This document shows, piece after piece, positions 1 to 64,000 of a stretch of 64,000 nucleotides of DNA (its first letter is position 1; the number at the start of each line of letters is the position of its first letter). Made by a program: the position numbers and the translations under genes. Origin of the DNA: a virus (lineage: Duplodnaviria > Caudoviricetes); the IMG/VR virus record IMGVR_UViG_3300012667_000244, positions 1-64,000 of that record. The stretch is one strand, 5' to 3'. A model generated the notes under the pieces. It worked only from the letters and a program-made list of their open reading frames with translations. It ran no database searches and was not told where the DNA came from.

Positions 1-412
1 TAAAATCTTTATCGTCTATTTTAAGCATTGTATTATAATTCCACAATTTAATGTAAGGAATTGGCACTCTAATCTGCGGAATAAAATTATCGTATTCGTT
101 CAATCCGCCTTCATTGAACTCTTCGACAGCACTCAATGGAATATCCAAACTGCACAAGAAATCCATCTTAAGATAATGCTCGATCATATTTTCCCAAGCA
201 CGCCATTCATCTGGAGTTTGTGGATTGAAACTATGATTTGCACCAAAGAAGATATGTTGTCCTGATTGGTGCAATCGAGCAGTAATATGCTCAGTTGGTT
301 GTATACCAGTTACAAACAGTGTAAACATTCCAAACGCAGGTGTGTGTTCTACTTCGTATCCTGTGAAGAAGATAACATCGTCTTTGACACCGCTTTTATA
401 ATCACGCTTCAT
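1..412 (-). CDS. Hypothetical protein, 3' end runs off the window (MKRDYKSGVKDDVIFFTGYEVEHTPAFG...)
   Basis: Not in the ORF track. Translated by hand; open from ATG at 412 to the window edge, and the start overlaps the end of the 81-aa ORF. Confidence 0.8.
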   Translation of the reverse strand, partial: MKRDYKSGVKDDVIFFTGYEVEHTPAFGMFTLFVTGIQPTEHITARLHQSGQHIFFGANHSFNPQTPDEWRAWENMIEHYLKMDFLCSLDIPLSAVEEFNEGGLNEYDNFIPQIRVPIPYIKLWNYNTMLKIDDKDF

Positions 413-647
413 TGTGTTTACTCTCTTTGTATTTTTCCATCATACGATGTACATCTTCCATTCGTTCAGCAAATACATGTGGACTGGCTTCTGCCGCTAA
501 TTTCATGTCCCATTCGTTGGGATAGTGTCGTAGCATAGCACGGGCTCCGTCTTTGATAGACTTCGGAACCCGCGGAGTAGAAAGGATCTCTTTCAAGAAC
601 CTTTCTGTTTGCACTACTGCTCTATACCGTTCGTCGGGCAATGTCAT
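402..647 (-). CDS. Hypothetical protein (81 aa)
   Basis: Overlaps both neighbours in operon fashion (ATGA/TAA-type junctions). Confidence 0.75.
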   Translation of the reverse strand: MTLPDERYRAVVQTERFLKEILSTPRVPKSIKDGARAMLRHYPNEWDMKLAAEASPHVFAERMEDVHRMMEKYKESKHNEA

Positions 648-2407
648 TTAACGCTGTTTTCCAAATCGTCTAAGTTATGAACTTCGTCTTCACTAAATTC
701 TTCGTCGTGTTCTAATTGTACAGGATTTTCATCCACTTCGTCAAAGAGATTGGCAAACATTGTAGCGGCATTAACCGTTTTCTTACCTGTAGCACCACGA
801 GTACCAATAATAGCTTGCCAAAACTTATCAAATGATTCGATAATCAATTCGGCATCTGCTCGATTATCAGCGGCAAAAATAGCGTCAACTACATCACGGA
901 AGTAAATGCGATTGAACTTTTCTTGCACTAACATAGCAGGAACTGACCCGTTATCATATTGGCGGTTAGCTTCTTGTACTGCGTTAATATGACTCCAAAC
1001 ATTATGACCCATTTGGATAGCATAGCTAAATGAATCCCAACTTGTGCGATTGCTCATCTTACCTAGCTTGTTTAAGTCTGGCATTACAAGCCAATCATTA
1101 GGATCAGTTGGATTAGGATCAGTAACACCCGGCTTAGGAGTGCCTGCTCCGTAGATACAAATGTCCTTCATTTCCACAGTTTCCATCAACGGACTAGATT
1201 CGAAGTTGGCAAAGATGCCGTCTTGAATTACTGCGTCTTTGAAGAGTCTTGTGTCTTGGGCGTACTTTTTGTCATCAGCAGATGGCACCATTCTGTAGAC
1301 CCATTTTGTCCGGTCGACTGTTTCGACTTGGATGTAGATTTGTCCGTTTGCAGTTGCCAAAAACGGTGAGGCGCAGTCAAAAGATATGGTAAAGTTTTCA
1401 TTATGGTATTTTCTCACTGCTCGTTGAACATCGGTTAATAAAGTTGCCCATTCTAATTTAGAAGTGCCCAGGAAGTGCATCCAGTCATGTTGACCCTTTT
1501 CAAGGAGTCCGTCAAACTTCAATGCTACTAATCTTTTTAGAACAAGGTGAATGTCACACATGTTCTGTCCACCCATTGCCCAGCCATTAAATGCTTTGTC
1601 TCCATAGATAGCAGGATCACAAAAATCCTTCATCTTTGAATACCAATCATCGGCCTGAGCGTGTGTTTCACCTTGTAAAACATTAAGGAATTTACAAGCG
1701 CCTGTACGATGCTTGATCCAATACTCGTTATTGTACTTTGTTGCTTCTACAGCTTGGTCGTATGATTCAATACCAGTAGCCTTGCGACCTACTGGACTGC
1801 GTTCAACCCACGCAGGAATATCAAGTACCATACCGTAGTCCATAAGTGTGTCCATCCAGGTTAATACCTGTGTACGCTTCTTATGTGCCGCATCTAGTTT
1901 AGCTTGATACTGCTTAACATGATCGATCTTAGTGTACTTTAGTTTGCCCTTCTTATCAACGGCGTGGTTACCAGTCGCGTCTATAACTGGTACAAGCTCT
2001 ATACCTTTGGCAATACATTCTGCCATTTTAGCCTGTACTTCTGGACCAGTTGGATCTCTCCATTCACCTTCCCATACACCTTTACCGATCTGGAATCCCC
2101 CAGAGTCACCTAGTACAAAACTTGTACTACGATCACGCTTGCGGAACATGTCTTCGCCTTCGTCAATCTTATTAAGATCTAAGTTTGCGTGACCAGCGGA
2201 ATACAAACACCACTTGTAATAGAACTCACCCATCTCTGGTTCGAGATAGTTAAGACTGTCCATGCCAGCACCCCACTTCTGTGGAATACGGGCTGGATCT
2301 ACATAGTTGCCGTAGTGTTGCTTACCGATAAAGGTAGCATAGAAACCACTAGTCGCAGGCAAGAAGACTGCATAGTCGTTCTGTGTTGCGGTTAAGTTCT
2401 TATTCAT
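644..2407 (-). CDS. tRNA-guanine transglycosylase (TGT)/DpdA-family base-exchange enzyme
   Basis: TGT motifs in the correct order: DSGGFQ, MVLD, VLQG, GWAMGG, HFLG, SFD, HN. No CxCxxC zinc motif is visible. Confidence 0.8.
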   Translation of the reverse strand: MNKNLTATQNDYAVFLPATSGFYATFIGKQHYGNYVDPARIPQKWGAGMDSLNYLEPEMGEFYYKWCLYSAGHANLDLNKIDEGEDMFRKRDRSTSFVLGDSGGFQIGKGVWEGEWRDPTGPEVQAKMAECIAKGIELVPVIDATGNHAVDKKGKLKYTKIDHVKQYQAKLDAAHKKRTQVLTWMDTLMDYGMVLDIPAWVERSPVGRKATGIESYDQAVEATKYNNEYWIKHRTGACKFLNVLQGETHAQADDWYSKMKDFCDPAIYGDKAFNGWAMGGQNMCDIHLVLKRLVALKFDGLLEKGQHDWMHFLGTSKLEWATLLTDVQRAVRKYHNENFTISFDCASPFLATANGQIYIQVETVDRTKWVYRMVPSADDKKYAQDTRLFKDAVIQDGIFANFESSPLMETVEMKDICIYGAGTPKPGVTDPNPTDPNDWLVMPDLNKLGKMSNRTSWDSFSYAIQMGHNVWSHINAVQEANRQYDNGSVPAMLVQEKFNRIYFRDVVDAIFAADNRADAELIIESFDKFWQAIIGTRGATGKKTVNAATMFANLFDEVDENPVQLEHDEEFSEDEVHNLDDLENSVK

Positions 2408-2758
2408 TTAAATCCAGTGCTTTGCTAATACCATCAAGCTCAACCAAGCCCACATGGTGTTAAACCCTACAAGTGTCGGGAGTGCCTTTACTCGGCTGGC
2501 CCAAATAAGTGTAACGCTTGTTAAGAGTGTTAGATAATACAATTCCCAGATTTGGATACCAAAAATCAATCCCGGGATGATAATAATGGCTTTTGCTACC
2601 CAACTAACAAACTCTACAGTATTATACCCTGTCCAGTATTCTTTAGTAAACCACATGCCGTAGCACTCACGCATATTGCGCCAACCGCTATGTGTGTAGC
2701 AAATTACCATCAGTACTAGCCACACACCTACTGCTAATAAAATTTGTTCTAATGTCAT
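2408..2758 (-). CDS. Small multi-pass membrane protein
   Basis: 116 aa with several hydrophobic stretches; abuts the TGT gene. Confidence 0.75.
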   Translation of the reverse strand: MTLEQILLAVGVWLVLMVICYTHSGWRNMRECYGMWFTKEYWTGYNTVEFVSWVAKAIIIIPGLIFGIQIWELYYLTLLTSVTLIWASRVKALPTLVGFNTMWAWLSLMVLAKHWI

Positions 2759-2934
2759 TCGATTTTACCCCATTTAATTTTTAGCCATAGTCGTTCCATT
2801 GCATAGTGCAAAGTTGCAAGAACTATATGGATTGCGACTGCATCGCTGAGACCAGTCCAGAGCGCAGTAATAAGCAAAGCCGTAACCCTATAAGTTACGG
2901 TTCTTGCTATTGTGCGAATGTGTTTTTCACTCAT
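2755..2934 (-). CDS. DUF2061-like small membrane protein (59 aa, MSEKHIRTIARTVTYRV...HYAMERLWLKIKWG)
   Basis: Missing from the track. Fills the gap exactly with TAATG and ATGA overlaps; the RTxxxTxTYR...ERxWxxIxWG pattern matches the family. Confidence 0.7.
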   Translation of the reverse strand: MSEKHIRTIARTVTYRVTALLITALWTGLSDAVAIHIVLATLHYAMERLWLKIKWGKIE

Positions 2935-3665
2935 TACTTGCTTTGTGCTGGAAGAATGTAGTTGTATTCTGCAAGACCTGAATCGACTGTAATTTGCATA
3001 GCACCTGCGTCTGCAATCTTCATAGTAACATCACCGCTCAAGTTCATGATTGATTGAACTTGTGATACAGGCCATGACCATGTACCTTTCAACTTACCAG
3101 CAATGCCGCTTTGGAAGATAAAGCTACCTGCGTGTGTGCTTGCATCACCGAAGCTGAACACTAGATTGTCATCTTTTGTGCTAACTTGGAATACAGTTTC
3201 TTCACTGTGAGCAGCCGCTTGGAACTTCAAACGCTGAATACTAGCCATGCTTGGTTGGAATTCAATATCCCACTTAGCGCCTTTGAACTTAACTGACTTC
3301 AACTTTTCGTTGATAATCTCAGTGTTCATGAAACGGTAATCGTTCTGGAAGTCGCCTGCGGCATTCTTAAAGTGCAACCCTGTTGGGATTGTTTCGTTAT
3401 TGCGTACTGCGGTGACGATGTTAATTTGAGCACCTTCTTTGTACTCTGGACACTTCAAGTGAAGGTCTAGCTTGTTTAAGTTTGGCATACCAAACACACC
3501 TTCAATGCCGTCGACTGGTGTGTGGGTTTTAGCAGTAACAATCACCGAACGGTCTTCTGCCATTGCTTCAATTTGAGTTTCTTTACTATCGCTAGTAATT
3601 TTAACCAATGGTAAAAAGCCCAGCGAATGTGTGTGTGCTACTAAGTCTTGTAAAATATCTTTCAT
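2934..3665 (-). CDS. DNA sliding clamp (PCNA/gp45-like)
   Basis: 243 aa, two-domain clamp size, C-terminal YNYILP like the PCNA YYLAP end; close to polB. Confidence 0.65.
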   Translation of the reverse strand: MKDILQDLVAHTHSLGFLPLVKITSDSKETQIEAMAEDRSVIVTAKTHTPVDGIEGVFGMPNLNKLDLHLKCPEYKEGAQINIVTAVRNNETIPTGLHFKNAAGDFQNDYRFMNTEIINEKLKSVKFKGAKWDIEFQPSMASIQRLKFQAAAHSEETVFQVSTKDDNLVFSFGDASTHAGSFIFQSGIAGKLKGTWSWPVSQVQSIMNLSGDVTMKIADAGAMQITVDSGLAEYNYILPAQSK

Positions 3666-3684
3666 GGAAATCTCCTATATGTCT

Positions 3685-3713
3685 ATTATATTTAGGTTTT
3701 GTCTTAAAGTCAA
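3685..3713 (-). promoter_or_regulatory. sigma70-type promoter TTGACT-17-TATAAT with overlapping TAAATA
   Basis: Read directly; upstream of the clamp gene and its AGGAG SD. Confidence 0.75.
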
Positions 3714-4483
3714 GAGTTTTTTCTTACTTTATTGTTATATTGTATGGCTGATTCCACCAATGTAACAGGTGCTTCTATAGTTGTAGTCCATTGCATAAAG
3801 GATGCAGTATCCTTGGGAAAGCAATGTCCACCCCAACCGCGCTCGCCATCTGGGCCCGGAACCATTGTATGGTCTGAACCAATGCGTAGATCCTGCGCTA
3901 GTAGCTGTCTTACGATATCAAAGTCTAATCCAGCTTGTTGACATACATCGTATATTTGGTTGAAGTACGATGTTTTAAGTGCTAGGAAACTGTTTGATGC
4001 ATATTTGACCATACATGCTTCTTTGGCACTACAGTTAAACACCATTTTACAGTTAGGTAGAGATCCTTGGAATAAGTCTTGCCAAAAACATTCTGGATCC
4101 TCCCCGCCTAAAATGATGTACTTCTGATTAATGAAGTCTGTATTTGCACTTCTAGCCCTTAAGAACTCTGGATTATAGACAATGCTATGATCAGAATATA
4201 TGTCATCAAAGCCTTCTGCAATAGCAGGAGTTACTGTGCTCTTGATCAACACTGGCATAAAGATTGGAACAGTATCTAATATGCTAGCAACAATACTAGC
4301 ATCGCAAATACCGTCTTCATTAGTTGGTGTAGGTACGCAGATAATCAAACCATCTGCGTCATGATGATGTTTAATTTCATCATTGCCGTACTTAGGATCA
4401 ACGATAACCAATTCGTGGTGTTTCTTTAATCCTTCGTACACTGCTTTACCTACATATCCGTAGCCTGCAATTATTATCTTCAT
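3710..4483 (-). CDS. UDP-glucose/GDP-mannose dehydrogenase family protein lacking the C-terminal domain
   Basis: GxGxVG, CVPTP, KSTV, NPEFLR, KYxxN and GGHCFPKD motifs. Start moved to MKIIIAG at 4483. Confidence 0.85.
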   Translation of the reverse strand: MKIIIAGYGYVGKAVYEGLKKHHELVIVDPKYGNDEIKHHHDADGLIICVPTPTNEDGICDASIVASILDTVPIFMPVLIKSTVTPAIAEGFDDIYSDHSIVYNPEFLRARSANTDFINQKYIILGGEDPECFWQDLFQGSLPNCKMVFNCSAKEACMVKYASNSFLALKTSYFNQIYDVCQQAGLDFDIVRQLLAQDLRIGSDHTMVPGPDGERGWGGHCFPKDTASFMQWTTTIEAPVTLVESAIQYNNKVRKNS

Positions 4484-4484
4484 A

Positions 4485-7154
4485 TTAGAACTCGAATAAA
4501 CTGTTGAAAGTGTTCTTCTCTTCTGTGCTACGGACATCCCATTTCAATACACCGATCAAGTTATCGATCTTGTTATCAATAATAGTCTGTTCCATTTCAG
4601 CATGATCAAAAGGTAAGTCTTTGAACCACTGCGGTAAACGCATTTCGTCAACTGGGTAAGCAACTGATGTAAAGCCTAAAGGGTTCTGCTTGAGCTTACA
4701 CACGATTACTTTCGCACCGTCAGTAATACCCATTGAATACTTGTCGTTAAACATGCGCTTCAAAGTGTTCCAGTTAATGCTTGCTCTAACATGCCCTGGC
4801 ATATTAGCTTTGCCTGCCTTAACTTCTTTGGCTTGGTATTCAGTAATCTTGTTTGCTCGTTTAGGAGACCCTTTTTCCCAGCCTGGTCTGCTCTTAAATC
4901 GTCCACGGAATTCACTGATGTGATCTAGTACATCTTGTTCTTCGGCACCAGTTAGTACCTTTTCCAAAATGTCACTTAAGAAGTTCTGGATAAATTCAGG
5001 TGTGTCACTGCGCTTCAAGTCCAAGCCCATGGCTTTGATCTTACCTGGCTTGCCATCGACGTCACTACGCTTGCCTTCTTTGTCATAATACAATACAGCA
5101 TAACGCTTCTTAGTAATGAACAAGCCTTTGATAGCAACAATTTCACGACCTGCTTTGATAACTTCACCACGGCTCTTGGGCACATGGAATGTATCTAGCA
5201 TGAATTGCGGGAATGTACTGTTAACTTCTTCACCAATCTGGTCATACAACTGTACAACTGACTCTTTAGTCCACGGTAATGCGCCACTATCAATATCGCT
5301 CTTGAGCGTTTTATATGCACTGAAGTAACACGAGTCAGTATCACCATAGATAATACTCTTACCACGATAGTCGTAATCACCAGTTACAATCTCATTAACC
5401 TTGCCGGCCATATGCTTAACAATCTGACGACCTGTTAGTGTAGTACTTTGACCGATACGCTTGTCAAAGAAGCGACAACCTTGGTTCAAAATAGCACCGT
5501 ACAAACTGTTCAAGTTAATCTTCTTAACTAGTTGTCGCTTGTCCCAGTATTCCTCTTCAATCTTGTTACCTGCTTTGATTGCTTCTTTTAGTTTGGCCTG
5601 CATTTCTTTACGCTCTGCATACCAACGCTTGAGCAAGCCGGGAATAATACCTTCCTTCTCGTAAGTAAAGATAGTACCGTTAGCACTTAGTACCCAAGGC
5701 TGATTACTTTCAAAGATTAAACGATACACTTCTGCGGCGCTAACCACATCAGTCTCACCATTCTCCCAGTCGATAGTAATATCAGTACCAATCTCTTGCT
5801 CCATTACAGCAGTATACTCTAACGATCCAAAGATACCTTCCCAAGCTGCCGCAAAGCTCTTGCCCTTGGCTACTTGACCCTCGATATACGCATCAGTCAT
5901 AGTCTGGCGTAACTGTCCGATAATAGTTTCTGGACCCATATTAAGCGCACGAATCGCAGACGGGTATAGCGAGTTAATATCTAGTGAGCCAATCCAGTCA
6001 TGAATACCTTCTTTAGGATAGGCAACATACGCACCTGCGGCACCTGCGTTGTCTTCACGCTCGTCCATCTTAGTTCTGTTAGGAACTTGGAAACCTCTAC
6101 GATGTGCTTCGTTGATAATAGCTTGTTCAGTAACAGCAACAGCGCCCATTGTAGTTTGTAGCAAAACAGTACATTCGTGTGCCAGAGTGTTAGCTAAGTC
6201 AAGAAACTTCAATTTCTTGTCTAAACGGTCCAAAAGCGAAGTATCTTGCCTGTTGTACTCGATAAATGTCTTAAAATCGTTGTTGTAGAGCTGATCTAGC
6301 GTACCTTCGTACTGTGTTTTGCGTTCACCTAGCTCATATTCTGCAATGGCATCTAAACGGTAAGAATGACGTTCTTCGTAAGTATACTTGCGATATAGCT
6401 CTAAACTGTCCAAGTGTACACGACCTACAAAGTCATATGTAACTGACTGTCTACCGAACTTTTCATATTCACGCTTCTTAGGATATTGATTAAACAAACA
6501 GAATCTGCGTGTATCATCTTTACTGAGAACCTTAGTAACACGGTTAACAGTATACGGAATATCGAAACCCTCACTGTTCCAACCAGTTAAAATGTCAGCT
6601 TCTTGAATCAAGTCTAAGAACGCATCTAACATTTCACCTTCTGTTTTAAACAGCATTGTGTTCGGAAACTCTTTAACCTCTTCTAATGCCTGTTCCCAAG
6701 TTAGTGACTTTGGGGGTACAGCAAAACAAACAAGTGTCTCTAACCATTGTAGGTGAACAGCAATCGCAGTAATAGGCATGAACGCATCGTCTGGCGTTGA
6801 ATACCCTCTTTCTGGATCAAAGTCCACCTCAATGTCGAAGAACGCTACATTTAGTTTTGGAGCATCTTGATTAAGATAGTGTTCGCTTAGACATTGGAAT
6901 ATAGGATTAATGTCTGCTTCAAATAACTGCTTACCCGAGTTAATTGCCTGTTCTTTTCGTAATTCTTTTGTGTTCTTGCACACAATACGGCTAACAGGAT
7001 CACCGTAAATTGATTGAAATTTGCCGCGTGGGTCTTTATAGTAGAATGTGTGTTTAACAGGAAAATCCCTGTACTCACGCTCTCCTTTCTTATTGCGTTC
7101 AACCACTTTAATGATATCATTCTCGCGGTCAAACCATGCATCTACATAGCTCAT
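4485..7154 (-). CDS. Family B DNA polymerase with 3'-5' exonuclease
   Basis: DIEV, GWNSxxFD, DINSLYPS, KINLNSLYG, YGDTDS, KKRY. Start at 7154 follows an AAGGAG SD. Confidence 0.97.
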   Translation of the reverse strand: MSYVDAWFDRENDIIKVVERNKKGEREYRDFPVKHTFYYKDPRGKFQSIYGDPVSRIVCKNTKELRKEQAINSGKQLFEADINPIFQCLSEHYLNQDAPKLNVAFFDIEVDFDPERGYSTPDDAFMPITAIAVHLQWLETLVCFAVPPKSLTWEQALEEVKEFPNTMLFKTEGEMLDAFLDLIQEADILTGWNSEGFDIPYTVNRVTKVLSKDDTRRFCLFNQYPKKREYEKFGRQSVTYDFVGRVHLDSLELYRKYTYEERHSYRLDAIAEYELGERKTQYEGTLDQLYNNDFKTFIEYNRQDTSLLDRLDKKLKFLDLANTLAHECTVLLQTTMGAVAVTEQAIINEAHRRGFQVPNRTKMDEREDNAGAAGAYVAYPKEGIHDWIGSLDINSLYPSAIRALNMGPETIIGQLRQTMTDAYIEGQVAKGKSFAAAWEGIFGSLEYTAVMEQEIGTDITIDWENGETDVVSAAEVYRLIFESNQPWVLSANGTIFTYEKEGIIPGLLKRWYAERKEMQAKLKEAIKAGNKIEEEYWDKRQLVKKINLNSLYGAILNQGCRFFDKRIGQSTTLTGRQIVKHMAGKVNEIVTGDYDYRGKSIIYGDTDSCYFSAYKTLKSDIDSGALPWTKESVVQLYDQIGEEVNSTFPQFMLDTFHVPKSRGEVIKAGREIVAIKGLFITKKRYAVLYYDKEGKRSDVDGKPGKIKAMGLDLKRSDTPEFIQNFLSDILEKVLTGAEEQDVLDHISEFRGRFKSRPGWEKGSPKRANKITEYQAKEVKAGKANMPGHVRASINWNTLKRMFNDKYSMGITDGAKVIVCKLKQNPLGFTSVAYPVDEMRLPQWFKDLPFDHAEMEQTIIDNKIDNLIGVLKWDVRSTEEKNTFNSLFEF

Positions 7155-7165
7155 AGTTCTCCTTA

Positions 7166-7217
7166 TGTCATTTTCGGCTGACAAACACCTAGTGTGCGGA
7201 TTATGGCCCGCCGACCT
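7166..7217 (-). promoter_or_regulatory. Tandem stem-loops in the polB leader (candidate translational operator)
   Basis: GCGG[GCCATAAT]CCGC and TGTCA[GCCGAAAA]TGACA, each preceded by AGGT; the second abuts the SD. Confidence 0.55.
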
Positions 7218-7234
7218 TTCTTAGCGAATATTTA

Positions 7235-7492
7235 TTAGATACGCTTAGTGATATCTAAAATTGCTTCAACTTCGGCCCAATCTTCGTTGTGCTCTGTCCA
7301 GTTACCTTTGTGTGCAATTTTAATAGCACGGTTAATAACTGATGGTTTGACTTGAAGTTCTTCAGCAACTGCTTTAACAGTTTCTTTCAAACCTTCGGAC
7401 AAGTCTTCGATTTCACGAAGTACTGTACTGCCCTCTGAAATCAATCTTTCTAGTTTTGCCTTTTCTTCTGCGCCATATGAACGACCTGACAT
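7235..7492 (-). CDS. T4 DsbA/GapR-like dsDNA-binding protein
   Basis: 85-aa helical protein with the LKETVKAVAEELQVKPSVINRAIK pattern. Confidence 0.6.
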   Translation of the reverse strand: MSGRSYGAEEKAKLERLISEGSTVLREIEDLSEGLKETVKAVAEELQVKPSVINRAIKIAHKGNWTEHNEDWAEVEAILDITKRI

Positions 7493-7514
7493 AGTATTTC
7501 TCCTTTAATAGCCT

Positions 7515-7543
7515 ATTATATATTAATTATCTGTGTAATGCAA
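7515..7543 (-). promoter_or_regulatory. sigma70-type promoter TTGCAT-17-TATAAT
   Basis: Read directly; intergenic. Confidence 0.65.
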
Positions 7544-7567
7544 CCACTAAGAAATTTTAGAGGTGGA

Positions 7568-7590
7568 AATGGCGGAATAAATCCGCCATT
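7568..7590 (-). terminator. Hairpin, probable intrinsic terminator
   Basis: AATGGCGGA-5nt-TCCGCCATT just after the 571-aa gene; the U-tract is short. Confidence 0.55.
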
Positions 7591-7601
7591 GTAGTAAATG
7601 A

Positions 7602-9317
7602 TTACTTGTTAACTTGTGCCATATTTGGAGCAACTGCACCTGCTTGAGCACCTGTTGGGCTTGCTGGAGGTGTAGAACCGTCACCTAATTTAGCTTTAAT
7701 ATCAGCTAGACCCTTTTGAATTTCTGGGTTCTGTGATTTTCCTAGTTCACCAACTAGCGCATCAATCTTAGCCTTCAATTCTGCTAGCTCTTTGTCACCG
7801 GCTGCATCTACTTCTGGAGTTGCTGGAACTTCTGGAGCTGCTGGCTTTGCTGGCCCTTTAACCGGAGTAGTTGATGCACCTGCCCCACCGCTTCCACCTA
7901 ACGCTAATCCTAGCCCAGCACCTGCGGCTGCACCGCCTAATGCGGTCTTAACTGGAGATGCTTTGATTGCTTGTCCTACTTTATTTGGAGTAGATGCACC
8001 TTTTTTCATAAATGTGCCAGTTGCTGTACGAGCACCTTGACCAGATAAGCCTCTACCAAAATTCTTAGCACCTGCAACTATGTTACTTAACACACCCTCA
8101 TCAGTAACTTGTTCTTGTTGATTTTCGATCATTGCTAAACGATCACGCAGGCTTGCAATACCTTCTGCTACTGATTGTTGTTTATTCATTTCTTCACCTT
8201 CTTTGATATTTGGAAATTGTTTCATAGCCGCTTGAGTCATTGGACCCATCTTGCCGTCAGCTGTGATCTTTGCACCAGCCGCAATTAGTTTCTTTTGCAA
8301 TGCTACTACTTTTGGATCAGCACCTACTGGAGTAGTGCTTGCACCAGCACCGCTAAATTCGCCAGCTTTATAATCTCTAGCGATGTTGGCTGCATCTAAC
8401 CCTAATGCTGCCGCAGTTCCGATACCTGGTACTAGACTAGCTAGGCCTGCGGCACCTGCCATGCCAGCACCAACATAGTCACCTTTCTTAGCACGATCGT
8501 AAGCATCAGCCGCGCCAAATGCTAGTCCAACACCTGGAATAGCTTTGCCTAGCATCTTACCAACGCCTTTGGCTGCACCATAACCAGCAGCACCTGCGGC
8601 CACTTGTTGCCCAGCAGTAGCGCCAGCCGCTTCGTTAGTATAGCCAAAGCTTTCTAATAACGCATTTGCGATTGCACCTTCTTCAATGTTTGCTGTTTTT
8701 AAATCGTTTGTAGTAGCTAATTGTGCCGCAGTACGCTTCTCAGCTGGATTTGCTTTCTTTTGATCCGCGGCTGTTTTTAATTTAGTATATTGATCAACTA
8801 ATGCTAGAAGTGTCTTCAACTTTTCCATCAAGGCAGCAGTATCAGTAGCAGTCTGTTTATCGGCTGCATCCTTTGCAGTTTTCCATGTAGTACCTTCTGG
8901 GTAGTCAATAAACTTGCCGTCTTTAATTTCACCGTCAACTGATGCTGGATTCCAGCCTGAACGGTTTTCAGTGTTACCTTGCCATTGTTGAATAGCACCG
9001 TTTGTTTCCCAGTAAAATTTTCCATCACTGTTTAGCATTAGCGGAATGTTTCCGCCTAAGTTATTCTTATGAAAGTGAGTTGGCGTAAATGTAGTCGGAG
9101 CGCCTGCTGGCGCCGCCGCTGGAGTATTCATGCCTGGTTGTAAAACATTTTGTGCTTGTTGTTGTGGAGTAAGCTGTGGTTGTTTAGATGCTTGATTGGC
9201 AGCAATCGCATCTGCTAGACCTGGAAGTTGTTTTCCATCTTTATCAAATTGAACTCTTTCTGATATTGCGCTTTGCTCAATGGCATCCATTTTTGCAATT
9301 AGTGACTTTAAATCCAT
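7602..9317 (-). CDS. Putative virion internal/ejection protein with peptidoglycan-binding domain and glycine-zipper segments
   Basis: VVALQKKL...ADGKMGPMTQAAM (PG_binding_1-like); Ala/Gly-rich helices. Confidence 0.6.
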   Translation of the reverse strand: MDLKSLIAKMDAIEQSAISERVQFDKDGKQLPGLADAIAANQASKQPQLTPQQQAQNVLQPGMNTPAAAPAGAPTTFTPTHFHKNNLGGNIPLMLNSDGKFYWETNGAIQQWQGNTENRSGWNPASVDGEIKDGKFIDYPEGTTWKTAKDAADKQTATDTAALMEKLKTLLALVDQYTKLKTAADQKKANPAEKRTAAQLATTNDLKTANIEEGAIANALLESFGYTNEAAGATAGQQVAAGAAGYGAAKGVGKMLGKAIPGVGLAFGAADAYDRAKKGDYVGAGMAGAAGLASLVPGIGTAAALGLDAANIARDYKAGEFSGAGASTTPVGADPKVVALQKKLIAAGAKITADGKMGPMTQAAMKQFPNIKEGEEMNKQQSVAEGIASLRDRLAMIENQQEQVTDEGVLSNIVAGAKNFGRGLSGQGARTATGTFMKKGASTPNKVGQAIKASPVKTALGGAAAGAGLGLALGGSGGAGASTTPVKGPAKPAAPEVPATPEVDAAGDKELAELKAKIDALVGELGKSQNPEIQKGLADIKAKLGDGSTPPASPTGAQAGAVAPNMAQVNK

Positions 9318-9334
9318 TGTATTCCCCGAATGAT

Positions 9335-10051
9335 TTATTTATTTTTCTGTACACGCTGAGGTAAACCTTTGATGTTTTTACCTTTGTCAGCGCGATTAAA
9401 TTCTTTAGCAACAGATGGATTGATTTTAACCTTCTTAGCAAATGCAGGATTATGTGCAGCCGCTGCCATCATATGTGCTTGTGCTTGACTAACTGAACGC
9501 TCGTCTAATTCAGCTTCACTGTTAATGATAGCATCATAATCGGCCATGCTTAATGTTCTACCTTCTGCGCTAAGGCTGATTAAATTTTCAGCAACATTGT
9601 GCAAATCCATATCAGTTTGTGCATCTTCACGAGCATATTCTAATAAACGAATTAGTAACGGCACATCTACAGTAATCTCATCTTTCGGATTATCTACTGT
9701 TACGATCTCGTTCGCTTCTTTAACTTGTTTGCTAACAGACTTACCTTCTTTCAAACGAACACGCTCGGCAATCATGCTAGCGTATTGTCTTAAATGTGTT
9801 TTCTTTTCTTCTTGTTGTGCATTGATTAACTCTTCTGCTTCTGCAAAATACTTGCCAATCATGCTAGTCTTAGGCTGCTTCTTTTCTACAGGCTTACTGT
9901 AGTGTTGCATGGCCATTTGTACAGGAAGGGCAACCTTATGAGGATTAGCACCTTCTGTAACAATAGACATAAACTTAGACATGTCTGAAGCACCTTCTAC
10001 AGGCTTTGTAGAAACGCCATCCATTGCCTGTAGAATCTTCTTCATGTCCAT
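9335..10051 (-). CDS. Putative head internal protein
   Basis: MDMKKILQAMD N-terminus; repeated [LV]-x-E motifs. Confidence 0.5.
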   Translation of the reverse strand: MDMKKILQAMDGVSTKPVEGASDMSKFMSIVTEGANPHKVALPVQMAMQHYSKPVEKKQPKTSMIGKYFAEAEELINAQQEEKKTHLRQYASMIAERVRLKEGKSVSKQVKEANEIVTVDNPKDEITVDVPLLIRLLEYAREDAQTDMDLHNVAENLISLSAEGRTLSMADYDAIINSEAELDERSVSQAQAHMMAAAAHNPAFAKKVKINPSVAKEFNRADKGKNIKGLPQRVQKNK

Positions 10052-10055
10052 ACTA

Positions 10056-11420
10056 TTATCCGTTTAAACGAGTTAGGAACTCTTTCATACGATCTAAGTC
10101 TGCTGACTCTTTGACAGTTTCTTTCTTGTCATCTTTCTTTGCAAATGGATTTTCTTTCTTATCACTAACAGCTTTTTTCATCGGCTCTTCGGTGTCACCA
10201 TCTTTATCCATATCTAAGAAGTCTGGCTTTGAACCTTTCTTAGCTTCTGCAACTTTAACAGACTCTTTAACTTTGTTCCACTCAGACTTAGCACCTTTTT
10301 CTTTGGCAGCTTTCTTCATTGGCTCTTTCTTGTCGCCGTCTTTGTCCATGTCTAAGAAGTCTGGCTTAGCACCTTCGTCAACTTTTTCTGCTTCAGCTTT
10401 CTTCTTAGCTTGCATCTTTTCTTTAGCTAGACGAGCAACACGCTGTCCGTCAGTTTCAAAACGCTTCTTAGAATAAGTACCTTCTGGTTCTTTTTCCTTG
10501 GCAGCTTCGTTAACTTTCTTACCATCTTTATAACGGCTTACAGTTCCTGGATGAGCTTTTTCGTACGCTTTGCTTTCTTTCTCAGCAGCCTTGTCAGCAG
10601 CCTTATCGCCTGATTTCTCTGCGGCACTGCGAGATTTTACTTTGCTTGCTGGCTCAGCATGTTCTTCATCTTTGAAGCTAGTGTTAGTATGCTTAACACC
10701 TGTTGCTGTTTTAGTTACAACACCAGTTTTAGTTTTAGAACTATCGCCTACTTTCTTAAGATCTGAAGCAGCTTCGTCAACTTGCTTACCTAAGCTGTAA
10801 CGACGCACACCTTCTGGGTTAGCTTTCTTAGCGGCTTTGTAATCTTTCTCTTGTGCCTTGTCAGCGGCTTTGTCGCCTGCTTTCTCAGCGGCTGAACGAC
10901 TTTTAACTTTGCTTACTGGCTCACCGTGCTCTTCATCACTGTGACTTGTGTTAGTATGCTTAACACCGGTATCAGTCTTAGTCATTACGCCAGTGCGGGT
11001 TTTCTTTGTTGAACCAGTTTTTGCACCAGCTTCGAAGCCTTCTTCAACATCTTTCTTGCCAGTAACTTTATCAGCTTGTTCTTTCTTTAACTCTTTCATC
11101 TTAGCCTTAGCTTCCATTAACATATTTGTTAATGCAGTCTTTTGGCTTTCAGACATTACATCGCTGTTATCAAGAGCTTTGCCGTACTCATTGAACTTCA
11201 TTTCGTATTCCATATAATGGTATACTGAAGCAATGTAGTCAGCGGCTTTAGTAATCTTAGCTTGTACCCAACCTTCTAGTTGATCTTCAGGCTGGATTTT
11301 CTTGAATAGCTTGAAGCTATAGTTTGCTAACTTGTATAAGTCAGCTTTTGCCATTCCGCCTTCGTGATCTTCTTGGCCCATTGGCATATTGTTGTTGTTA
11401 TCTGGTTGCATGTCTTGCAT
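10056..11420 (-). CDS. Lys/Glu-rich repetitive putative head internal protein
   Basis: Two internal duplications separated by V-x-E-[AGS] motifs; TAAATA upstream at 11444-11449. Confidence 0.55.
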   Translation of the reverse strand: MQDMQPDNNNNMPMGQEDHEGGMAKADLYKLANYSFKLFKKIQPEDQLEGWVQAKITKAADYIASVYHYMEYEMKFNEYGKALDNSDVMSESQKTALTNMLMEAKAKMKELKKEQADKVTGKKDVEEGFEAGAKTGSTKKTRTGVMTKTDTGVKHTNTSHSDEEHGEPVSKVKSRSAAEKAGDKAADKAQEKDYKAAKKANPEGVRRYSLGKQVDEAASDLKKVGDSSKTKTGVVTKTATGVKHTNTSFKDEEHAEPASKVKSRSAAEKSGDKAADKAAEKESKAYEKAHPGTVSRYKDGKKVNEAAKEKEPEGTYSKKRFETDGQRVARLAKEKMQAKKKAEAEKVDEGAKPDFLDMDKDGDKKEPMKKAAKEKGAKSEWNKVKESVKVAEAKKGSKPDFLDMDKDGDTEEPMKKAVSDKKENPFAKKDDKKETVKESADLDRMKEFLTRLNG

Positions 11421-11446
11421 GAGTATACTCCGTTATCTTTATATAT

Positions 11447-12046
11447 TTAGCGTCTTTTGATTACTGTAGACTCATTTGCAGGCCCGCCAAATAAGCTAGT
11501 TCCTTTGATGTCCAAGCCGTTTTTCGCCGTGCCCGCCTTGGTTTTAGGTTGTACAACCTTAGGTTGCGGAGGCGCCTTAGTACCACTTATGCCACCCCAC
11601 GGGTCACCTATGTAACTCTTCTTACCACGAGCTTTACCCGGGCTATGATGTGGGTTTGCAATAGTGCCAATGTTGCCTGCGCTAGTTCCACCAGCAGTAG
11701 CAGTTTCTGACATGCCGTGTACTGGAGATAGTGTAGCTTCAGCCGCAGTAAATTGTCCTTGTGCAATAGCATGTTTAGCCCACGCAATAGCGTTACTGCG
11801 TCCAAGAATTGGCTTAGGATTAACTGCTTGACCGCCTACTTTAATATTGTATAGACTAGTTTCTTTTCTAGCATGATCGTGCGATGGGCTAGGATCTGGT
11901 ACATGGTATTCATCGTCGTCTCTGCGACCACGACTAAATCCAGTACGACTTGAATCATAGTCACGCTGGTAAGCATCACGGCTACCATATCGACCCTCGT
12001 CAAGTTCGCTTTGATGTGCTTCTGATAGTAGTTCTCTGATTTTCAT
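11447..12046 (-). CDS. Putative head internal protein
   Basis: MKIRELLSE N-terminus. Confidence 0.5.
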   Translation of the reverse strand: MKIRELLSEAHQSELDEGRYGSRDAYQRDYDSSRTGFSRGRRDDDEYHVPDPSPSHDHARKETSLYNIKVGGQAVNPKPILGRSNAIAWAKHAIAQGQFTAAEATLSPVHGMSETATAGGTSAGNIGTIANPHHSPGKARGKKSYIGDPWGGISGTKAPPQPKVVQPKTKAGTAKNGLDIKGTSLFGGPANESTVIKRR

Positions 12047-12047
12047 A

Positions 12048-12341
12048 TTATTTTCCTACAGGTTTTTCACCAGTCATGTATGGTAAGCTAAACCATAGTT
12101 TAAACCATTCTGGCGTACCTGGTTGAATGTTGTGTTGGCGCATTAATTCGCCTTTGCTAGTTCCAGTAACACTGATGTTACTACCTTGCTGAGCACGATA
12201 TTCGTGCAGTCTAGCTTCACCACCGAGACCGCCTAATCCACTTAATGCTTTTAGCTCATGGATTGGATCGTTAGGAGCAAGATAGCAATCGTCGTTACTA
12301 TCTTGAACAAAATCTTGGGTAGTGATTTTATACTGTTTCAT
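12048..12341 (-). CDS. Hypothetical protein (97 aa)
   Basis: In operon; IQPGTPEWFKLWF motif. Confidence 0.7.
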   Translation of the reverse strand: MKQYKITTQDFVQDSNDDCYLAPNDPIHELKALSGLGGLGGEARLHEYRAQQGSNISVTGTSKGELMRQHNIQPGTPEWFKLWFSLPYMTGEKPVGK

Positions 12342-14092
12342 TATACACCGTACTTGTTTCTTTTAGGGGCAGCAACCGGACTAACTTTGTGCGTTGAGTC
12401 AAGCTCTCTACTCTTCATGTCGCCGTTGTTCAGATCTTCGTATTTTGCACCAACTGCTTCATACGCTTGTTTAAGCATGTCTTGCTCTTCTTGTGTATAC
12501 GGATGTGTTGACTTCTTTTTACCAATCCAGCTCTTAGCTTTCATGTCAATCGGGTCTTTTCCATTAGCGCCTGCTACTGCCATACCTAATCTGTAAGCAG
12601 TATAGTCGCCACTCATTTTTTCAGAATCCCCGTAAGTGTTTAATCCTGCGGTAGATTGTTGCTTGCGCTTAGTAATCTTTGCTTCTGAAGATTCATTTAG
12701 CTCTGCTTCCATTTCTGCAAGACGAGCTTCCATAGTTTCAAACTTTGGCATTAGGTGATAATTCTTGCGTTGCTCTAAATCAACACGCCCGGGTTGCCCT
12801 GGAATGTTAGCAAGCGCCGCATCTACTTCCTTACGAAATTCCGGCATTGTGTTGTAAGACTGTTGCATCTTAGGAGGCAATGGTTTGCCAGCAGCCATAA
12901 TGTCCACATAGGCTTTTACAATAGCTAAGTGCTTGGCTTTCTCTTCTGCTTCAAGTGCCTTAGCACGAGCATTAGCATCCTTCTCTGATTGACTAGAACC
13001 TTGCATACGCATTGCTACTTCTGCTAGGTACTTTGCTCTGTCTTCTAAGTAGCTATCTACGAACGATTCGTTAGTAGGAGCAACTGGTGTAGAGTCTAAT
13101 GAGTGATGATTAACTTTTTGTAGTCTATCTACTTCTGCTGTATTCTTTATTAACTGTTGCGCTTTAAGTGCTTCTTGACGTTTAGCTTCAGCGGCATTGC
13201 TAGCGGCAGCATCAGCTGCCCACTTTGCTTTAGTACTTGGGCTAGGAAACGCACCCGCGATCTCATCGACAACTTTATTGCCTTTCTGATCAATCCCGCT
13301 GTTAGGTGGAAGGTAAACTTGCTTGCATGGCATACACACTTTGACCTCATGGCCCATGTACTTGCCACCTTGTAAGTCACCACCGCACTTTGGACAGTCG
13401 TGTGTATCTGATAAGTCACCTTTGTGCTTCTTAGGGAACTTAACTACATCACCTTCTGCTACAACCGCTGCCTTCTTAGCTTTCTCTGGGTACTTGTTTA
13501 GGAAGTGTGCAACAACATCAAATACTGGATGGGCTTGTCCGTTTACTTCTACAGCAACACTAGGCTTAATACCCATGTCGTTATAGAATGACTTACGGTC
13601 ACCACTGCGAACAGCGGCTCTTAGATTGGTAGCACTAGCAAGACGTTCAGTCTTAACCCAGTCAATTTGTTGGAAGTTATACATGCCGTGTTCTTTTTCA
13701 ACACCGTTGTATTGTGACAATGCTTTGTATAACCATTCTTCGTCGGTGTAGACTTTTAAGTGTACATTCTGTCCGTGCTCTGAATAAATTCTAGCGGCTA
13801 ATGTTAGCAAACTTTGTTCTGGAATAACATGTCCAGCTACCTTAGGCCAAACAGCTTTCATTAATTGTAACTTGATATCGTAAGGAACTGGATCCTTAGG
13901 ACCGCTTGTACTTTGATTAGTACCAACATACCAGATTGGATTAGTAGCGGCACTTTGCCAAACAGCTTTATGTCCTTTGTGCGGAGGATTCCAACGCCCA
14001 AAGCACACTCCGATGGTCTTTAAAGAATTGTCAAACTCTTCACCACCTTCGTTTACATCGTAAATATTTTCAAATAGTTGTCGTAGTTTCAT
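12341..14092 (-). CDS. HxGH nucleotidyltransferase (cytidylyltransferase-like) fused to a Zn-ribbon and other modules
   Basis: FGRWNPPHKGH, KDP, SATNLR; CPKC...CMPC. Start MKLRQLFE at 14092 via TAATG overlap. Confidence 0.75.
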   Translation of the reverse strand: MKLRQLFENIYDVNEGGEEFDNSLKTIGVCFGRWNPPHKGHKAVWQSAATNPIWYVGTNQSTSGPKDPVPYDIKLQLMKAVWPKVAGHVIPEQSLLTLAARIYSEHGQNVHLKVYTDEEWLYKALSQYNGVEKEHGMYNFQQIDWVKTERLASATNLRAAVRSGDRKSFYNDMGIKPSVAVEVNGQAHPVFDVVAHFLNKYPEKAKKAAVVAEGDVVKFPKKHKGDLSDTHDCPKCGGDLQGGKYMGHEVKVCMPCKQVYLPPNSGIDQKGNKVVDEIAGAFPSPSTKAKWAADAAASNAAEAKRQEALKAQQLIKNTAEVDRLQKVNHHSLDSTPVAPTNESFVDSYLEDRAKYLAEVAMRMQGSSQSEKDANARAKALEAEEKAKHLAIVKAYVDIMAAGKPLPPKMQQSYNTMPEFRKEVDAALANIPGQPGRVDLEQRKNYHLMPKFETMEARLAEMEAELNESSEAKITKRKQQSTAGLNTYGDSEKMSGDYTAYRLGMAVAGANGKDPIDMKAKSWIGKKKSTHPYTQEEQDMLKQAYEAVGAKYEDLNNGDMKSRELDSTHKVSPVAAPKRNKYGV

Positions 14093-15288
14093 TATGGTAC
14101 CCAAGCCGGTATAGTAGAGCCTTGCGGCGTTGTGATATCTGTTCTTGGAACGAATTTAACATTGCCAAGTTGTTTGCCTTTTTCAGCGTATCTTACCCAA
14201 CCTTCTGCATTAGTTGCTTTGATCTCACCTGGGTCGCTGTCTAGTTGTGCAATAATAGAATTCTTCAATTGCATAACATCTGTAAATATTTTAAAGATAA
14301 CAGGCAATGCTGCCGGAAATTGTGCGGCACGCTCTTTGATCTTCTGTGCCTGACCCGGGCTAACAACGCCTCCAGTATCAATCCAGTTGATAAAATTGTT
14401 ACCAACATTCTGTAGCTGGCCTTGCTTGCTCATTGTATTAACATAGCGATACATGAAGTCTTTAAATCCACTAACACCTGCAATAGGCTGTAGGAATGCA
14501 TCTACTTGCGGGCCGTGCTCTGCAATGTATGCTTCGACTGCGGCAACTGCTTCAACATCGATAGTTGGTTGTATTTGTGTGTAGTATGGTCCTAATACAA
14601 TAAGTTCACCAGTGCCGTTAAACTCATCAAAACTTGTTTTAGGTTTTTGTGCAGAATCATCAGCACCGAATGTATCAAATGTACCGTGTCCCACTACCAT
14701 AACTTGTGCGGCAGCAATACGCTGACCAAGTTCAGTATCTTGTTTGATATGATATATTGTTTTGCTTTTTGGGTTAGGGTGTAGATTGTACACACCGTTT
14801 GCATCAGCTACTGGCGGGTTTAAAAATAACGCATCTGCGTAAACAAACCCTCTAAACTTTTCTGGAGTAGCTGCCTTAAACATTTCATATAAGTGGCTAA
14901 AGTTAGCGGCAAAGTCTTTGCGTTGCTCTAACTCTTGCGGGCTCTTAGGACTTCCACTCTTGTTTAGAATGAAGTTATAGATGCCACGACTGCTAGTAAA
15001 GTCTTGTAAGTCACTAGTTCCTTTACCGCCACGCAACCAACCGTTATGGTTAGCTAGGATAAAGGTACCGTCTTCAGTGCGTCCCCAATATACTTGAGGA
15101 GCACCATCCCATTTCATGCGGACTGATGTAGCATCGTCGCCTACATCTTTAATATGATCTAATGCTTCGACAGCACCGGCACTTCCGTGGAAGAATACTA
15201 AGTCTTCGAGGTGATTGAAAGCTCTGCCTAGTTTCTTTTTAACTACGGCACCTGCATCTTCACGAAAGAATAATTCTCTTAGTAACAC
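14092..15288 (-). CDS. ATP-dependent ligase-like nucleotidyltransferase (DUF6267-like)
   Basis: HLEDL, KWDGAP (motif I), EGWV (IV), KFV (V); MLLRELF N-terminus. Confidence 0.6.
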   Translation of the reverse strand: MLLRELFFREDAGAVVKKKLGRAFNHLEDLVFFHGSAGAVEALDHIKDVGDDATSVRMKWDGAPQVYWGRTEDGTFILANHNGWLRGGKGTSDLQDFTSSRGIYNFILNKSGSPKSPQELEQRKDFAANFSHLYEMFKAATPEKFRGFVYADALFLNPPVADANGVYNLHPNPKSKTIYHIKQDTELGQRIAAAQVMVVGHGTFDTFGADDSAQKPKTSFDEFNGTGELIVLGPYYTQIQPTIDVEAVAAVEAYIAEHGPQVDAFLQPIAGVSGFKDFMYRYVNTMSKQGQLQNVGNNFINWIDTGGVVSPGQAQKIKERAAQFPAALPVIFKIFTDVMQLKNSIIAQLDSDPGEIKATNAEGWVRYAEKGKQLGNVKFVPRTDITTPQGSTIPAWVP

Positions 15289-15290
15289 AT

Positions 15291-15659
15291 TTAGTCCTTG
15301 TACTTGCCTTCTTCAGCATGTTTGCAAGTTTCTTCGTGCATCTTCTTGCAAGCTGCCATACATAATTTATCGTCGAGTGTTTCTGGAAGTCTACGATCCG
15401 GAAATTCATCGGCGTAATCTTTAAATCCTTTTAGAACAGCAATTTTAAAAATGCTAGGATGTGTATTTTGATTTGAATTGATGCGATCCAAGCACTTAGT
15501 AACTGCTGGATAAGTGTGACGACGATATGTGTCATCGTTGTTATTCATAAAGAATACTAGATCGTCAGCTAAATCATAGTCGAGCTTGTCGTCATCGTGT
15601 TGATCACTATGTTTATCTAAATCTATTTCGACGCTTTCTAATAGTTCATTTATACGCAT
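15291..15659 (-). CDS. Putative head internal protein
   Basis: MRINELLES N-terminus; TAAATA at 15706-15711. Confidence 0.5.
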   Translation of the reverse strand: MRINELLESVEIDLDKHSDQHDDDKLDYDLADDLVFFMNNNDDTYRRHTYPAVTKCLDRINSNQNTHPSIFKIAVLKGFKDYADEFPDRRLPETLDDKLCMAACKKMHEETCKHAEEGKYKD

Positions 15660-15731
15660 TTTAAAGTCCGTTATACATTGTCAGCAGAATATTCTGCGGT
15701 TAGAGTATTTATCGCTTTTGCGATCAACGGA

Positions 15732-16352
15732 CTATGCTTTGATAATGCGCTCTATCTTTGCTATAGAGCCGCCTAAGTGCATTTTTGCCATCAGTAGCGT
15801 CTTATCACCGTTGATGTAAAAGTATGTGCCACCCCAACTGCGTTGCTTTAGCAGATCTTTCTTACAGCTCTTTGTTAGCTTCAGCTTATCGCTATTTTCA
15901 GCCCATTGTACAAAAGTACTGTGCTCTGATGTAGTTTTACCTATTGTAACACGATACTCGTAGTCAATCTTATGCATAATAATGCTGCCGATGTCTAACG
16001 AAGTTCCTGCAGGCGGCATTGAAATATATTTTACAGCTTTTTCGTCTAGTGCTTTCAACTGATTAATGTATGCCATACTGTTTGTATAGATACTGATCCA
16101 AGGGCTTTCAACCCTAATTTCAATGTCGGGCATTTTAGATAATGCACTATGTAACGCTAATGCTGAGTCTACATCGTCTTGTGTGTATCGTTGCTTAGAA
16201 TACAGTCCAGGTGTATTGATAGTTATTTTCTTAATCTGCGCCAGAGCTGAATCCATGTCCCCGCTTCTAAACACAGAAGCAGTAGCACATATCAATACTA
16301 TTTTGTACTGATATGTGCCTTTGAATAACCGATTAGTTGTTTTATACAACAT
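15732..16352 (-). CDS. Hypothetical protein
   Basis: Probable start MLYKTT overlapping the clpA stop region. Confidence 0.7.
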   Translation of the reverse strand: MLYKTTNRLFKGTYQYKIVLICATASVFRSGDMDSALAQIKKITINTPGLYSKQRYTQDDVDSALALHSALSKMPDIEIRVESPWISIYTNSMAYINQLKALDEKAVKYISMPPAGTSLDIGSIIMHKIDYEYRVTIGKTTSEHSTFVQWAENSDKLKLTKSCKKDLLKQRSWGGTYFYINGDKTLLMAKMHLGGSIAKIERIIKA

Positions 16353-18612
16353 CTTCGGTTGTTGCATCTACGGTTAGCAGAGGTGTCTTAGTAGCTTTCG
16401 GCTTAGCAATCAATAGCAATTTATCGCCTTCTACTGTAACAGTCAACCAACCGCCTGCTTTTAAGTCACCGAACAACATCATACGAGCAAGATCTCGTTT
16501 GATTTCTTTGTCGATAACTCGTTGCAACGGACGAGCACCCATCTTAGGATCAAATCCCTTCTCGATCAACCACTCAGTAGCTTCTTTGTTGACCTTAATA
16601 CGGATACCTTTCTCTTTAACTTGCTCACGGACTTCGTCCAAGAACTTGTTAACAACTTTAGCCATTGAATCCTTGCCCAACTTGTTAAATGTCATAATGC
16701 CATCTAAGCGGTTACGGAACTCTGGTGTAAAGAACTTGTTCAAGTCTTTGCTAGTGTACTCTTTGCTTTGTGAACCGAATCCAATTTGATTCTTTTCAGC
16801 ATCTTGTGCGCCAGCGTTTGTAGTCAAGATAAGGATCAAGTTACGGCAATCAGCTTTCTTACCATTTGAACCTGTAACAAAACCGTTATCCATCATCTGC
16901 AACAATACAGTTGAAACATCTGGGTGTGACTTTTCAACTTCGTCAAACAACAGAACAGCGTTAGGGTTCTCTTGAATCTGCGTAATCAACAAGCCAGCAT
17001 TTTCTTCAAAGCCAACATAACCCGGAGGGCTACCAATCAGCTTAGAGATACTGTGCTTCTCTTGATATTCTGACATATCGAAACGGAGCAACTTAACGCC
17101 CAAGTTCTTAGCCAGCGCCTTGGCAGTTTCAGTCTTACCACAACCTGTTGGGCCCATAAACACAAAGCTACCGACTGGTTTGTTTTCCGACTTCAAGCCA
17201 GCTTGCGCAACCATAATCTTATCGACTACTTCTTGTACAGCTACATCTTGTCCGTAAACTTGTGACTGCAACTTGTCTTGCAATGTAGCAAGGTTGTTGC
17301 TTTCAGTTTCCATAACTTGTTCTTCTGGCAAGTTAATCATCTTAGCAAGTTCGTATTGAATCTCGCGTTCTGAAACAACACGCTCGTCTGCTAGCTTCAA
17401 GTTAAAGCGTGAGCAAGCCAAGTCAATCAAGTCAATTGCCTTGTCTGGCAACTTCTTGTCTGTTTGATACTTAACTGACAACTTAACTGATGCTTGCAAC
17501 GCATCGTCTTTGATTTTAACATTGTGATGTGTCTCATAGTACTTCTTAATACCTTTGAGAATCTGCAATGCCATTTCTTGAGTAGGCTCGTCGATTGTAA
17601 TGCGTTGGAAACGGCGCATCAATGCACGATCCTTTTCGAAGTGCTTACGGTATTCTTCCCATGTCGTGCTAGCGATAACTTTGATGTTACCCTTAGCCAA
17701 CGCAGGCTTCATCATGTTAGCCAAGTCATTTGCTGAGTTGTTAGCTGAGCCAGCACCACTAATCATGTGTGCTTCGTCAATGAACAAGATTGTTTTACCT
17801 TTCTTGTTCAAGCTCTTGATAACTTGCTTGAAGCGTTCTTCAAAGTCACCGCGATACTTACTACCAGCAAGCATAGCACTAATGTCCAAGTTAAACACTT
17901 GGTAATCTTTGAGGAAGTCTGGAACAGCACCCTTAACGATGTTATAGGCAAGACCTTCTGCAATAGCAGTCTTACCAACACCTGGATCACCAACTAAGAT
18001 CACATTAGACTTACTGCGTCGGCCCATTGCTAGCGCAACATTCTCAAGTTCTTCAACACGACCGATAACTGGATCAATTTTATTCTTCTTAACTTCGTCG
18101 TTAAGGTTAGTTGTAAATTGTGCCAATGCTTTGTCGCTACCAGTTTCTCGAGGTTCAACATCGTCGATAGCATCACCATCTGCACTTGTGTTCAAATAGT
18201 CAGCAAACTTATCTTTGTCGATGTCAGCTTGCGCAATATAAAAATGCGCCCAGCTACGCTTCTCTGCCATCATAGCAAGGAACACATCAGTTGGCTCGAT
18301 GCGTTGACGGCCGTTGAACAATACTTGTGTAAATGCTCGGTTAAGAACACGCTCTACGCTTTGTGTTTTCTTTGGCTTAACTACAACATCTTCCGTTGCA
18401 ATTTCGTTGCACTTAGTTTGTAAGTACTCGCCAAGGTTCTTTCTAAGGTCGTCAGTGTTAGCACCATAACCAGTAACTGCGTTACTGAATGAATCTTCCA
18501 ACAGCATAGCAAACAATAGATGTTCGATGGTTAGGTATTCATGGTGTAGTTTTTTAGCAGTATCAATTGCTTTTTCAAATACTGCTTGTAAATTGTCGCT
18601 GGGTTCGACCAT
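16342..18612 (-). CDS. clpA: ClpA-type AAA+ ATPase
   Basis: Clp N-domain, two Walker A motifs (GDPGVGKT, GPTGCGKT), KYRGDFE, GYVG pore loop, IGF ClpP-docking loop; no ClpB middle domain. Confidence 0.93.
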   Translation of the reverse strand: MVEPSDNLQAVFEKAIDTAKKLHHEYLTIEHLLFAMLLEDSFSNAVTGYGANTDDLRKNLGEYLQTKCNEIATEDVVVKPKKTQSVERVLNRAFTQVLFNGRQRIEPTDVFLAMMAEKRSWAHFYIAQADIDKDKFADYLNTSADGDAIDDVEPRETGSDKALAQFTTNLNDEVKKNKIDPVIGRVEELENVALAMGRRSKSNVILVGDPGVGKTAIAEGLAYNIVKGAVPDFLKDYQVFNLDISAMLAGSKYRGDFEERFKQVIKSLNKKGKTILFIDEAHMISGAGSANNSANDLANMMKPALAKGNIKVIASTTWEEYRKHFEKDRALMRRFQRITIDEPTQEMALQILKGIKKYYETHHNVKIKDDALQASVKLSVKYQTDKKLPDKAIDLIDLACSRFNLKLADERVVSEREIQYELAKMINLPEEQVMETESNNLATLQDKLQSQVYGQDVAVQEVVDKIMVAQAGLKSENKPVGSFVFMGPTGCGKTETAKALAKNLGVKLLRFDMSEYQEKHSISKLIGSPPGYVGFEENAGLLITQIQENPNAVLLFDEVEKSHPDVSTVLLQMMDNGFVTGSNGKKADCRNLILILTTNAGAQDAEKNQIGFGSQSKEYTSKDLNKFFTPEFRNRLDGIMTFNKLGKDSMAKVVNKFLDEVREQVKEKGIRIKVNKEATEWLIEKGFDPKMGARPLQRVIDKEIKRDLARMMLFGDLKAGGWLTVTVEGDKLLLIAKPKATKTPLLTVDATTEDVV

Positions 18613-18636
18613 ATGCTTCCTTTTAAAGTATGTTTA

Positions 18637-18665
18637 ATTATAAAGTAAATTTGTGTAAAAGTCAA
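18637..18665 (-). promoter_or_regulatory. sigma70-type promoter TTGACT-17-TATAAT
   Basis: Read directly upstream of clpA. Confidence 0.75.
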
Positions 18666-18666
18666 A

Positions 18667-19524
18667 TTACTTTGGTGGGTTAATTCGAGCATCTAGCTCT
18701 TTTAATTTAGTGATCAAGTCTGGGTCCGTGATTGCAGGAGTTACAATATTAACCACTGTAACAAATCGACCTCTACGCTTGTTGTGAACATTTAGGAAGC
18801 CTGAACCGCTACTGGCAAATTCTGTACCATGCCCAACACCTGCTCGGATATCTAGCATCATAGTTTCGCCGGTAATTTTCTTAACTTGCTTTTGGCAACC
18901 AATCATTGCCTCGATGGGACTAATATGTACAGAAGTATATAGATCATCACCTTCTCTTCTAAAGTCCATATCTGGTATAATGATAATAGTGACATTCAAG
19001 TTACCACGAGGTAACCCTGGCACACTATCGTCTCCAAGACCTTGATAGCGGATTGTTTCACCATGACTAATACCTTCTGGTACATTAATAATAACAGTCT
19101 GCGATTTACCACTTGGTAATTTAAAGTTAGCTTCTAACTGCTTACCAACAAATGAATCCAACAGTGAAATGTTACATGCAATGTTTAGGTCTTTATTCTT
19201 TCGGAGCTGTCTTCCAAAAATATCTGTAAATGGGTTTGAACGGTTTCCAAACGGGTCAAAGCCACCGCCGAAAATATCTGCAAATTCTTGGAAGTCTCCA
19301 GAGTTAAAATGGCGTTGTCTGCTACCGCCCGCTCTCATTTGGTCGTATTCTGCTCGCTTGTTTTGATTGCTGAGGGTGTCATATGCTACGCTAATATCTT
19401 TAAACTTAGCTTGATCACCCCCGCGATCAGGGTGATGTTTCATAGCCAAACTGCGATACGCCTTTTTAATTTCGGCTTCGGATGCAGTTGGTTGTACACC
19501 TAGTGTTTGATAGTAATCGTTCAT
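18667..19524 (-). CDS. DnaJ class II/CbpA-like co-chaperone
   Basis: J-domain with HPD, G/F-rich linker and C-terminal domain; no zinc finger. Confidence 0.92.
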   Translation of the reverse strand: MNDYYQTLGVQPTASEAEIKKAYRSLAMKHHPDRGGDQAKFKDISVAYDTLSNQNKRAEYDQMRAGGSRQRHFNSGDFQEFADIFGGGFDPFGNRSNPFTDIFGRQLRKNKDLNIACNISLLDSFVGKQLEANFKLPSGKSQTVIINVPEGISHGETIRYQGLGDDSVPGLPRGNLNVTIIIIPDMDFRREGDDLYTSVHISPIEAMIGCQKQVKKITGETMMLDIRAGVGHGTEFASSGSGFLNVHNKRRGRFVTVVNIVTPAITDPDLITKLKELDARINPPK

Positions 19525-19534
19525 AGTCGTAAAA

Positions 19535-19582
19535 ACAGGTCCAATAATAATGTATAGTACACTATTTAATTGGACCTGTCAA
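19535..19582 (-). promoter_or_regulatory. 11-bp inverted repeat with U-tract, overlapping TTGACA-17-TACTAT and enclosing TAAATA
   Basis: ACAGGTCCAAT (19535-19545) / ATTGGACCTGT (19569-19579). Confidence 0.6.
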
Positions 19583-19593
19583 GTACTTAGAAA

Positions 19594-19806
19594 TTATTTT
19601 TTCTTAGTTGGTTCTGGAACTGCTGTGCCTTCGAACTTTTTATGTACTTTGATTTTCTTACAAACTTGGACTGGCTTGCCTGCTTTGTCGTTAACAACTT
19701 TGCCTGCTTTGTCTTTCTTGTCTTTGCAAACTTCTTTAACTTCAGCTTCAGCAAAAACTGAACCTGCTAAACTGAATGCAATTAAAAATGCTAATAATTT
19801 TTTCAT
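19594..19806 (-). CDS. Small secreted Lys-rich protein with two Cys
   Basis: Signal peptide MKKLLAFLIAFSLAGSVFA; start moved to 19806 after AAGGA. Confidence 0.75.
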   Translation of the reverse strand: MKKLLAFLIAFSLAGSVFAEAEVKEVCKDKKDKAGKVVNDKAGKPVQVCKKIKVHKKFEGTAVPEPTKKK

Positions 19807-19876
19807 GTTGGTTTCCTTAATTTTTTGGGTGTGTATGACCACACTTTCCACAAACATCATCGTTCATAAAATTTCC

Positions 19877-20335
19877 TTATAGTGGTTCGTCAACTTGCGG
19901 TGCAGGCATTGGTTTACCTGTAGAGCTAGTTAGTACTGCTGGTTTTGCCACAGCTACTGGCGCTGGTGGTGTGTACGGAGCAGGTGCTGGAGCCGCTGGC
20001 GGTGTGTACGGTGCAGGTGCTGGTGTTGATGGAACAGCCATTGTGCCACCTGCTTTATCACCTAACTTCTCTTGTGTACGACCGTAAGCCGCAATACCTA
20101 GAATAGCACCCATTGCCATGTGGAACAAGCCCGCACCTTGCAATGTAATTGGAGACCATTGTGTTTCAACACGACCGCCACCGATTACTTGTACTAAACT
20201 CCATAGTACTGGGAAGATAACGAAGTCTGAAGTACAGACCATCATATACATCCAACCCATCATTGGACGCCATTTACTATTCATCCAATCTTCTTTTTTC
20301 TTTTCACTATCACTCATTTGATTTTCATCTGCCAT
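19877..20335 (-). CDS. Putative holin (3TM-holin-like)
   Basis: WxSKWRPMMGW motif, two TM segments, Pro-rich tail; lies in the lysis cassette. Confidence 0.6.
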   Translation of the reverse strand: MADENQMSDSEKKKEDWMNSKWRPMMGWMYMMVCTSDFVIFPVLWSLVQVIGGGRVETQWSPITLQGAGLFHMAMGAILGIAAYGRTQEKLGDKAGGTMAVPSTPAPAPYTPPAAPAPAPYTPPAPVAVAKPAVLTSSTGKPMPAPQVDEPL

Positions 20336-20365
20336 TTTGTTCGCTCCTTAATGTGCATATATTAT

Positions 20366-20629
20366 TTACTTCACGCTGTCAAAAATCTCTTTTTGAGTTT
20401 TATACCATTCTTGCCAACCGTCAAGTTTAATCTGACATTCTTGATATTGTCCGTAGTTAGATGTAACTACTGTCAATACATCGCTTAGTTTGTCAGTACC
20501 GTTAGGTACAGCATTTAACTCAGGGCAGGATGCCATAAGTTCTTGTGGTACTGCTGGGAAGTTTCTCTTTACAGGTGTAGCTAAACATCCTGCTAGAAGT
20601 AGTAACGGTAGTAGGGCTAGTAATCTCAT
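20366..20629 (-). CDS. Outer-membrane spanin (Rz1-like lipoprotein)
   Basis: Lipobox LAGC, Pro-rich; overlaps the i-spanin stop. Confidence 0.75.
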   Translation of the reverse strand: MRLLALLPLLLLAGCLATPVKRNFPAVPQELMASCPELNAVPNGTDKLSDVLTVVTSNYGQYQECQIKLDGWQEWYKTQKEIFDSVK

Positions 20630-21081
20630 TTCTTACCTCCCTTGGCTGCATCGTTTAAGATACTAACTGCTTCGGGTGCAACTTTGCATTCTGAATCAAT
20701 CTTTGCAGTATCTTTAACAATACGCTCTTTAATTACCACTTGTACTTGTTTAACAACTTTGATCTTTTCAACGACTTTAGTTTTAATTTGTGTATTTGCT
20801 TCTTTAGACTTTTCTTCGCTTACTTTAACTTTCTCTTCTAAGTCTGCTACTTTTGCACGCCATGCTAGTTCATTAACATACCCGCCCTTAAAGAACAGGC
20901 CTGCGCATAGTAATACAATACCAATAGGTTTGAGTAAATTTGTGTAACTGCTAAAGAATGGAATCCATTTTCCTATCCATGCAGATAAGAGTCCTAATGC
21001 TCCAGCTAGAAGCATTAGGTTGATAATCCAGTTTAACACTCCCGCAGGAATTAAACTAATCATCCAATAGATTTGCCACAT
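20626..21081 (-). CDS. Inner-membrane spanin (Rz-like)
   Basis: N-terminal TMs, coiled coil and C-terminal Cys; lies between the endolysin and the lipoprotein. Confidence 0.7.
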   Translation of the reverse strand: MWQIYWMISLIPAGVLNWIINLMLLAGALGLLSAWIGKWIPFFSSYTNLLKPIGIVLLCAGLFFKGGYVNELAWRAKVADLEEKVKVSEEKSKEANTQIKTKVVEKIKVVKQVQVVIKERIVKDTAKIDSECKVAPEAVSILNDAAKGGKK

Positions 21082-21087
21082 AGTTGA

Positions 21088-21714
21088 TTACCCGTGTAGC
21101 ACATGAAGAGCGTGGTTATAATGCTTAATACGATCTTCAAGGCCAATGGTACCACCGTTAATGCGCTTAGTTAAAGTTAACATGTCGCCTTTGTCGGCCC
21201 ATTGATTTAAGTTGTTAGTTTCCCAGAACCAGCAAGCTGATTGTAAGGCGCCTTCAAATGTTGCTAGGTATTCTGGCAATTCTTCAACTGGTGTTTCAAT
21301 ACTATCAGCGAAGTTTGTGTAGTTGTCCTTGCCTGTAAGTTGGATAAGACCTCTACCACAGTATCTAAATCCGTCTCCGGATTCTTCTGGGCCATTGCCC
21401 ATACGATTGCCGTATACTCTGTTAGCAATTTTCTCTTGGTTATGTGCATATTGTCTTGCTAAGTCGATAGTTGGAAAGTATTTTGGAAATACTTTAACTA
21501 GACTCTCTGCCTTATAGTTTAAGTTTTCTTTTAATGCTCTGTAACCGCCTGACTCGTGTGCTGTTTGTGCTAGGAAAGCCGCTACACGAGGTAGTGATGT
21601 AATTTCGTACTCTGGAAGAATTTCGTTAAGTGCATGGAACCATTGTGGTACATAAGGATTGCCCTTTAAAATCTCACCTAACTTCTTTTCTGTAAATTCA
21701 AAATCAAAACTCAT
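21088..21714 (-). CDS. Glycoside hydrolase family 19 endolysin
   Basis: FLAQTAHES, ENLNY, GRGLIQLTG, TKRINGG. Confidence 0.93.
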   Translation of the reverse strand: MSFDFEFTEKKLGEILKGNPYVPQWFHALNEILPEYEITSLPRVAAFLAQTAHESGGYRALKENLNYKAESLVKVFPKYFPTIDLARQYAHNQEKIANRVYGNRMGNGPEESGDGFRYCGRGLIQLTGKDNYTNFADSIETPVEELPEYLATFEGALQSACWFWETNNLNQWADKGDMLTLTKRINGGTIGLEDRIKHYNHALHVLHG

Positions 21715-22445
21715 TATTTTTTCTCCAGTGCTACAGCATGACCGCTGTTTTCAAATATAAATGTATCACCAATTTTAGTGATGTTGTAGTTGCCAATGTA
21801 TTTTGTAAAGTATAATACTTCGCCGATATCTTTGCCTTCTAACATAATAGGGCCTTTAATTGACTCGTACACTTCTTTCTTAGTGCCGCTAGCAATAATG
21901 TTAAAGGAAATAGGGTCAGCCCATGTCTTTTTAAATGTAATTGATTCTTCTAATACTGTTACTTCGTCAACATAGCTGTTGTGGAAGAAAGTAGTAAAGT
22001 TTTCTAACATGTTTTGTTTGACTGCAACTTCATAACTATCTTTGTCTAGAGGAACATATAGCTTAATGTTTTCTTTGCTTGCAGGCTGGCTTCTAAAATT
22101 TTTGTAGTAACGGAAACGCATTTCTGGAATGCCTGTTAATCGTTCTACGCCATCTAGTAGCTCTGTAATTTGTTCAGGAGCATGTCTGCCACGCTCAATC
22201 TCAACGAACACTTTGTAAGTGCCGTCGTCTGTTTCACCCGGGCTTGTATCAGCATCTAATACAAAGTCATAACCCATCTCAATAAAGTTTTCTAAATCTT
22301 TAGCAGGGTCTTCGTGATCAACAGTAAAACTCAATACAATGATATCTTGGTCATCGCCAATTTTACTTTTAAAAGCGTCGATCTCAAAAACTTTTTTAAC
22401 TAAGTCGTTAAGATCATTAGGACGCAAACTTTCATTTACATTCAT
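21714..22445 (-). CDS. Hypothetical protein
   Basis: 243 aa, TAATG-coupled on both sides. Confidence 0.75.
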   Translation of the reverse strand: MNVNESLRPNDLNDLVKKVFEIDAFKSKIGDDQDIIVLSFTVDHEDPAKDLENFIEMGYDFVLDADTSPGETDDGTYKVFVEIERGRHAPEQITELLDGVERLTGIPEMRFRYYKNFRSQPASKENIKLYVPLDKDSYEVAVKQNMLENFTTFFHNSYVDEVTVLEESITFKKTWADPISFNIIASGTKKEVYESIKGPIMLEGKDIGEVLYFTKYIGNYNITKIGDTFIFENSGHAVALEKK

Positions 22446-22984
22446 TATGCTGGTGCTCCGCCTACTGGTGCCGGTGCTGCCGGAACACCTGCTGCCGCTA
22501 CAGGTGCAGCCGCTTGTGGAATTGGTGGTTCTTCTTTCGGAGCAGAATCGTCGTCTTCCTTCATCTTAGCCATGTAACCTTTGTACATATCAAAGGCTAC
22601 TTTCTTTGGCATTTGGATTTCAACGATCCAAATAGGCTTACGATCTAATCTGCCCTTCTTAGTACCCGGACGCATGTCGTCGTGTGTTCTAATAGGACGA
22701 GGTTCGATAACATGTGAACGCTCGTACTTAACTTTACAACCTAAATCTAATAAACGCTGTCCCCCAGTTGGGTCAGGCATCTTGTCCTGTGGCCACATAA
22801 AACCAACACTAATCCAGTGGCGGTCTACTTTAGGCCCGTAGGCTAATTCCCCGTCAATCCAGTTTTCGTAAACATACAGATCCATCTCTTCTAAAACACG
22901 CTCGAAGTCCTTTAAAATGGCCATGTTGCTATTGTTTTCGTATAGATCTTGTATGTTGCGTATGACGTCTAATATATCGTGCAT
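22445..22984 (-). CDS. Hypothetical protein
   Basis: 179 aa; TAAATA at 23010-23015. Confidence 0.75.
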   Translation of the reverse strand: MHDILDVIRNIQDLYENNSNMAILKDFERVLEEMDLYVYENWIDGELAYGPKVDRHWISVGFMWPQDKMPDPTGGQRLLDLGCKVKYERSHVIEPRPIRTHDDMRPGTKKGRLDRKPIWIVEIQMPKKVAFDMYKGYMAKMKEDDDSAPKEEPPIPQAAAPVAAAGVPAAPAPVGGAPA

Positions 22985-23084
22985 TGTTAAGTCCTAAAAT
23001 CTCTTCATGTATTTAGCACATTTCGAACGAGGCGCAAACAATAACATATCTGTTAATTATCCTAGGGATTGTGTAAATAATAGT

Positions 23085-23147
23085 GTAGGACCTCTGTAGT
23101 TATCAAAGGCGGTCGCTACAAGTCCTACTTTTTCTTAAGAGTAGGAG
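23085..23147 (+). promoter_or_regulatory. Structured phoH leader with alternative pairings
   Basis: GTAGGAC/GTCCTAC plus TGTAG/CTACA hairpin with T5, versus TCCTACTT/GAGTAGGA covering the SD. Confidence 0.5.
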
Positions 23148-23156
23148 CAACTATAG

Positions 23157-23876
23157 ATGACAAAAAGAGTGAAAAAACGCTTTACATCAGAAGTTAACAT
23201 TATTGATTTTCAACCCGCTTATCTTCCGCAGAAGAAGCAGCGTGTGCATCTAAACCCACGCAGTGCTAATCAGCGCGAATACTTAAACAAACTCCAAGAC
23301 GAACAAACTAGCATCGTACTTGCTATCGGCCCTGCCGGTACAGGTAAAACTATGCTGGCTGTTCAGCACGGGATTAAGTTATTCCAAGAAGGTATTGTAG
23401 ATAAAATCGTAGTGACAAGACCCGCCGTTAGTGTGGACGAGGATTTAGGATTTTTACCAGGTACCCTTAATGAAAAAATGGCACCATGGACAAGACCTAT
23501 TTTTGACGTCTTCGCAGAATATTATCAACAAAAAGACATCGCAAAGATGTTAGAGGATGGAGTTATCGAGATCAGCCCGCTCGCTTATATGCGAGGACGC
23601 ACATTCAAGAACGCATACATTATTGCTGATGAATGTCAGAACACAACAGTTAACCAGATGAAGATGTTACTAACCAGACTTGGTGAAGGATCCAAAATGG
23701 TAGTGACTGGAGATTTGGCACAAGCAGACCGTATGAGCGATAACGGACTAATAGATTTTTGCAACCTACTTAGTGGAAAACAGTTAAAGCACATTGACAT
23801 CGTTGAGTTTGACCATAAGGATATCGAACGACATAACGCTGTTAAGGAAGTTTTGAAACTCTACGGAGATTCTTAA
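23157..23876 (+). CDS. phoH: PhoH-family ATPase
   Basis: GPAGTGKT, LGFLPG, YMRGRT, DECQN, GDLAQ. Confidence 0.95.
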   Translation: MTKRVKKRFTSEVNIIDFQPAYLPQKKQRVHLNPRSANQREYLNKLQDEQTSIVLAIGPAGTGKTMLAVQHGIKLFQEGIVDKIVVTRPAVSVDEDLGFLPGTLNEKMAPWTRPIFDVFAEYYQQKDIAKMLEDGVIEISPLAYMRGRTFKNAYIIADECQNTTVNQMKMLLTRLGEGSKMVVTGDLAQADRMSDNGLIDFCNLLSGKQLKHIDIVEFDHKDIERHNAVKEVLKLYGDS

Positions 23877-23881
23877 GTCGT

Positions 23882-23907
23882 AAAAAAAGGACCTTCGGGT
23901 CCTTTTT
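23882..23907. terminator. Bidirectional intrinsic terminator with cUUCGg loop
   Basis: AAAAAGGACC-TTCG-GGTCCTTTTT between convergent genes. Confidence 0.9.
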
Positions 23908-23908
23908 C

Positions 23909-24355
23909 TTATTCTAACTGTTCAACTCCGACCTTCGAAGCCTTAAGGAAGTCCACCCCGGCACTATCCCGATAAGCAGTACGATAGAATACTCGTCTAA
24001 TACCTGTTTGGTATATAAGTTTGGCACAGTCCAAGCAAGGAGCATGAGTAACAAATAAATCCCCATCGAGACCAGACTCGTTACTTCTAGCAAGTTTCGC
24101 AATGGCGTTAGTTTCTGCATGTAATACCTCGGGTCTTGTTTTTAATACTTTCTCGCCTAACTCTGTACCAAGCGGGTTCAGCCCTACTTCATATTCGCAG
24201 TTATTATCCCAACCTGCCGGCATACCATTGTAGCCAATAGAGATAATCCTATCATCCTTAACTACAATGGCGCCAACATGTAAGCGCCTAGCGTGACTAA
24301 GCTCTGCGAATGTTTCCGCAGTTTTCATGTATGCTTGTTTAAGTTTCGTCTTCAT
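23909..24355 (-). CDS. dCMP deaminase
   Basis: GYNG, HAETNA, PCLDC. Confidence 0.92.
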   Translation of the reverse strand: MKTKLKQAYMKTAETFAELSHARRLHVGAIVVKDDRIISIGYNGMPAGWDNNCEYEVGLNPLGTELGEKVLKTRPEVLHAETNAIAKLARSNESGLDGDLFVTHAPCLDCAKLIYQTGIRRVFYRTAYRDSAGVDFLKASKVGVEQLE

Positions 24356-24638
24356 TTAACATCTTATCAATTATTGGACCATTTTTATCTTCTGGAAAGT
24401 ATGTTGCATGATATTCTGTATCGCCTATCATGTAGTAGTCTGTCCAGCTATGCTGATTGTTAGTTTCCTTGAATGGCTCAACCATTGCCAGCAATAACAT
24501 AACCTGTTCTTTTTCCTTACCTTCTAGAGTCTTATGCGGTCGCCCCATAATACTGCGTAGGAATACTTTTAATCTCTCAGGATCGTTCCGCAACTCTTCG
24601 TGAAACTTTCGCATTAATTTTAGAGATTCAGTGGTCAT
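24339..24638 (-). CDS. Hypothetical protein
   Basis: Overlapping operon gene. Confidence 0.65.
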   Translation of the reverse strand: MTTESLKLMRKFHEELRNDPERLKVFLRSIMGRPHKTLEGKEKEQVMLLLAMVEPFKETNNQHSWTDYYMIGDTEYHATYFPEDKNGPIIDKMLNEDET

Positions 24639-24844
24639 GCGTTTCTCTTGTTAGTTTTACTATAGGCATGCTCGAATCTAGGCATACCGCAACTTGCACA
24701 TTGACATACTGCTATCGGTGTACCAAAATCATGAGCACGCTCTTTTACAGTATATGTAGTCCAGCGATGCCATCCAAGTCGACACTTCCAATTCATTATT
24801 GGAGGTAAGTCCTTTAATGCTCGCCAAGTGTCCTCTTTGTTCAT
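24635..24844 (-). CDS. Small Cys/His protein
   Basis: CRLGWHRW...CQCASCG; ATGA overlaps. Confidence 0.65.
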   Translation of the reverse strand: MNKEDTWRALKDLPPIMNWKCRLGWHRWTTYTVKERAHDFGTPIAVCQCASCGMPRFEHAYSKTNKRNA

Positions 24845-25755
24845 AGGTGTGACAAGCGAATCAATGTTGCCGCGAGGTTAATCTCTGGATCGCTGACCAA
24901 TGTGTGATCAACAAGACCTTGCTTGATAATGAGAATAGCTTTGTCTTGAGTCGGTTCGTCTCCAAAGATGGCGATGTTATCATACAACCATCGATATATC
25001 TCTTCCATCTCCTCTGGGCGAGCCTGGCCGCAGACGAGTTTACGGGCTTCTGTAATTTTGCCTTTCTTGAATAACTCGACCATTTCAAGTTTGTAATCTG
25101 CTTCACCTGTATCACCTTTTTCTGGAGTGTGCAACTTTCCATCTAAACTGTTCATCTGCACTGTGTTAATACACTTACGCAAGTCTGGGTAAGTTGCCTT
25201 AACAAAAGTATCTAGCGTATCAAGTTCAAACTCAATAGCTTCTGTAATTAGAATCTCTGCCATGCGGGCAGTGAATTCTGTAATGTCAACACGCTCAATG
25301 TGAAAGCCTTGACAACGACTATGCAACGCTGGAATGATTCTGTTAGGGTAATTACAAGTTAGAATAAAGCGGGCAGTAGTGTGATACTCTTCCATAACAC
25401 CACGCAACGCTGCCTGTGCGTTCGGAGACAAATAGTCAGCCTCGTCAAGCAATACAACTTTGAAATCACCGAACGGAATCATTTGTACAAAGTTAACAAT
25501 CTTGTCACGGACATCTTCAACTGAGTTAGTGCGTGATGCGTTGATTTCTAAAACATCTAGATCGTTAATATCTAGTTCATTAAACAAAATCTTAGCAAGG
25601 GTTGTTTTACCAATACCTGCATTACCGCTGAACAGTAAATGCGGAATTGACTTCTGCTTAATCCACGCCTGTACTTGTTCTTTCTGGTGTGCGTCTCTAA
25701 AGACATACCCGTCTATCGTTGCAGGACGATATTTTTCAACCCATAGTTCTTTCAT
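24841..25755 (-). CDS. Clamp loader subunit (RFC small/gp44-like)
   Basis: WVEKYRP, GNAGIGKT, NAS, DEAD, SRC. Confidence 0.93.
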   Translation of the reverse strand: MKELWVEKYRPATIDGYVFRDAHQKEQVQAWIKQKSIPHLLFSGNAGIGKTTLAKILFNELDINDLDVLEINASRTNSVEDVRDKIVNFVQMIPFGDFKVVLLDEADYLSPNAQAALRGVMEEYHTTARFILTCNYPNRIIPALHSRCQGFHIERVDITEFTARMAEILITEAIEFELDTLDTFVKATYPDLRKCINTVQMNSLDGKLHTPEKGDTGEADYKLEMVELFKKGKITEARKLVCGQARPEEMEEIYRWLYDNIAIFGDEPTQDKAILIIKQGLVDHTLVSDPEINLAATLIRLSHL

Positions 25756-26006
25756 ACTAGTTCCTCAGCAATGCCTAATACTTCAGCGGCAATTAATAGC
25801 CCGCCGACAATTGGTAGTCCGTAAATAACGAGCGCAACTCCTGCACCGACACGGATAAAACTCTTTACAAGACTAATATACAAGTGCTTGCGTGGATCCG
25901 GTAATCCTGCGTTCTTAACTGATTCGTAACTAAAGCCGCCACTTGGGTTTTCCAATGCTGCCTTGGCTTTCTTAATGTCTTCAACTGCTTCTGAATGATT
26001 ACTCAT
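25752..26006 (-). CDS. Small membrane protein
   Basis: Two C-terminal hydrophobic helices. Confidence 0.7.
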   Translation of the reverse strand: MSNHSEAVEDIKKAKAALENPSGGFSYESVKNAGLPDPRKHLYISLVKSFIRVGAGVALVIYGLPIVGGLLIAAEVLGIAEELV

Positions 26007-26033
26007 ATTAATTCCTTATAGATAACTTAGTAC

Positions 26034-26071
26034 AGTATACAGGTGAGAACAGGGCAATGTCAAGCCCTGTT
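26034..26071 (-). promoter_or_regulatory. Hairpin (AACAGGGC/GCCCTGTT) whose loop holds the -35 of TTGACA-18-TATACT
   Basis: Read directly after the groES stop. Confidence 0.55.
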
Positions 26072-26079
26072 TTACTCAA

Positions 26080-26475
26080 TTACTTAAGATTTAAAAAGTC
26101 TTGCGGATTATGAGTCGACCCGTGTCGTGCAGTTTCGTTTTCACCAAACTGGAAATCTTCTGGTTTATCGTCGCTGACTGCTAACATTGCTTTGATGTCG
26201 GCTCGACGAATAATGAGTTCATCGCCGTGTTCGTCTTTAACTGTAACACCTCGAGTCCAACGACCATGCTCGAGCAAAATCCAACTACCAACTTGTACAT
26301 CCTTTTGTTCAGGCCCAACAGCCCATACACGGCCCCAGCGAGGTTTAATACCTTCACTCTTACCGTTTAAACTTTGGATGACAATACCGCCTTTGGACTT
26401 TTCTTCCCCAAACTCCATGTCGGTAATAAGGACATTGTCCTTGATAGGTTTAATTTTACCCTGTACTACATTCAT
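26080..26475 (-). CDS. groES: GroES-like co-chaperonin
   Basis: IKPIKDNVL, KSKGGIVI mobile loop, GRVWAVGP. Confidence 0.85.
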   Translation of the reverse strand: MNVVQGKIKPIKDNVLITDMEFGEEKSKGGIVIQSLNGKSEGIKPRWGRVWAVGPEQKDVQVGSWILLEHGRWTRGVTVKDEHGDELIIRRADIKAMLAVSDDKPEDFQFGENETARHGSTHNPQDFLNLK

Positions 26476-26723
26476 ACGCCACCTGATTGGTCGTCTGCGC
26501 TTTTATCTTGGTTAGTAGTAGATCTAGCACGACCTTCTCTAACTACATCTTCTGCCTTACGAACAATGCGTCCGCCAGGCCCTAGTTCGTCACCACGAGC
26601 ATTGACTTTAACATTGCCTACAGCAACGGTCATTTCGTTTTGGTTAACTAGTTTATTCATATCAACCTCTTTACCTTGCATACTGCGGTAAACAGATCCT
26701 CTTTGTTCTCTAAATGTTGCCAT
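26472..26723 (-). CDS. Hypothetical protein
   Basis: GKEVDMNKL...AVGNVKVNARGDELG. Confidence 0.75.
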   Translation of the reverse strand: MATFREQRGSVYRSMQGKEVDMNKLVNQNEMTVAVGNVKVNARGDELGPGGRIVRKAEDVVREGRARSTTNQDKSADDQSGGV

Positions 26724-26750
26724 TATAAATCTCCTCGATTATGTTAGTAC

Positions 26751-27254
26751 TTATCTCAGGAATTCCTGCCAGTCCAAATTATATTTAACGCTATCTACGC
26801 TGTGTACGCCAATTAAGAATAGTACATAGCTTGCTACACTAGATCCACGACCAATACCCCATACTACAGACTCTTCCTCACAAGTATCGACAAAATACTT
26901 GAGCCAGCGAAGTAGGTCTAGCATATTGCGCTCTTTGAACGCATTTAATTCAGCTATTAGTCTTGGGTAGTTTTCTTCAGGACAAGCAAGGACTAAGTAT
27001 TCTTCAATGTCCATTTGCTTATATTTGTCAGGCATGTTCCAATTAGCCTGACAAATAGCATCATACTCTGCGACGGCTACTTCTAAGTCTTCTGGGTAGG
27101 GTTCTGTAAATTTGATCCCGGCAGTATTAGCCAAAGACTCTGTGTCAGTAGTAGGATCTACAAACATTGCTGGTGACAAAGTTTGGCCCTTGTAAAGAGC
27201 TTCAAAAATGTCTTGTTCGTTGAATACCGGATTGCTATATTGATCTAGGCGCAT
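26751..27254 (-). CDS. DNA polymerase III alpha (DnaE)-like fragment
   Basis: GIGRGSSVASYVLFLIGVH..D.VKY.L...FL; ends before the PDxD catalytic motif. Confidence 0.75.
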   Translation of the reverse strand: MRLDQYSNPVFNEQDIFEALYKGQTLSPAMFVDPTTDTESLANTAGIKFTEPYPEDLEVAVAEYDAICQANWNMPDKYKQMDIEEYLVLACPEENYPRLIAELNAFKERNMLDLLRWLKYFVDTCEEESVVWGIGRGSSVASYVLFLIGVHSVDSVKYNLDWQEFLR

Positions 27255-27261
27255 AGCCTAT

Positions 27262-27290
27262 AGTTTAGTTGATATTAATCAGTTTGTCAA
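27262..27290 (-). promoter_or_regulatory. sigma70-type promoter TTGACA-17-TAAACT, 7 nt from the ATG (leaderless candidate)
   Basis: Read directly. Confidence 0.55.
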
Positions 27291-27495
27291 GATCTTTATT
27301 GCGTGTTTGCATCATTTTTTCGTATGCAAGGCGTTGGCGGTTTGCCATTTCTTCTTTATATGAGTTCAAAACCATTCCGATCTGTTGTTGCAGATCAAAG
27401 TTATTGGACATAAAATACTTTCGGGTTAGGTCTTGTATTTTATTTTCAATGTCCGCATCTTTAAGAGCGGAAAGGTTATCGACTAGCGGATGCAT
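27265..27495 (-). CDS. Hypothetical protein
   Basis: Start MHPLVD via TAATG overlap. Confidence 0.7.
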   Translation of the reverse strand: MHPLVDNLSALKDADIENKIQDLTRKYFMSNNFDLQQQIGMVLNSYKEEMANRQRLAYEKMMQTRNKDLDKLININ

Positions 27496-28472
27496 TAGTT
27501 CAAGAACTCCCATACAACTGGACCAATTGCTGTACAAACTTGCACTGCTGATTCAGTAGTATTGTACACGATCATTCCAATCTCTACGCCAGTTAAATCA
27601 TCACGGACAGTTGTTGACATAGTTGGTAGTTTTGGGATACCGACAAATGTTACTTTGTCACTAGACGCATTACCTAATGTAGTAGGACCGTTAGCAATCA
27701 AGTTTCCGTTAACTGTTACATCGTTAGTAATAGTTGCACTGTTAATTACTGCGTCGTCTAAGTTAGTTAACCCGCTAACCTCAAGTGCTGCCGCTGTTAA
27801 TTGAACAACTTCGGTGTCGCCTTCAACTGTTAAGTTACCAACAATGTTTTTGTTGTTAGTAGGAGTAGTAAATTTACCAACTTGGCACACATATACAGTT
27901 GTTCCGCCGTCGTATGTCCATGCTTCAATAACAACTGGAATATTGTTTGTTATCGTTAATACTGGAGGAAAATCTTCAGTCTTAACAATACTACCACCTA
28001 CACTAGCAATAGTAATAACTCGGTCACCGATTGATGCTGTATTCTTTGCTAAGTGTACGCGAACTCTAGCAACTTGTGAATCTTCTGGCCAGTTACGGAA
28101 ACTTAAAGTTGCGGCGATTGCATTGTAAGAAATGTTTGTAAACGCAAAGAAGTCTGCGGTATCAACATCTGCATACATGGTACTGTTACCATCTTCTTCG
28201 CTAGATATTTGTCTTGGAAAGAAGTTAAAGTGGCTTCCGGTGTGTATTACATTATCATTTAAGTTGTTAAACGCAGGATCGTCAATAGCAAGGCCATTGT
28301 CTAATACTGTTTTTAGAACTGCTTTATCTTGTAGTTCTGTAATTTCTGTTTTAGCAGATACTAAAGCAGCCTGCATTGCCGAGAAGTTATCACGGAATCC
28401 CTGGCTGTCATTGTCTTGCCCAGCTATTGGGAAAGTTGCATCTATTGCTGCGAAGTTAATTTGGCTTGTCAT
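27495..28472 (-). CDS. Virion structural protein (baseplate/fibre)
   Basis: FPIAGQDNDSQGFRDNF N-terminus, beta-rich; TAAATA upstream. Confidence 0.6.
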   Translation of the reverse strand: MTSQINFAAIDATFPIAGQDNDSQGFRDNFSAMQAALVSAKTEITELQDKAVLKTVLDNGLAIDDPAFNNLNDNVIHTGSHFNFFPRQISSEEDGNSTMYADVDTADFFAFTNISYNAIAATLSFRNWPEDSQVARVRVHLAKNTASIGDRVITIASVGGSIVKTEDFPPVLTITNNIPVVIEAWTYDGGTTVYVCQVGKFTTPTNNKNIVGNLTVEGDTEVVQLTAAALEVSGLTNLDDAVINSATITNDVTVNGNLIANGPTTLGNASSDKVTFVGIPKLPTMSTTVRDDLTGVEIGMIVYNTTESAVQVCTAIGPVVWEFLN

Positions 28473-31400
28473 ACTGTTATCCTATCGTTTCTGAATACGA
28501 GGTATTTATCGCTCGTTAGACCCTCTACAGAATCTATTATGTATCTGTCAGCGGTGTAGTCCAATGCTTTAAAATCGAACCCGCTATACTTAATGTTTAA
28601 AATGATGTCATCTGCTTTGCCTATTTTACAATAGCAAAGCGGTACTGCTAACTGGAAGTCTAGTTCTTGATTGCTTCCAGGCTGAATGCTACGCATCCAT
28701 AACGGCAAATAATTTCGTTCTGTTGCTAGACCAGAGTCGTTATCCTGCCAGTTTTTAATATTATCACGCCAGTTGCTAATGCTACTTGGGTAATATTCGT
28801 TAATCTTAGGGTTAGACACTTCGTAACCAGTAGAGTCTACTGTTACATTGTTATCAGGGCGATATGCATCAAGGCCGCCGCGCTCTAACACTGCCTGTTG
28901 ACTAGGGTTTGAACCAGTCCAGCCACTAGCCCAAATGTTATTGCTTAGGTCAGTTGTAATTGGATTAGGTTGAAGACTCTTAGAGGTAATTACACTCGGT
29001 AATCTCTTACCGTTAGGCTCTAGTGGATCGACCATCTGTACATACACTACTTCGTAGACTGCTGTATATGTCCCTGGTAAGTACGCAACTGCTTTCTTAA
29101 TGTCGCCAAAGTGGAAACGCTTGCGTTTATGGTTTAGTCCCATTGCGCTAATATATGCTGCCGCGTCTCTAGTTTCAATGCCAGCATAAACTAACATAGC
29201 TAACTCTGTTTGGAGACCAAAACTTGGGTCGTTAGGACGATAGATACTTTCCGGAGTAAACACACTTGTATTGTTAATAAACTCCTTCCACGACTCACGC
29301 TGAGTAAGTTTTAAGAACGGTCTAGTTTTGATGTTAGAATAAGTTAATTGATCAGGCGTATCTACTTTGATAGTAAATGTTTTTTCGCTAGCACTAAATC
29401 CGTATTGATCTCGCGCCTTAACAGTAAATGTAAACACTTTGTCAAACTTTGTTTTGCCACCATCCAGTGTAAATTCTAGGCCGTCAACTAATGTAATACC
29501 TAAATTAACTCCGTCGCCAAACTGTCGTACTTTGCCGACTACTTCACCGTCAAGTGCAAGGCTTAGCCCGGGAGGCAAGCTGCCACCAGTTAATGTGTAT
29601 AGTAATACTGCATCTGAAACTGTACTAGTTGCTTCTAATTTAATAGTTGATACAAAGTTTGCAGTTAATGATCCTAAATCGCTGTCGCTAACCCAATCAA
29701 TTACGCTGTCTATCTCGCCAATGAGGTTCATGTAGAACAAGCGTGATGTTCTTGCAACTTCACCTGAAGGAGTGATAAATCTAATATTAACTACAGTACT
29801 GTTAGTTGTTAGTACTGACAATGGTTCTGCTAGATTAATAACAACTATTGCAGGGTCGCTATAATCAATGCTAGTTATTAATGATGGATCAATAGTTGTT
29901 TCAACTACTGAAACAGAACTTGGAGTATCAATACTTGGAGTAATCATGGCCAACAGAGTTGTGCCAGTGCCGAACACTCCTGGGTCAGTTGCAAAACTTA
30001 GAGTAATTGAAGTTGTAGTACTTGCTGTGCAAGGGAAGAATCCGTTAAACAGTGGATTACTATTTCCGGTAATTCTATAATAGTTGCCTACAGTTGGCGC
30101 AGTAGTTTCTTCAAATGTTAATTCAACAACATAATATCCGACAATAGTAACATCTTCAACTGATTGCGCTTGACTAACAGACCAAGTGCTGCCTGCACCT
30201 GTACCGCTAATGTTACCTACTATGTATGTGCCTGATAGTACTCCAGCACCTGATAGTACAGCACCCGGAGTGATAGTACCAGTTGTAGTACCTACAGTTA
30301 AGGTTTCTCCGTCGATTGAACTATTAGCTAGTACAAATACATCTGAAACATTGTCCACGCCTGTAACAATTAAATCGTTACCATATTCAAATGCTTGCTG
30401 ACTAGGGTCAATTTCTGTAGTAGTTACTCGAATGTTGGACACATTGTTTAATGCTAGTGCAACATCAGGGAACTCGCTAGTATTGATAATAATTTGAGAT
30501 AGGTTAAAACCTTCATTCGCTGGCGTAGCAATAAATTCGCTAACATCAGTATCGCCACTGTATCGTACAGCGTCAACAATAAATCTATAAACTTTGCTAA
30601 TTGCAGGCTGGTACGGGATAGCTCCGAATACTTCACCCGATGCTTGATCAAAACTAGTGCCCGGCGGAATACCGTAATTGGCCCATTTAGTAATGTCAAT
30701 TTCGTTATTTGAGTTGTGTGCTTCAATACAAACTAAGCTGTTACCATTTTCTAAAGCATCTAAAACAATGTCACCATATACATAGTTTGTATTTTGTGTC
30801 CATAGTTCAGTTGCTGCCTTTAGTTCATAAACAATACCTTCTGTATCGTAGGTATCTAACATTACTGTTACATAATTGTTAGCACGATAAGTTCCTAAGT
30901 TAGCAGGAGTTGACCAAATAGGTGCTTTTAAATAAGTGACGTCAGCGGTAAACTGTGAGCTACCATCTAACCAGTTAGTGTTGTCAGCACGGAAGTAATC
31001 ATCGCCTACAACAAAGATAGCAAACTTTCGTTTAGCAATACTGTCACCATCTGTTAATGTAACAATGAATTCGTAATTCTGATTTAACTTTCTTGGACGA
31101 ACGCTTGGTAAACTATAGTCAAAGAATTGTTGATCGTAGACATAGCTGTCAAATCCGTTACTTGGTCGATAAGCAAAGTCAAATGCTACACTGTCAAAAA
31201 AGCTGTTATCGTAAGTACCATCGCCGTCTGCCGGTGTGACACTAATTGACGGCTGCACAAATCCTACAATTCTACCATCAGTAGTTAAAGTTAGGCCAGG
31301 TGGTAATCGTCCATCATTGTCTGCAATAAAGTAACTAAGTCGTTGACCAGTTGCCAGGTCAGCATCAAATGCTTCAAGTTGATAATCAACATAAGTGCTG

Positions 31401-31762
31401 TCGATAGTGTACAGCTGATTATTAGTACCAATGTCTAAATATCCTGCCTGTGTAACAAACTCAGGAGCATCAGCACCGCTTACATTAATTTTAAATGTTC
31501 TGTCGGCAAATTCAGTTGCATTACCTACAGTTCGACTAGCTCGTATGCAAAAGCTAAAAACACTTTCGCGAGCTACATCAAAGCTAGTACCGACAATATG
31601 ATTGCCTACAATTCTTAGACCCGGAGGTAATGCTCCAGAGATTACAGTGTAAGTAACACCGGTTACTTGAGTATCTACAGGCAATGCTATATCAGTCGCT
31701 TCTCTTTCGTTAAGCGACCCTAGCAAATATCCTGACGATTTAGTCCATAGAGTGAGTGCCAT
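28469..31762 (-). CDS. Baseplate wedge-like protein with Ig-like (He_PIG-type) repeats
   Basis: Repeated GxLPPGLxL..G.I.G motifs. Confidence 0.65.
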   Translation of the reverse strand: MALTLWTKSSGYLLGSLNEREATDIALPVDTQVTGVTYTVISGALPPGLRIVGNHIVGTSFDVARESVFSFCIRASRTVGNATEFADRTFKINVSGADAPEFVTQAGYLDIGTNNQLYTIDSTYVDYQLEAFDADLATGQRLSYFIADNDGRLPPGLTLTTDGRIVGFVQPSISVTPADGDGTYDNSFFDSVAFDFAYRPSNGFDSYVYDQQFFDYSLPSVRPRKLNQNYEFIVTLTDGDSIAKRKFAIFVVGDDYFRADNTNWLDGSSQFTADVTYLKAPIWSTPANLGTYRANNYVTVMLDTYDTEGIVYELKAATELWTQNTNYVYGDIVLDALENGNSLVCIEAHNSNNEIDITKWANYGIPPGTSFDQASGEVFGAIPYQPAISKVYRFIVDAVRYSGDTDVSEFIATPANEGFNLSQIIINTSEFPDVALALNNVSNIRVTTTEIDPSQQAFEYGNDLIVTGVDNVSDVFVLANSSIDGETLTVGTTTGTITPGAVLSGAGVLSGTYIVGNISGTGAGSTWSVSQAQSVEDVTIVGYYVVELTFEETTAPTVGNYYRITGNSNPLFNGFFPCTASTTTSITLSFATDPGVFGTGTTLLAMITPSIDTPSSVSVVETTIDPSLITSIDYSDPAIVVINLAEPLSVLTTNSTVVNIRFITPSGEVARTSRLFYMNLIGEIDSVIDWVSDSDLGSLTANFVSTIKLEATSTVSDAVLLYTLTGGSLPPGLSLALDGEVVGKVRQFGDGVNLGITLVDGLEFTLDGGKTKFDKVFTFTVKARDQYGFSASEKTFTIKVDTPDQLTYSNIKTRPFLKLTQRESWKEFINNTSVFTPESIYRPNDPSFGLQTELAMLVYAGIETRDAAAYISAMGLNHKRKRFHFGDIKKAVAYLPGTYTAVYEVVYVQMVDPLEPNGKRLPSVITSKSLQPNPITTDLSNNIWASGWTGSNPSQQAVLERGGLDAYRPDNNVTVDSTGYEVSNPKINEYYPSSISNWRDNIKNWQDNDSGLATERNYLPLWMRSIQPGSNQELDFQLAVPLCYCKIGKADDIILNIKYSGFDFKALDYTADRYIIDSVEGLTSDKYLVFRNDRITV

Positions 31763-31764
31763 TA

Positions 31765-32337
31765 TTAAGCAATGCTACCAAAGTTTAATTTAATTAGTGA
31801 AGGATTTAAGATAGTACCACTACCTAAATCAAAGCCGTCGTACGGTCCGGTGCCACCTGTTGGCAATAATATTGATCCAAAGTCTAGGTTAAACATATTA
31901 CTAAACATTAGTAATTCTAAAATGTTTACAACATCTAACATTTTAACACCATTAATTGTGATGTTATTATTGCTATCACCAATGTTACCAATGCCTACGA
32001 TGTCGTGATCATTTAAGTCTAAGTTGCCGCCTAGTTGCGGAGTGGTATCTTCAACAATACTAGCGAATGATGTAATATCTAAAGTAGTCTCACTTTCACC
32101 TAAAAATGGTTCTATTTGTACACTACCGTCAGAACTTTTTAATGTTTTAAACTGTAAAGTTGCAACATTTTTACCCTTATAAACACCAACGCCAGTGCCA
32201 ACATTTTCTGCACCGTTAACTGCGGCGTCTGTACTTAATGCTGTAAAGTTAGCATTAACTTTTTCGAACGCTGTGCGTAAATCATCACCTGTGCCGTCGT
32301 TAGCGTACCCGCCGATGTTAATAGTTTGAATTGCCAT
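31765..32337 (-). CDS. Baseplate protein with T4 gp9/gp10-like N-terminus
   Basis: INIG..ANDGTGDDLRTAFEKVNANF. Confidence 0.65.
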   Translation of the reverse strand: MAIQTINIGGYANDGTGDDLRTAFEKVNANFTALSTDAAVNGAENVGTGVGVYKGKNVATLQFKTLKSSDGSVQIEPFLGESETTLDITSFASIVEDTTPQLGGNLDLNDHDIVGIGNIGDSNNNITINGVKMLDVVNILELLMFSNMFNLDFGSILLPTGGTGPYDGFDLGSGTILNPSLIKLNFGSIA

Positions 32338-32370
32338 TATCGTCTCTCTTTAGTGTATTTACCGTTTTTA

Positions 32371-34859
32371 TTACCAAGCATCACTGCCTGTAGTTTTACG
32401 CCAAATGGATGTTAATCCGTCTGTATAGTTCGCTATGCAGTAATAAAAGTCACCAGTTGCGCTATCAATAGCAACCATACCCTTAGTATCACCAGTTGTT
32501 CCAAACTTAGTAGTTGGAACAGTTTGCAATTCTAATGCACCAGTACCACCCCCTACTATGCCTAATACACTATCTCCGTTGCTGTCAACAATATCACCAC
32601 CTGCTGGTAATGTTAAGTTTCCATTGTCACCAAACTTCCAAGCCTTGGTAATTCCGCTAGTATTTGTTCCAATTACGAAGCCATCAGTAAATGGGTTATA
32701 TGAAATACCGGCTCTTTCTTGCCCGCCTTCTTGCCATTTGATTGCATGTTCAGTAACTAGCTGACCGGCAGTGTCTAATGTAATTGAATTACTACCAGCA
32801 GTAAACGTCATATCAGCGCTGGCGGCTATTCCCCCGGGTATAGTTAATGCACCAGCAGTATTGTCAAATGTCCAGCGATATTCGTTAGTGCCTGTTAGAT
32901 TTAATAGCTCAATGCTAAAGTCTCTGTAAACATCTCCTTCACCTACTACTGCGGTTTCACTGCTTAACAATGCGCCACCTGGTGCTCGAAGTGTTCCAGT
33001 AGTATTGTTAAAGGCCCACTCTTGTGTCACGCTATCTGGATCAGTGAATGTGTATGTAGTACCTTGAACAAAGGTAGCACCGTCAACTGTAATTCTATAT
33101 TGATTAGCAGGTGGTGCTGGATCTATACTAATAACAGTATACGGAGTTCCGCCTACACTAACAGTCCATCCTACTTGTACTACAATAATATCGTCAACAA
33201 ATTCTATATCTGCAACAAACTCACTACCGTTGGCAATGTAACATTCTGCTGATACAGTAGGTCTATGTCTAACGCCTAGCACTAAATCATGATCGATAGC
33301 AGAGAATGTTTGACTACCAGTAGTAAAAGCACCGTCTGGATATTCTAATATACCAGGCCCTTGATCTGTAGTAAATCTCCAGTTCGTTGCCTCTATACCG
33401 TCTAGTTCGATTTCTAACTGTCCGTAAAGACTACCTGTTGATTTAATTCTAGCACCATCTGGAAGTACTAAGTGGCCGTCTGTTCCAAATACAAACGATT
33501 GATCATTAGCTGTAAGTTTAATGGCACCTAATGTGGCAACTGTGCTCGGATATTCAGGCGGCTCTGCAACTGCTAGGTTAGCAGTCCAACCTTCACCTTC
33601 TATAATATCGGTTAATATTAAACTAAATGTATAACCCGGGATGCCGTGATCTGCTTCTACATATACAAATTCATCTCCAGCGATGTAACCTGGATTACTA
33701 GGCCAAGTAGGGTTGTTGATTGCTGTTTGTACAGTACCGTTTGGATTTACCTGAAACTCTACTTGAAACTCCCACGGAGCATCGGTAAGTCCGACACCTC
33801 GAGTCATGTGCTCACTATCTAATACTGGGTAAAAAGTTAGCGGCAACATTAGTGGCGTTTTTAAAGTTCCTGACTTATCAAACTCCCACTCTCTATCAGT
33901 AAGATTGCTTGCGGCATTGCTACGAATAGTTACAACGCCTTGTGAGCCAACAGCTAAATTAGTACCGGTTGGTTCTAAATAGCTATTGTTAGATAAAGTT
34001 ACGATGCCGGCCGTATCAACATCAAATGATCCAGTAGTCACTCCGTCAGTGCTGACTATTGATAGACCACTACCAACAGTTACTATAGTGGATGTTTCTC
34101 CACCGACTGTTTCAGTTGCAGATTTTAGTATAACTGCACCACTACCTGCTGTTACTCGACTGTAGGCTATGTTGTTAGGGCCTTCTGGATTAGAATAGCC
34201 TTCCATGGCAATACTGCTATCAGTTAATGTTAACTTTGAACCGATACTATCTGTAGAAGTAATAACACCATCGTCAACGGTTACCGCCGTGCTTTTTGTA
34301 ATAAGAATACGAGTAAGATCTATATCAATATTTGATACTATATCTGTAGTTTCTGTTGTGCCCTCGCCATTAACACTATCAGTGCTAGTATGGCCGATGA
34401 CTGAATCAGCAATCTTAAGATCATCTGGGAATGTTAAACTACCATCAGTTCCAAATGACCAAGTGCTTACTGGCCCGGTAGAATTAGCTCTAATGTTAAC
34501 ATCCCCGTCAAATGATGATAATGTTAATGGAACTGGACTCTCGTCTATATTAGGGTTGGTTCCAATCTCGGCACCTTGTACGCTGATACTATCACCAAAC
34601 GCCGCAGGAAAGTCCACCCATGCTCTATCACCGTCGACATTAAGAACAAGTTCTTTGTTTCCGTTAACTAGTCTATCAGTTGCATCAGTTGCAGTATGTG
34701 CATACAGCTCAATAAAGTTGGCTTCGGCGCGATCAATGGATTTAATTAATTTGCCAAAGGCATTTCTTAATTTATCTCCATTGTTCGCATTATCGGCAGT
34801 GCCGTTGTTAACGACTAAGTCGTTAGTGGTTGTTTCAGTTTTTAAACTTAGTCTAGTCA

Positions 34860-34860
<1 letters not shown>
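32371..34860 (-). CDS. Tail fibre/receptor-binding protein
   Basis: GDKLRNAF N-terminal motif, repeated W.F..DG.L.FP units, C-terminal G..GD..G...YYC...W motif. Confidence 0.65.
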
Positions 34861-45086
<10,226 letters not shown>

Positions 45087-45159
45087 TTAAACTCCGAAGC
45101 TGAATTGTTAGTTCGATATGATATTTATCAAACGCATTTTGTAATCTTAATGTAAATAC

Positions 45160-45450
45160 ATGATGTTCATAAAAACTGAATATGTTATTACAGAACACAT
45201 TAGACCTAGTAAATTAGGACAAGACCACACTTATCGACGAAAGAAAACTGTGTTGGTATTCAGGTGTGACTCTTGTGGAGAGACATTTACTCGTGATAAA
45301 GGATCTATGAGTCCGGAACGGGTAAGTAATAACTTCTACCATGTATGCAGTAATTGCAATGCTAAGAAGTTTGCTCAAGAGAAGGGAGTAGAGCGTAGAA
45401 AGATTTGGGATATGCCGGTAAGCAGCCTAAAGAACATCGGCCATTTATAA
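45160..45450 (+). CDS. Small Zn-ribbon protein
   Basis: CDSC...CSNC; TAAATA immediately upstream. Confidence 0.7.
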   Translation: MMFIKTEYVITEHIRPSKLGQDHTYRRKKTVLVFRCDSCGETFTRDKGSMSPERVSNNFYHVCSNCNAKKFAQEKGVERRKIWDMPVSSLKNIGHL

Positions 45451-45487
45451 TATGGTCATAAATAAAAACCTAAGGGAGGAACATAAA

Positions 45488-45751
45488 ATGTTCGGATTTA
45501 TTAAAAAATTATTTGGTGCTACACCAGTTGAAAAGAAAGCGGAAGAGTGCCCAGTAATGTCAGCACCGTATAAAGTAGAGGCAGCACCTGCACCGGAACC
45601 AACTCCGGCAGTAGAGGCAGCACCTGCTAAGAAGGCACCTGCTAAGAAGGCACCTGCTAAGACAGCGCCAGCAAAAAAGCCAGCCGCAAAAAAGCCAGGT
45701 ATCGCTAAACCTAAAGCTCCAAGAAAGCCAAAGGCTAAGCCAGCGAAATAA
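45488..45751 (+). CDS. Histone H1-like Lys/Ala/Pro-rich protein
   Basis: APAKK repeats; GGAGG SD before the ATG at 45488. Confidence 0.7.
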   Translation: MFGFIKKLFGATPVEKKAEECPVMSAPYKVEAAPAPEPTPAVEAAPAKKAPAKKAPAKTAPAKKPAAKKPGIAKPKAPRKPKAKPAK

Positions 45752-45791
45752 CCTCTCAATGCGAACCGGCATAGCTGGTGCAAATTGATAT

Positions 45792-45820
45792 AAGAAAAGC
45801 ACCCTCGGGTGCTTTTTCTT
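45792..45820. terminator. Bidirectional intrinsic terminator
   Basis: AAAAGCACC-CTCG-GGTGCTTTT between convergent genes. Confidence 0.85.
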
Positions 45821-46830
45821 TACTTGTACTCTTTCTTTAGTTCCTGCGATGCTAGGTTTTTGCCTTTGCTTTCGCACATAATATCAAACTTATCCCAGAA
45901 GCTAAGAGCCCACTGGTTAACAGCCTTGTTCCAGTAAAAGTCAGAATGTGCTCGCATTTTCTGCTTTTTGTAACCACTCATAAGCAACGCTGAGTGATCG
46001 GGCAGAGTTTTTGTACAATGTCCGACGAGGACGTCTTCTCTTGAAACTGAGTAGTGTAGAGTAGGGCGAACGCCGCGCCAACTATCAATAACCTGTTTAA
46101 CACTATCGCTATCAGCATCAATGTACTCTCCTTCTCGGATCCAATTATGATGTATATCGAGCACAATAGGTACAATATCAGATATAGTGAGACAATCATT
46201 TAACCCCCATGAGTTTTCTTCGTTTTCGATTGTAATGCAGTTACGAGCTTCTTGTGAAAGGCGCTTGTAAGCCTTGCGGATACCTTCAGGGCCTTGTTTA
46301 CCTGAGATATGTACATTAATTTTAAAGTCTTGAAATGTTTTACCATAGCCCATCATACGAGCCATGTCTGCATGATACTCGAATTCTTCTATGCTACGGT
46401 CAACAATACCAGGGTTTTCGCTAGCAAGAACAGTGAACTGGCCAGGGTGCATACTAAGCCTAACATTAGAACTGCTTGCACAATCGCCAACCCTAGCGAA
46501 TTCCTTTTCCATATAAGCACGGACATCTGGTAAGCGCCAAAAGTAAGCATAGTCAGACTGAGTGTAAACAGGAAGTATATCACTGCTAAGCCGAACCATT
46601 CGGGATTGTTCATCTAATTTACCTACTCTTTCTACAAGTTTGCGTGTAGACTCGATGTTACCTTTCATCAAGTCCCACAGTTTTTCTTCAGCTACTTGTT
46701 CGCTTTGTCGGCGAAGCCAAGCGACAGTTGTGCTTCCAGTGTTGTATTGTTTAGCATCATCTTTTTTATCAATGCCATTTACTTGGTCAGGACGATCAAT
46801 CCATTTACAAGCAAATCCAATCTTTTTCAT
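45820..46830 (-). CDS. uvsE: UV damage endonuclease
   Basis: IGFAC, RLSSD, RLSMHPGQF, IENEE, LDIHH, HYS, AHSD, MCESK. Confidence 0.92.
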   Translation of the reverse strand: MKKIGFACKWIDRPDQVNGIDKKDDAKQYNTGSTTVAWLRRQSEQVAEEKLWDLMKGNIESTRKLVERVGKLDEQSRMVRLSSDILPVYTQSDYAYFWRLPDVRAYMEKEFARVGDCASSSNVRLSMHPGQFTVLASENPGIVDRSIEEFEYHADMARMMGYGKTFQDFKINVHISGKQGPEGIRKAYKRLSQEARNCITIENEENSWGLNDCLTISDIVPIVLDIHHNWIREGEYIDADSDSVKQVIDSWRGVRPTLHYSVSREDVLVGHCTKTLPDHSALLMSGYKKQKMRAHSDFYWNKAVNQWALSFWDKFDIMCESKGKNLASQELKKEYK

Positions 46831-47657
46831 ATTTTAGCTTTCGGGTATTTTTTTCTAAACGAGTTAAACAAATCTGTGATAATTCTAATCTTGTTACCTA
46901 CGCTGTCCGTTTTGGGAAAGCGACTGTGATTAGAGTACACATACGCATCTTCAATTTCTAAGTCTACCGGAGTAGCTGTATCAATTATAAGCTCAACTCC
47001 ACCCTTTGTCAACAGACTTCGGCTGATCGGAACATATTGGACTAACGGAGTTCCAGCTTTAACCAAAGTATCACCTTCTAGCACATGCCACAATAATTGG
47101 ACGCTAACTGAGTGCATGTATCGAGGATCAACTATACCAATTGCCGCAGTAAATCGGGCTTCGTTATTGTAAGAAACTGGAATTTGTAATAATACAATAT
47201 CGTCACTTGCTTTGATTCTCCAAGGAGTCTCAACTTTAACAGCGGCATGTAGACATGCTCGATCTGTACTTGGAATTTCTCGTGGGATAATTGGCTCAGT
47301 TTGAGCTGGGCTGTGCCAGCTAACATAATAATCAGTGCCGCTGAATGTGTATTTTCCCGAGTGGCGTTTAAATAAGAACGGAGTTTCCCAGCTCAGATTT
47401 TCTATATGCGGCCCCGTCTTAATAATAAAGTCAGCAGGTGCTCTAAGAACATATCCGGTGGCATTTATCTGCTTAATTGCAGGGCAATTGAGAACTGTTT
47501 GATTACCTTGTTCGGGACGGTTGCGCTCTAGATTTCCTAGATTATTCCAGTCTCGCTCAGTTAACTTACTTTCAATTACTGGGTATATCGTTGAAACATT
47601 TTGATCTAGTGAATAAAATCTAACCCATGGTTTTTCTTTCTTAAACCAATTAAACAT
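46827..47657 (-). CDS. Hypothetical protein, possible dUTPase-like beta-clip/DUF6065-like
   Basis: CPAI...GY, TPW, G.VD, KAGTPLVQYVP. Confidence 0.45.
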   Translation of the reverse strand: MFNWFKKEKPWVRFYSLDQNVSTIYPVIESKLTERDWNNLGNLERNRPEQGNQTVLNCPAIKQINATGYVLRAPADFIIKTGPHIENLSWETPFLFKRHSGKYTFSGTDYYVSWHSPAQTEPIIPREIPSTDRACLHAAVKVETPWRIKASDDIVLLQIPVSYNNEARFTAAIGIVDPRYMHSVSVQLLWHVLEGDTLVKAGTPLVQYVPISRSLLTKGGVELIIDTATPVDLEIEDAYVYSNHSRFPKTDSVGNKIRIITDLFNSFRKKYPKAKI

Positions 47658-47796
47658 TATTATCCTTTGGTATCACAATGCCATACTGTTTGTACAGCCA
47701 GTCAATGAATTGCTCAGTTTGTAAATTGGGCCCTACTTGACGGCTATACTCTTTGTAGGCAATGGTCACTCTTTCTAACCATTGCTTGTCGTTCAT
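47650..47796 (-). CDS. Small hypothetical protein (48 aa, MNDKQWLERV...)
   Basis: Missing from the track; ATGA overlap with the queD stop and fills the gap. Confidence 0.65.
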   Translation of the reverse strand: MNDKQWLERVTIAYKEYSRQVGPNLQTEQFIDWLYKQYGIVIPKDNNV

Positions 47797-48371
47797 GCTT
47801 CGTAGCTACCTGAATTTGCACCGTGTTCAAATACTTCTACACTACGAAGTTTAACACCTTGCCCAACTGGGTAACGGTTTTCGAATGTTTTAGTGTTGCC
47901 TTGTGCGTCAACATAACTCCAGCTTTCGCCTCGTTGATAAGTTTCGAGAATATCAACCATTGTGTTGAAAGCATATTCGCTAAACTTTTCGCAACCAACT
48001 GCTGGAACAATACGCAAGTCACATACTGCTCTGCGTTCGTGCGGTTTTACTTTATTAATTGCACCAGTTCCGCTAGTTAATGGGTCACCTAGGTTAGCCA
48101 TTTGTTGGAAGAACGCTAGTTGTGGATCATCTTCTGCAATTACCAAAGTGTGATCAAACATGTGCTCGCTCCACTCTTTAAACGCTTTGAGACCACCGAA
48201 GTCCATAACCCAGTTACGGCTATCCAATGTTTCAGCTTCAAAAATTAGTTTGATGCCAATTGAGTAGCCGTGTAGTGTTGAGCAGTGGCTATGTGTTGAG
48301 CGCCACTGTCTAAAACAGCAAGATAGACCTCTGTCGTTGCCGTATGTTTTTGTTGATAGATATTTTGCCAT
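47793..48371 (-). CDS. queD: 6-carboxytetrahydropterin synthase (QueD/PTPS)
   Basis: CSTLHGY, WVMDFG, FDH, CEKF, VEVFE. Confidence 0.88.
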   Translation of the reverse strand: MAKYLSTKTYGNDRGLSCCFRQWRSTHSHCSTLHGYSIGIKLIFEAETLDSRNWVMDFGGLKAFKEWSEHMFDHTLVIAEDDPQLAFFQQMANLGDPLTSGTGAINKVKPHERRAVCDLRIVPAVGCEKFSEYAFNTMVDILETYQRGESWSYVDAQGNTKTFENRYPVGQGVKLRSVEVFEHGANSGSYEA

Positions 48372-48390
48372 TGTTTAGTTTCCTTGTTAA

Positions 48391-48438
48391 CAATGACATG
48401 CAGAGTTTATATTGCGGGATGAATGCCTAAGACCGCAT
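48391..48438 (-). ncRNA. Candidate preQ1-I-like riboswitch (H-type pseudoknot) in the queD leader
   Basis: UGCGG-UCUUAGGCAUUCAUC-CCGCA-AUAUAAACUCUGCAUGUC, followed by the SD. Confidence 0.5.
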
Positions 48439-48444
48439 AATATA

Positions 48445-48472
48445 ATTATACAGGATTATTTCTTATTGTCAA
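48445..48472 (-). promoter_or_regulatory. Consensus sigma70 promoter TTGACA-16-TATAAT
   Basis: Read directly; predicted start about 48438. Confidence 0.8.
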
Positions 48473-48815
48473 GTTCCTGAGCGCCCAATTGGCGAACTTC
48501 CTTACGGATCTCTTTAATGTCTGTTAGCAATTCTGAGATAATGCTAAACTCGATTTTTTGATGATTAATAAGACGAAGCATAACACGCATAGTCCAATAC
48601 CACCAGTTAACTGAAATGATTAAGATTAGAGATACAACTACCCACCATATAGTCTTAGAATGAAAATGATCGAGCCATTCCCATCCAAAAATCAAGACAA
48701 GAACTGACACTACTACAATTGAACTAGCGTATAACCAAGTCCTACGCTGCTCATTTATTTGATCTAGATCACGATTGTTTTGATCGATTAGTCGTTGTGT
48801 TTTTCTGCTTACCAT
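48456..48815 (-). CDS. Two-TM membrane protein
   Basis: Two hydrophobic helices and a coiled-coil tail; TAAATA upstream. Confidence 0.7.
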   Translation of the reverse strand: MVSRKTQRLIDQNNRDLDQINEQRRTWLYASSIVVVSVLVLIFGWEWLDHFHSKTIWWVVVSLILIISVNWWYWTMRVMLRLINHQKIEFSIISELLTDIKEIRKEVRQLGAQELDNKK

Positions 48816-48871
48816 ATTATTTTCTCTATACAGTATTTATACGCCCTCTAGCGTACTGGAAAACACTTAGT

Positions 48872-48891
48872 TAATTACAGGCCTGTAATTA
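48872..48891. repeat. Perfect 20-bp palindrome TAATTACAGGCCTGTAATTA
   Basis: Read directly; overlaps the stop of the 502-aa gene. Confidence 0.8.
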
Positions 48892-50397
48892 TTGACGACC
48901 AATAGCACCGAACGGTAACCACTCTCCTGGGGTACCTTCAATGATACATACCCATCCGATGTAGCTACTGTCTTGCGGATTTGAATTCCAGCAAATGTCG
49001 CCCTTCTTAAAAGTGCCAGTAGTAGGGATAGCAGTACCAGTTAAGAAACGCTTGTCTGCAAAGCTAATATCACCGCTTACTGCTAATCCTAATGTAGGGT
49101 CTGGATTACTAATACCAACGCTCAATGGTCCGTAGACTTTAACTGGTCTACGAGTATTTGACTTGTTACCGATGGTGATTTCGTTAGTGTCGCCGTAGAA
49201 TACATCAGCTTCACCTACAGTTAGTGCAATGCCTTTATCAGAATCAATACCAGATGGTTTGATGATAGTTTGTTGTGTACCGTCTGTTACGATTGCAGAT
49301 TTTAAATGTAGATTACTTGCTACTGCATTGATGTCACCAAAGAAAGTACTTGGGCCTTGTACAGTTAATGCTTCTAATTCACCTAGGGTAGTTAGCTTAG
49401 AAAAACTAACACTGTCGCCTAAAGTTCTTTCAGATAGCACTACACGATTATTAACGCTGTATGACTTGCCTGCGGCTAAGTCAACATCTTCAGAACTCCA
49501 AAAACGATCCCCGCCCGCTCTTAGAATAAACTGTTTAGCTGAGCCTTCGCCCATCCATATTAAACCTTTGCCGTATACTGTGTTATCTCTAGTCTGTTTA
49601 AATTCTAAACTGCTAGAACGCTCAACACGGGTATCAGAAACTAGGTTGTCTGCATAGATTGTGCCGTTAACACGCAAGACACCAGTCTTGGCATTAACAT
49701 CACCAATTATAACCTCGCCGTTATTTTTAACAACAATACGAGCAGTATTATCAGTAATAATGTTGACATCATGATTTGTATAAGTTCCGATGTCTGCAAC
49801 ACCGATATTTGAACTTCCTAAAATAATTTCAATTTCACTTTCAACAATGCTTAGTGTAGCATTAGGTTGATCAGTACCGAGACCTAAACGATTAAAGCCG
49901 CCTCTAAAAAAGGCAAACTCACCTAAGTCGACATCGCCTAGTACATTTAGTTTTTTAAGTGTACCTAGTTCTTTAAGATTACTCTTAGTAATAGTTGGGC
50001 CTAGTTCGTTAGCCGACAGCACTGCAACATTATCGATTTTATAAGCACGGTCTTTAGTTAAGTCAAAACTACCGTTAGTCCACAATGTTCCGCCGTTTCT
50101 GTAACTAAGCTGAGTAACAGTATTTGCACTAGCCCACTGGAACCCTTTTCCCTGTAGTTCGTCTTCTACATCACTAAACCATTGGCCAACTTCGCCTGCA
50201 CTGCCTGCTTCTGTAATTAAGTTCTTAACAGTTAAAGTATCTACAGTAATCGAGCCTTTAACGCTTAGATTGTTCTGTACGCTAGCCGATCCTACAATAT
50301 CAAAGGAACCAGCGTGGATTACGCTTCCCTCTAAATACTTTAGAGCTAGCTTGTTGATAACGACTTTGTCGTCTTGAATATTGAATAGTTGTGCCAT
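48889..50397 (-). CDS. Virion structural/tail fibre-like protein
   Basis: Beta-rich repeats (SNLKELGTLKKLNV); C-terminal P..G...KGD..WN...GWVC..G.PG.W..FG. Confidence 0.6.
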   Translation of the reverse strand: MAQLFNIQDDKVVINKLALKYLEGSVIHAGSFDIVGSASVQNNLSVKGSITVDTLTVKNLITEAGSAGEVGQWFSDVEDELQGKGFQWASANTVTQLSYRNGGTLWTNGSFDLTKDRAYKIDNVAVLSANELGPTITKSNLKELGTLKKLNVLGDVDLGEFAFFRGGFNRLGLGTDQPNATLSIVESEIEIILGSSNIGVADIGTYTNHDVNIITDNTARIVVKNNGEVIIGDVNAKTGVLRVNGTIYADNLVSDTRVERSSSLEFKQTRDNTVYGKGLIWMGEGSAKQFILRAGGDRFWSSEDVDLAAGKSYSVNNRVVLSERTLGDSVSFSKLTTLGELEALTVQGPSTFFGDINAVASNLHLKSAIVTDGTQQTIIKPSGIDSDKGIALTVGEADVFYGDTNEITIGNKSNTRRPVKVYGPLSVGISNPDPTLGLAVSGDISFADKRFLTGTAIPTTGTFKKGDICWNSNPQDSSYIGWVCIIEGTPGEWLPFGAIGRQ

Positions 50398-50485
50398 AGT
50401 TGGGTCTCTTTCAAGTATTTATCTTAGTTTAGGGTAGTAATGTGTATGCTTAAAATACGATAAATATTCGAAAGAGAGTATATTT

Positions 50486-52447
50486 ATGGCCCTAAATCCA
50501 GCAATCGCAGACGCTTACCGAAAAGTTGTAGTCACCGGAACCGGCACCCCCGGAACAGCAATATCTAAGGAAGTCGCTGGCGAATTAAACTTAGATGCCG
50601 GTTTTGGCATCAGCTTAGTTACAGATGAAGTAAACAACAAGGTTACTATTGTTAACACAGGTAACGGCACAGGTGCGTTAACTACTATTACTGAAAACAA
50701 CAATAGCGGTACTTACTACCCTATTTTTACTCGTAGCCCTCCGGGAACTCAAACATTTAGTGCAGGTGCTAGTGACTTTGTATCAGGCGATATACTTGCC
50801 GCCGTTGCTGAAGTGCGTATTACTGGAACTACAAATGATCCGTTTGGGGTGTCTGCACCACTCAGAGCCGCACTCGTTGGCATAATTGAAACTGAGACAT
50901 TCAGCCTTATTAGAGTGTCTAACAGCGCCGTAGTTAACTTCACAGCAACCGGCCCAGCTACTTACAGTACTGTTAACGGTTACTGGACTATTCCAGTTAC
51001 AGCCGCACCCGGTGTAACTGACACATTTGTATCGATTACGATTGCGTCAGGTGCAGGCGAATTGAATCCGATCACTGGCACATACCAGATGGATACAATG
51101 TATCTAGATCAGACTACAACACCGTTAACATATAATCCTAGTTTAGGCCTAATGACCGTTAATCAGTTAAGTGTTGTAGATTCGTTTGCAACTACTGGAC
51201 ATTTAACTGTTGAGGGCGTTACTTCAACTGGTGCAACTGGTACTGGTAGATTTGTATTTGACAACAGTCCAACTTTAATAACTCCTACACTTGGTGTAGC
51301 AACCGCAACAAGTATTAATAAGGTAGCATTTACTGCTCCAGCAACAGGTTCAACTCTTGCAATTGAAGAAGGCAAAACACTTACTGTTAAAAAAACAATT
51401 ACCCTAGACGGCACTGATAGCACAACTATCACCTTACCAGCAACAACTGGTACAGTAGCTTTAGACAATCAACAATTTTATATTGGAACTACACAAGTTG
51501 CAATCAACAGAGCAAGTGCAAGTCTTGCACTAACTGGTATTAGTATTGACGGAAACGCTGGCACTGCTACTAACGGTGTTGTCACAACCGGAAGTTATAG
51601 TGATCCTACTTGGTTGACTATTAGTCAAAGTTTTGTAGGACTAGGAAATGTTACAAACGAAAGCAAAGCTACGATGTTCAGTAATCCAACATTTACTGGA
51701 ACAGTAGCTGGTGTAACATCCACAATGGTTGGATTAGGTAATGTGGAGAATACTGCATTGTCTACTAGTACTCATTATATCGGTACAACAAGTATTCAAT
51801 ACAATAGAGCAAGTGCTAGTCAAACATTAACAGGAGTTAGTATCGACGGTAACGCTGGAACCGCCACTAACGGAGTTGTTACTACAGGTAGCTACAGTGA
51901 TCCGACTTGGTTGACAATTTCATCATCAAAGGTTGGATTAGGTAATGTGGAGAATACTGCGCTATCAACAAGTACACATTACATCGGCACTACTTCTATT
52001 ACTTACAATAGAGCAAGTGCTAGCCAGACATTAACTGGTGTAAGTATTGACGGAAACGCCGGTACAGTAACTGATGGGTTCTACACTTCGAGTAGTTTCA
52101 ATTTGGGTACCACGAGTGTTGCAGTTAACCGAGCAAGTGCATCACAGAGTTTAACAGGTGTCAGCATCGACGGTAGTGCTGGATCAGTACCTGCATCGGG
52201 TATTACAGGAACAACATTAGCAAGCGGTGTCACTGGCAGTAGTTTAACTAGCGTTGGAACATTGACTAGTTTAAGTGTAACTAATAATATTTCTACAGTG
52301 TCTGGATTGTTTAGCGCACCCCTTGCAACTAAAACCTCAAGCGGTGCAGGTACCGCTGGCCAAATTGCATGGGATGCTAACTACATCTATATCTGTACTG
52401 CTACCAACACTTGGAAGCGAGTGGCATTAACAGCAGGCGCATTTTAA
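50486..52447 (+). CDS. Tail fibre protein with internal repeats
   Basis: Thr/Ser/Gly-rich; VGLGNV.N and NRASAS..LTG.SIDG.AG repeats; C-terminal G.AGQIAWDANYIYIC.ATNTWKR. Confidence 0.7.
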   Translation: MALNPAIADAYRKVVVTGTGTPGTAISKEVAGELNLDAGFGISLVTDEVNNKVTIVNTGNGTGALTTITENNNSGTYYPIFTRSPPGTQTFSAGASDFVSGDILAAVAEVRITGTTNDPFGVSAPLRAALVGIIETETFSLIRVSNSAVVNFTATGPATYSTVNGYWTIPVTAAPGVTDTFVSITIASGAGELNPITGTYQMDTMYLDQTTTPLTYNPSLGLMTVNQLSVVDSFATTGHLTVEGVTSTGATGTGRFVFDNSPTLITPTLGVATATSINKVAFTAPATGSTLAIEEGKTLTVKKTITLDGTDSTTITLPATTGTVALDNQQFYIGTTQVAINRASASLALTGISIDGNAGTATNGVVTTGSYSDPTWLTISQSFVGLGNVTNESKATMFSNPTFTGTVAGVTSTMVGLGNVENTALSTSTHYIGTTSIQYNRASASQTLTGVSIDGNAGTATNGVVTTGSYSDPTWLTISSSKVGLGNVENTALSTSTHYIGTTSITYNRASASQTLTGVSIDGNAGTVTDGFYTSSSFNLGTTSVAVNRASASQSLTGVSIDGSAGSVPASGITGTTLASGVTGSSLTSVGTLTSLSVTNNISTVSGLFSAPLATKTSSGAGTAGQIAWDANYIYICTATNTWKRVALTAGAF

Positions 52448-53655
52448 CCTACTTTAAGGATAATGGTTTCTTCGTTGAAGCGACCATTCATCATAGTGTC
52501 AGTAGCATTGATGTCGTCTAGGAATTTACGCAACTGCACCTTACCAGCCGCCTTAAATTCTTTCAACTTTTCTTCTGGCTTACGCAAAGTCTTGCATACA
52601 CTTTGAGTTTCATTAAAGCCAGTAAGTGAAGTACCCTTTACACCCAACTCTTTGTACTCTTCGGCAACATAACGACCTAGCTTACGAGTCTTAGTGTTGT
52701 ATACCCACAACTCTTTAGCACCAATAATGTCAGCTGGGTTGAGCGACACAAGTTTCAACGCTTCGTCAGTCTTCTTGTACTTCAACTTAGCAACCAACTT
52801 TTCAGCAGGTACTGACTTCTTAGCACGAGGCTTGCGGTTAACTTTAGCTTCTTGTCCGAGCATGTCACACGCACTCATAATCTCTTGATAGAACGCAATC
52901 AAAGTCTTAATTTGCTTTTTAGTACGATGACTATAACCTTCTACCAACTGTTGATCTTTAGTACCGCTGGCAAGCTCGTTCAACTCTGCAAAGTCTTTGC
53001 TATAGAATTCCTTAATGATGCGGCAATGTGCTGCCTTTGCTTCAACTGCTTTGAGCAAGTTAAGCATCTTAAATTCTTTAGGGTTAAAGTTTTCTGGATC
53101 GACTTGGAAACTTTCAATAGCATTTTCAATTTCTTCAGTCATACGCATTGCTGACTCACGCACACGCTCTTGAATTGAAGGAGTATATACATCTGCTTTT
53201 GCAGATTCTTTTTCGGCTGCAAGCACATCTGGGTCAATGTCATGCTTGCCTTCTGCAATAACTTTAACAATTTCTGCTCGCAACCAAGCGGCAGTATCGC
53301 GACCTTGATTAAAATCAGCACGGAGTGGCGTCATACCGCGATTCAAACAAGCGGCAACAGCACCCATTGTAGTACCAACTCGACTGTCTTTAACTTTCTT
53401 GAATGCTGTGATATCTGCTTTAGTACAGCCAGCGGATTCCATCCAACGAACTACTACAGGCTTGTAAGACTTAATGTCTGATTCCAAGCGGTAGTAATTC
53501 ATTGCTGATCGGAAGTGTTTATGGAACTTGTCGCCATCCCATGTCTCGCAACCTTCCCAAGTCGGGCTATGGTCTTTAGCTACTTTAGTGCGGTGAGCAA
53601 TTACTTGCTTTTTAGTAATGCGAGACTTTGCTGGTGCTTTTGCTTTAGTTGCCAA
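52444..53655 (-). CDS. Hypothetical protein (403 aa), TTG start
   Basis: GGAG SD and its own sigma70 promoter. Confidence 0.75.
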   Translation of the reverse strand: MATKAKAPAKSRITKKQVIAHRTKVAKDHSPTWEGCETWDGDKFHKHFRSAMNYYRLESDIKSYKPVVVRWMESAGCTKADITAFKKVKDSRVGTTMGAVAACLNRGMTPLRADFNQGRDTAAWLRAEIVKVIAEGKHDIDPDVLAAEKESAKADVYTPSIQERVRESAMRMTEEIENAIESFQVDPENFNPKEFKMLNLLKAVEAKAAHCRIIKEFYSKDFAELNELASGTKDQQLVEGYSHRTKKQIKTLIAFYQEIMSACDMLGQEAKVNRKPRAKKSVPAEKLVAKLKYKKTDEALKLVSLNPADIIGAKELWVYNTKTRKLGRYVAEEYKELGVKGTSLTGFNETQSVCKTLRKPEEKLKEFKAAGKVQLRKFLDDINATDTMMNGRFNEETIILKVG

Positions 53656-53687
53656 TTTATCACTCCTGTGTATTAAACAATATGTAT

Positions 53688-53716
53688 ATTATACAATCAA
53701 TCTTACTTATTGTCAA
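53688..53716 (-). promoter_or_regulatory. sigma70 promoter TTGACA-17-TATAAT
   Basis: Perfect consensus. Confidence 0.85.
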
Positions 53717-55091
53717 GAGTAAAAAGGCTCCTACAGTAAGCATAAAACTCCGCCATTTCGGGGAATGTAGCCAAAAAGTCTGTAGCTCTACGCTTATCGT
53801 GTTCGGTAAAGAACAAGTAAAAGTCTTTTTGGTTAATTACTTCAGGCGTGTCTTGAAACAAATATTGGATCCGTTCCAATTTTGCAATTTCAGTTTCTTT
53901 GAACCCGACTCTATTAAAAAATCCAATTTGGTTAGATTTCATGTACTCAATCTGTTCTTCAATCATCGGCTTGTATGATTTGGGTAGAATCCCAACATTC
54001 ATAAATTTTGGATGATCTAAGTAGGGAATATCGATTGTAATTTCCCTACCCGGCTTGCGATAGTTGCGCTTTAGAATCAATACATCTTGTAAGAACTCTT
54101 TGTATGAGGTTACTGACAGAGCGTTGTAAGTGCTCATGATTGCAAAGTGCAATGTAGGTACTTCACGCAATATTCTACAACAGTTATAAAACCACTTATT
54201 GTAGTCTAGTCCGTTACGAATGTATTCAGCTTTAGCGCCAAATGCTTCGCAACTTGTGTAGACTGTTACACTCTTAACTAGTCGCTGTGATTCGATGATT
54301 TTAAGTTTCTCAATAAACTTGTCAAACAACTTGTCTTCAACAACACAATTAGTATTAATAGCAAGCTCTAAGTCTTTGTTAGGATGTTCAATGATATAAT
54401 CTAGCACACGGAATGTATGCTTAGTCATCAACGGCTCTCCGCCTGTGATACGGAATGTGTGTAATGTAGGATATAGATCCGGCCACCATTCCCAGAACGC
54501 ATCAACATAAGGATTTTCATCACGCTCTGCAATCGGCATCTTGTTTTGTGCAATTACATGGTCAATGCTGTTGAACTTTCTACTAGTTGGGTACGGTCCA
54601 AACTGCTTAATTTCTTCCATCCACTTGCTTGAAATCTCTGGACTGCAATAAGCACATTTAAAGTTACAAGCATAATTGAAGCTGACTTCTAGGTACGCAG
54701 GGTTAATATCGCCTGTGTAGCCTACTTCCTTTACTTTATTGAAGTAGGGCTTAGACCAACTGTCGTTGCTCTTATACACCCGATCACTGTAAACTTCCGC
54801 ACCCGCTGGCGCACTATCTTCTACATTCCAACAGTAGTGACATTCACTAGGTCTGCTGCCTGTCATCATTTCTTGTCGTGCTAGTTTCTTTGCGCTAGTG
54901 TTATGCAATGCGCTAGGATTCTTTTTAATTTCGCTAATTGGAATAATATGAGTTTTAGGATGATGGCAACTGTGCGTGTGCCCAACTCCTAAGTGTAAGG
55001 TTGTTTGTGTCCATTTAGCAAGACACATCCCCGGGCCGATCTCATCTAACTGCTTTTTAGTTTCATTTAGAAACAAATTTTTAATGTTCAT
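53703..55091 (-). CDS. Radical SAM protein with an N-terminal SPASM/twitch-like Cys cluster
   Basis: CNFKCAYC, GGEP, CLAKW...SCHHP...CHYCW. Confidence 0.85.
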   Translation of the reverse strand: MNIKNLFLNETKKQLDEIGPGMCLAKWTQTTLHLGVGHTHSCHHPKTHIIPISEIKKNPSALHNTSAKKLARQEMMTGSRPSECHYCWNVEDSAPAGAEVYSDRVYKSNDSWSKPYFNKVKEVGYTGDINPAYLEVSFNYACNFKCAYCSPEISSKWMEEIKQFGPYPTSRKFNSIDHVIAQNKMPIAERDENPYVDAFWEWWPDLYPTLHTFRITGGEPLMTKHTFRVLDYIIEHPNKDLELAINTNCVVEDKLFDKFIEKLKIIESQRLVKSVTVYTSCEAFGAKAEYIRNGLDYNKWFYNCCRILREVPTLHFAIMSTYNALSVTSYKEFLQDVLILKRNYRKPGREITIDIPYLDHPKFMNVGILPKSYKPMIEEQIEYMKSNQIGFFNRVGFKETEIAKLERIQYLFQDTPEVINQKDFYLFFTEHDKRRATDFLATFPEMAEFYAYCRSLFTLDNK

Positions 55092-55098
55092 AGAATAC

Positions 55099-55314
55099 TT
55101 AGTGCCACCTTAAAAGGAACCACTCAAGATCGGCTTGCTTCTTAAATTCAAATATATGATATGCTGTTCGGGCATGATAGCCGAGACTATCAATGCACCA
55201 CTGATTAATCTCGACATACCGTTCTTCTGACAATACATCAAGTTGATGCATCTCGCCGTGGTCTTCCCATACTTCGGCGATAAATTTGTCGCCGGTGCGT
55301 ATAGTTATGTCCAT
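55099..55314 (-). CDS. Small hypothetical protein
   Basis: Ends in F....D..WFLLRW. Confidence 0.65.
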   Translation of the reverse strand: MDITIRTGDKFIAEVWEDHGEMHQLDVLSEERYVEINQWCIDSLGYHARTAYHIFEFKKQADLEWFLLRWH

Positions 55315-56168
55315 AGACCGTGGCGCACCTTAATAAGACGAATCATCATTTGTTCGTCTTCTTTCTCGTAGTCTGCTTCTATCTTGTGCAGTCTATCCAG
55401 CGACTTCTTAGTAGCTTTCTCTTCAGCAGGAGTTTTATCGTTCATGCTGGCAAAGAAATTGTCGCTCTTGCCTTCTGCTACACGGCGTTGACGACGCTCT
55501 TCACAAATAGCAGTCCAACCACTTGCTTCATATGGATCAACTCGAGCAGGACGAACTACAGTCCACCAGTTGTACAAGTCCAACAACTCTTGTGCCTTAA
55601 CTGCTTGTGGAGTAGGCTTGCCTTTCTTGTCTTCAGGAATGTTCATGCCGGCGTAGTCAGTGTCGTATATCAGCTTGCGTTGCCATTCGAGATTATCTAA
55701 CCCGGCTTGTGGACAGCGCCATGTACGCCAGCGGAACCAACCACTTGCCCAGAACGGAGCCTCGTACTTTGCTCGGGCGTTCTTATCTTCCCAGGCAATG
55801 TGCCACCATGCTAGTTCCACTTCCACAAAATTCTGCAACTCATTAAATAGGCAAGGGAGAAAGCGGTTCCCCACATCCATCCAAGTCCCAGGTTTAATAT
55901 CGCGAGGATGGGCAGTAAGAGAATGAGTACGAGTGACCCAACGGTTATTAATGTAGTACTTGAGATCATATAGTTTGTCTGTAGGGTAGAACACTATCTT
56001 TTGAAGATAGTCAAGACCGTCATCAGCTAGCCAGTAACGGAATGGATGAGCTTTAGTTGCTTTCTCAGTCCATGCTTCCCAGCCTTCGCTAGTTTCTGCA
56101 CCTGGCTTGGGAGTACCGCGAAGCCAGTCTGCAAATTTACTGCATGTCCAATAATGTGATCGTGCCAT
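55305..56168 (-). CDS. Trp-rich hypothetical protein
   Basis: Probable start MARSHYW at 56168. Confidence 0.75.
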   Translation of the reverse strand: MARSHYWTCSKFADWLRGTPKPGAETSEGWEAWTEKATKAHPFRYWLADDGLDYLQKIVFYPTDKLYDLKYYINNRWVTRTHSLTAHPRDIKPGTWMDVGNRFLPCLFNELQNFVEVELAWWHIAWEDKNARAKYEAPFWASGWFRWRTWRCPQAGLDNLEWQRKLIYDTDYAGMNIPEDKKGKPTPQAVKAQELLDLYNWWTVVRPARVDPYEASGWTAICEERRQRRVAEGKSDNFFASMNDKTPAEEKATKKSLDRLHKIEADYEKEDEQMMIRLIKVRHGLWT

Positions 56169-56169
56169 C

Positions 56170-56301
56170 TTAAACCTTATTGATTGAATAAACGCTTTGG
56201 AAGGGCGCCTTAAAAGCGGCAAACATTGTTGCCTCGTGTAGGTTAGGAAAAACCTTTGAAGTCAAGGTTCCGCCTACCATGTAATATTTTACTTTATACA
56301 T
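56170..56301 (-). CDS. Small hypothetical protein (43 aa, MYKVKYYMVGG...)
   Basis: Missing from the track; fills the gap and overlaps the upstream stop. Confidence 0.6.
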   Translation of the reverse strand: MYKVKYYMVGGTLTSKVFPNLHEATMFAAFKAPFQSVYSINKV

Positions 56302-56695
56302 TTTTCTTAATAAATGGTGCAAGTTCAGGAGCTTTCCAACCTACTGGTTTCAAAACTTTACCGTCCTCACGCTTGCGCACGAGTCCAGTTTCTTTGTCAA
56401 TCTTAGCAAAGTTAGTTGACATAACTTCTTTCCAACCGCCTTCACCGTCCATGCCAGCACTGTGAATAGCGCCAATAGTAACAACTAAAATGTCTAGTAG
56501 AGCATCTAATGTTTCTTTTGGATCAGCTGGATTAACTCGGTCGCCGGTAGCTAAGTCAAAGCCTTGTGCTACCATCAACTCATCGAATTCTTCTTTAATC
56601 AATCCTAAGTACATGCTGAATTGATCAGCATTGAACTCAGTAGTACTTTGGCCACAGGCCTTCATGAATTTCTCTTGGTCGCGAAACGGGTTCAT
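56294..56695 (-). CDS. MazG-like/PRA-PH nucleoside triphosphate pyrophosphohydrolase
   Basis: LIKEEFDEL, DALLD, SxNxxK, REDGKVLKP. Confidence 0.85.
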   Translation of the reverse strand: MNPFRDQEKFMKACGQSTTEFNADQFSMYLGLIKEEFDELMVAQGFDLATGDRVNPADPKETLDALLDILVVTIGAIHSAGMDGEGGWKEVMSTNFAKIDKETGLVRKREDGKVLKPVGWKAPELAPFIKKNV

Positions 56696-56916
56696 ATTGT
56701 ATCCTTTAATTGTTTTGTATTTGTTTTTACTTCATTACTACATCGAATAGGAGCACCTTGGTCGTCTAACATTATCGTACCCCAGGTAGTGTAGCCATCT
56801 TGGAATTCAATGAATACTCGATCGTATGCACAGAATAGGCGTACATCGGACTGGTTTGATTTAACTATCAAAACAGCACCAATCAGCGTGGCAAACATGA
56901 TGCTCCAAAATTTCAC
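56692..56916 (-). CDS. Small exported protein
   Basis: N-terminal hydrophobic segment; two Cys. Confidence 0.6.
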   Translation of the reverse strand: MKFWSIMFATLIGAVLIVKSNQSDVRLFCAYDRVFIEFQDGYTTWGTIMLDDQGAPIRCSNEVKTNTKQLKDTI

Positions 56917-57131
56917 TTTAGTGATTCCAGTGTTTGTCTTTTTGCTTCTTCTTTAATTTCTTGAGCATGAATTTGTTGTAAGCCACGGAACATATTCTCT
57001 ACAACATGTATAATAGCTTTCTTTCCATCTTCTGTCAAGTGGCTATAATCCGGACTAACAGCACTTTCATACCAAACGCGAGGATTCTTAGCCAGTTCCA
57101 ACAAGCCCCCGTAGACGAGGTCCTTGTTCAT
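56913..57131 (-). CDS. Hypothetical protein
   Basis: Probable start MNKDLVYGG downstream of the ligase stop. Confidence 0.65.
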   Translation of the reverse strand: MNKDLVYGGLLELAKNPRVWYESAVSPDYSHLTEDGKKAIIHVVENMFRGLQQIHAQEIKEEAKRQTLESLK

Positions 57132-57144
57132 ACTGCGTTTGATA

Positions 57145-58461
57145 TCAAAGTTTTTCGCCATTTGCAAAGCCTCGGAAAGTGAGAAATCGTGGAAAGCGTA
57201 AAGAATAAGTGCCATCCTGATTTTGTGTGATGGCATCAGCGCGAACTTCGACCACTTTACCAACCACCTCATCACGGGCAGTCCAATAAGCTTCACGGTC
57301 ATTATCAGAAAAGCCACTACCAACATTGACAACAATATCTCTTCCATCGTCTGTTCCTTCGCATACTAATGCGCCCAACTTACCTACATTCTTACCAGTG
57401 CCTTCTTCAACTGCGGTAACAGTAAGCGACACTTCAATAAAGGGCTTTAGTTTCAACCAAGCCACTGAACGCTTGCACTTGTAACCTGCCTTTGGATCTT
57501 TAAGCATAATGCCTTCGTATCCGCCCTTAATAGCTAATGCATTGATTTCCATGTAACGCTTTTGTCCTTCAGGCTTGTCCAAGTCAACTAGCTCTTGTGC
57601 CACAACTGTTACATTGGACAACTGCGCTTCGTGCTTAGTAAACCATTTCAGTAACCGTTCACTGCGGTGTTCTTGTGTAGTATCACTTTCGCCGAGTTCA
57701 AACTCTGACAACGGGATAGCATCAAACAAGTTTAGCACCGCATCATTGGCCTTTGCGCTAGACTTGCGATGAATCTGCTTCATCAAGTCTTGGAATGTGC
57801 CGGACATAATCTCACCGTCCAACACCATAGGCTCATTAAAGGAATGTGCAATTTTTGCAATTTGCTCTTTCACATGCGGAAAGTTTACCAGCTCTTTTCC
57901 ATTACGGCTATACTGGTCAACACGACCATCTGGATAGACCACTGTAATAACTCGGACACCGTCAAGTTTGACTTCAATGAGCTTAGACCCAGTAACCTTA
58001 GACTCATGATTCGCGCTATCGTGTGCAAGCTGACAACTAAAAACAGGTATTGCATATTGCGGGTATTTCTTTTCGGTTACTTTGTTGACTGTGCTTTCTG
58101 AAAAGCCGGCTCTCATATCTTTGATAAGAATACGACGGTACCAACCATTCCACTCAGCCTTAGTAGCTTGCTTGGTTAGTGCGGCAACGGCATCACGAGC
58201 ATCGTTGCCGGTGAGGTCACGATTACGCAGACGCTGAGCGACACCATTAAAAGTATCCCAATTGATACCAGGACCATTTTCATCTGTCTTCTCCGGAATT
58301 TGTTTAAGGCCAAAAGTGACCATTGCATTGTACGCTAGGTTCAAACCTGCAAAGAATTCAGTATTGCCCATTTCAGCTTGCGCCAAAACAATAGCTTCTT
58401 TATTCAAACGACTAGGATGATCTTCCAAAGAAGAAATAACTTGATAGCAAGGATCGCTCAT
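57145..58461 (-). CDS. ATP-dependent DNA ligase
   Basis: EVKLDGVR, LDGE, FD, EGIMLK, WLKLKP, OB-fold with LRFPRF. Confidence 0.95.
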   Translation of the reverse strand: MSDPCYQVISSLEDHPSRLNKEAIVLAQAEMGNTEFFAGLNLAYNAMVTFGLKQIPEKTDENGPGINWDTFNGVAQRLRNRDLTGNDARDAVAALTKQATKAEWNGWYRRILIKDMRAGFSESTVNKVTEKKYPQYAIPVFSCQLAHDSANHESKVTGSKLIEVKLDGVRVITVVYPDGRVDQYSRNGKELVNFPHVKEQIAKIAHSFNEPMVLDGEIMSGTFQDLMKQIHRKSSAKANDAVLNLFDAIPLSEFELGESDTTQEHRSERLLKWFTKHEAQLSNVTVVAQELVDLDKPEGQKRYMEINALAIKGGYEGIMLKDPKAGYKCKRSVAWLKLKPFIEVSLTVTAVEEGTGKNVGKLGALVCEGTDDGRDIVVNVGSGFSDNDREAYWTARDEVVGKVVEVRADAITQNQDGTYSLRFPRFLTFRGFANGEKL

Positions 58462-58490
58462 TTTAGACCTTTTGTTAACTTAATATAACA

Positions 58491-58519
58491 ATTATACAGT
58501 CTAATTATCAGTATGTCAA
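58491..58519 (-). promoter_or_regulatory. sigma70 promoter TTGACA-17-TATAAT
   Basis: Perfect consensus upstream of the ligase. Confidence 0.85.
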
Positions 58520-59236
58520 GTGATTTGTAGTCTTAAATGGTTTACCAACAAACGCATAGTCCAATTGGTGCATAATCTTTTTCTTCATTTGGCGAATTTT
58601 TGGATGGTTGTGATTCCAATCAAATGCTGCCAAATATCTGTGATAGGTAGATTTTTTATGCTTTTTGGCTTTCATGCTATCCATATACTTTTGGATAGTT
58701 AGCTTATCGAGTCCAAAACGATCAATCATATCGCAGGCGATATTGAAACTAAACGCACCCATTTCATCACGGTCACCGTAGTACTCTTGGGTAACTCTTT
58801 GCTTGTGTAAGTAGGCTGTACTTTCATATCCCGGAATTGCTTTGAAGTTTCTACTGCGGTATTGGCGCATGTGGATAACTTCGTGTAGGATTGTATCAGC
58901 AAAGATTGAGCACAATCTATTCCAACGATATTCTGTTAGTTTGACTACAGTATCTAACGGATGATAGCTCAGCACTATTTCAATAAAGCGGGTGTACCCT
59001 TGTTTATCGTAGTCAGAATAATAAGCTCCACCCATATAAACTAGGCCACGCTTTTGACTTGAGTCTCGTTGTTTGCGTACCACCTTAACAGGAAGGTGCG
59101 ATTTAATATGCGTACTTAATATTTTTTGTAGGGTCTTAACTTCGATCTTTTTGCCAACAATTTCTTTACCTACGCTGTAAAGCATAGTGTGCAAGTTATA
59201 TCGGTCCAACAAGCTCCAGTTAAAATCCTTACGCAT
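58508..59236 (-). CDS. HExxH putative metallopeptidase
   Basis: ILHEVIHMRQY...YY...DEMGA. Confidence 0.55.
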   Translation of the reverse strand: MRKDFNWSLLDRYNLHTMLYSVGKEIVGKKIEVKTLQKILSTHIKSHLPVKVVRKQRDSSQKRGLVYMGGAYYSDYDKQGYTRFIEIVLSYHPLDTVVKLTEYRWNRLCSIFADTILHEVIHMRQYRSRNFKAIPGYESTAYLHKQRVTQEYYGDRDEMGAFSFNIACDMIDRFGLDKLTIQKYMDSMKAKKHKKSTYHRYLAAFDWNHNHPKIRQMKKKIMHQLDYAFVGKPFKTTNHLTY

Positions 59237-59286
59237 CTTAATCTCCGAGTGGGCACTATTATTTAGTAACCCACTCTGAAATCAAT

Positions 59287-59907
59287 TTATGGGCGTTTTG
59301 AGATAACTTTATCAGCTAAACCGTAGGCTACAGCCTCGTCCGCACTGAGGAAAGTATCAAATTTCATGGTGTTAAACAGCTCGTCGTACTGTTTGCCCGC
59401 AGTATTGTGACGCACATACAGTTCTGTTAGGCGTTTGTTAATACGCACTGATTCTTCAAAACTACGCTTTGCGTCTTCAAACTGCAAATCTTGTACATGA
59501 ACGCTACCCCGTGTGCCCGGAGTACCAGAGCTAACACGATGAATCATTGTGCGACTTTCAGGAAGCACGAATCGCTTACCGGCGCATCCTGCTTGTGCGA
59601 GGAAACTACCCATACTGCAAGCCTGTCCAAGGACATAAGTGGCGACATCGGGTTTAATGAATTGCATGGTATCGTAAATAGCAAGGCCAGCAGTAACGGA
59701 CCCACCAGGGCTATTAATAAAGAAAGTAATGTCTTCATTACCTTGACTCTCCAAGAAGAGCAACTGTGCAACAATCACACTAGAAGTATGCTCGTTAACA
59801 TCCGAATCTAGCATTACAATTCGGTCCTTGAGCAAACGACTGTAAATGTCGTAGGCCCGTTCACCTTTTGGTTCTGATTCAATAACCGTTGGGATTAGTC
59901 TTGTCAT
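59287..59907 (-). CDS. clpP: ClpP protease
   Basis: YDIYSRLLKDRI, INSPGG, ACSMG (Ser), MIH (His). Confidence 0.95.
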   Translation of the reverse strand: MTRLIPTVIESEPKGERAYDIYSRLLKDRIVMLDSDVNEHTSSVIVAQLLFLESQGNEDITFFINSPGGSVTAGLAIYDTMQFIKPDVATYVLGQACSMGSFLAQAGCAGKRFVLPESRTMIHRVSSGTPGTRGSVHVQDLQFEDAKRSFEESVRINKRLTELYVRHNTAGKQYDELFNTMKFDTFLSADEAVAYGLADKVISKRP

Positions 59908-59915
59908 TATTTTCC

Positions 59916-60236
59916 TTAAGAGTTTTTAATTGTTTCAAACAATTCACGGCGGTCTCGTTTGAAGAGTGTGTACAGATTGCTAAAAATCGAATACACTAGA
60001 TATAGTATAGCAGAAACCCATCCAACTGTAAAGCCTATAGTTGATCCAAATAGTGCCATAACAGTAAAGCCCATGCCACCAGTCCAGAAAATACTTAAAA
60101 TTATCCAGAGCAGGATTGCCAACGGCGGGTGGCGGCGTAACTCTTCCTTGTAGGCATAGTGCTGTTCAACGACTTTCTCAATGAAGGCCTTTGCAAGCCA
60201 GATTGAGAAAGCCTTAGTTAATCGTAATGCTTTCAT
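59916..60236 (-). CDS. Membrane protein
   Basis: Two TM segments. Confidence 0.7.
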   Translation of the reverse strand: MKALRLTKAFSIWLAKAFIEKVVEQHYAYKEELRRHPPLAILLWIILSIFWTGGMGFTVMALFGSTIGFTVGWVSAILYLVYSIFSNLYTLFKRDRRELFETIKNS

Positions 60237-60778
60237 TGCTCAACTTCTTTAAATGCATCAGCGGAACGCTTCAAAGCCAATTCATTAGACTTAGCTTGTT
60301 CTTTAGTTTTACGCAAGATGTTAGCATCACCTGTAGGTAGTACGATTTCGACATAAGTGTAATACTTGGTGCCTACTAGGAACACTTCTTTCTTACCTGG
60401 TTCAATACCAGTAATGTCAGTCTTGTTACATGCACTGACAATAACTTGTTCACTAACTGTGTTATCGTTAGTCTGGTAAACACGACCACGCTTGCTAACA
60501 GTTCCGCCTGCACTCATACAGATCTTACCATAAGCAAAGTTCTTAGCTAGGAACTCGGAATGTTCACGGCTCTTAGATTCGGCCATACCGTAGGCATAGA
60601 CCGCTGAGTTACTGATACGGGGATTGTCTTTAAACCAACCGGGAGTTTGTTTGAAAGCCTTTTCTGCCATGCGTTCTTCACGCTCACGCTCTGCGTCGGC
60701 TCGTTTAGCATACGGATCTGTAGTACCACAAGCGGTCAACAGGGCGATAAGTGGAAGTGCAATTAGAAACTTTTTCAT
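60233..60778 (-). CDS. Lipoprotein (LPP20-like)
   Basis: Lipobox LTAC; P.WF and YAYG.A.S motifs. Confidence 0.7.
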   Translation of the reverse strand: MKKFLIALPLIALLTACGTTDPYAKRADAEREREERMAEKAFKQTPGWFKDNPRISNSAVYAYGMAESKSREHSEFLAKNFAYGKICMSAGGTVSKRGRVYQTNDNTVSEQVIVSACNKTDITGIEPGKKEVFLVGTKYYTYVEIVLPTGDANILRKTKEQAKSNELALKRSADAFKEVEQ

Positions 60779-60779
60779 T

Positions 60780-60902
60780 TTATTTTCCGTTCATTTTGTC
60801 TTTTGTCCATTCGGCGGACGATTGAATGTCTTTACCAATGCCGGCTACAGTGGAGCAAGCAGACAACATGGTAACCAAAAATAATGCTAGAACTACTTTC
60901 AT
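60780..60902 (-). CDS. Entericidin A/B-family lipoprotein (40 aa)
   Basis: Missing from the track: MKVVLALFLVTMLSACSTVAGIGKDIQSSAEWTKDKMNGK. Confidence 0.8.
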   Translation of the reverse strand: MKVVLALFLVTMLSACSTVAGIGKDIQSSAEWTKDKMNGK

Positions 60903-60917
60903 GCTACTTTCTTTCTT

Positions 60918-61064
60918 TTAGTAAACTTCGCCCATACCGATTACATCATTTGCACCATATTGGCGCTTGAGAATTTCTGCACCTTCATTGATTGAAGTTG
61001 CTTTGAAAGTCGTATCAAAAGTACGATCTGACAAATAAACTCGATATCTAAATTCAACTAACAT
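60918..61064 (-). CDS. Small hypothetical protein (48 aa, MLVEFRYRV...)
   Basis: Missing from the track; AAGGAG SD; first gene after the promoter. Confidence 0.7.
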   Translation of the reverse strand: MLVEFRYRVYLSDRTFDTTFKATSINEGAEILKRQYGANDVIGMGEVY

Positions 61065-61093
61065 AGTAACTCCTTTTGTGTTTGTATGTGTAT

Positions 61094-61122
61094 ATTATAA
61101 CGCAAAACGAGTTCTGCGTCAA
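61094..61122 (-). promoter_or_regulatory. sigma70 promoter TTGACG-17-TATAAT
   Basis: Read directly. Confidence 0.75.
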
Positions 61123-61139
61123 CTTCTTTTGGCTAGATT

Positions 61140-61535
61140 TTAAGAGCCCGTTTGGCGACAACTGACCGTGGCTTTACTCTCGAAAGTTCCGCCCAAATCC
61201 AAAAGTAGATTTTTTCGAGCCCGTTCTCTAGCATAGTAGCAAAGGCTTTCGAGCTGTTCTAGCCCATTTTCTGTTTCTTCCAAATGATAAGTTTTACCGT
61301 CAACAGTTAAATCAAATCGGACAGTACAAGTACCAATAGCACCTTCTTCGTCCTTTTCCTTAACCAAATTGGTAATTTTACCTACTTGTCGTTCGCTTAC
61401 TAGATTACTAGAAGTATCAACAACACAACCGTTTTCGTCAGGTTGTCGAACCTCTGATTGTTGCACAGGTGCTTCTTGTGGAATTGGCCCACAAGCTGTT
61501 AGCATTACTGCCAACAACAATAGAACATATTTCAT
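61140..61535 (-). CDS. Lipoprotein
   Basis: Lipobox LTAC; four further Cys. Confidence 0.7.
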   Translation of the reverse strand: MKYVLLLLAVMLTACGPIPQEAPVQQSEVRQPDENGCVVDTSSNLVSERQVGKITNLVKEKDEEGAIGTCTVRFDLTVDGKTYHLEETENGLEQLESLCYYARERARKNLLLDLGGTFESKATVSCRQTGS

Positions 61536-61963
61536 TTGTAGCTTTCATCAAGTTTCACATTAGTAAGTCCGGCAACAGTTTGGAACTTATCCCATGCTGC
61601 CTTAGCAGTTGGATTTGCCGCTAGCTCTGAGTTTGGCAACACTGCTTCTAACCAAATTTCCGGACGACGAGTAGGGTGTGCGCCGAACTGTCGTGGCTGA
61701 TGCATCTTACCGCTGTCGTATAGATTTCGTGTAACATTACGGAACTGTAACTCAGCATCGGCTGGATAGTTGGCCCATTCTGGGGCACTCCACAAGCTAC
61801 CAACAGTTTGACCGCCGCCGTATCCTTGCCAAATGCTAGTCCATTGTTCGTCATTGTGCGGATCAAAATCTGTCCGTGTAATAACGACTAGAACATCTTC
61901 AATATCTACAGCACCGTCTACGATGTCACGAACGCAACGGCTATAACTAAGTCCAATTTTCAT
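61532..61963 (-). CDS. Hypothetical protein
   Basis: MKIGLSYSRCVRDI...GKMHQPR. Confidence 0.75.
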   Translation of the reverse strand: MKIGLSYSRCVRDIVDGAVDIEDVLVVITRTDFDPHNDEQWTSIWQGYGGGQTVGSLWSAPEWANYPADAELQFRNVTRNLYDSGKMHQPRQFGAHPTRRPEIWLEAVLPNSELAANPTAKAAWDKFQTVAGLTNVKLDESYK

Positions 61964-62197
61964 TTATCTTCCAGTCTGTGTGTATGATATAGTAGGTCCA
62001 GCACTTTCAATGTCCATCCCAGCACTTCTGCCTTCGTAGCATTTACCGTTCCATCTTAGCTTTAATTTTACACTCTTATTCAGGATGATGTCAAGTGTTT
62101 GTTCAAAAATAAATTGATCCACTACTGCTTCCACAGTTTTGGAATTTATAGACATTTTGACTTGACAAGTATCACTGTGCCGAAGTAGTGTCGCCAT
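61964..62197 (-). CDS. Hypothetical protein
   Basis: Probable start MATLLRHS. Confidence 0.65.
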   Translation of the reverse strand: MATLLRHSDTCQVKMSINSKTVEAVVDQFIFEQTLDIILNKSVKLKLRWNGKCYEGRSAGMDIESAGPTISYTQTGR

Positions 62198-62528
62198 TTT
62201 CTTCCCCGATTGTAATGTTAACCGTTTTGATACCATCCCAACGGAAGCTCTTCCACGCCTTGCTTTCCAAATCATAAACGGGCATGACATCCTCGTTTAC
62301 TTTCTTTTCTTTTTTGGGCACTGGAAAATCAATAGGGTTATCTGTATTTGTAACATGTACCTTTTCTTCCACCAATGGAACTAGTTCGGTACTAGTTGTG
62401 CATTTCATTACACGCTCAGTACCGTCCTTCTTTGTAAAAGTTACGACAACTTCTCCCATTTGAAGCATACTCTTAAGCCAGGGCTTGAGTGCTTCAAGAT
62501 CCGTTACATCAGTTTTGATGTTATTCAT
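62172..62528 (-). CDS. SH3/WYL_2-like (DUF2693-type) protein
   Basis: VTFTKKDGTERVMKCT...VYDLE.KAWKSFR. Confidence 0.7.
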   Translation of the reverse strand: MNNIKTDVTDLEALKPWLKSMLQMGEVVVTFTKKDGTERVMKCTTSTELVPLVEEKVHVTNTDNPIDFPVPKKEKKVNEDVMPVYDLESKAWKSFRWDGIKTVNITIGEENGDTTSAQ

Positions 62529-62686
62529 TATTTGGCTTCTTTCGCTTCAAGTTCGTTAACACGAGCAGTCAGGCGCACGATTTCACCTTCCAACTTTTCG
62601 ATGTGTTCTGCTACCTGCTCCATAAAGCCCTTGTTGTTGTCGCCAAGCGCTCGAAGCATTGCAGGCACTGTAATTTTATCTGTCAT
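62528..62686 (-). CDS. Small coiled-coil protein
   Basis: Probable start MTDKITV after GGAG. Confidence 0.6.
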   Translation of the reverse strand: MTDKITVPAMLRALGDNNKGFMEQVAEHIEKLEGEIVRLTARVNELEAKEAK

Positions 62687-62687
62687 T

Positions 62688-63542
62688 TTAAATCTCCAAA
62701 ATTTTAGTAGGATCCCAGCCAGTGTTCTCGCTGTATCCGTCGTTTTCGTAACCACGGGGGTTACATACTACTCTTGTTTCACCAATCATGTAATCAAAAG
62801 GGTGATGTGTATGTCCATGTGTCCACAGTTTAATCTGCGGGTGATCCAAAATGAACTCACTCAAGTCACTGTGGTAGCCACCGTTCATCAAAGTTTCATG
62901 AGCGTAGCTTTCATGCACACTTTGGAAACTTGGACTGTGATGTCCGACCACAACAAACTTCTTGTCATGCTGTTCAGCCAATACTGTTCTAAAGTATTGC
63001 AAAGTCCTAGCATGACGTCCTACAACATCTCTAGCACTCATCGCGGCATAGTTACGCTTATCGTTGCGGATGATACGGAAGTCGTTCATCATACCTTCAA
63101 TGGCATGCATAGTCAAAGGATCGCCTTTGTTCATGTCAGTCCACAAAGTACCACCGATGAAAGTAACATCATCAATAACTTTAGTATCGCACTCAAGGAA
63201 GTGAATGTTAGTATGCTTGGCACATTCGTCACGCAGGTAGTCGATGCCAGCATAGAACTTACCGTTGTAGAACTCGTGATTGCCGGCAACATAGATAACA
63301 TCTTTAAACTGGAATGAGCAACGCTTCAGGAAATCACGGAAGCGAGCTACTCGTTGCATCTTACGGCTAAGGTCTGCCAATGCTCCACTGCTGTATGGAT
63401 TAAAGTCAGCGGCGTGGTGGTCGTGCAGATCCTGGGCAATCATAATGTCACCGCCCAAAATTAGTACATCAGCTCCTTCGTTATTGTTTACAAAACAATC
63501 CGAAAATTCCAAATGTAAATCACTAACTAATTTAATTTTCAT
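62688..63542 (-). CDS. Calcineurin-like metallophosphoesterase
   Basis: SDLH, GD, GNHE, HH, HGHTH. Confidence 0.9.
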   Translation of the reverse strand: MKIKLVSDLHLEFSDCFVNNNEGADVLILGGDIMIAQDLHDHHAADFNPYSSGALADLSRKMQRVARFRDFLKRCSFQFKDVIYVAGNHEFYNGKFYAGIDYLRDECAKHTNIHFLECDTKVIDDVTFIGGTLWTDMNKGDPLTMHAIEGMMNDFRIIRNDKRNYAAMSARDVVGRHARTLQYFRTVLAEQHDKKFVVVGHHSPSFQSVHESYAHETLMNGGYHSDLSEFILDHPQIKLWTHGHTHHPFDYMIGETRVVCNPRGYENDGYSENTGWDPTKILEI

Positions 63543-63574
63543 TTTCTGCTTTCAATAATTCTCTATTTGCATGT

Positions 63575-63603
63575 ATTATAACATACATTGTTTTGAGCGT
63601 CAA
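63575..63603 (-). promoter_or_regulatory. sigma70 promoter TTGACG-17-TATAAT
   Basis: Read directly. Confidence 0.75.
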
Positions 63604-63604
63604 C

Positions 63605-64000
63605 CTACATTTCCAAGCCGTCTTTACGGGCTTGTTCTTCAATACGCTCATTGCGTTCTTGTTCGTGCTTATCGCATAATGTACGCACCCAACCACCCCC
63701 ACGGCGCTTGCCAATGCCGCCGCAATCTTCGCAAGCAATACCTGCCCACGATTCTGCCATAGACACTAGTCCAGCAATGTATTCATCGCCACCTTCGTAG
63801 TAGAAACGAAGCCCACCAAACTTTTCTTTAACTTGCTGGACAACAACTTGTGGGCAAACTTCAGTTTCTCTGTTTTTAAATTCGATATGTTGCTGAATGC
63901 TGGAACTTAATCTTTCAATGATAGGGTACCAACCTTTGCCCACAGCAAAGCCGCCGTATTTGCCACCGTACATTTTTGGATAAGACTTTTCCAATCGTTT
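63605..64000 (-). CDS. Hypothetical protein, 5' end probably outside the window
   Basis: QVKEKFGGLRFY and CEDCG motifs. Confidence 0.7.
   Translation of the reverse strand, partial: KRLEKSYPKMYGGKYGGFAVGKGWYPIIERLSSSIQQHIEFKNRETEVCPQVVVQQVKEKFGGLRFYYEGGDEYIAGLVSMAESWAGIACEDCGGIGKRRGGGWVRTLCDKHEQERNERIEEQARKDGLEM

Follow-up and report, generated by a model that had tools for sequence, protein, structure and literature searches.

A covarying pseudoknot leader of phage queD-like genes and its possible role as a translational ON switch

The window analyzed here, a stretch of 64,000 nucleotides, covers the initial 64 kb of an IMG/VR virus record that is 98 kb long and judged to be 27% complete, and the source phage is therefore considered a jumbo phage. 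In this uncultured phage, a 67-base leader precedes a queD-like gene, with the whole element located on the minus strand. The 192-aa ORF matches the profiles PF01242 (45 bits) and phrog_2389 (113 bits); TIGR03367 gives 34.5 bits, which is under its cut-off of 89, and the protein carries HGY at the place where QueD has HGH. Identity to the QueD-like proteins of cultured phages such as Iggy does not exceed 44% (42% in the case of Iggy), and at least 599 relatives of the protein are found on IMG/VR viral contigs. Upstream of the leader, a 119-aa ORF stops at position 48456 and is overlapped by the promoter. The features of the locus, in the direction of transcription, are:

48467–48472, minus strand: −35 hexamer TTGACA, inside the 3' end of the upstream 119-aa ORF
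48445–48450, minus strand: −10 hexamer TATAAT, separated by a 16-nt spacer from TTGACA, together with which it matches the consensus at 12/12 positions
about 48438/48437, minus strand: predicted transcription start, about 7 nt after the −10 hexamer, at the first P1 base or the base preceding it
48433–48437, minus strand: P1 5' strand UGCGG; pairs 3–31 and 5–29 covary (CG/AU/UA), and 99% of cells are paired
48428–48432, minus strand: L1, UCUUA; its second and third bases are invariant, C and U in 126/126 elements
48420–48427, minus strand: P2 5' strand, consisting of GGCAU (P2a, 48427–48423), an unpaired U and CA (P2b)
48418–48419, minus strand: L2, UC; C48418 is invariant and abuts the P1 3' strand
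48413–48417, minus strand: P1 3' strand CCGCA, with covariation in both sets of relatives
48403–48412, minus strand: L3, AUAUAAAC (48412–48405) plus UC; adenines are fixed at the alternate positions 3, 5 and 7
48395–48402, minus strand: P2 3' strand, consisting of UG (P2b), an unpaired C and AUGUC (P2a, 48399–48395)
48389–48398, minus strand: sequestrator 5' arm UGUCAUUGUU, overlapping the P2 3' strand by 4 nt (UGUC)
48381–48385, minus strand: Shine-Dalgarno (SD) sequence AAGGA, in the 13-nt loop of the sequestrator hairpin, 9 nt after AUGUC
48366–48375, minus strand: sequestrator 3' arm AACAAUGGCA, holding the start codon (48371–48369) and codon 2
47793–48371, minus strand: regulated gene, encoding a 192-aa divergent QueD/PTPS-family (T-fold) enzyme, with its ATG at 48371–48369

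The basic layout of this leader had been recognized in the first-pass annotation, and the present analysis bears it out. The TTGACA-16-TATAAT promoter is perfect in both hexamers and would place the start of transcription at about 48438 or 48437. The 5-bp P1, the loop between its arms (15 nt in the window, ending in CAUC), the A-rich tail and the SD sequence are all found where they had been mapped, and GGCAU is indeed complementary to AUGUC, with which it can pair as an H-type pseudoknot. Three features had been overlooked: the 10-bp sequestrator hairpin, an invariant UCUGC and two extra pairs of P2. Promoters of related elements are positioned in a similar manner. A sigma-70 match of at least 9/12 lies within 30 nt of P1 in 60 of 125 relatives, compared with 8% of shuffles, and 17 of these 60 promoters are perfect. 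In 36 of the 60, the −10 hexamer ends 6–9 nt before P1, with a mode of 7 nt, and the aptamer would therefore begin at the first base or two of the transcript. This spacing argues against a transcription start downstream of P1.

Folding of the window leader yields a minimum free energy (MFE) of −15.1 kcal/mol (z = −1.56), and 18 of 200 shuffled sequences fold equally well; the single-sequence fold alone is not beyond chance. The MFE structure includes the 10-bp hairpin formed by the two sequestrator arms, in which the start codon is buried and which has UGUC in common with P2.

Relatives of the element were collected in two ways. From the QueD-like relatives, 80 viral loci were fetched through the protein. 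The motif heads the QueD-like gene or gene pair at 79 of these 80 loci and lies directly before the QueD-like gene at 78; at one locus it precedes an extra PTPS paralogue, which itself precedes the QueD-like gene, and only a single locus among the 80 is devoid of the motif. Alignment A1, which comprises the window and 55 distinct relatives, was scored for P1 plus the pseudoknot. Because its extraction had required complementarity at one P1 pair, a second set was built by scanning viral contigs for the tail pattern, blind to the P1 5' strand and to P2. When the 80 tail-pattern matches listed were scored with a covariance model derived from A1, 78 were confirmed, at 40–72 bits. At all 78 confirmed matches, a QueD-like ORF starts 25–107 nt downstream, with protein identities down to 26%, and neither of the two unconfirmed matches has such an ORF start downstream. 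In total, 126 distinct elements were obtained, all of them upstream of QueD-like genes or of the PTPS–QueD pair described above, and the motif is kept by well over a hundred uncultured phages.

Outside viral contigs, the tail pattern was sought in 596 Gb of bacterial and archaeal genomes, where the matches numbered at least 120 and one true member was found among the 80 listed and tested. This lone member resides on a 5.5-kb contig binned with a Bacteroidetes MAG. A Vibrio match of 19.9 bits was without P1 and was set aside as a chance match. The motif occurs as a single strong copy in each phage record, also where the record is 98% or 100% complete, and a search ahead of folE and queE in seven phage records gave no second copy above 18 bits. 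Among cultured phages, Iggy, Mendera, PhiXhv-15 and BUCT-ZZ01 have QueD loci that lack the motif, and a blastn search of the locus against GenBank phages returned only a 170-nt coding match.

The first-pass annotation had named the comparison of related queD leaders as a test of its proposal. When this comparison was carried out, P1 and P2 were found to covary in both independently chosen sets. In A1, 92.3% of the cells are paired, compared with 71.3% after shuffling and at most 56.5% when the partners are slid against each other; 8 of 11 pairs change on both sides, and 123 cells have double-sided changes. In the tail-pattern set, 88.8% of the cells are paired, compared with 69.6% after shuffling. 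The middle pair of P1 alternates between CG, AU and UA, and the outer pair between AU and UA. P2 occurs in variants as different as GGCAU:AUGUC, GACGC:GUGUC, GGCG:CGCC, GGUG:CACC, UGGUA:UACCA and AGCAA:UUGCU, with double-sided changes at all six pairs of P2a.

The comparison also extends P2. The L2 region almost always reads UCAnC and the tail always ends in UCUGC, such that the CA of the former can pair with the UG of the latter; the resulting helix, P2b, follows P2a across an invariant U/C mismatch. Pair 23–43 is CG in 54 sequences and AU in one, pair 24–42 is AU in 54 and GC in one, and neither is ever unpaired. Both exceptions are compensated, and each is the sole variant of its pair in 80 loci: in L063, UAAUC occurs together with UCUUC (C-G to A-U), and in L012, UCGAC occurs together with UCCGC (A-U to G-C). 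The L063 form has been passed on to at least 13 contigs, among which 7 distinct leaders occur, so that it does not represent a sequencing error. RNAduplex, unprompted, returns the interrupted P2 helix including P2b. Pairing of UCUGC with L1 or with the 5' flank was also considered and was rejected because UCUGC is fixed while those partners vary. This two-pair extension of P2, together with its compensated variants, is new to the present analysis.

The revised anatomy of the element consists of a 5-bp P1, an L1 composed of NCU and 0–6 variable nucleotides, a P2a of 4–7 bp, the U/C mismatch, a P2b of 2 bp, an L2 of the form N-C, and a 10-nt L3 (NUANANAY plus UC). The loop between the P1 arms varies from 13 to 19 nt in the relatives, and this variation in length sits in L1. 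The C of L2 is present in 126 of 126 elements, a count that follows in part from the extraction patterns, which demanded C at that position; the base preceding it is U in 90, A in 16 and C in 20 of the elements. Some 20 unpaired positions vary little or not at all across elements whose QueD-like proteins share as little as 26% identity. This invariance is partly circular, as the extraction patterns fixed several positions, yet only 1 of the 80 QueD-retrieved loci is motif-free. Judged by comparison among relatives, the evidence for the fold is far beyond chance, and the element represents a real, abundant and essentially phage-only family of structured RNA.

The 3' strand of P2 has a second partner. 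The stretch between this strand and the start codon was folded in every relative, and despite several sequence forms one rule emerged: the bases of the P2 3' strand double as the 5' arm of a hairpin in which either the start codon or the SD sequence is hidden. Hairpins of the start-codon type pair UGUCAUUGUU with AACAAUGGCA in the window and UGUCAUC with GAUGGCA elsewhere, and those of the SD type take the forms CCUAUG:CAUAGG, UGUCUU:GGAGACA and ACUCC:GGAGU. At least three of the six nucleotides following UCUGC pair with the ribosome-binding site (RBS) window in the MFE fold of 115 of 125 distinct elements, a number for which the shuffle control is weak, as 46% of the shuffles still pair when the composition is kept; we therefore relied on explicit three-way covariation instead. 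At least 2 nt of the P2 3' strand are common to both helices in 108 of the 125 elements, and at least 4 nt in 76. At 351 of 424 shared positions, the P2 5' arm has the same base as the start-region sequence, and the two change together: GGCA occurs with AUGGCA, GACA with AUGACA, GACUU with AUGACUU, UGGUA with AUGGUA and AGCAA with AUGGCAA, so that the second codon co-varies with the aptamer loop. Such co-change is the hallmark of competition between two partners for a single strand. Additions of this work are the quantified mimicry of the start region by the P2 5' arm and the spacing between promoter and P1.

The sequestrator hairpin of the window has a stability of −9.5 kcal/mol, of which −1.3 kcal/mol is left when AUGUC is engaged elsewhere, and the P2 duplex amounts to about −5.8 kcal/mol before pseudoknot penalties. 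Considering these energies, the default state of the leader would be OFF, and extra stabilization of the knot would be needed to open the start site. As the P2 3' strand is also the anti-start or anti-SD strand, the folded aptamer should turn translation on, and ON is thus the direction that we favor, with odds somewhat better than even. In elements of the window type, the sequestrator may only dampen translation, the SD sequence being in the loop of the hairpin. In addition, the shortened hairpin could stack on P2, so that the direction of the switch is something that we infer. The feedback control suggested in the first-pass annotation is unsupported, given that the platform is inverted, with the P2 3' strand serving as the anti-start or anti-SD strand.

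The element was compared with known RNA families. None of the 4227 models of Rfam 15 matches the whole window at gathering scores; at E ≤ 10, nothing was found over 3 kb, and over 131 nt only chance matches of 7–11 bits were returned (EAV_LTH, BTnc005, Rp_sR47). When RF00522, which has a gathering score of 39 bits, was run alone on five motif-bearing genomes at E ≤ 10, it returned unrelated sites of 8.5–14.9 bits and none at the element. The preQ1-II (RF01054) and preQ1-III (RF02680) models likewise gave no match at E ≤ 10.

In its layout, the element nevertheless comes closest to preQ1-I. Aptamers of that class are about 34 nt long and have a P2 of 3–4 bp. Like preQ1-I aptamers of types I–III (Bacillus subtilis queC, T. 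tengcongensis, C. antarcticum and E. coli), the phage element is an H-type pseudoknot with a 5-bp P1, a C that follows U or A and abuts the P1 3' strand, an A-rich strand after P1, a P2 formed between loop and tail, and a gene of the preQ0 pathway downstream. In preQ1-I, the cytosine that confers specificity is found directly 5' of the P1 3' strand, following U in type I or A in types II and III (PMC11625349); the invariant C of the phage element, between P1 and P2b, occupies the equivalent place. Unlike preQ1-I, the phage element has an aptamer core of about 43–49 nt and a P2 of 7–8 layers with a fixed U/C mismatch; UCUGC and the CU of L1 are invariant, and the adenines of L3 alternate rather than forming a continuous A-rich strand. 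It also differs in that the P2 3' strand is the anti-RBS strand, with a predicted ON logic, and in that it occurs almost only on phage contigs, whereas every known preQ1 class is described as a gene-off device (PMC11625349). The preQ1-II and preQ1-III riboswitches, HLout pseudoknots of about 80–100 nt that control the transporter gene queT (PMC11625349), resemble it as pseudoknotted RNAs governing que-related genes, and neither model matches here. The element thus fails the preQ1-I model, size and regulatory logic. Of the original proposal, the preQ1-I-like pseudoknot at the 5' end of a phage queD-like mRNA holds up, being conserved and covarying; membership in the preQ1 family does not, as RF00522 and all other Rfam models fail to score the element.

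Two further systems are instructive. In the add adenine riboswitch of Vibrio vulnificus, the apo form masks the RBS or start codon, and the ligand-stabilized aptamer withdraws the masking strand. The predicted translational ON logic of the phage element is alike, and the fold is unrelated, as that of add is a three-way junction; furthermore, add serves a gene of purine salvage or catabolism, whereas the phage element serves a pathway-commitment enzyme. In the pistol ribozyme, the loop of a hairpin forms pairs with a strand further downstream, beyond an A-rich linker. The phage element differs in that its downstream helix is a variable hairpin at the SD sequence or AUG, not a conserved P2/P3 with a cleavage site, and no relevant pistol (RF02679) match was returned at E ≤ 10 by the library, which is assumed to include that model. 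What the phage element does share with riboswitches in general is a conserved, covarying aptamer in a 5' leader and an expression platform that is mutually exclusive with this aptamer. A targeted literature search for a phage preQ1 or queD riboswitch found none. The view that such an element had not been described in phages agrees with the main papers on phage 7-deazaguanine, which nowhere mention a riboswitch. A paper on phage Seurat only cites a riboswitch review.

The genes surrounding the module of motif and QueD-like gene differ by lineage and encode tail-fibre-like, UvdE-like, methyltransferase, sugar dehydratase, HIT and metallophosphatase proteins; the module therefore seems to be self-contained. 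In the 98-kb record itself, no FolE, no TGT and, among at least 8 radical-SAM genes at 66.7–79 kb, no QueE equivalog were found; a 'QueC-like' match proved to be a PP-loop ATPase. Relatives that are up to 100% complete encode FolE (about 134 bits) and a strong QueE-like protein (167–197 bits). True QueC was not found in the relatives, including those that are 98–100% complete, and the transglycosylases PF01702, phrog_887 and PF20314 were not found even in the relatives of 98–100% completeness, in a search that covered these three families and in which the phrog_887 control was without a match. Phages whose pathway ends at CDG carry the family DpdA3 (PMC10516641). In one relative, FolE and QueE flank genes for a cupin, a phosphoribosyltransferase and a HIT protein, and in another, the motif and the QueD-like gene stand next to a radical-SAM gene and the QueE-like gene. 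The context of FolE, phosphoribosyltransferase, HIT and QueE is a further addition of the present analysis.

The Pseudomonas phage Iggy carries a QueE–QueC–QueD–FolE–DpdA cluster, whose QueD-like protein belongs to the same family, phrog_2389. In the cultured phages examined, queD lies inside operons and is without the motif, unlike in the motif-bearing jumbo phages, which have FolE, QueD-like and QueE-like proteins, with no DpdA or QueC found. Given FolE, QueD-like and QueE-like proteins in the relatives, a route from GTP to CDG is plausible in these phages. The DNA-modification pathway that the leader had originally been thought to control is unsupported, as TGT/DpdA and true QueC were not found in the 98-kb record or in the relatives of 98–100% completeness.

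Taken together, we favor the view that the element is a phage-specific, riboswitch-like translational ON switch at the 5' end of the queD-like mRNA, with a probability of roughly 60%. Its aptamer is an H-type pseudoknot whose P2 3' strand has a second partner, as this strand can alternatively pair with the start-codon region, or with the SD sequence in other lineages, in a sequestering hairpin. In the absence of the knot, the hairpin would hide the AUG. The knot would most likely be locked by a small molecule bound at the junction of P1 and P2 and held by the invariant C; with the knot formed, the hairpin would be reduced to its residual stability of about −1.3 kcal/mol and translation of the QueD-like enzyme would be on. 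The invariant C, together with a gene context of FolE, QueD-like and QueE-like proteins that leads from GTP to CDG, suggests that the ligand is a guanine-faced heterocycle from the FolE/QueD/QueE route, either a pterin substrate (for instance H2NTP) or a 7-deazaguanine. It is unusual, however, for a biosynthetic gene to be controlled by an ON switch. In its most specific form, the proposal is that the element constitutes a new phage-confined riboswitch class, a distant cousin of preQ1-I that senses an intermediate between GTP and CDG (H2NTP, another pterin or CDG itself) and activates translation of the enzyme that commits the pathway; this form is tentative, and we give it slightly less than even odds.

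Other explanations have to be weighed against the ON riboswitch. The leader could be a real two-state switch with a trigger other than a metabolite, such as a phage or host RNA-binding protein, temperature or Mg2+, or co-transcriptional kinetics that time the synthesis of QueD. Mutually exclusive helices are what the alignments display, but the ligand is putative, and jumbo phages encode many proteins of unknown function. We consider it unlikely, since the roughly 20 near-invariant unpaired positions are typical of a ligand pocket and needless for a thermometer, since the motif accompanies one and the same enzyme gene in differing genomic surroundings, and since the specificity-C arrangement of preQ1-I is present.

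If the leader were instead a variant of the preQ1-I riboswitch, binding preQ1, preQ0 or CDG and repressing queD in product feedback, this would account for the preQ1-I layout, with its 5-bp P1, the C that follows U or A just ahead of the P1 3' strand and the A-rich tail, and for the que-pathway gene downstream. Moreover, P2 and the shortened hairpin are contiguous on one strand and could stack, in which case a ligand might stabilize the residual helix that masks the AUG. Such an OFF switch is difficult to reconcile with the failure of RF00522 to score anything at the element in five genomes at E ≤ 10 and the lack of any Rfam family match. The SD sequence and AUG also lie outside P2, which contains the anti-RBS strand instead, and the residual hairpin amounts to only −1.3 kcal/mol; in the SD-sequestering lineages, P2 takes the two G-C pairs from a helix of 6 bp. 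We regard product feedback of this kind as quite improbable.

The location of the knot at the extreme 5' end, where stable structures protect mRNAs, might also suggest a constitutive structured leader without switching, for instance one that protects the 5' end from RNases or enhances translation. This would leave unexplained both the three-way covariation among the P2 5' arm, the P2 3' strand and the start region and the conserved single-stranded bases, and we attach little weight to it. Finally, chance or a DNA-level element such as a promoter-proximal operator, to which the non-significant single-sequence fold (z = −1.56) and the proximity of the promoter might point, is effectively refuted by the covariation, as compensatory changes keep the pairing and not the sequence, slid and shuffled controls fail, and the element is kept where the promoter is 16–30 nt away or undetectable.

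To our knowledge, riboswitch classes that are confined to viruses are almost without precedent. The element described here is abundant, with at least 599 QueD relatives in IMG/VR and the motif in nearly every one examined, and it is small, measuring about 65 nt including the expression platform. Its covariation record displays the switching mechanism, in which one strand has two mutually exclusive partners, one of them the coding sequence. Should the element prove to be the new riboswitch class proposed above, it would be the first ON-type member of the preQ1-like pseudoknot family and the first riboswitch known to govern phage 7-deazapurine metabolism. Finding its ligand would reveal what these uncultured jumbo phages make from GTP by way of FolE and the QueD-like and QueE-like enzymes, with no QueC or DpdA detected, and would provide a compact, naturally ON pseudoknot switch for engineering.

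In the relative phage record G007 (86% complete), the motif, a preQ1-I-like pseudoknot leader predicted to act as a riboswitch-like switch, and the genes for QueD-like, radical-SAM and QueE-like proteins lie adjacent to one another on one strand (79544–82032, −), an arrangement which suggests that the switch may control a queD-queE operon. The QueE-like frame carries one in-frame TAA. A tandem pair of PTPS-family genes was found in one relative (locus L028, 2427–3525), where a 168-aa gene is followed by a 174-aa QueD-like gene overlapping it at TAATG, and there the motif is placed before the first gene of the pair.

At the place of the first zinc histidine of QueD, the QueD-like protein has a conserved C-x-[FY]-RQWR, and the window copy (47793–48371, −) reads CSTLHGY versus CGRLHGH in Escherichia coli QueD. 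The protein scores below the NCBIfam cut-off for QueD. Judged from its sequence, its metal site, and perhaps also its product, may differ from those of canonical QueD.

Promoter matching in the window and the surrounding gene calls gave two further features:

46984–47012 (−), second perfect promoter, TTGACA-17-TATAAT
34860–45080 (−), 3406-aa ORF adjoining the UvdE-like/QueD-like block

The promoter is located within a 276-aa ORF assigned to phrog_7084, a family of unknown function, with the gene for a UvdE-like endonuclease (45820–46830) about 150 nt downstream. Beyond the window's end, the 98-kb record (G000) contains another group of genes:

66772–79615 of the record (2772–15615 of the fetched stretch L093), radical-SAM island of at least eight genes

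Two of its radical-SAM genes are of the N-terminal-twitch type (NF033640, 327 and 403 bits), and two genes resembling Asp/Asn beta-hydroxylases are also present. The island encodes a PP-loop ATPase with a QueC-like C-terminus (PF06508, 24 bits), a weak match that recurs in the radical-SAM island of the relative G006; the G000 island contains no equivalog of QueE or of QueC.

Of the 80 matches listed and tested in bacterial and archaeal genomes, a single one was a true motif; it has its own promoter (TTGACA-17-TATAAT) and was on a short contig of 5.5 kb (CAIJZG010000002.1, L160) binned with a Bacteroidetes MAG. This contig is probably a piece of phage DNA placed in the wrong bin, and as a pointer to the host it is weak evidence.

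The relative G001, which is 70% complete, has three genes enclosed between FolE and a QueE-like gene:

5261–9793 of locus L339 (129–134 kb of G001), FolE and the QueE-like gene with, between them, cupin ('cysteine dioxygenase', phrog_4786), phosphoribosyltransferase and HIT-domain protein

A phosphoribosyltransferase likewise lies between QueE and QueD in Synechococcus phage BUCT-ZZ01. The L339 gene set, together with the lack of a DpdA transglycosylase detectable by profile searches in G000 or its relatives, hints that the 7-deazapurine would be handled at the nucleotide level, from base and PRPP, and not via DNA transglycosylation.
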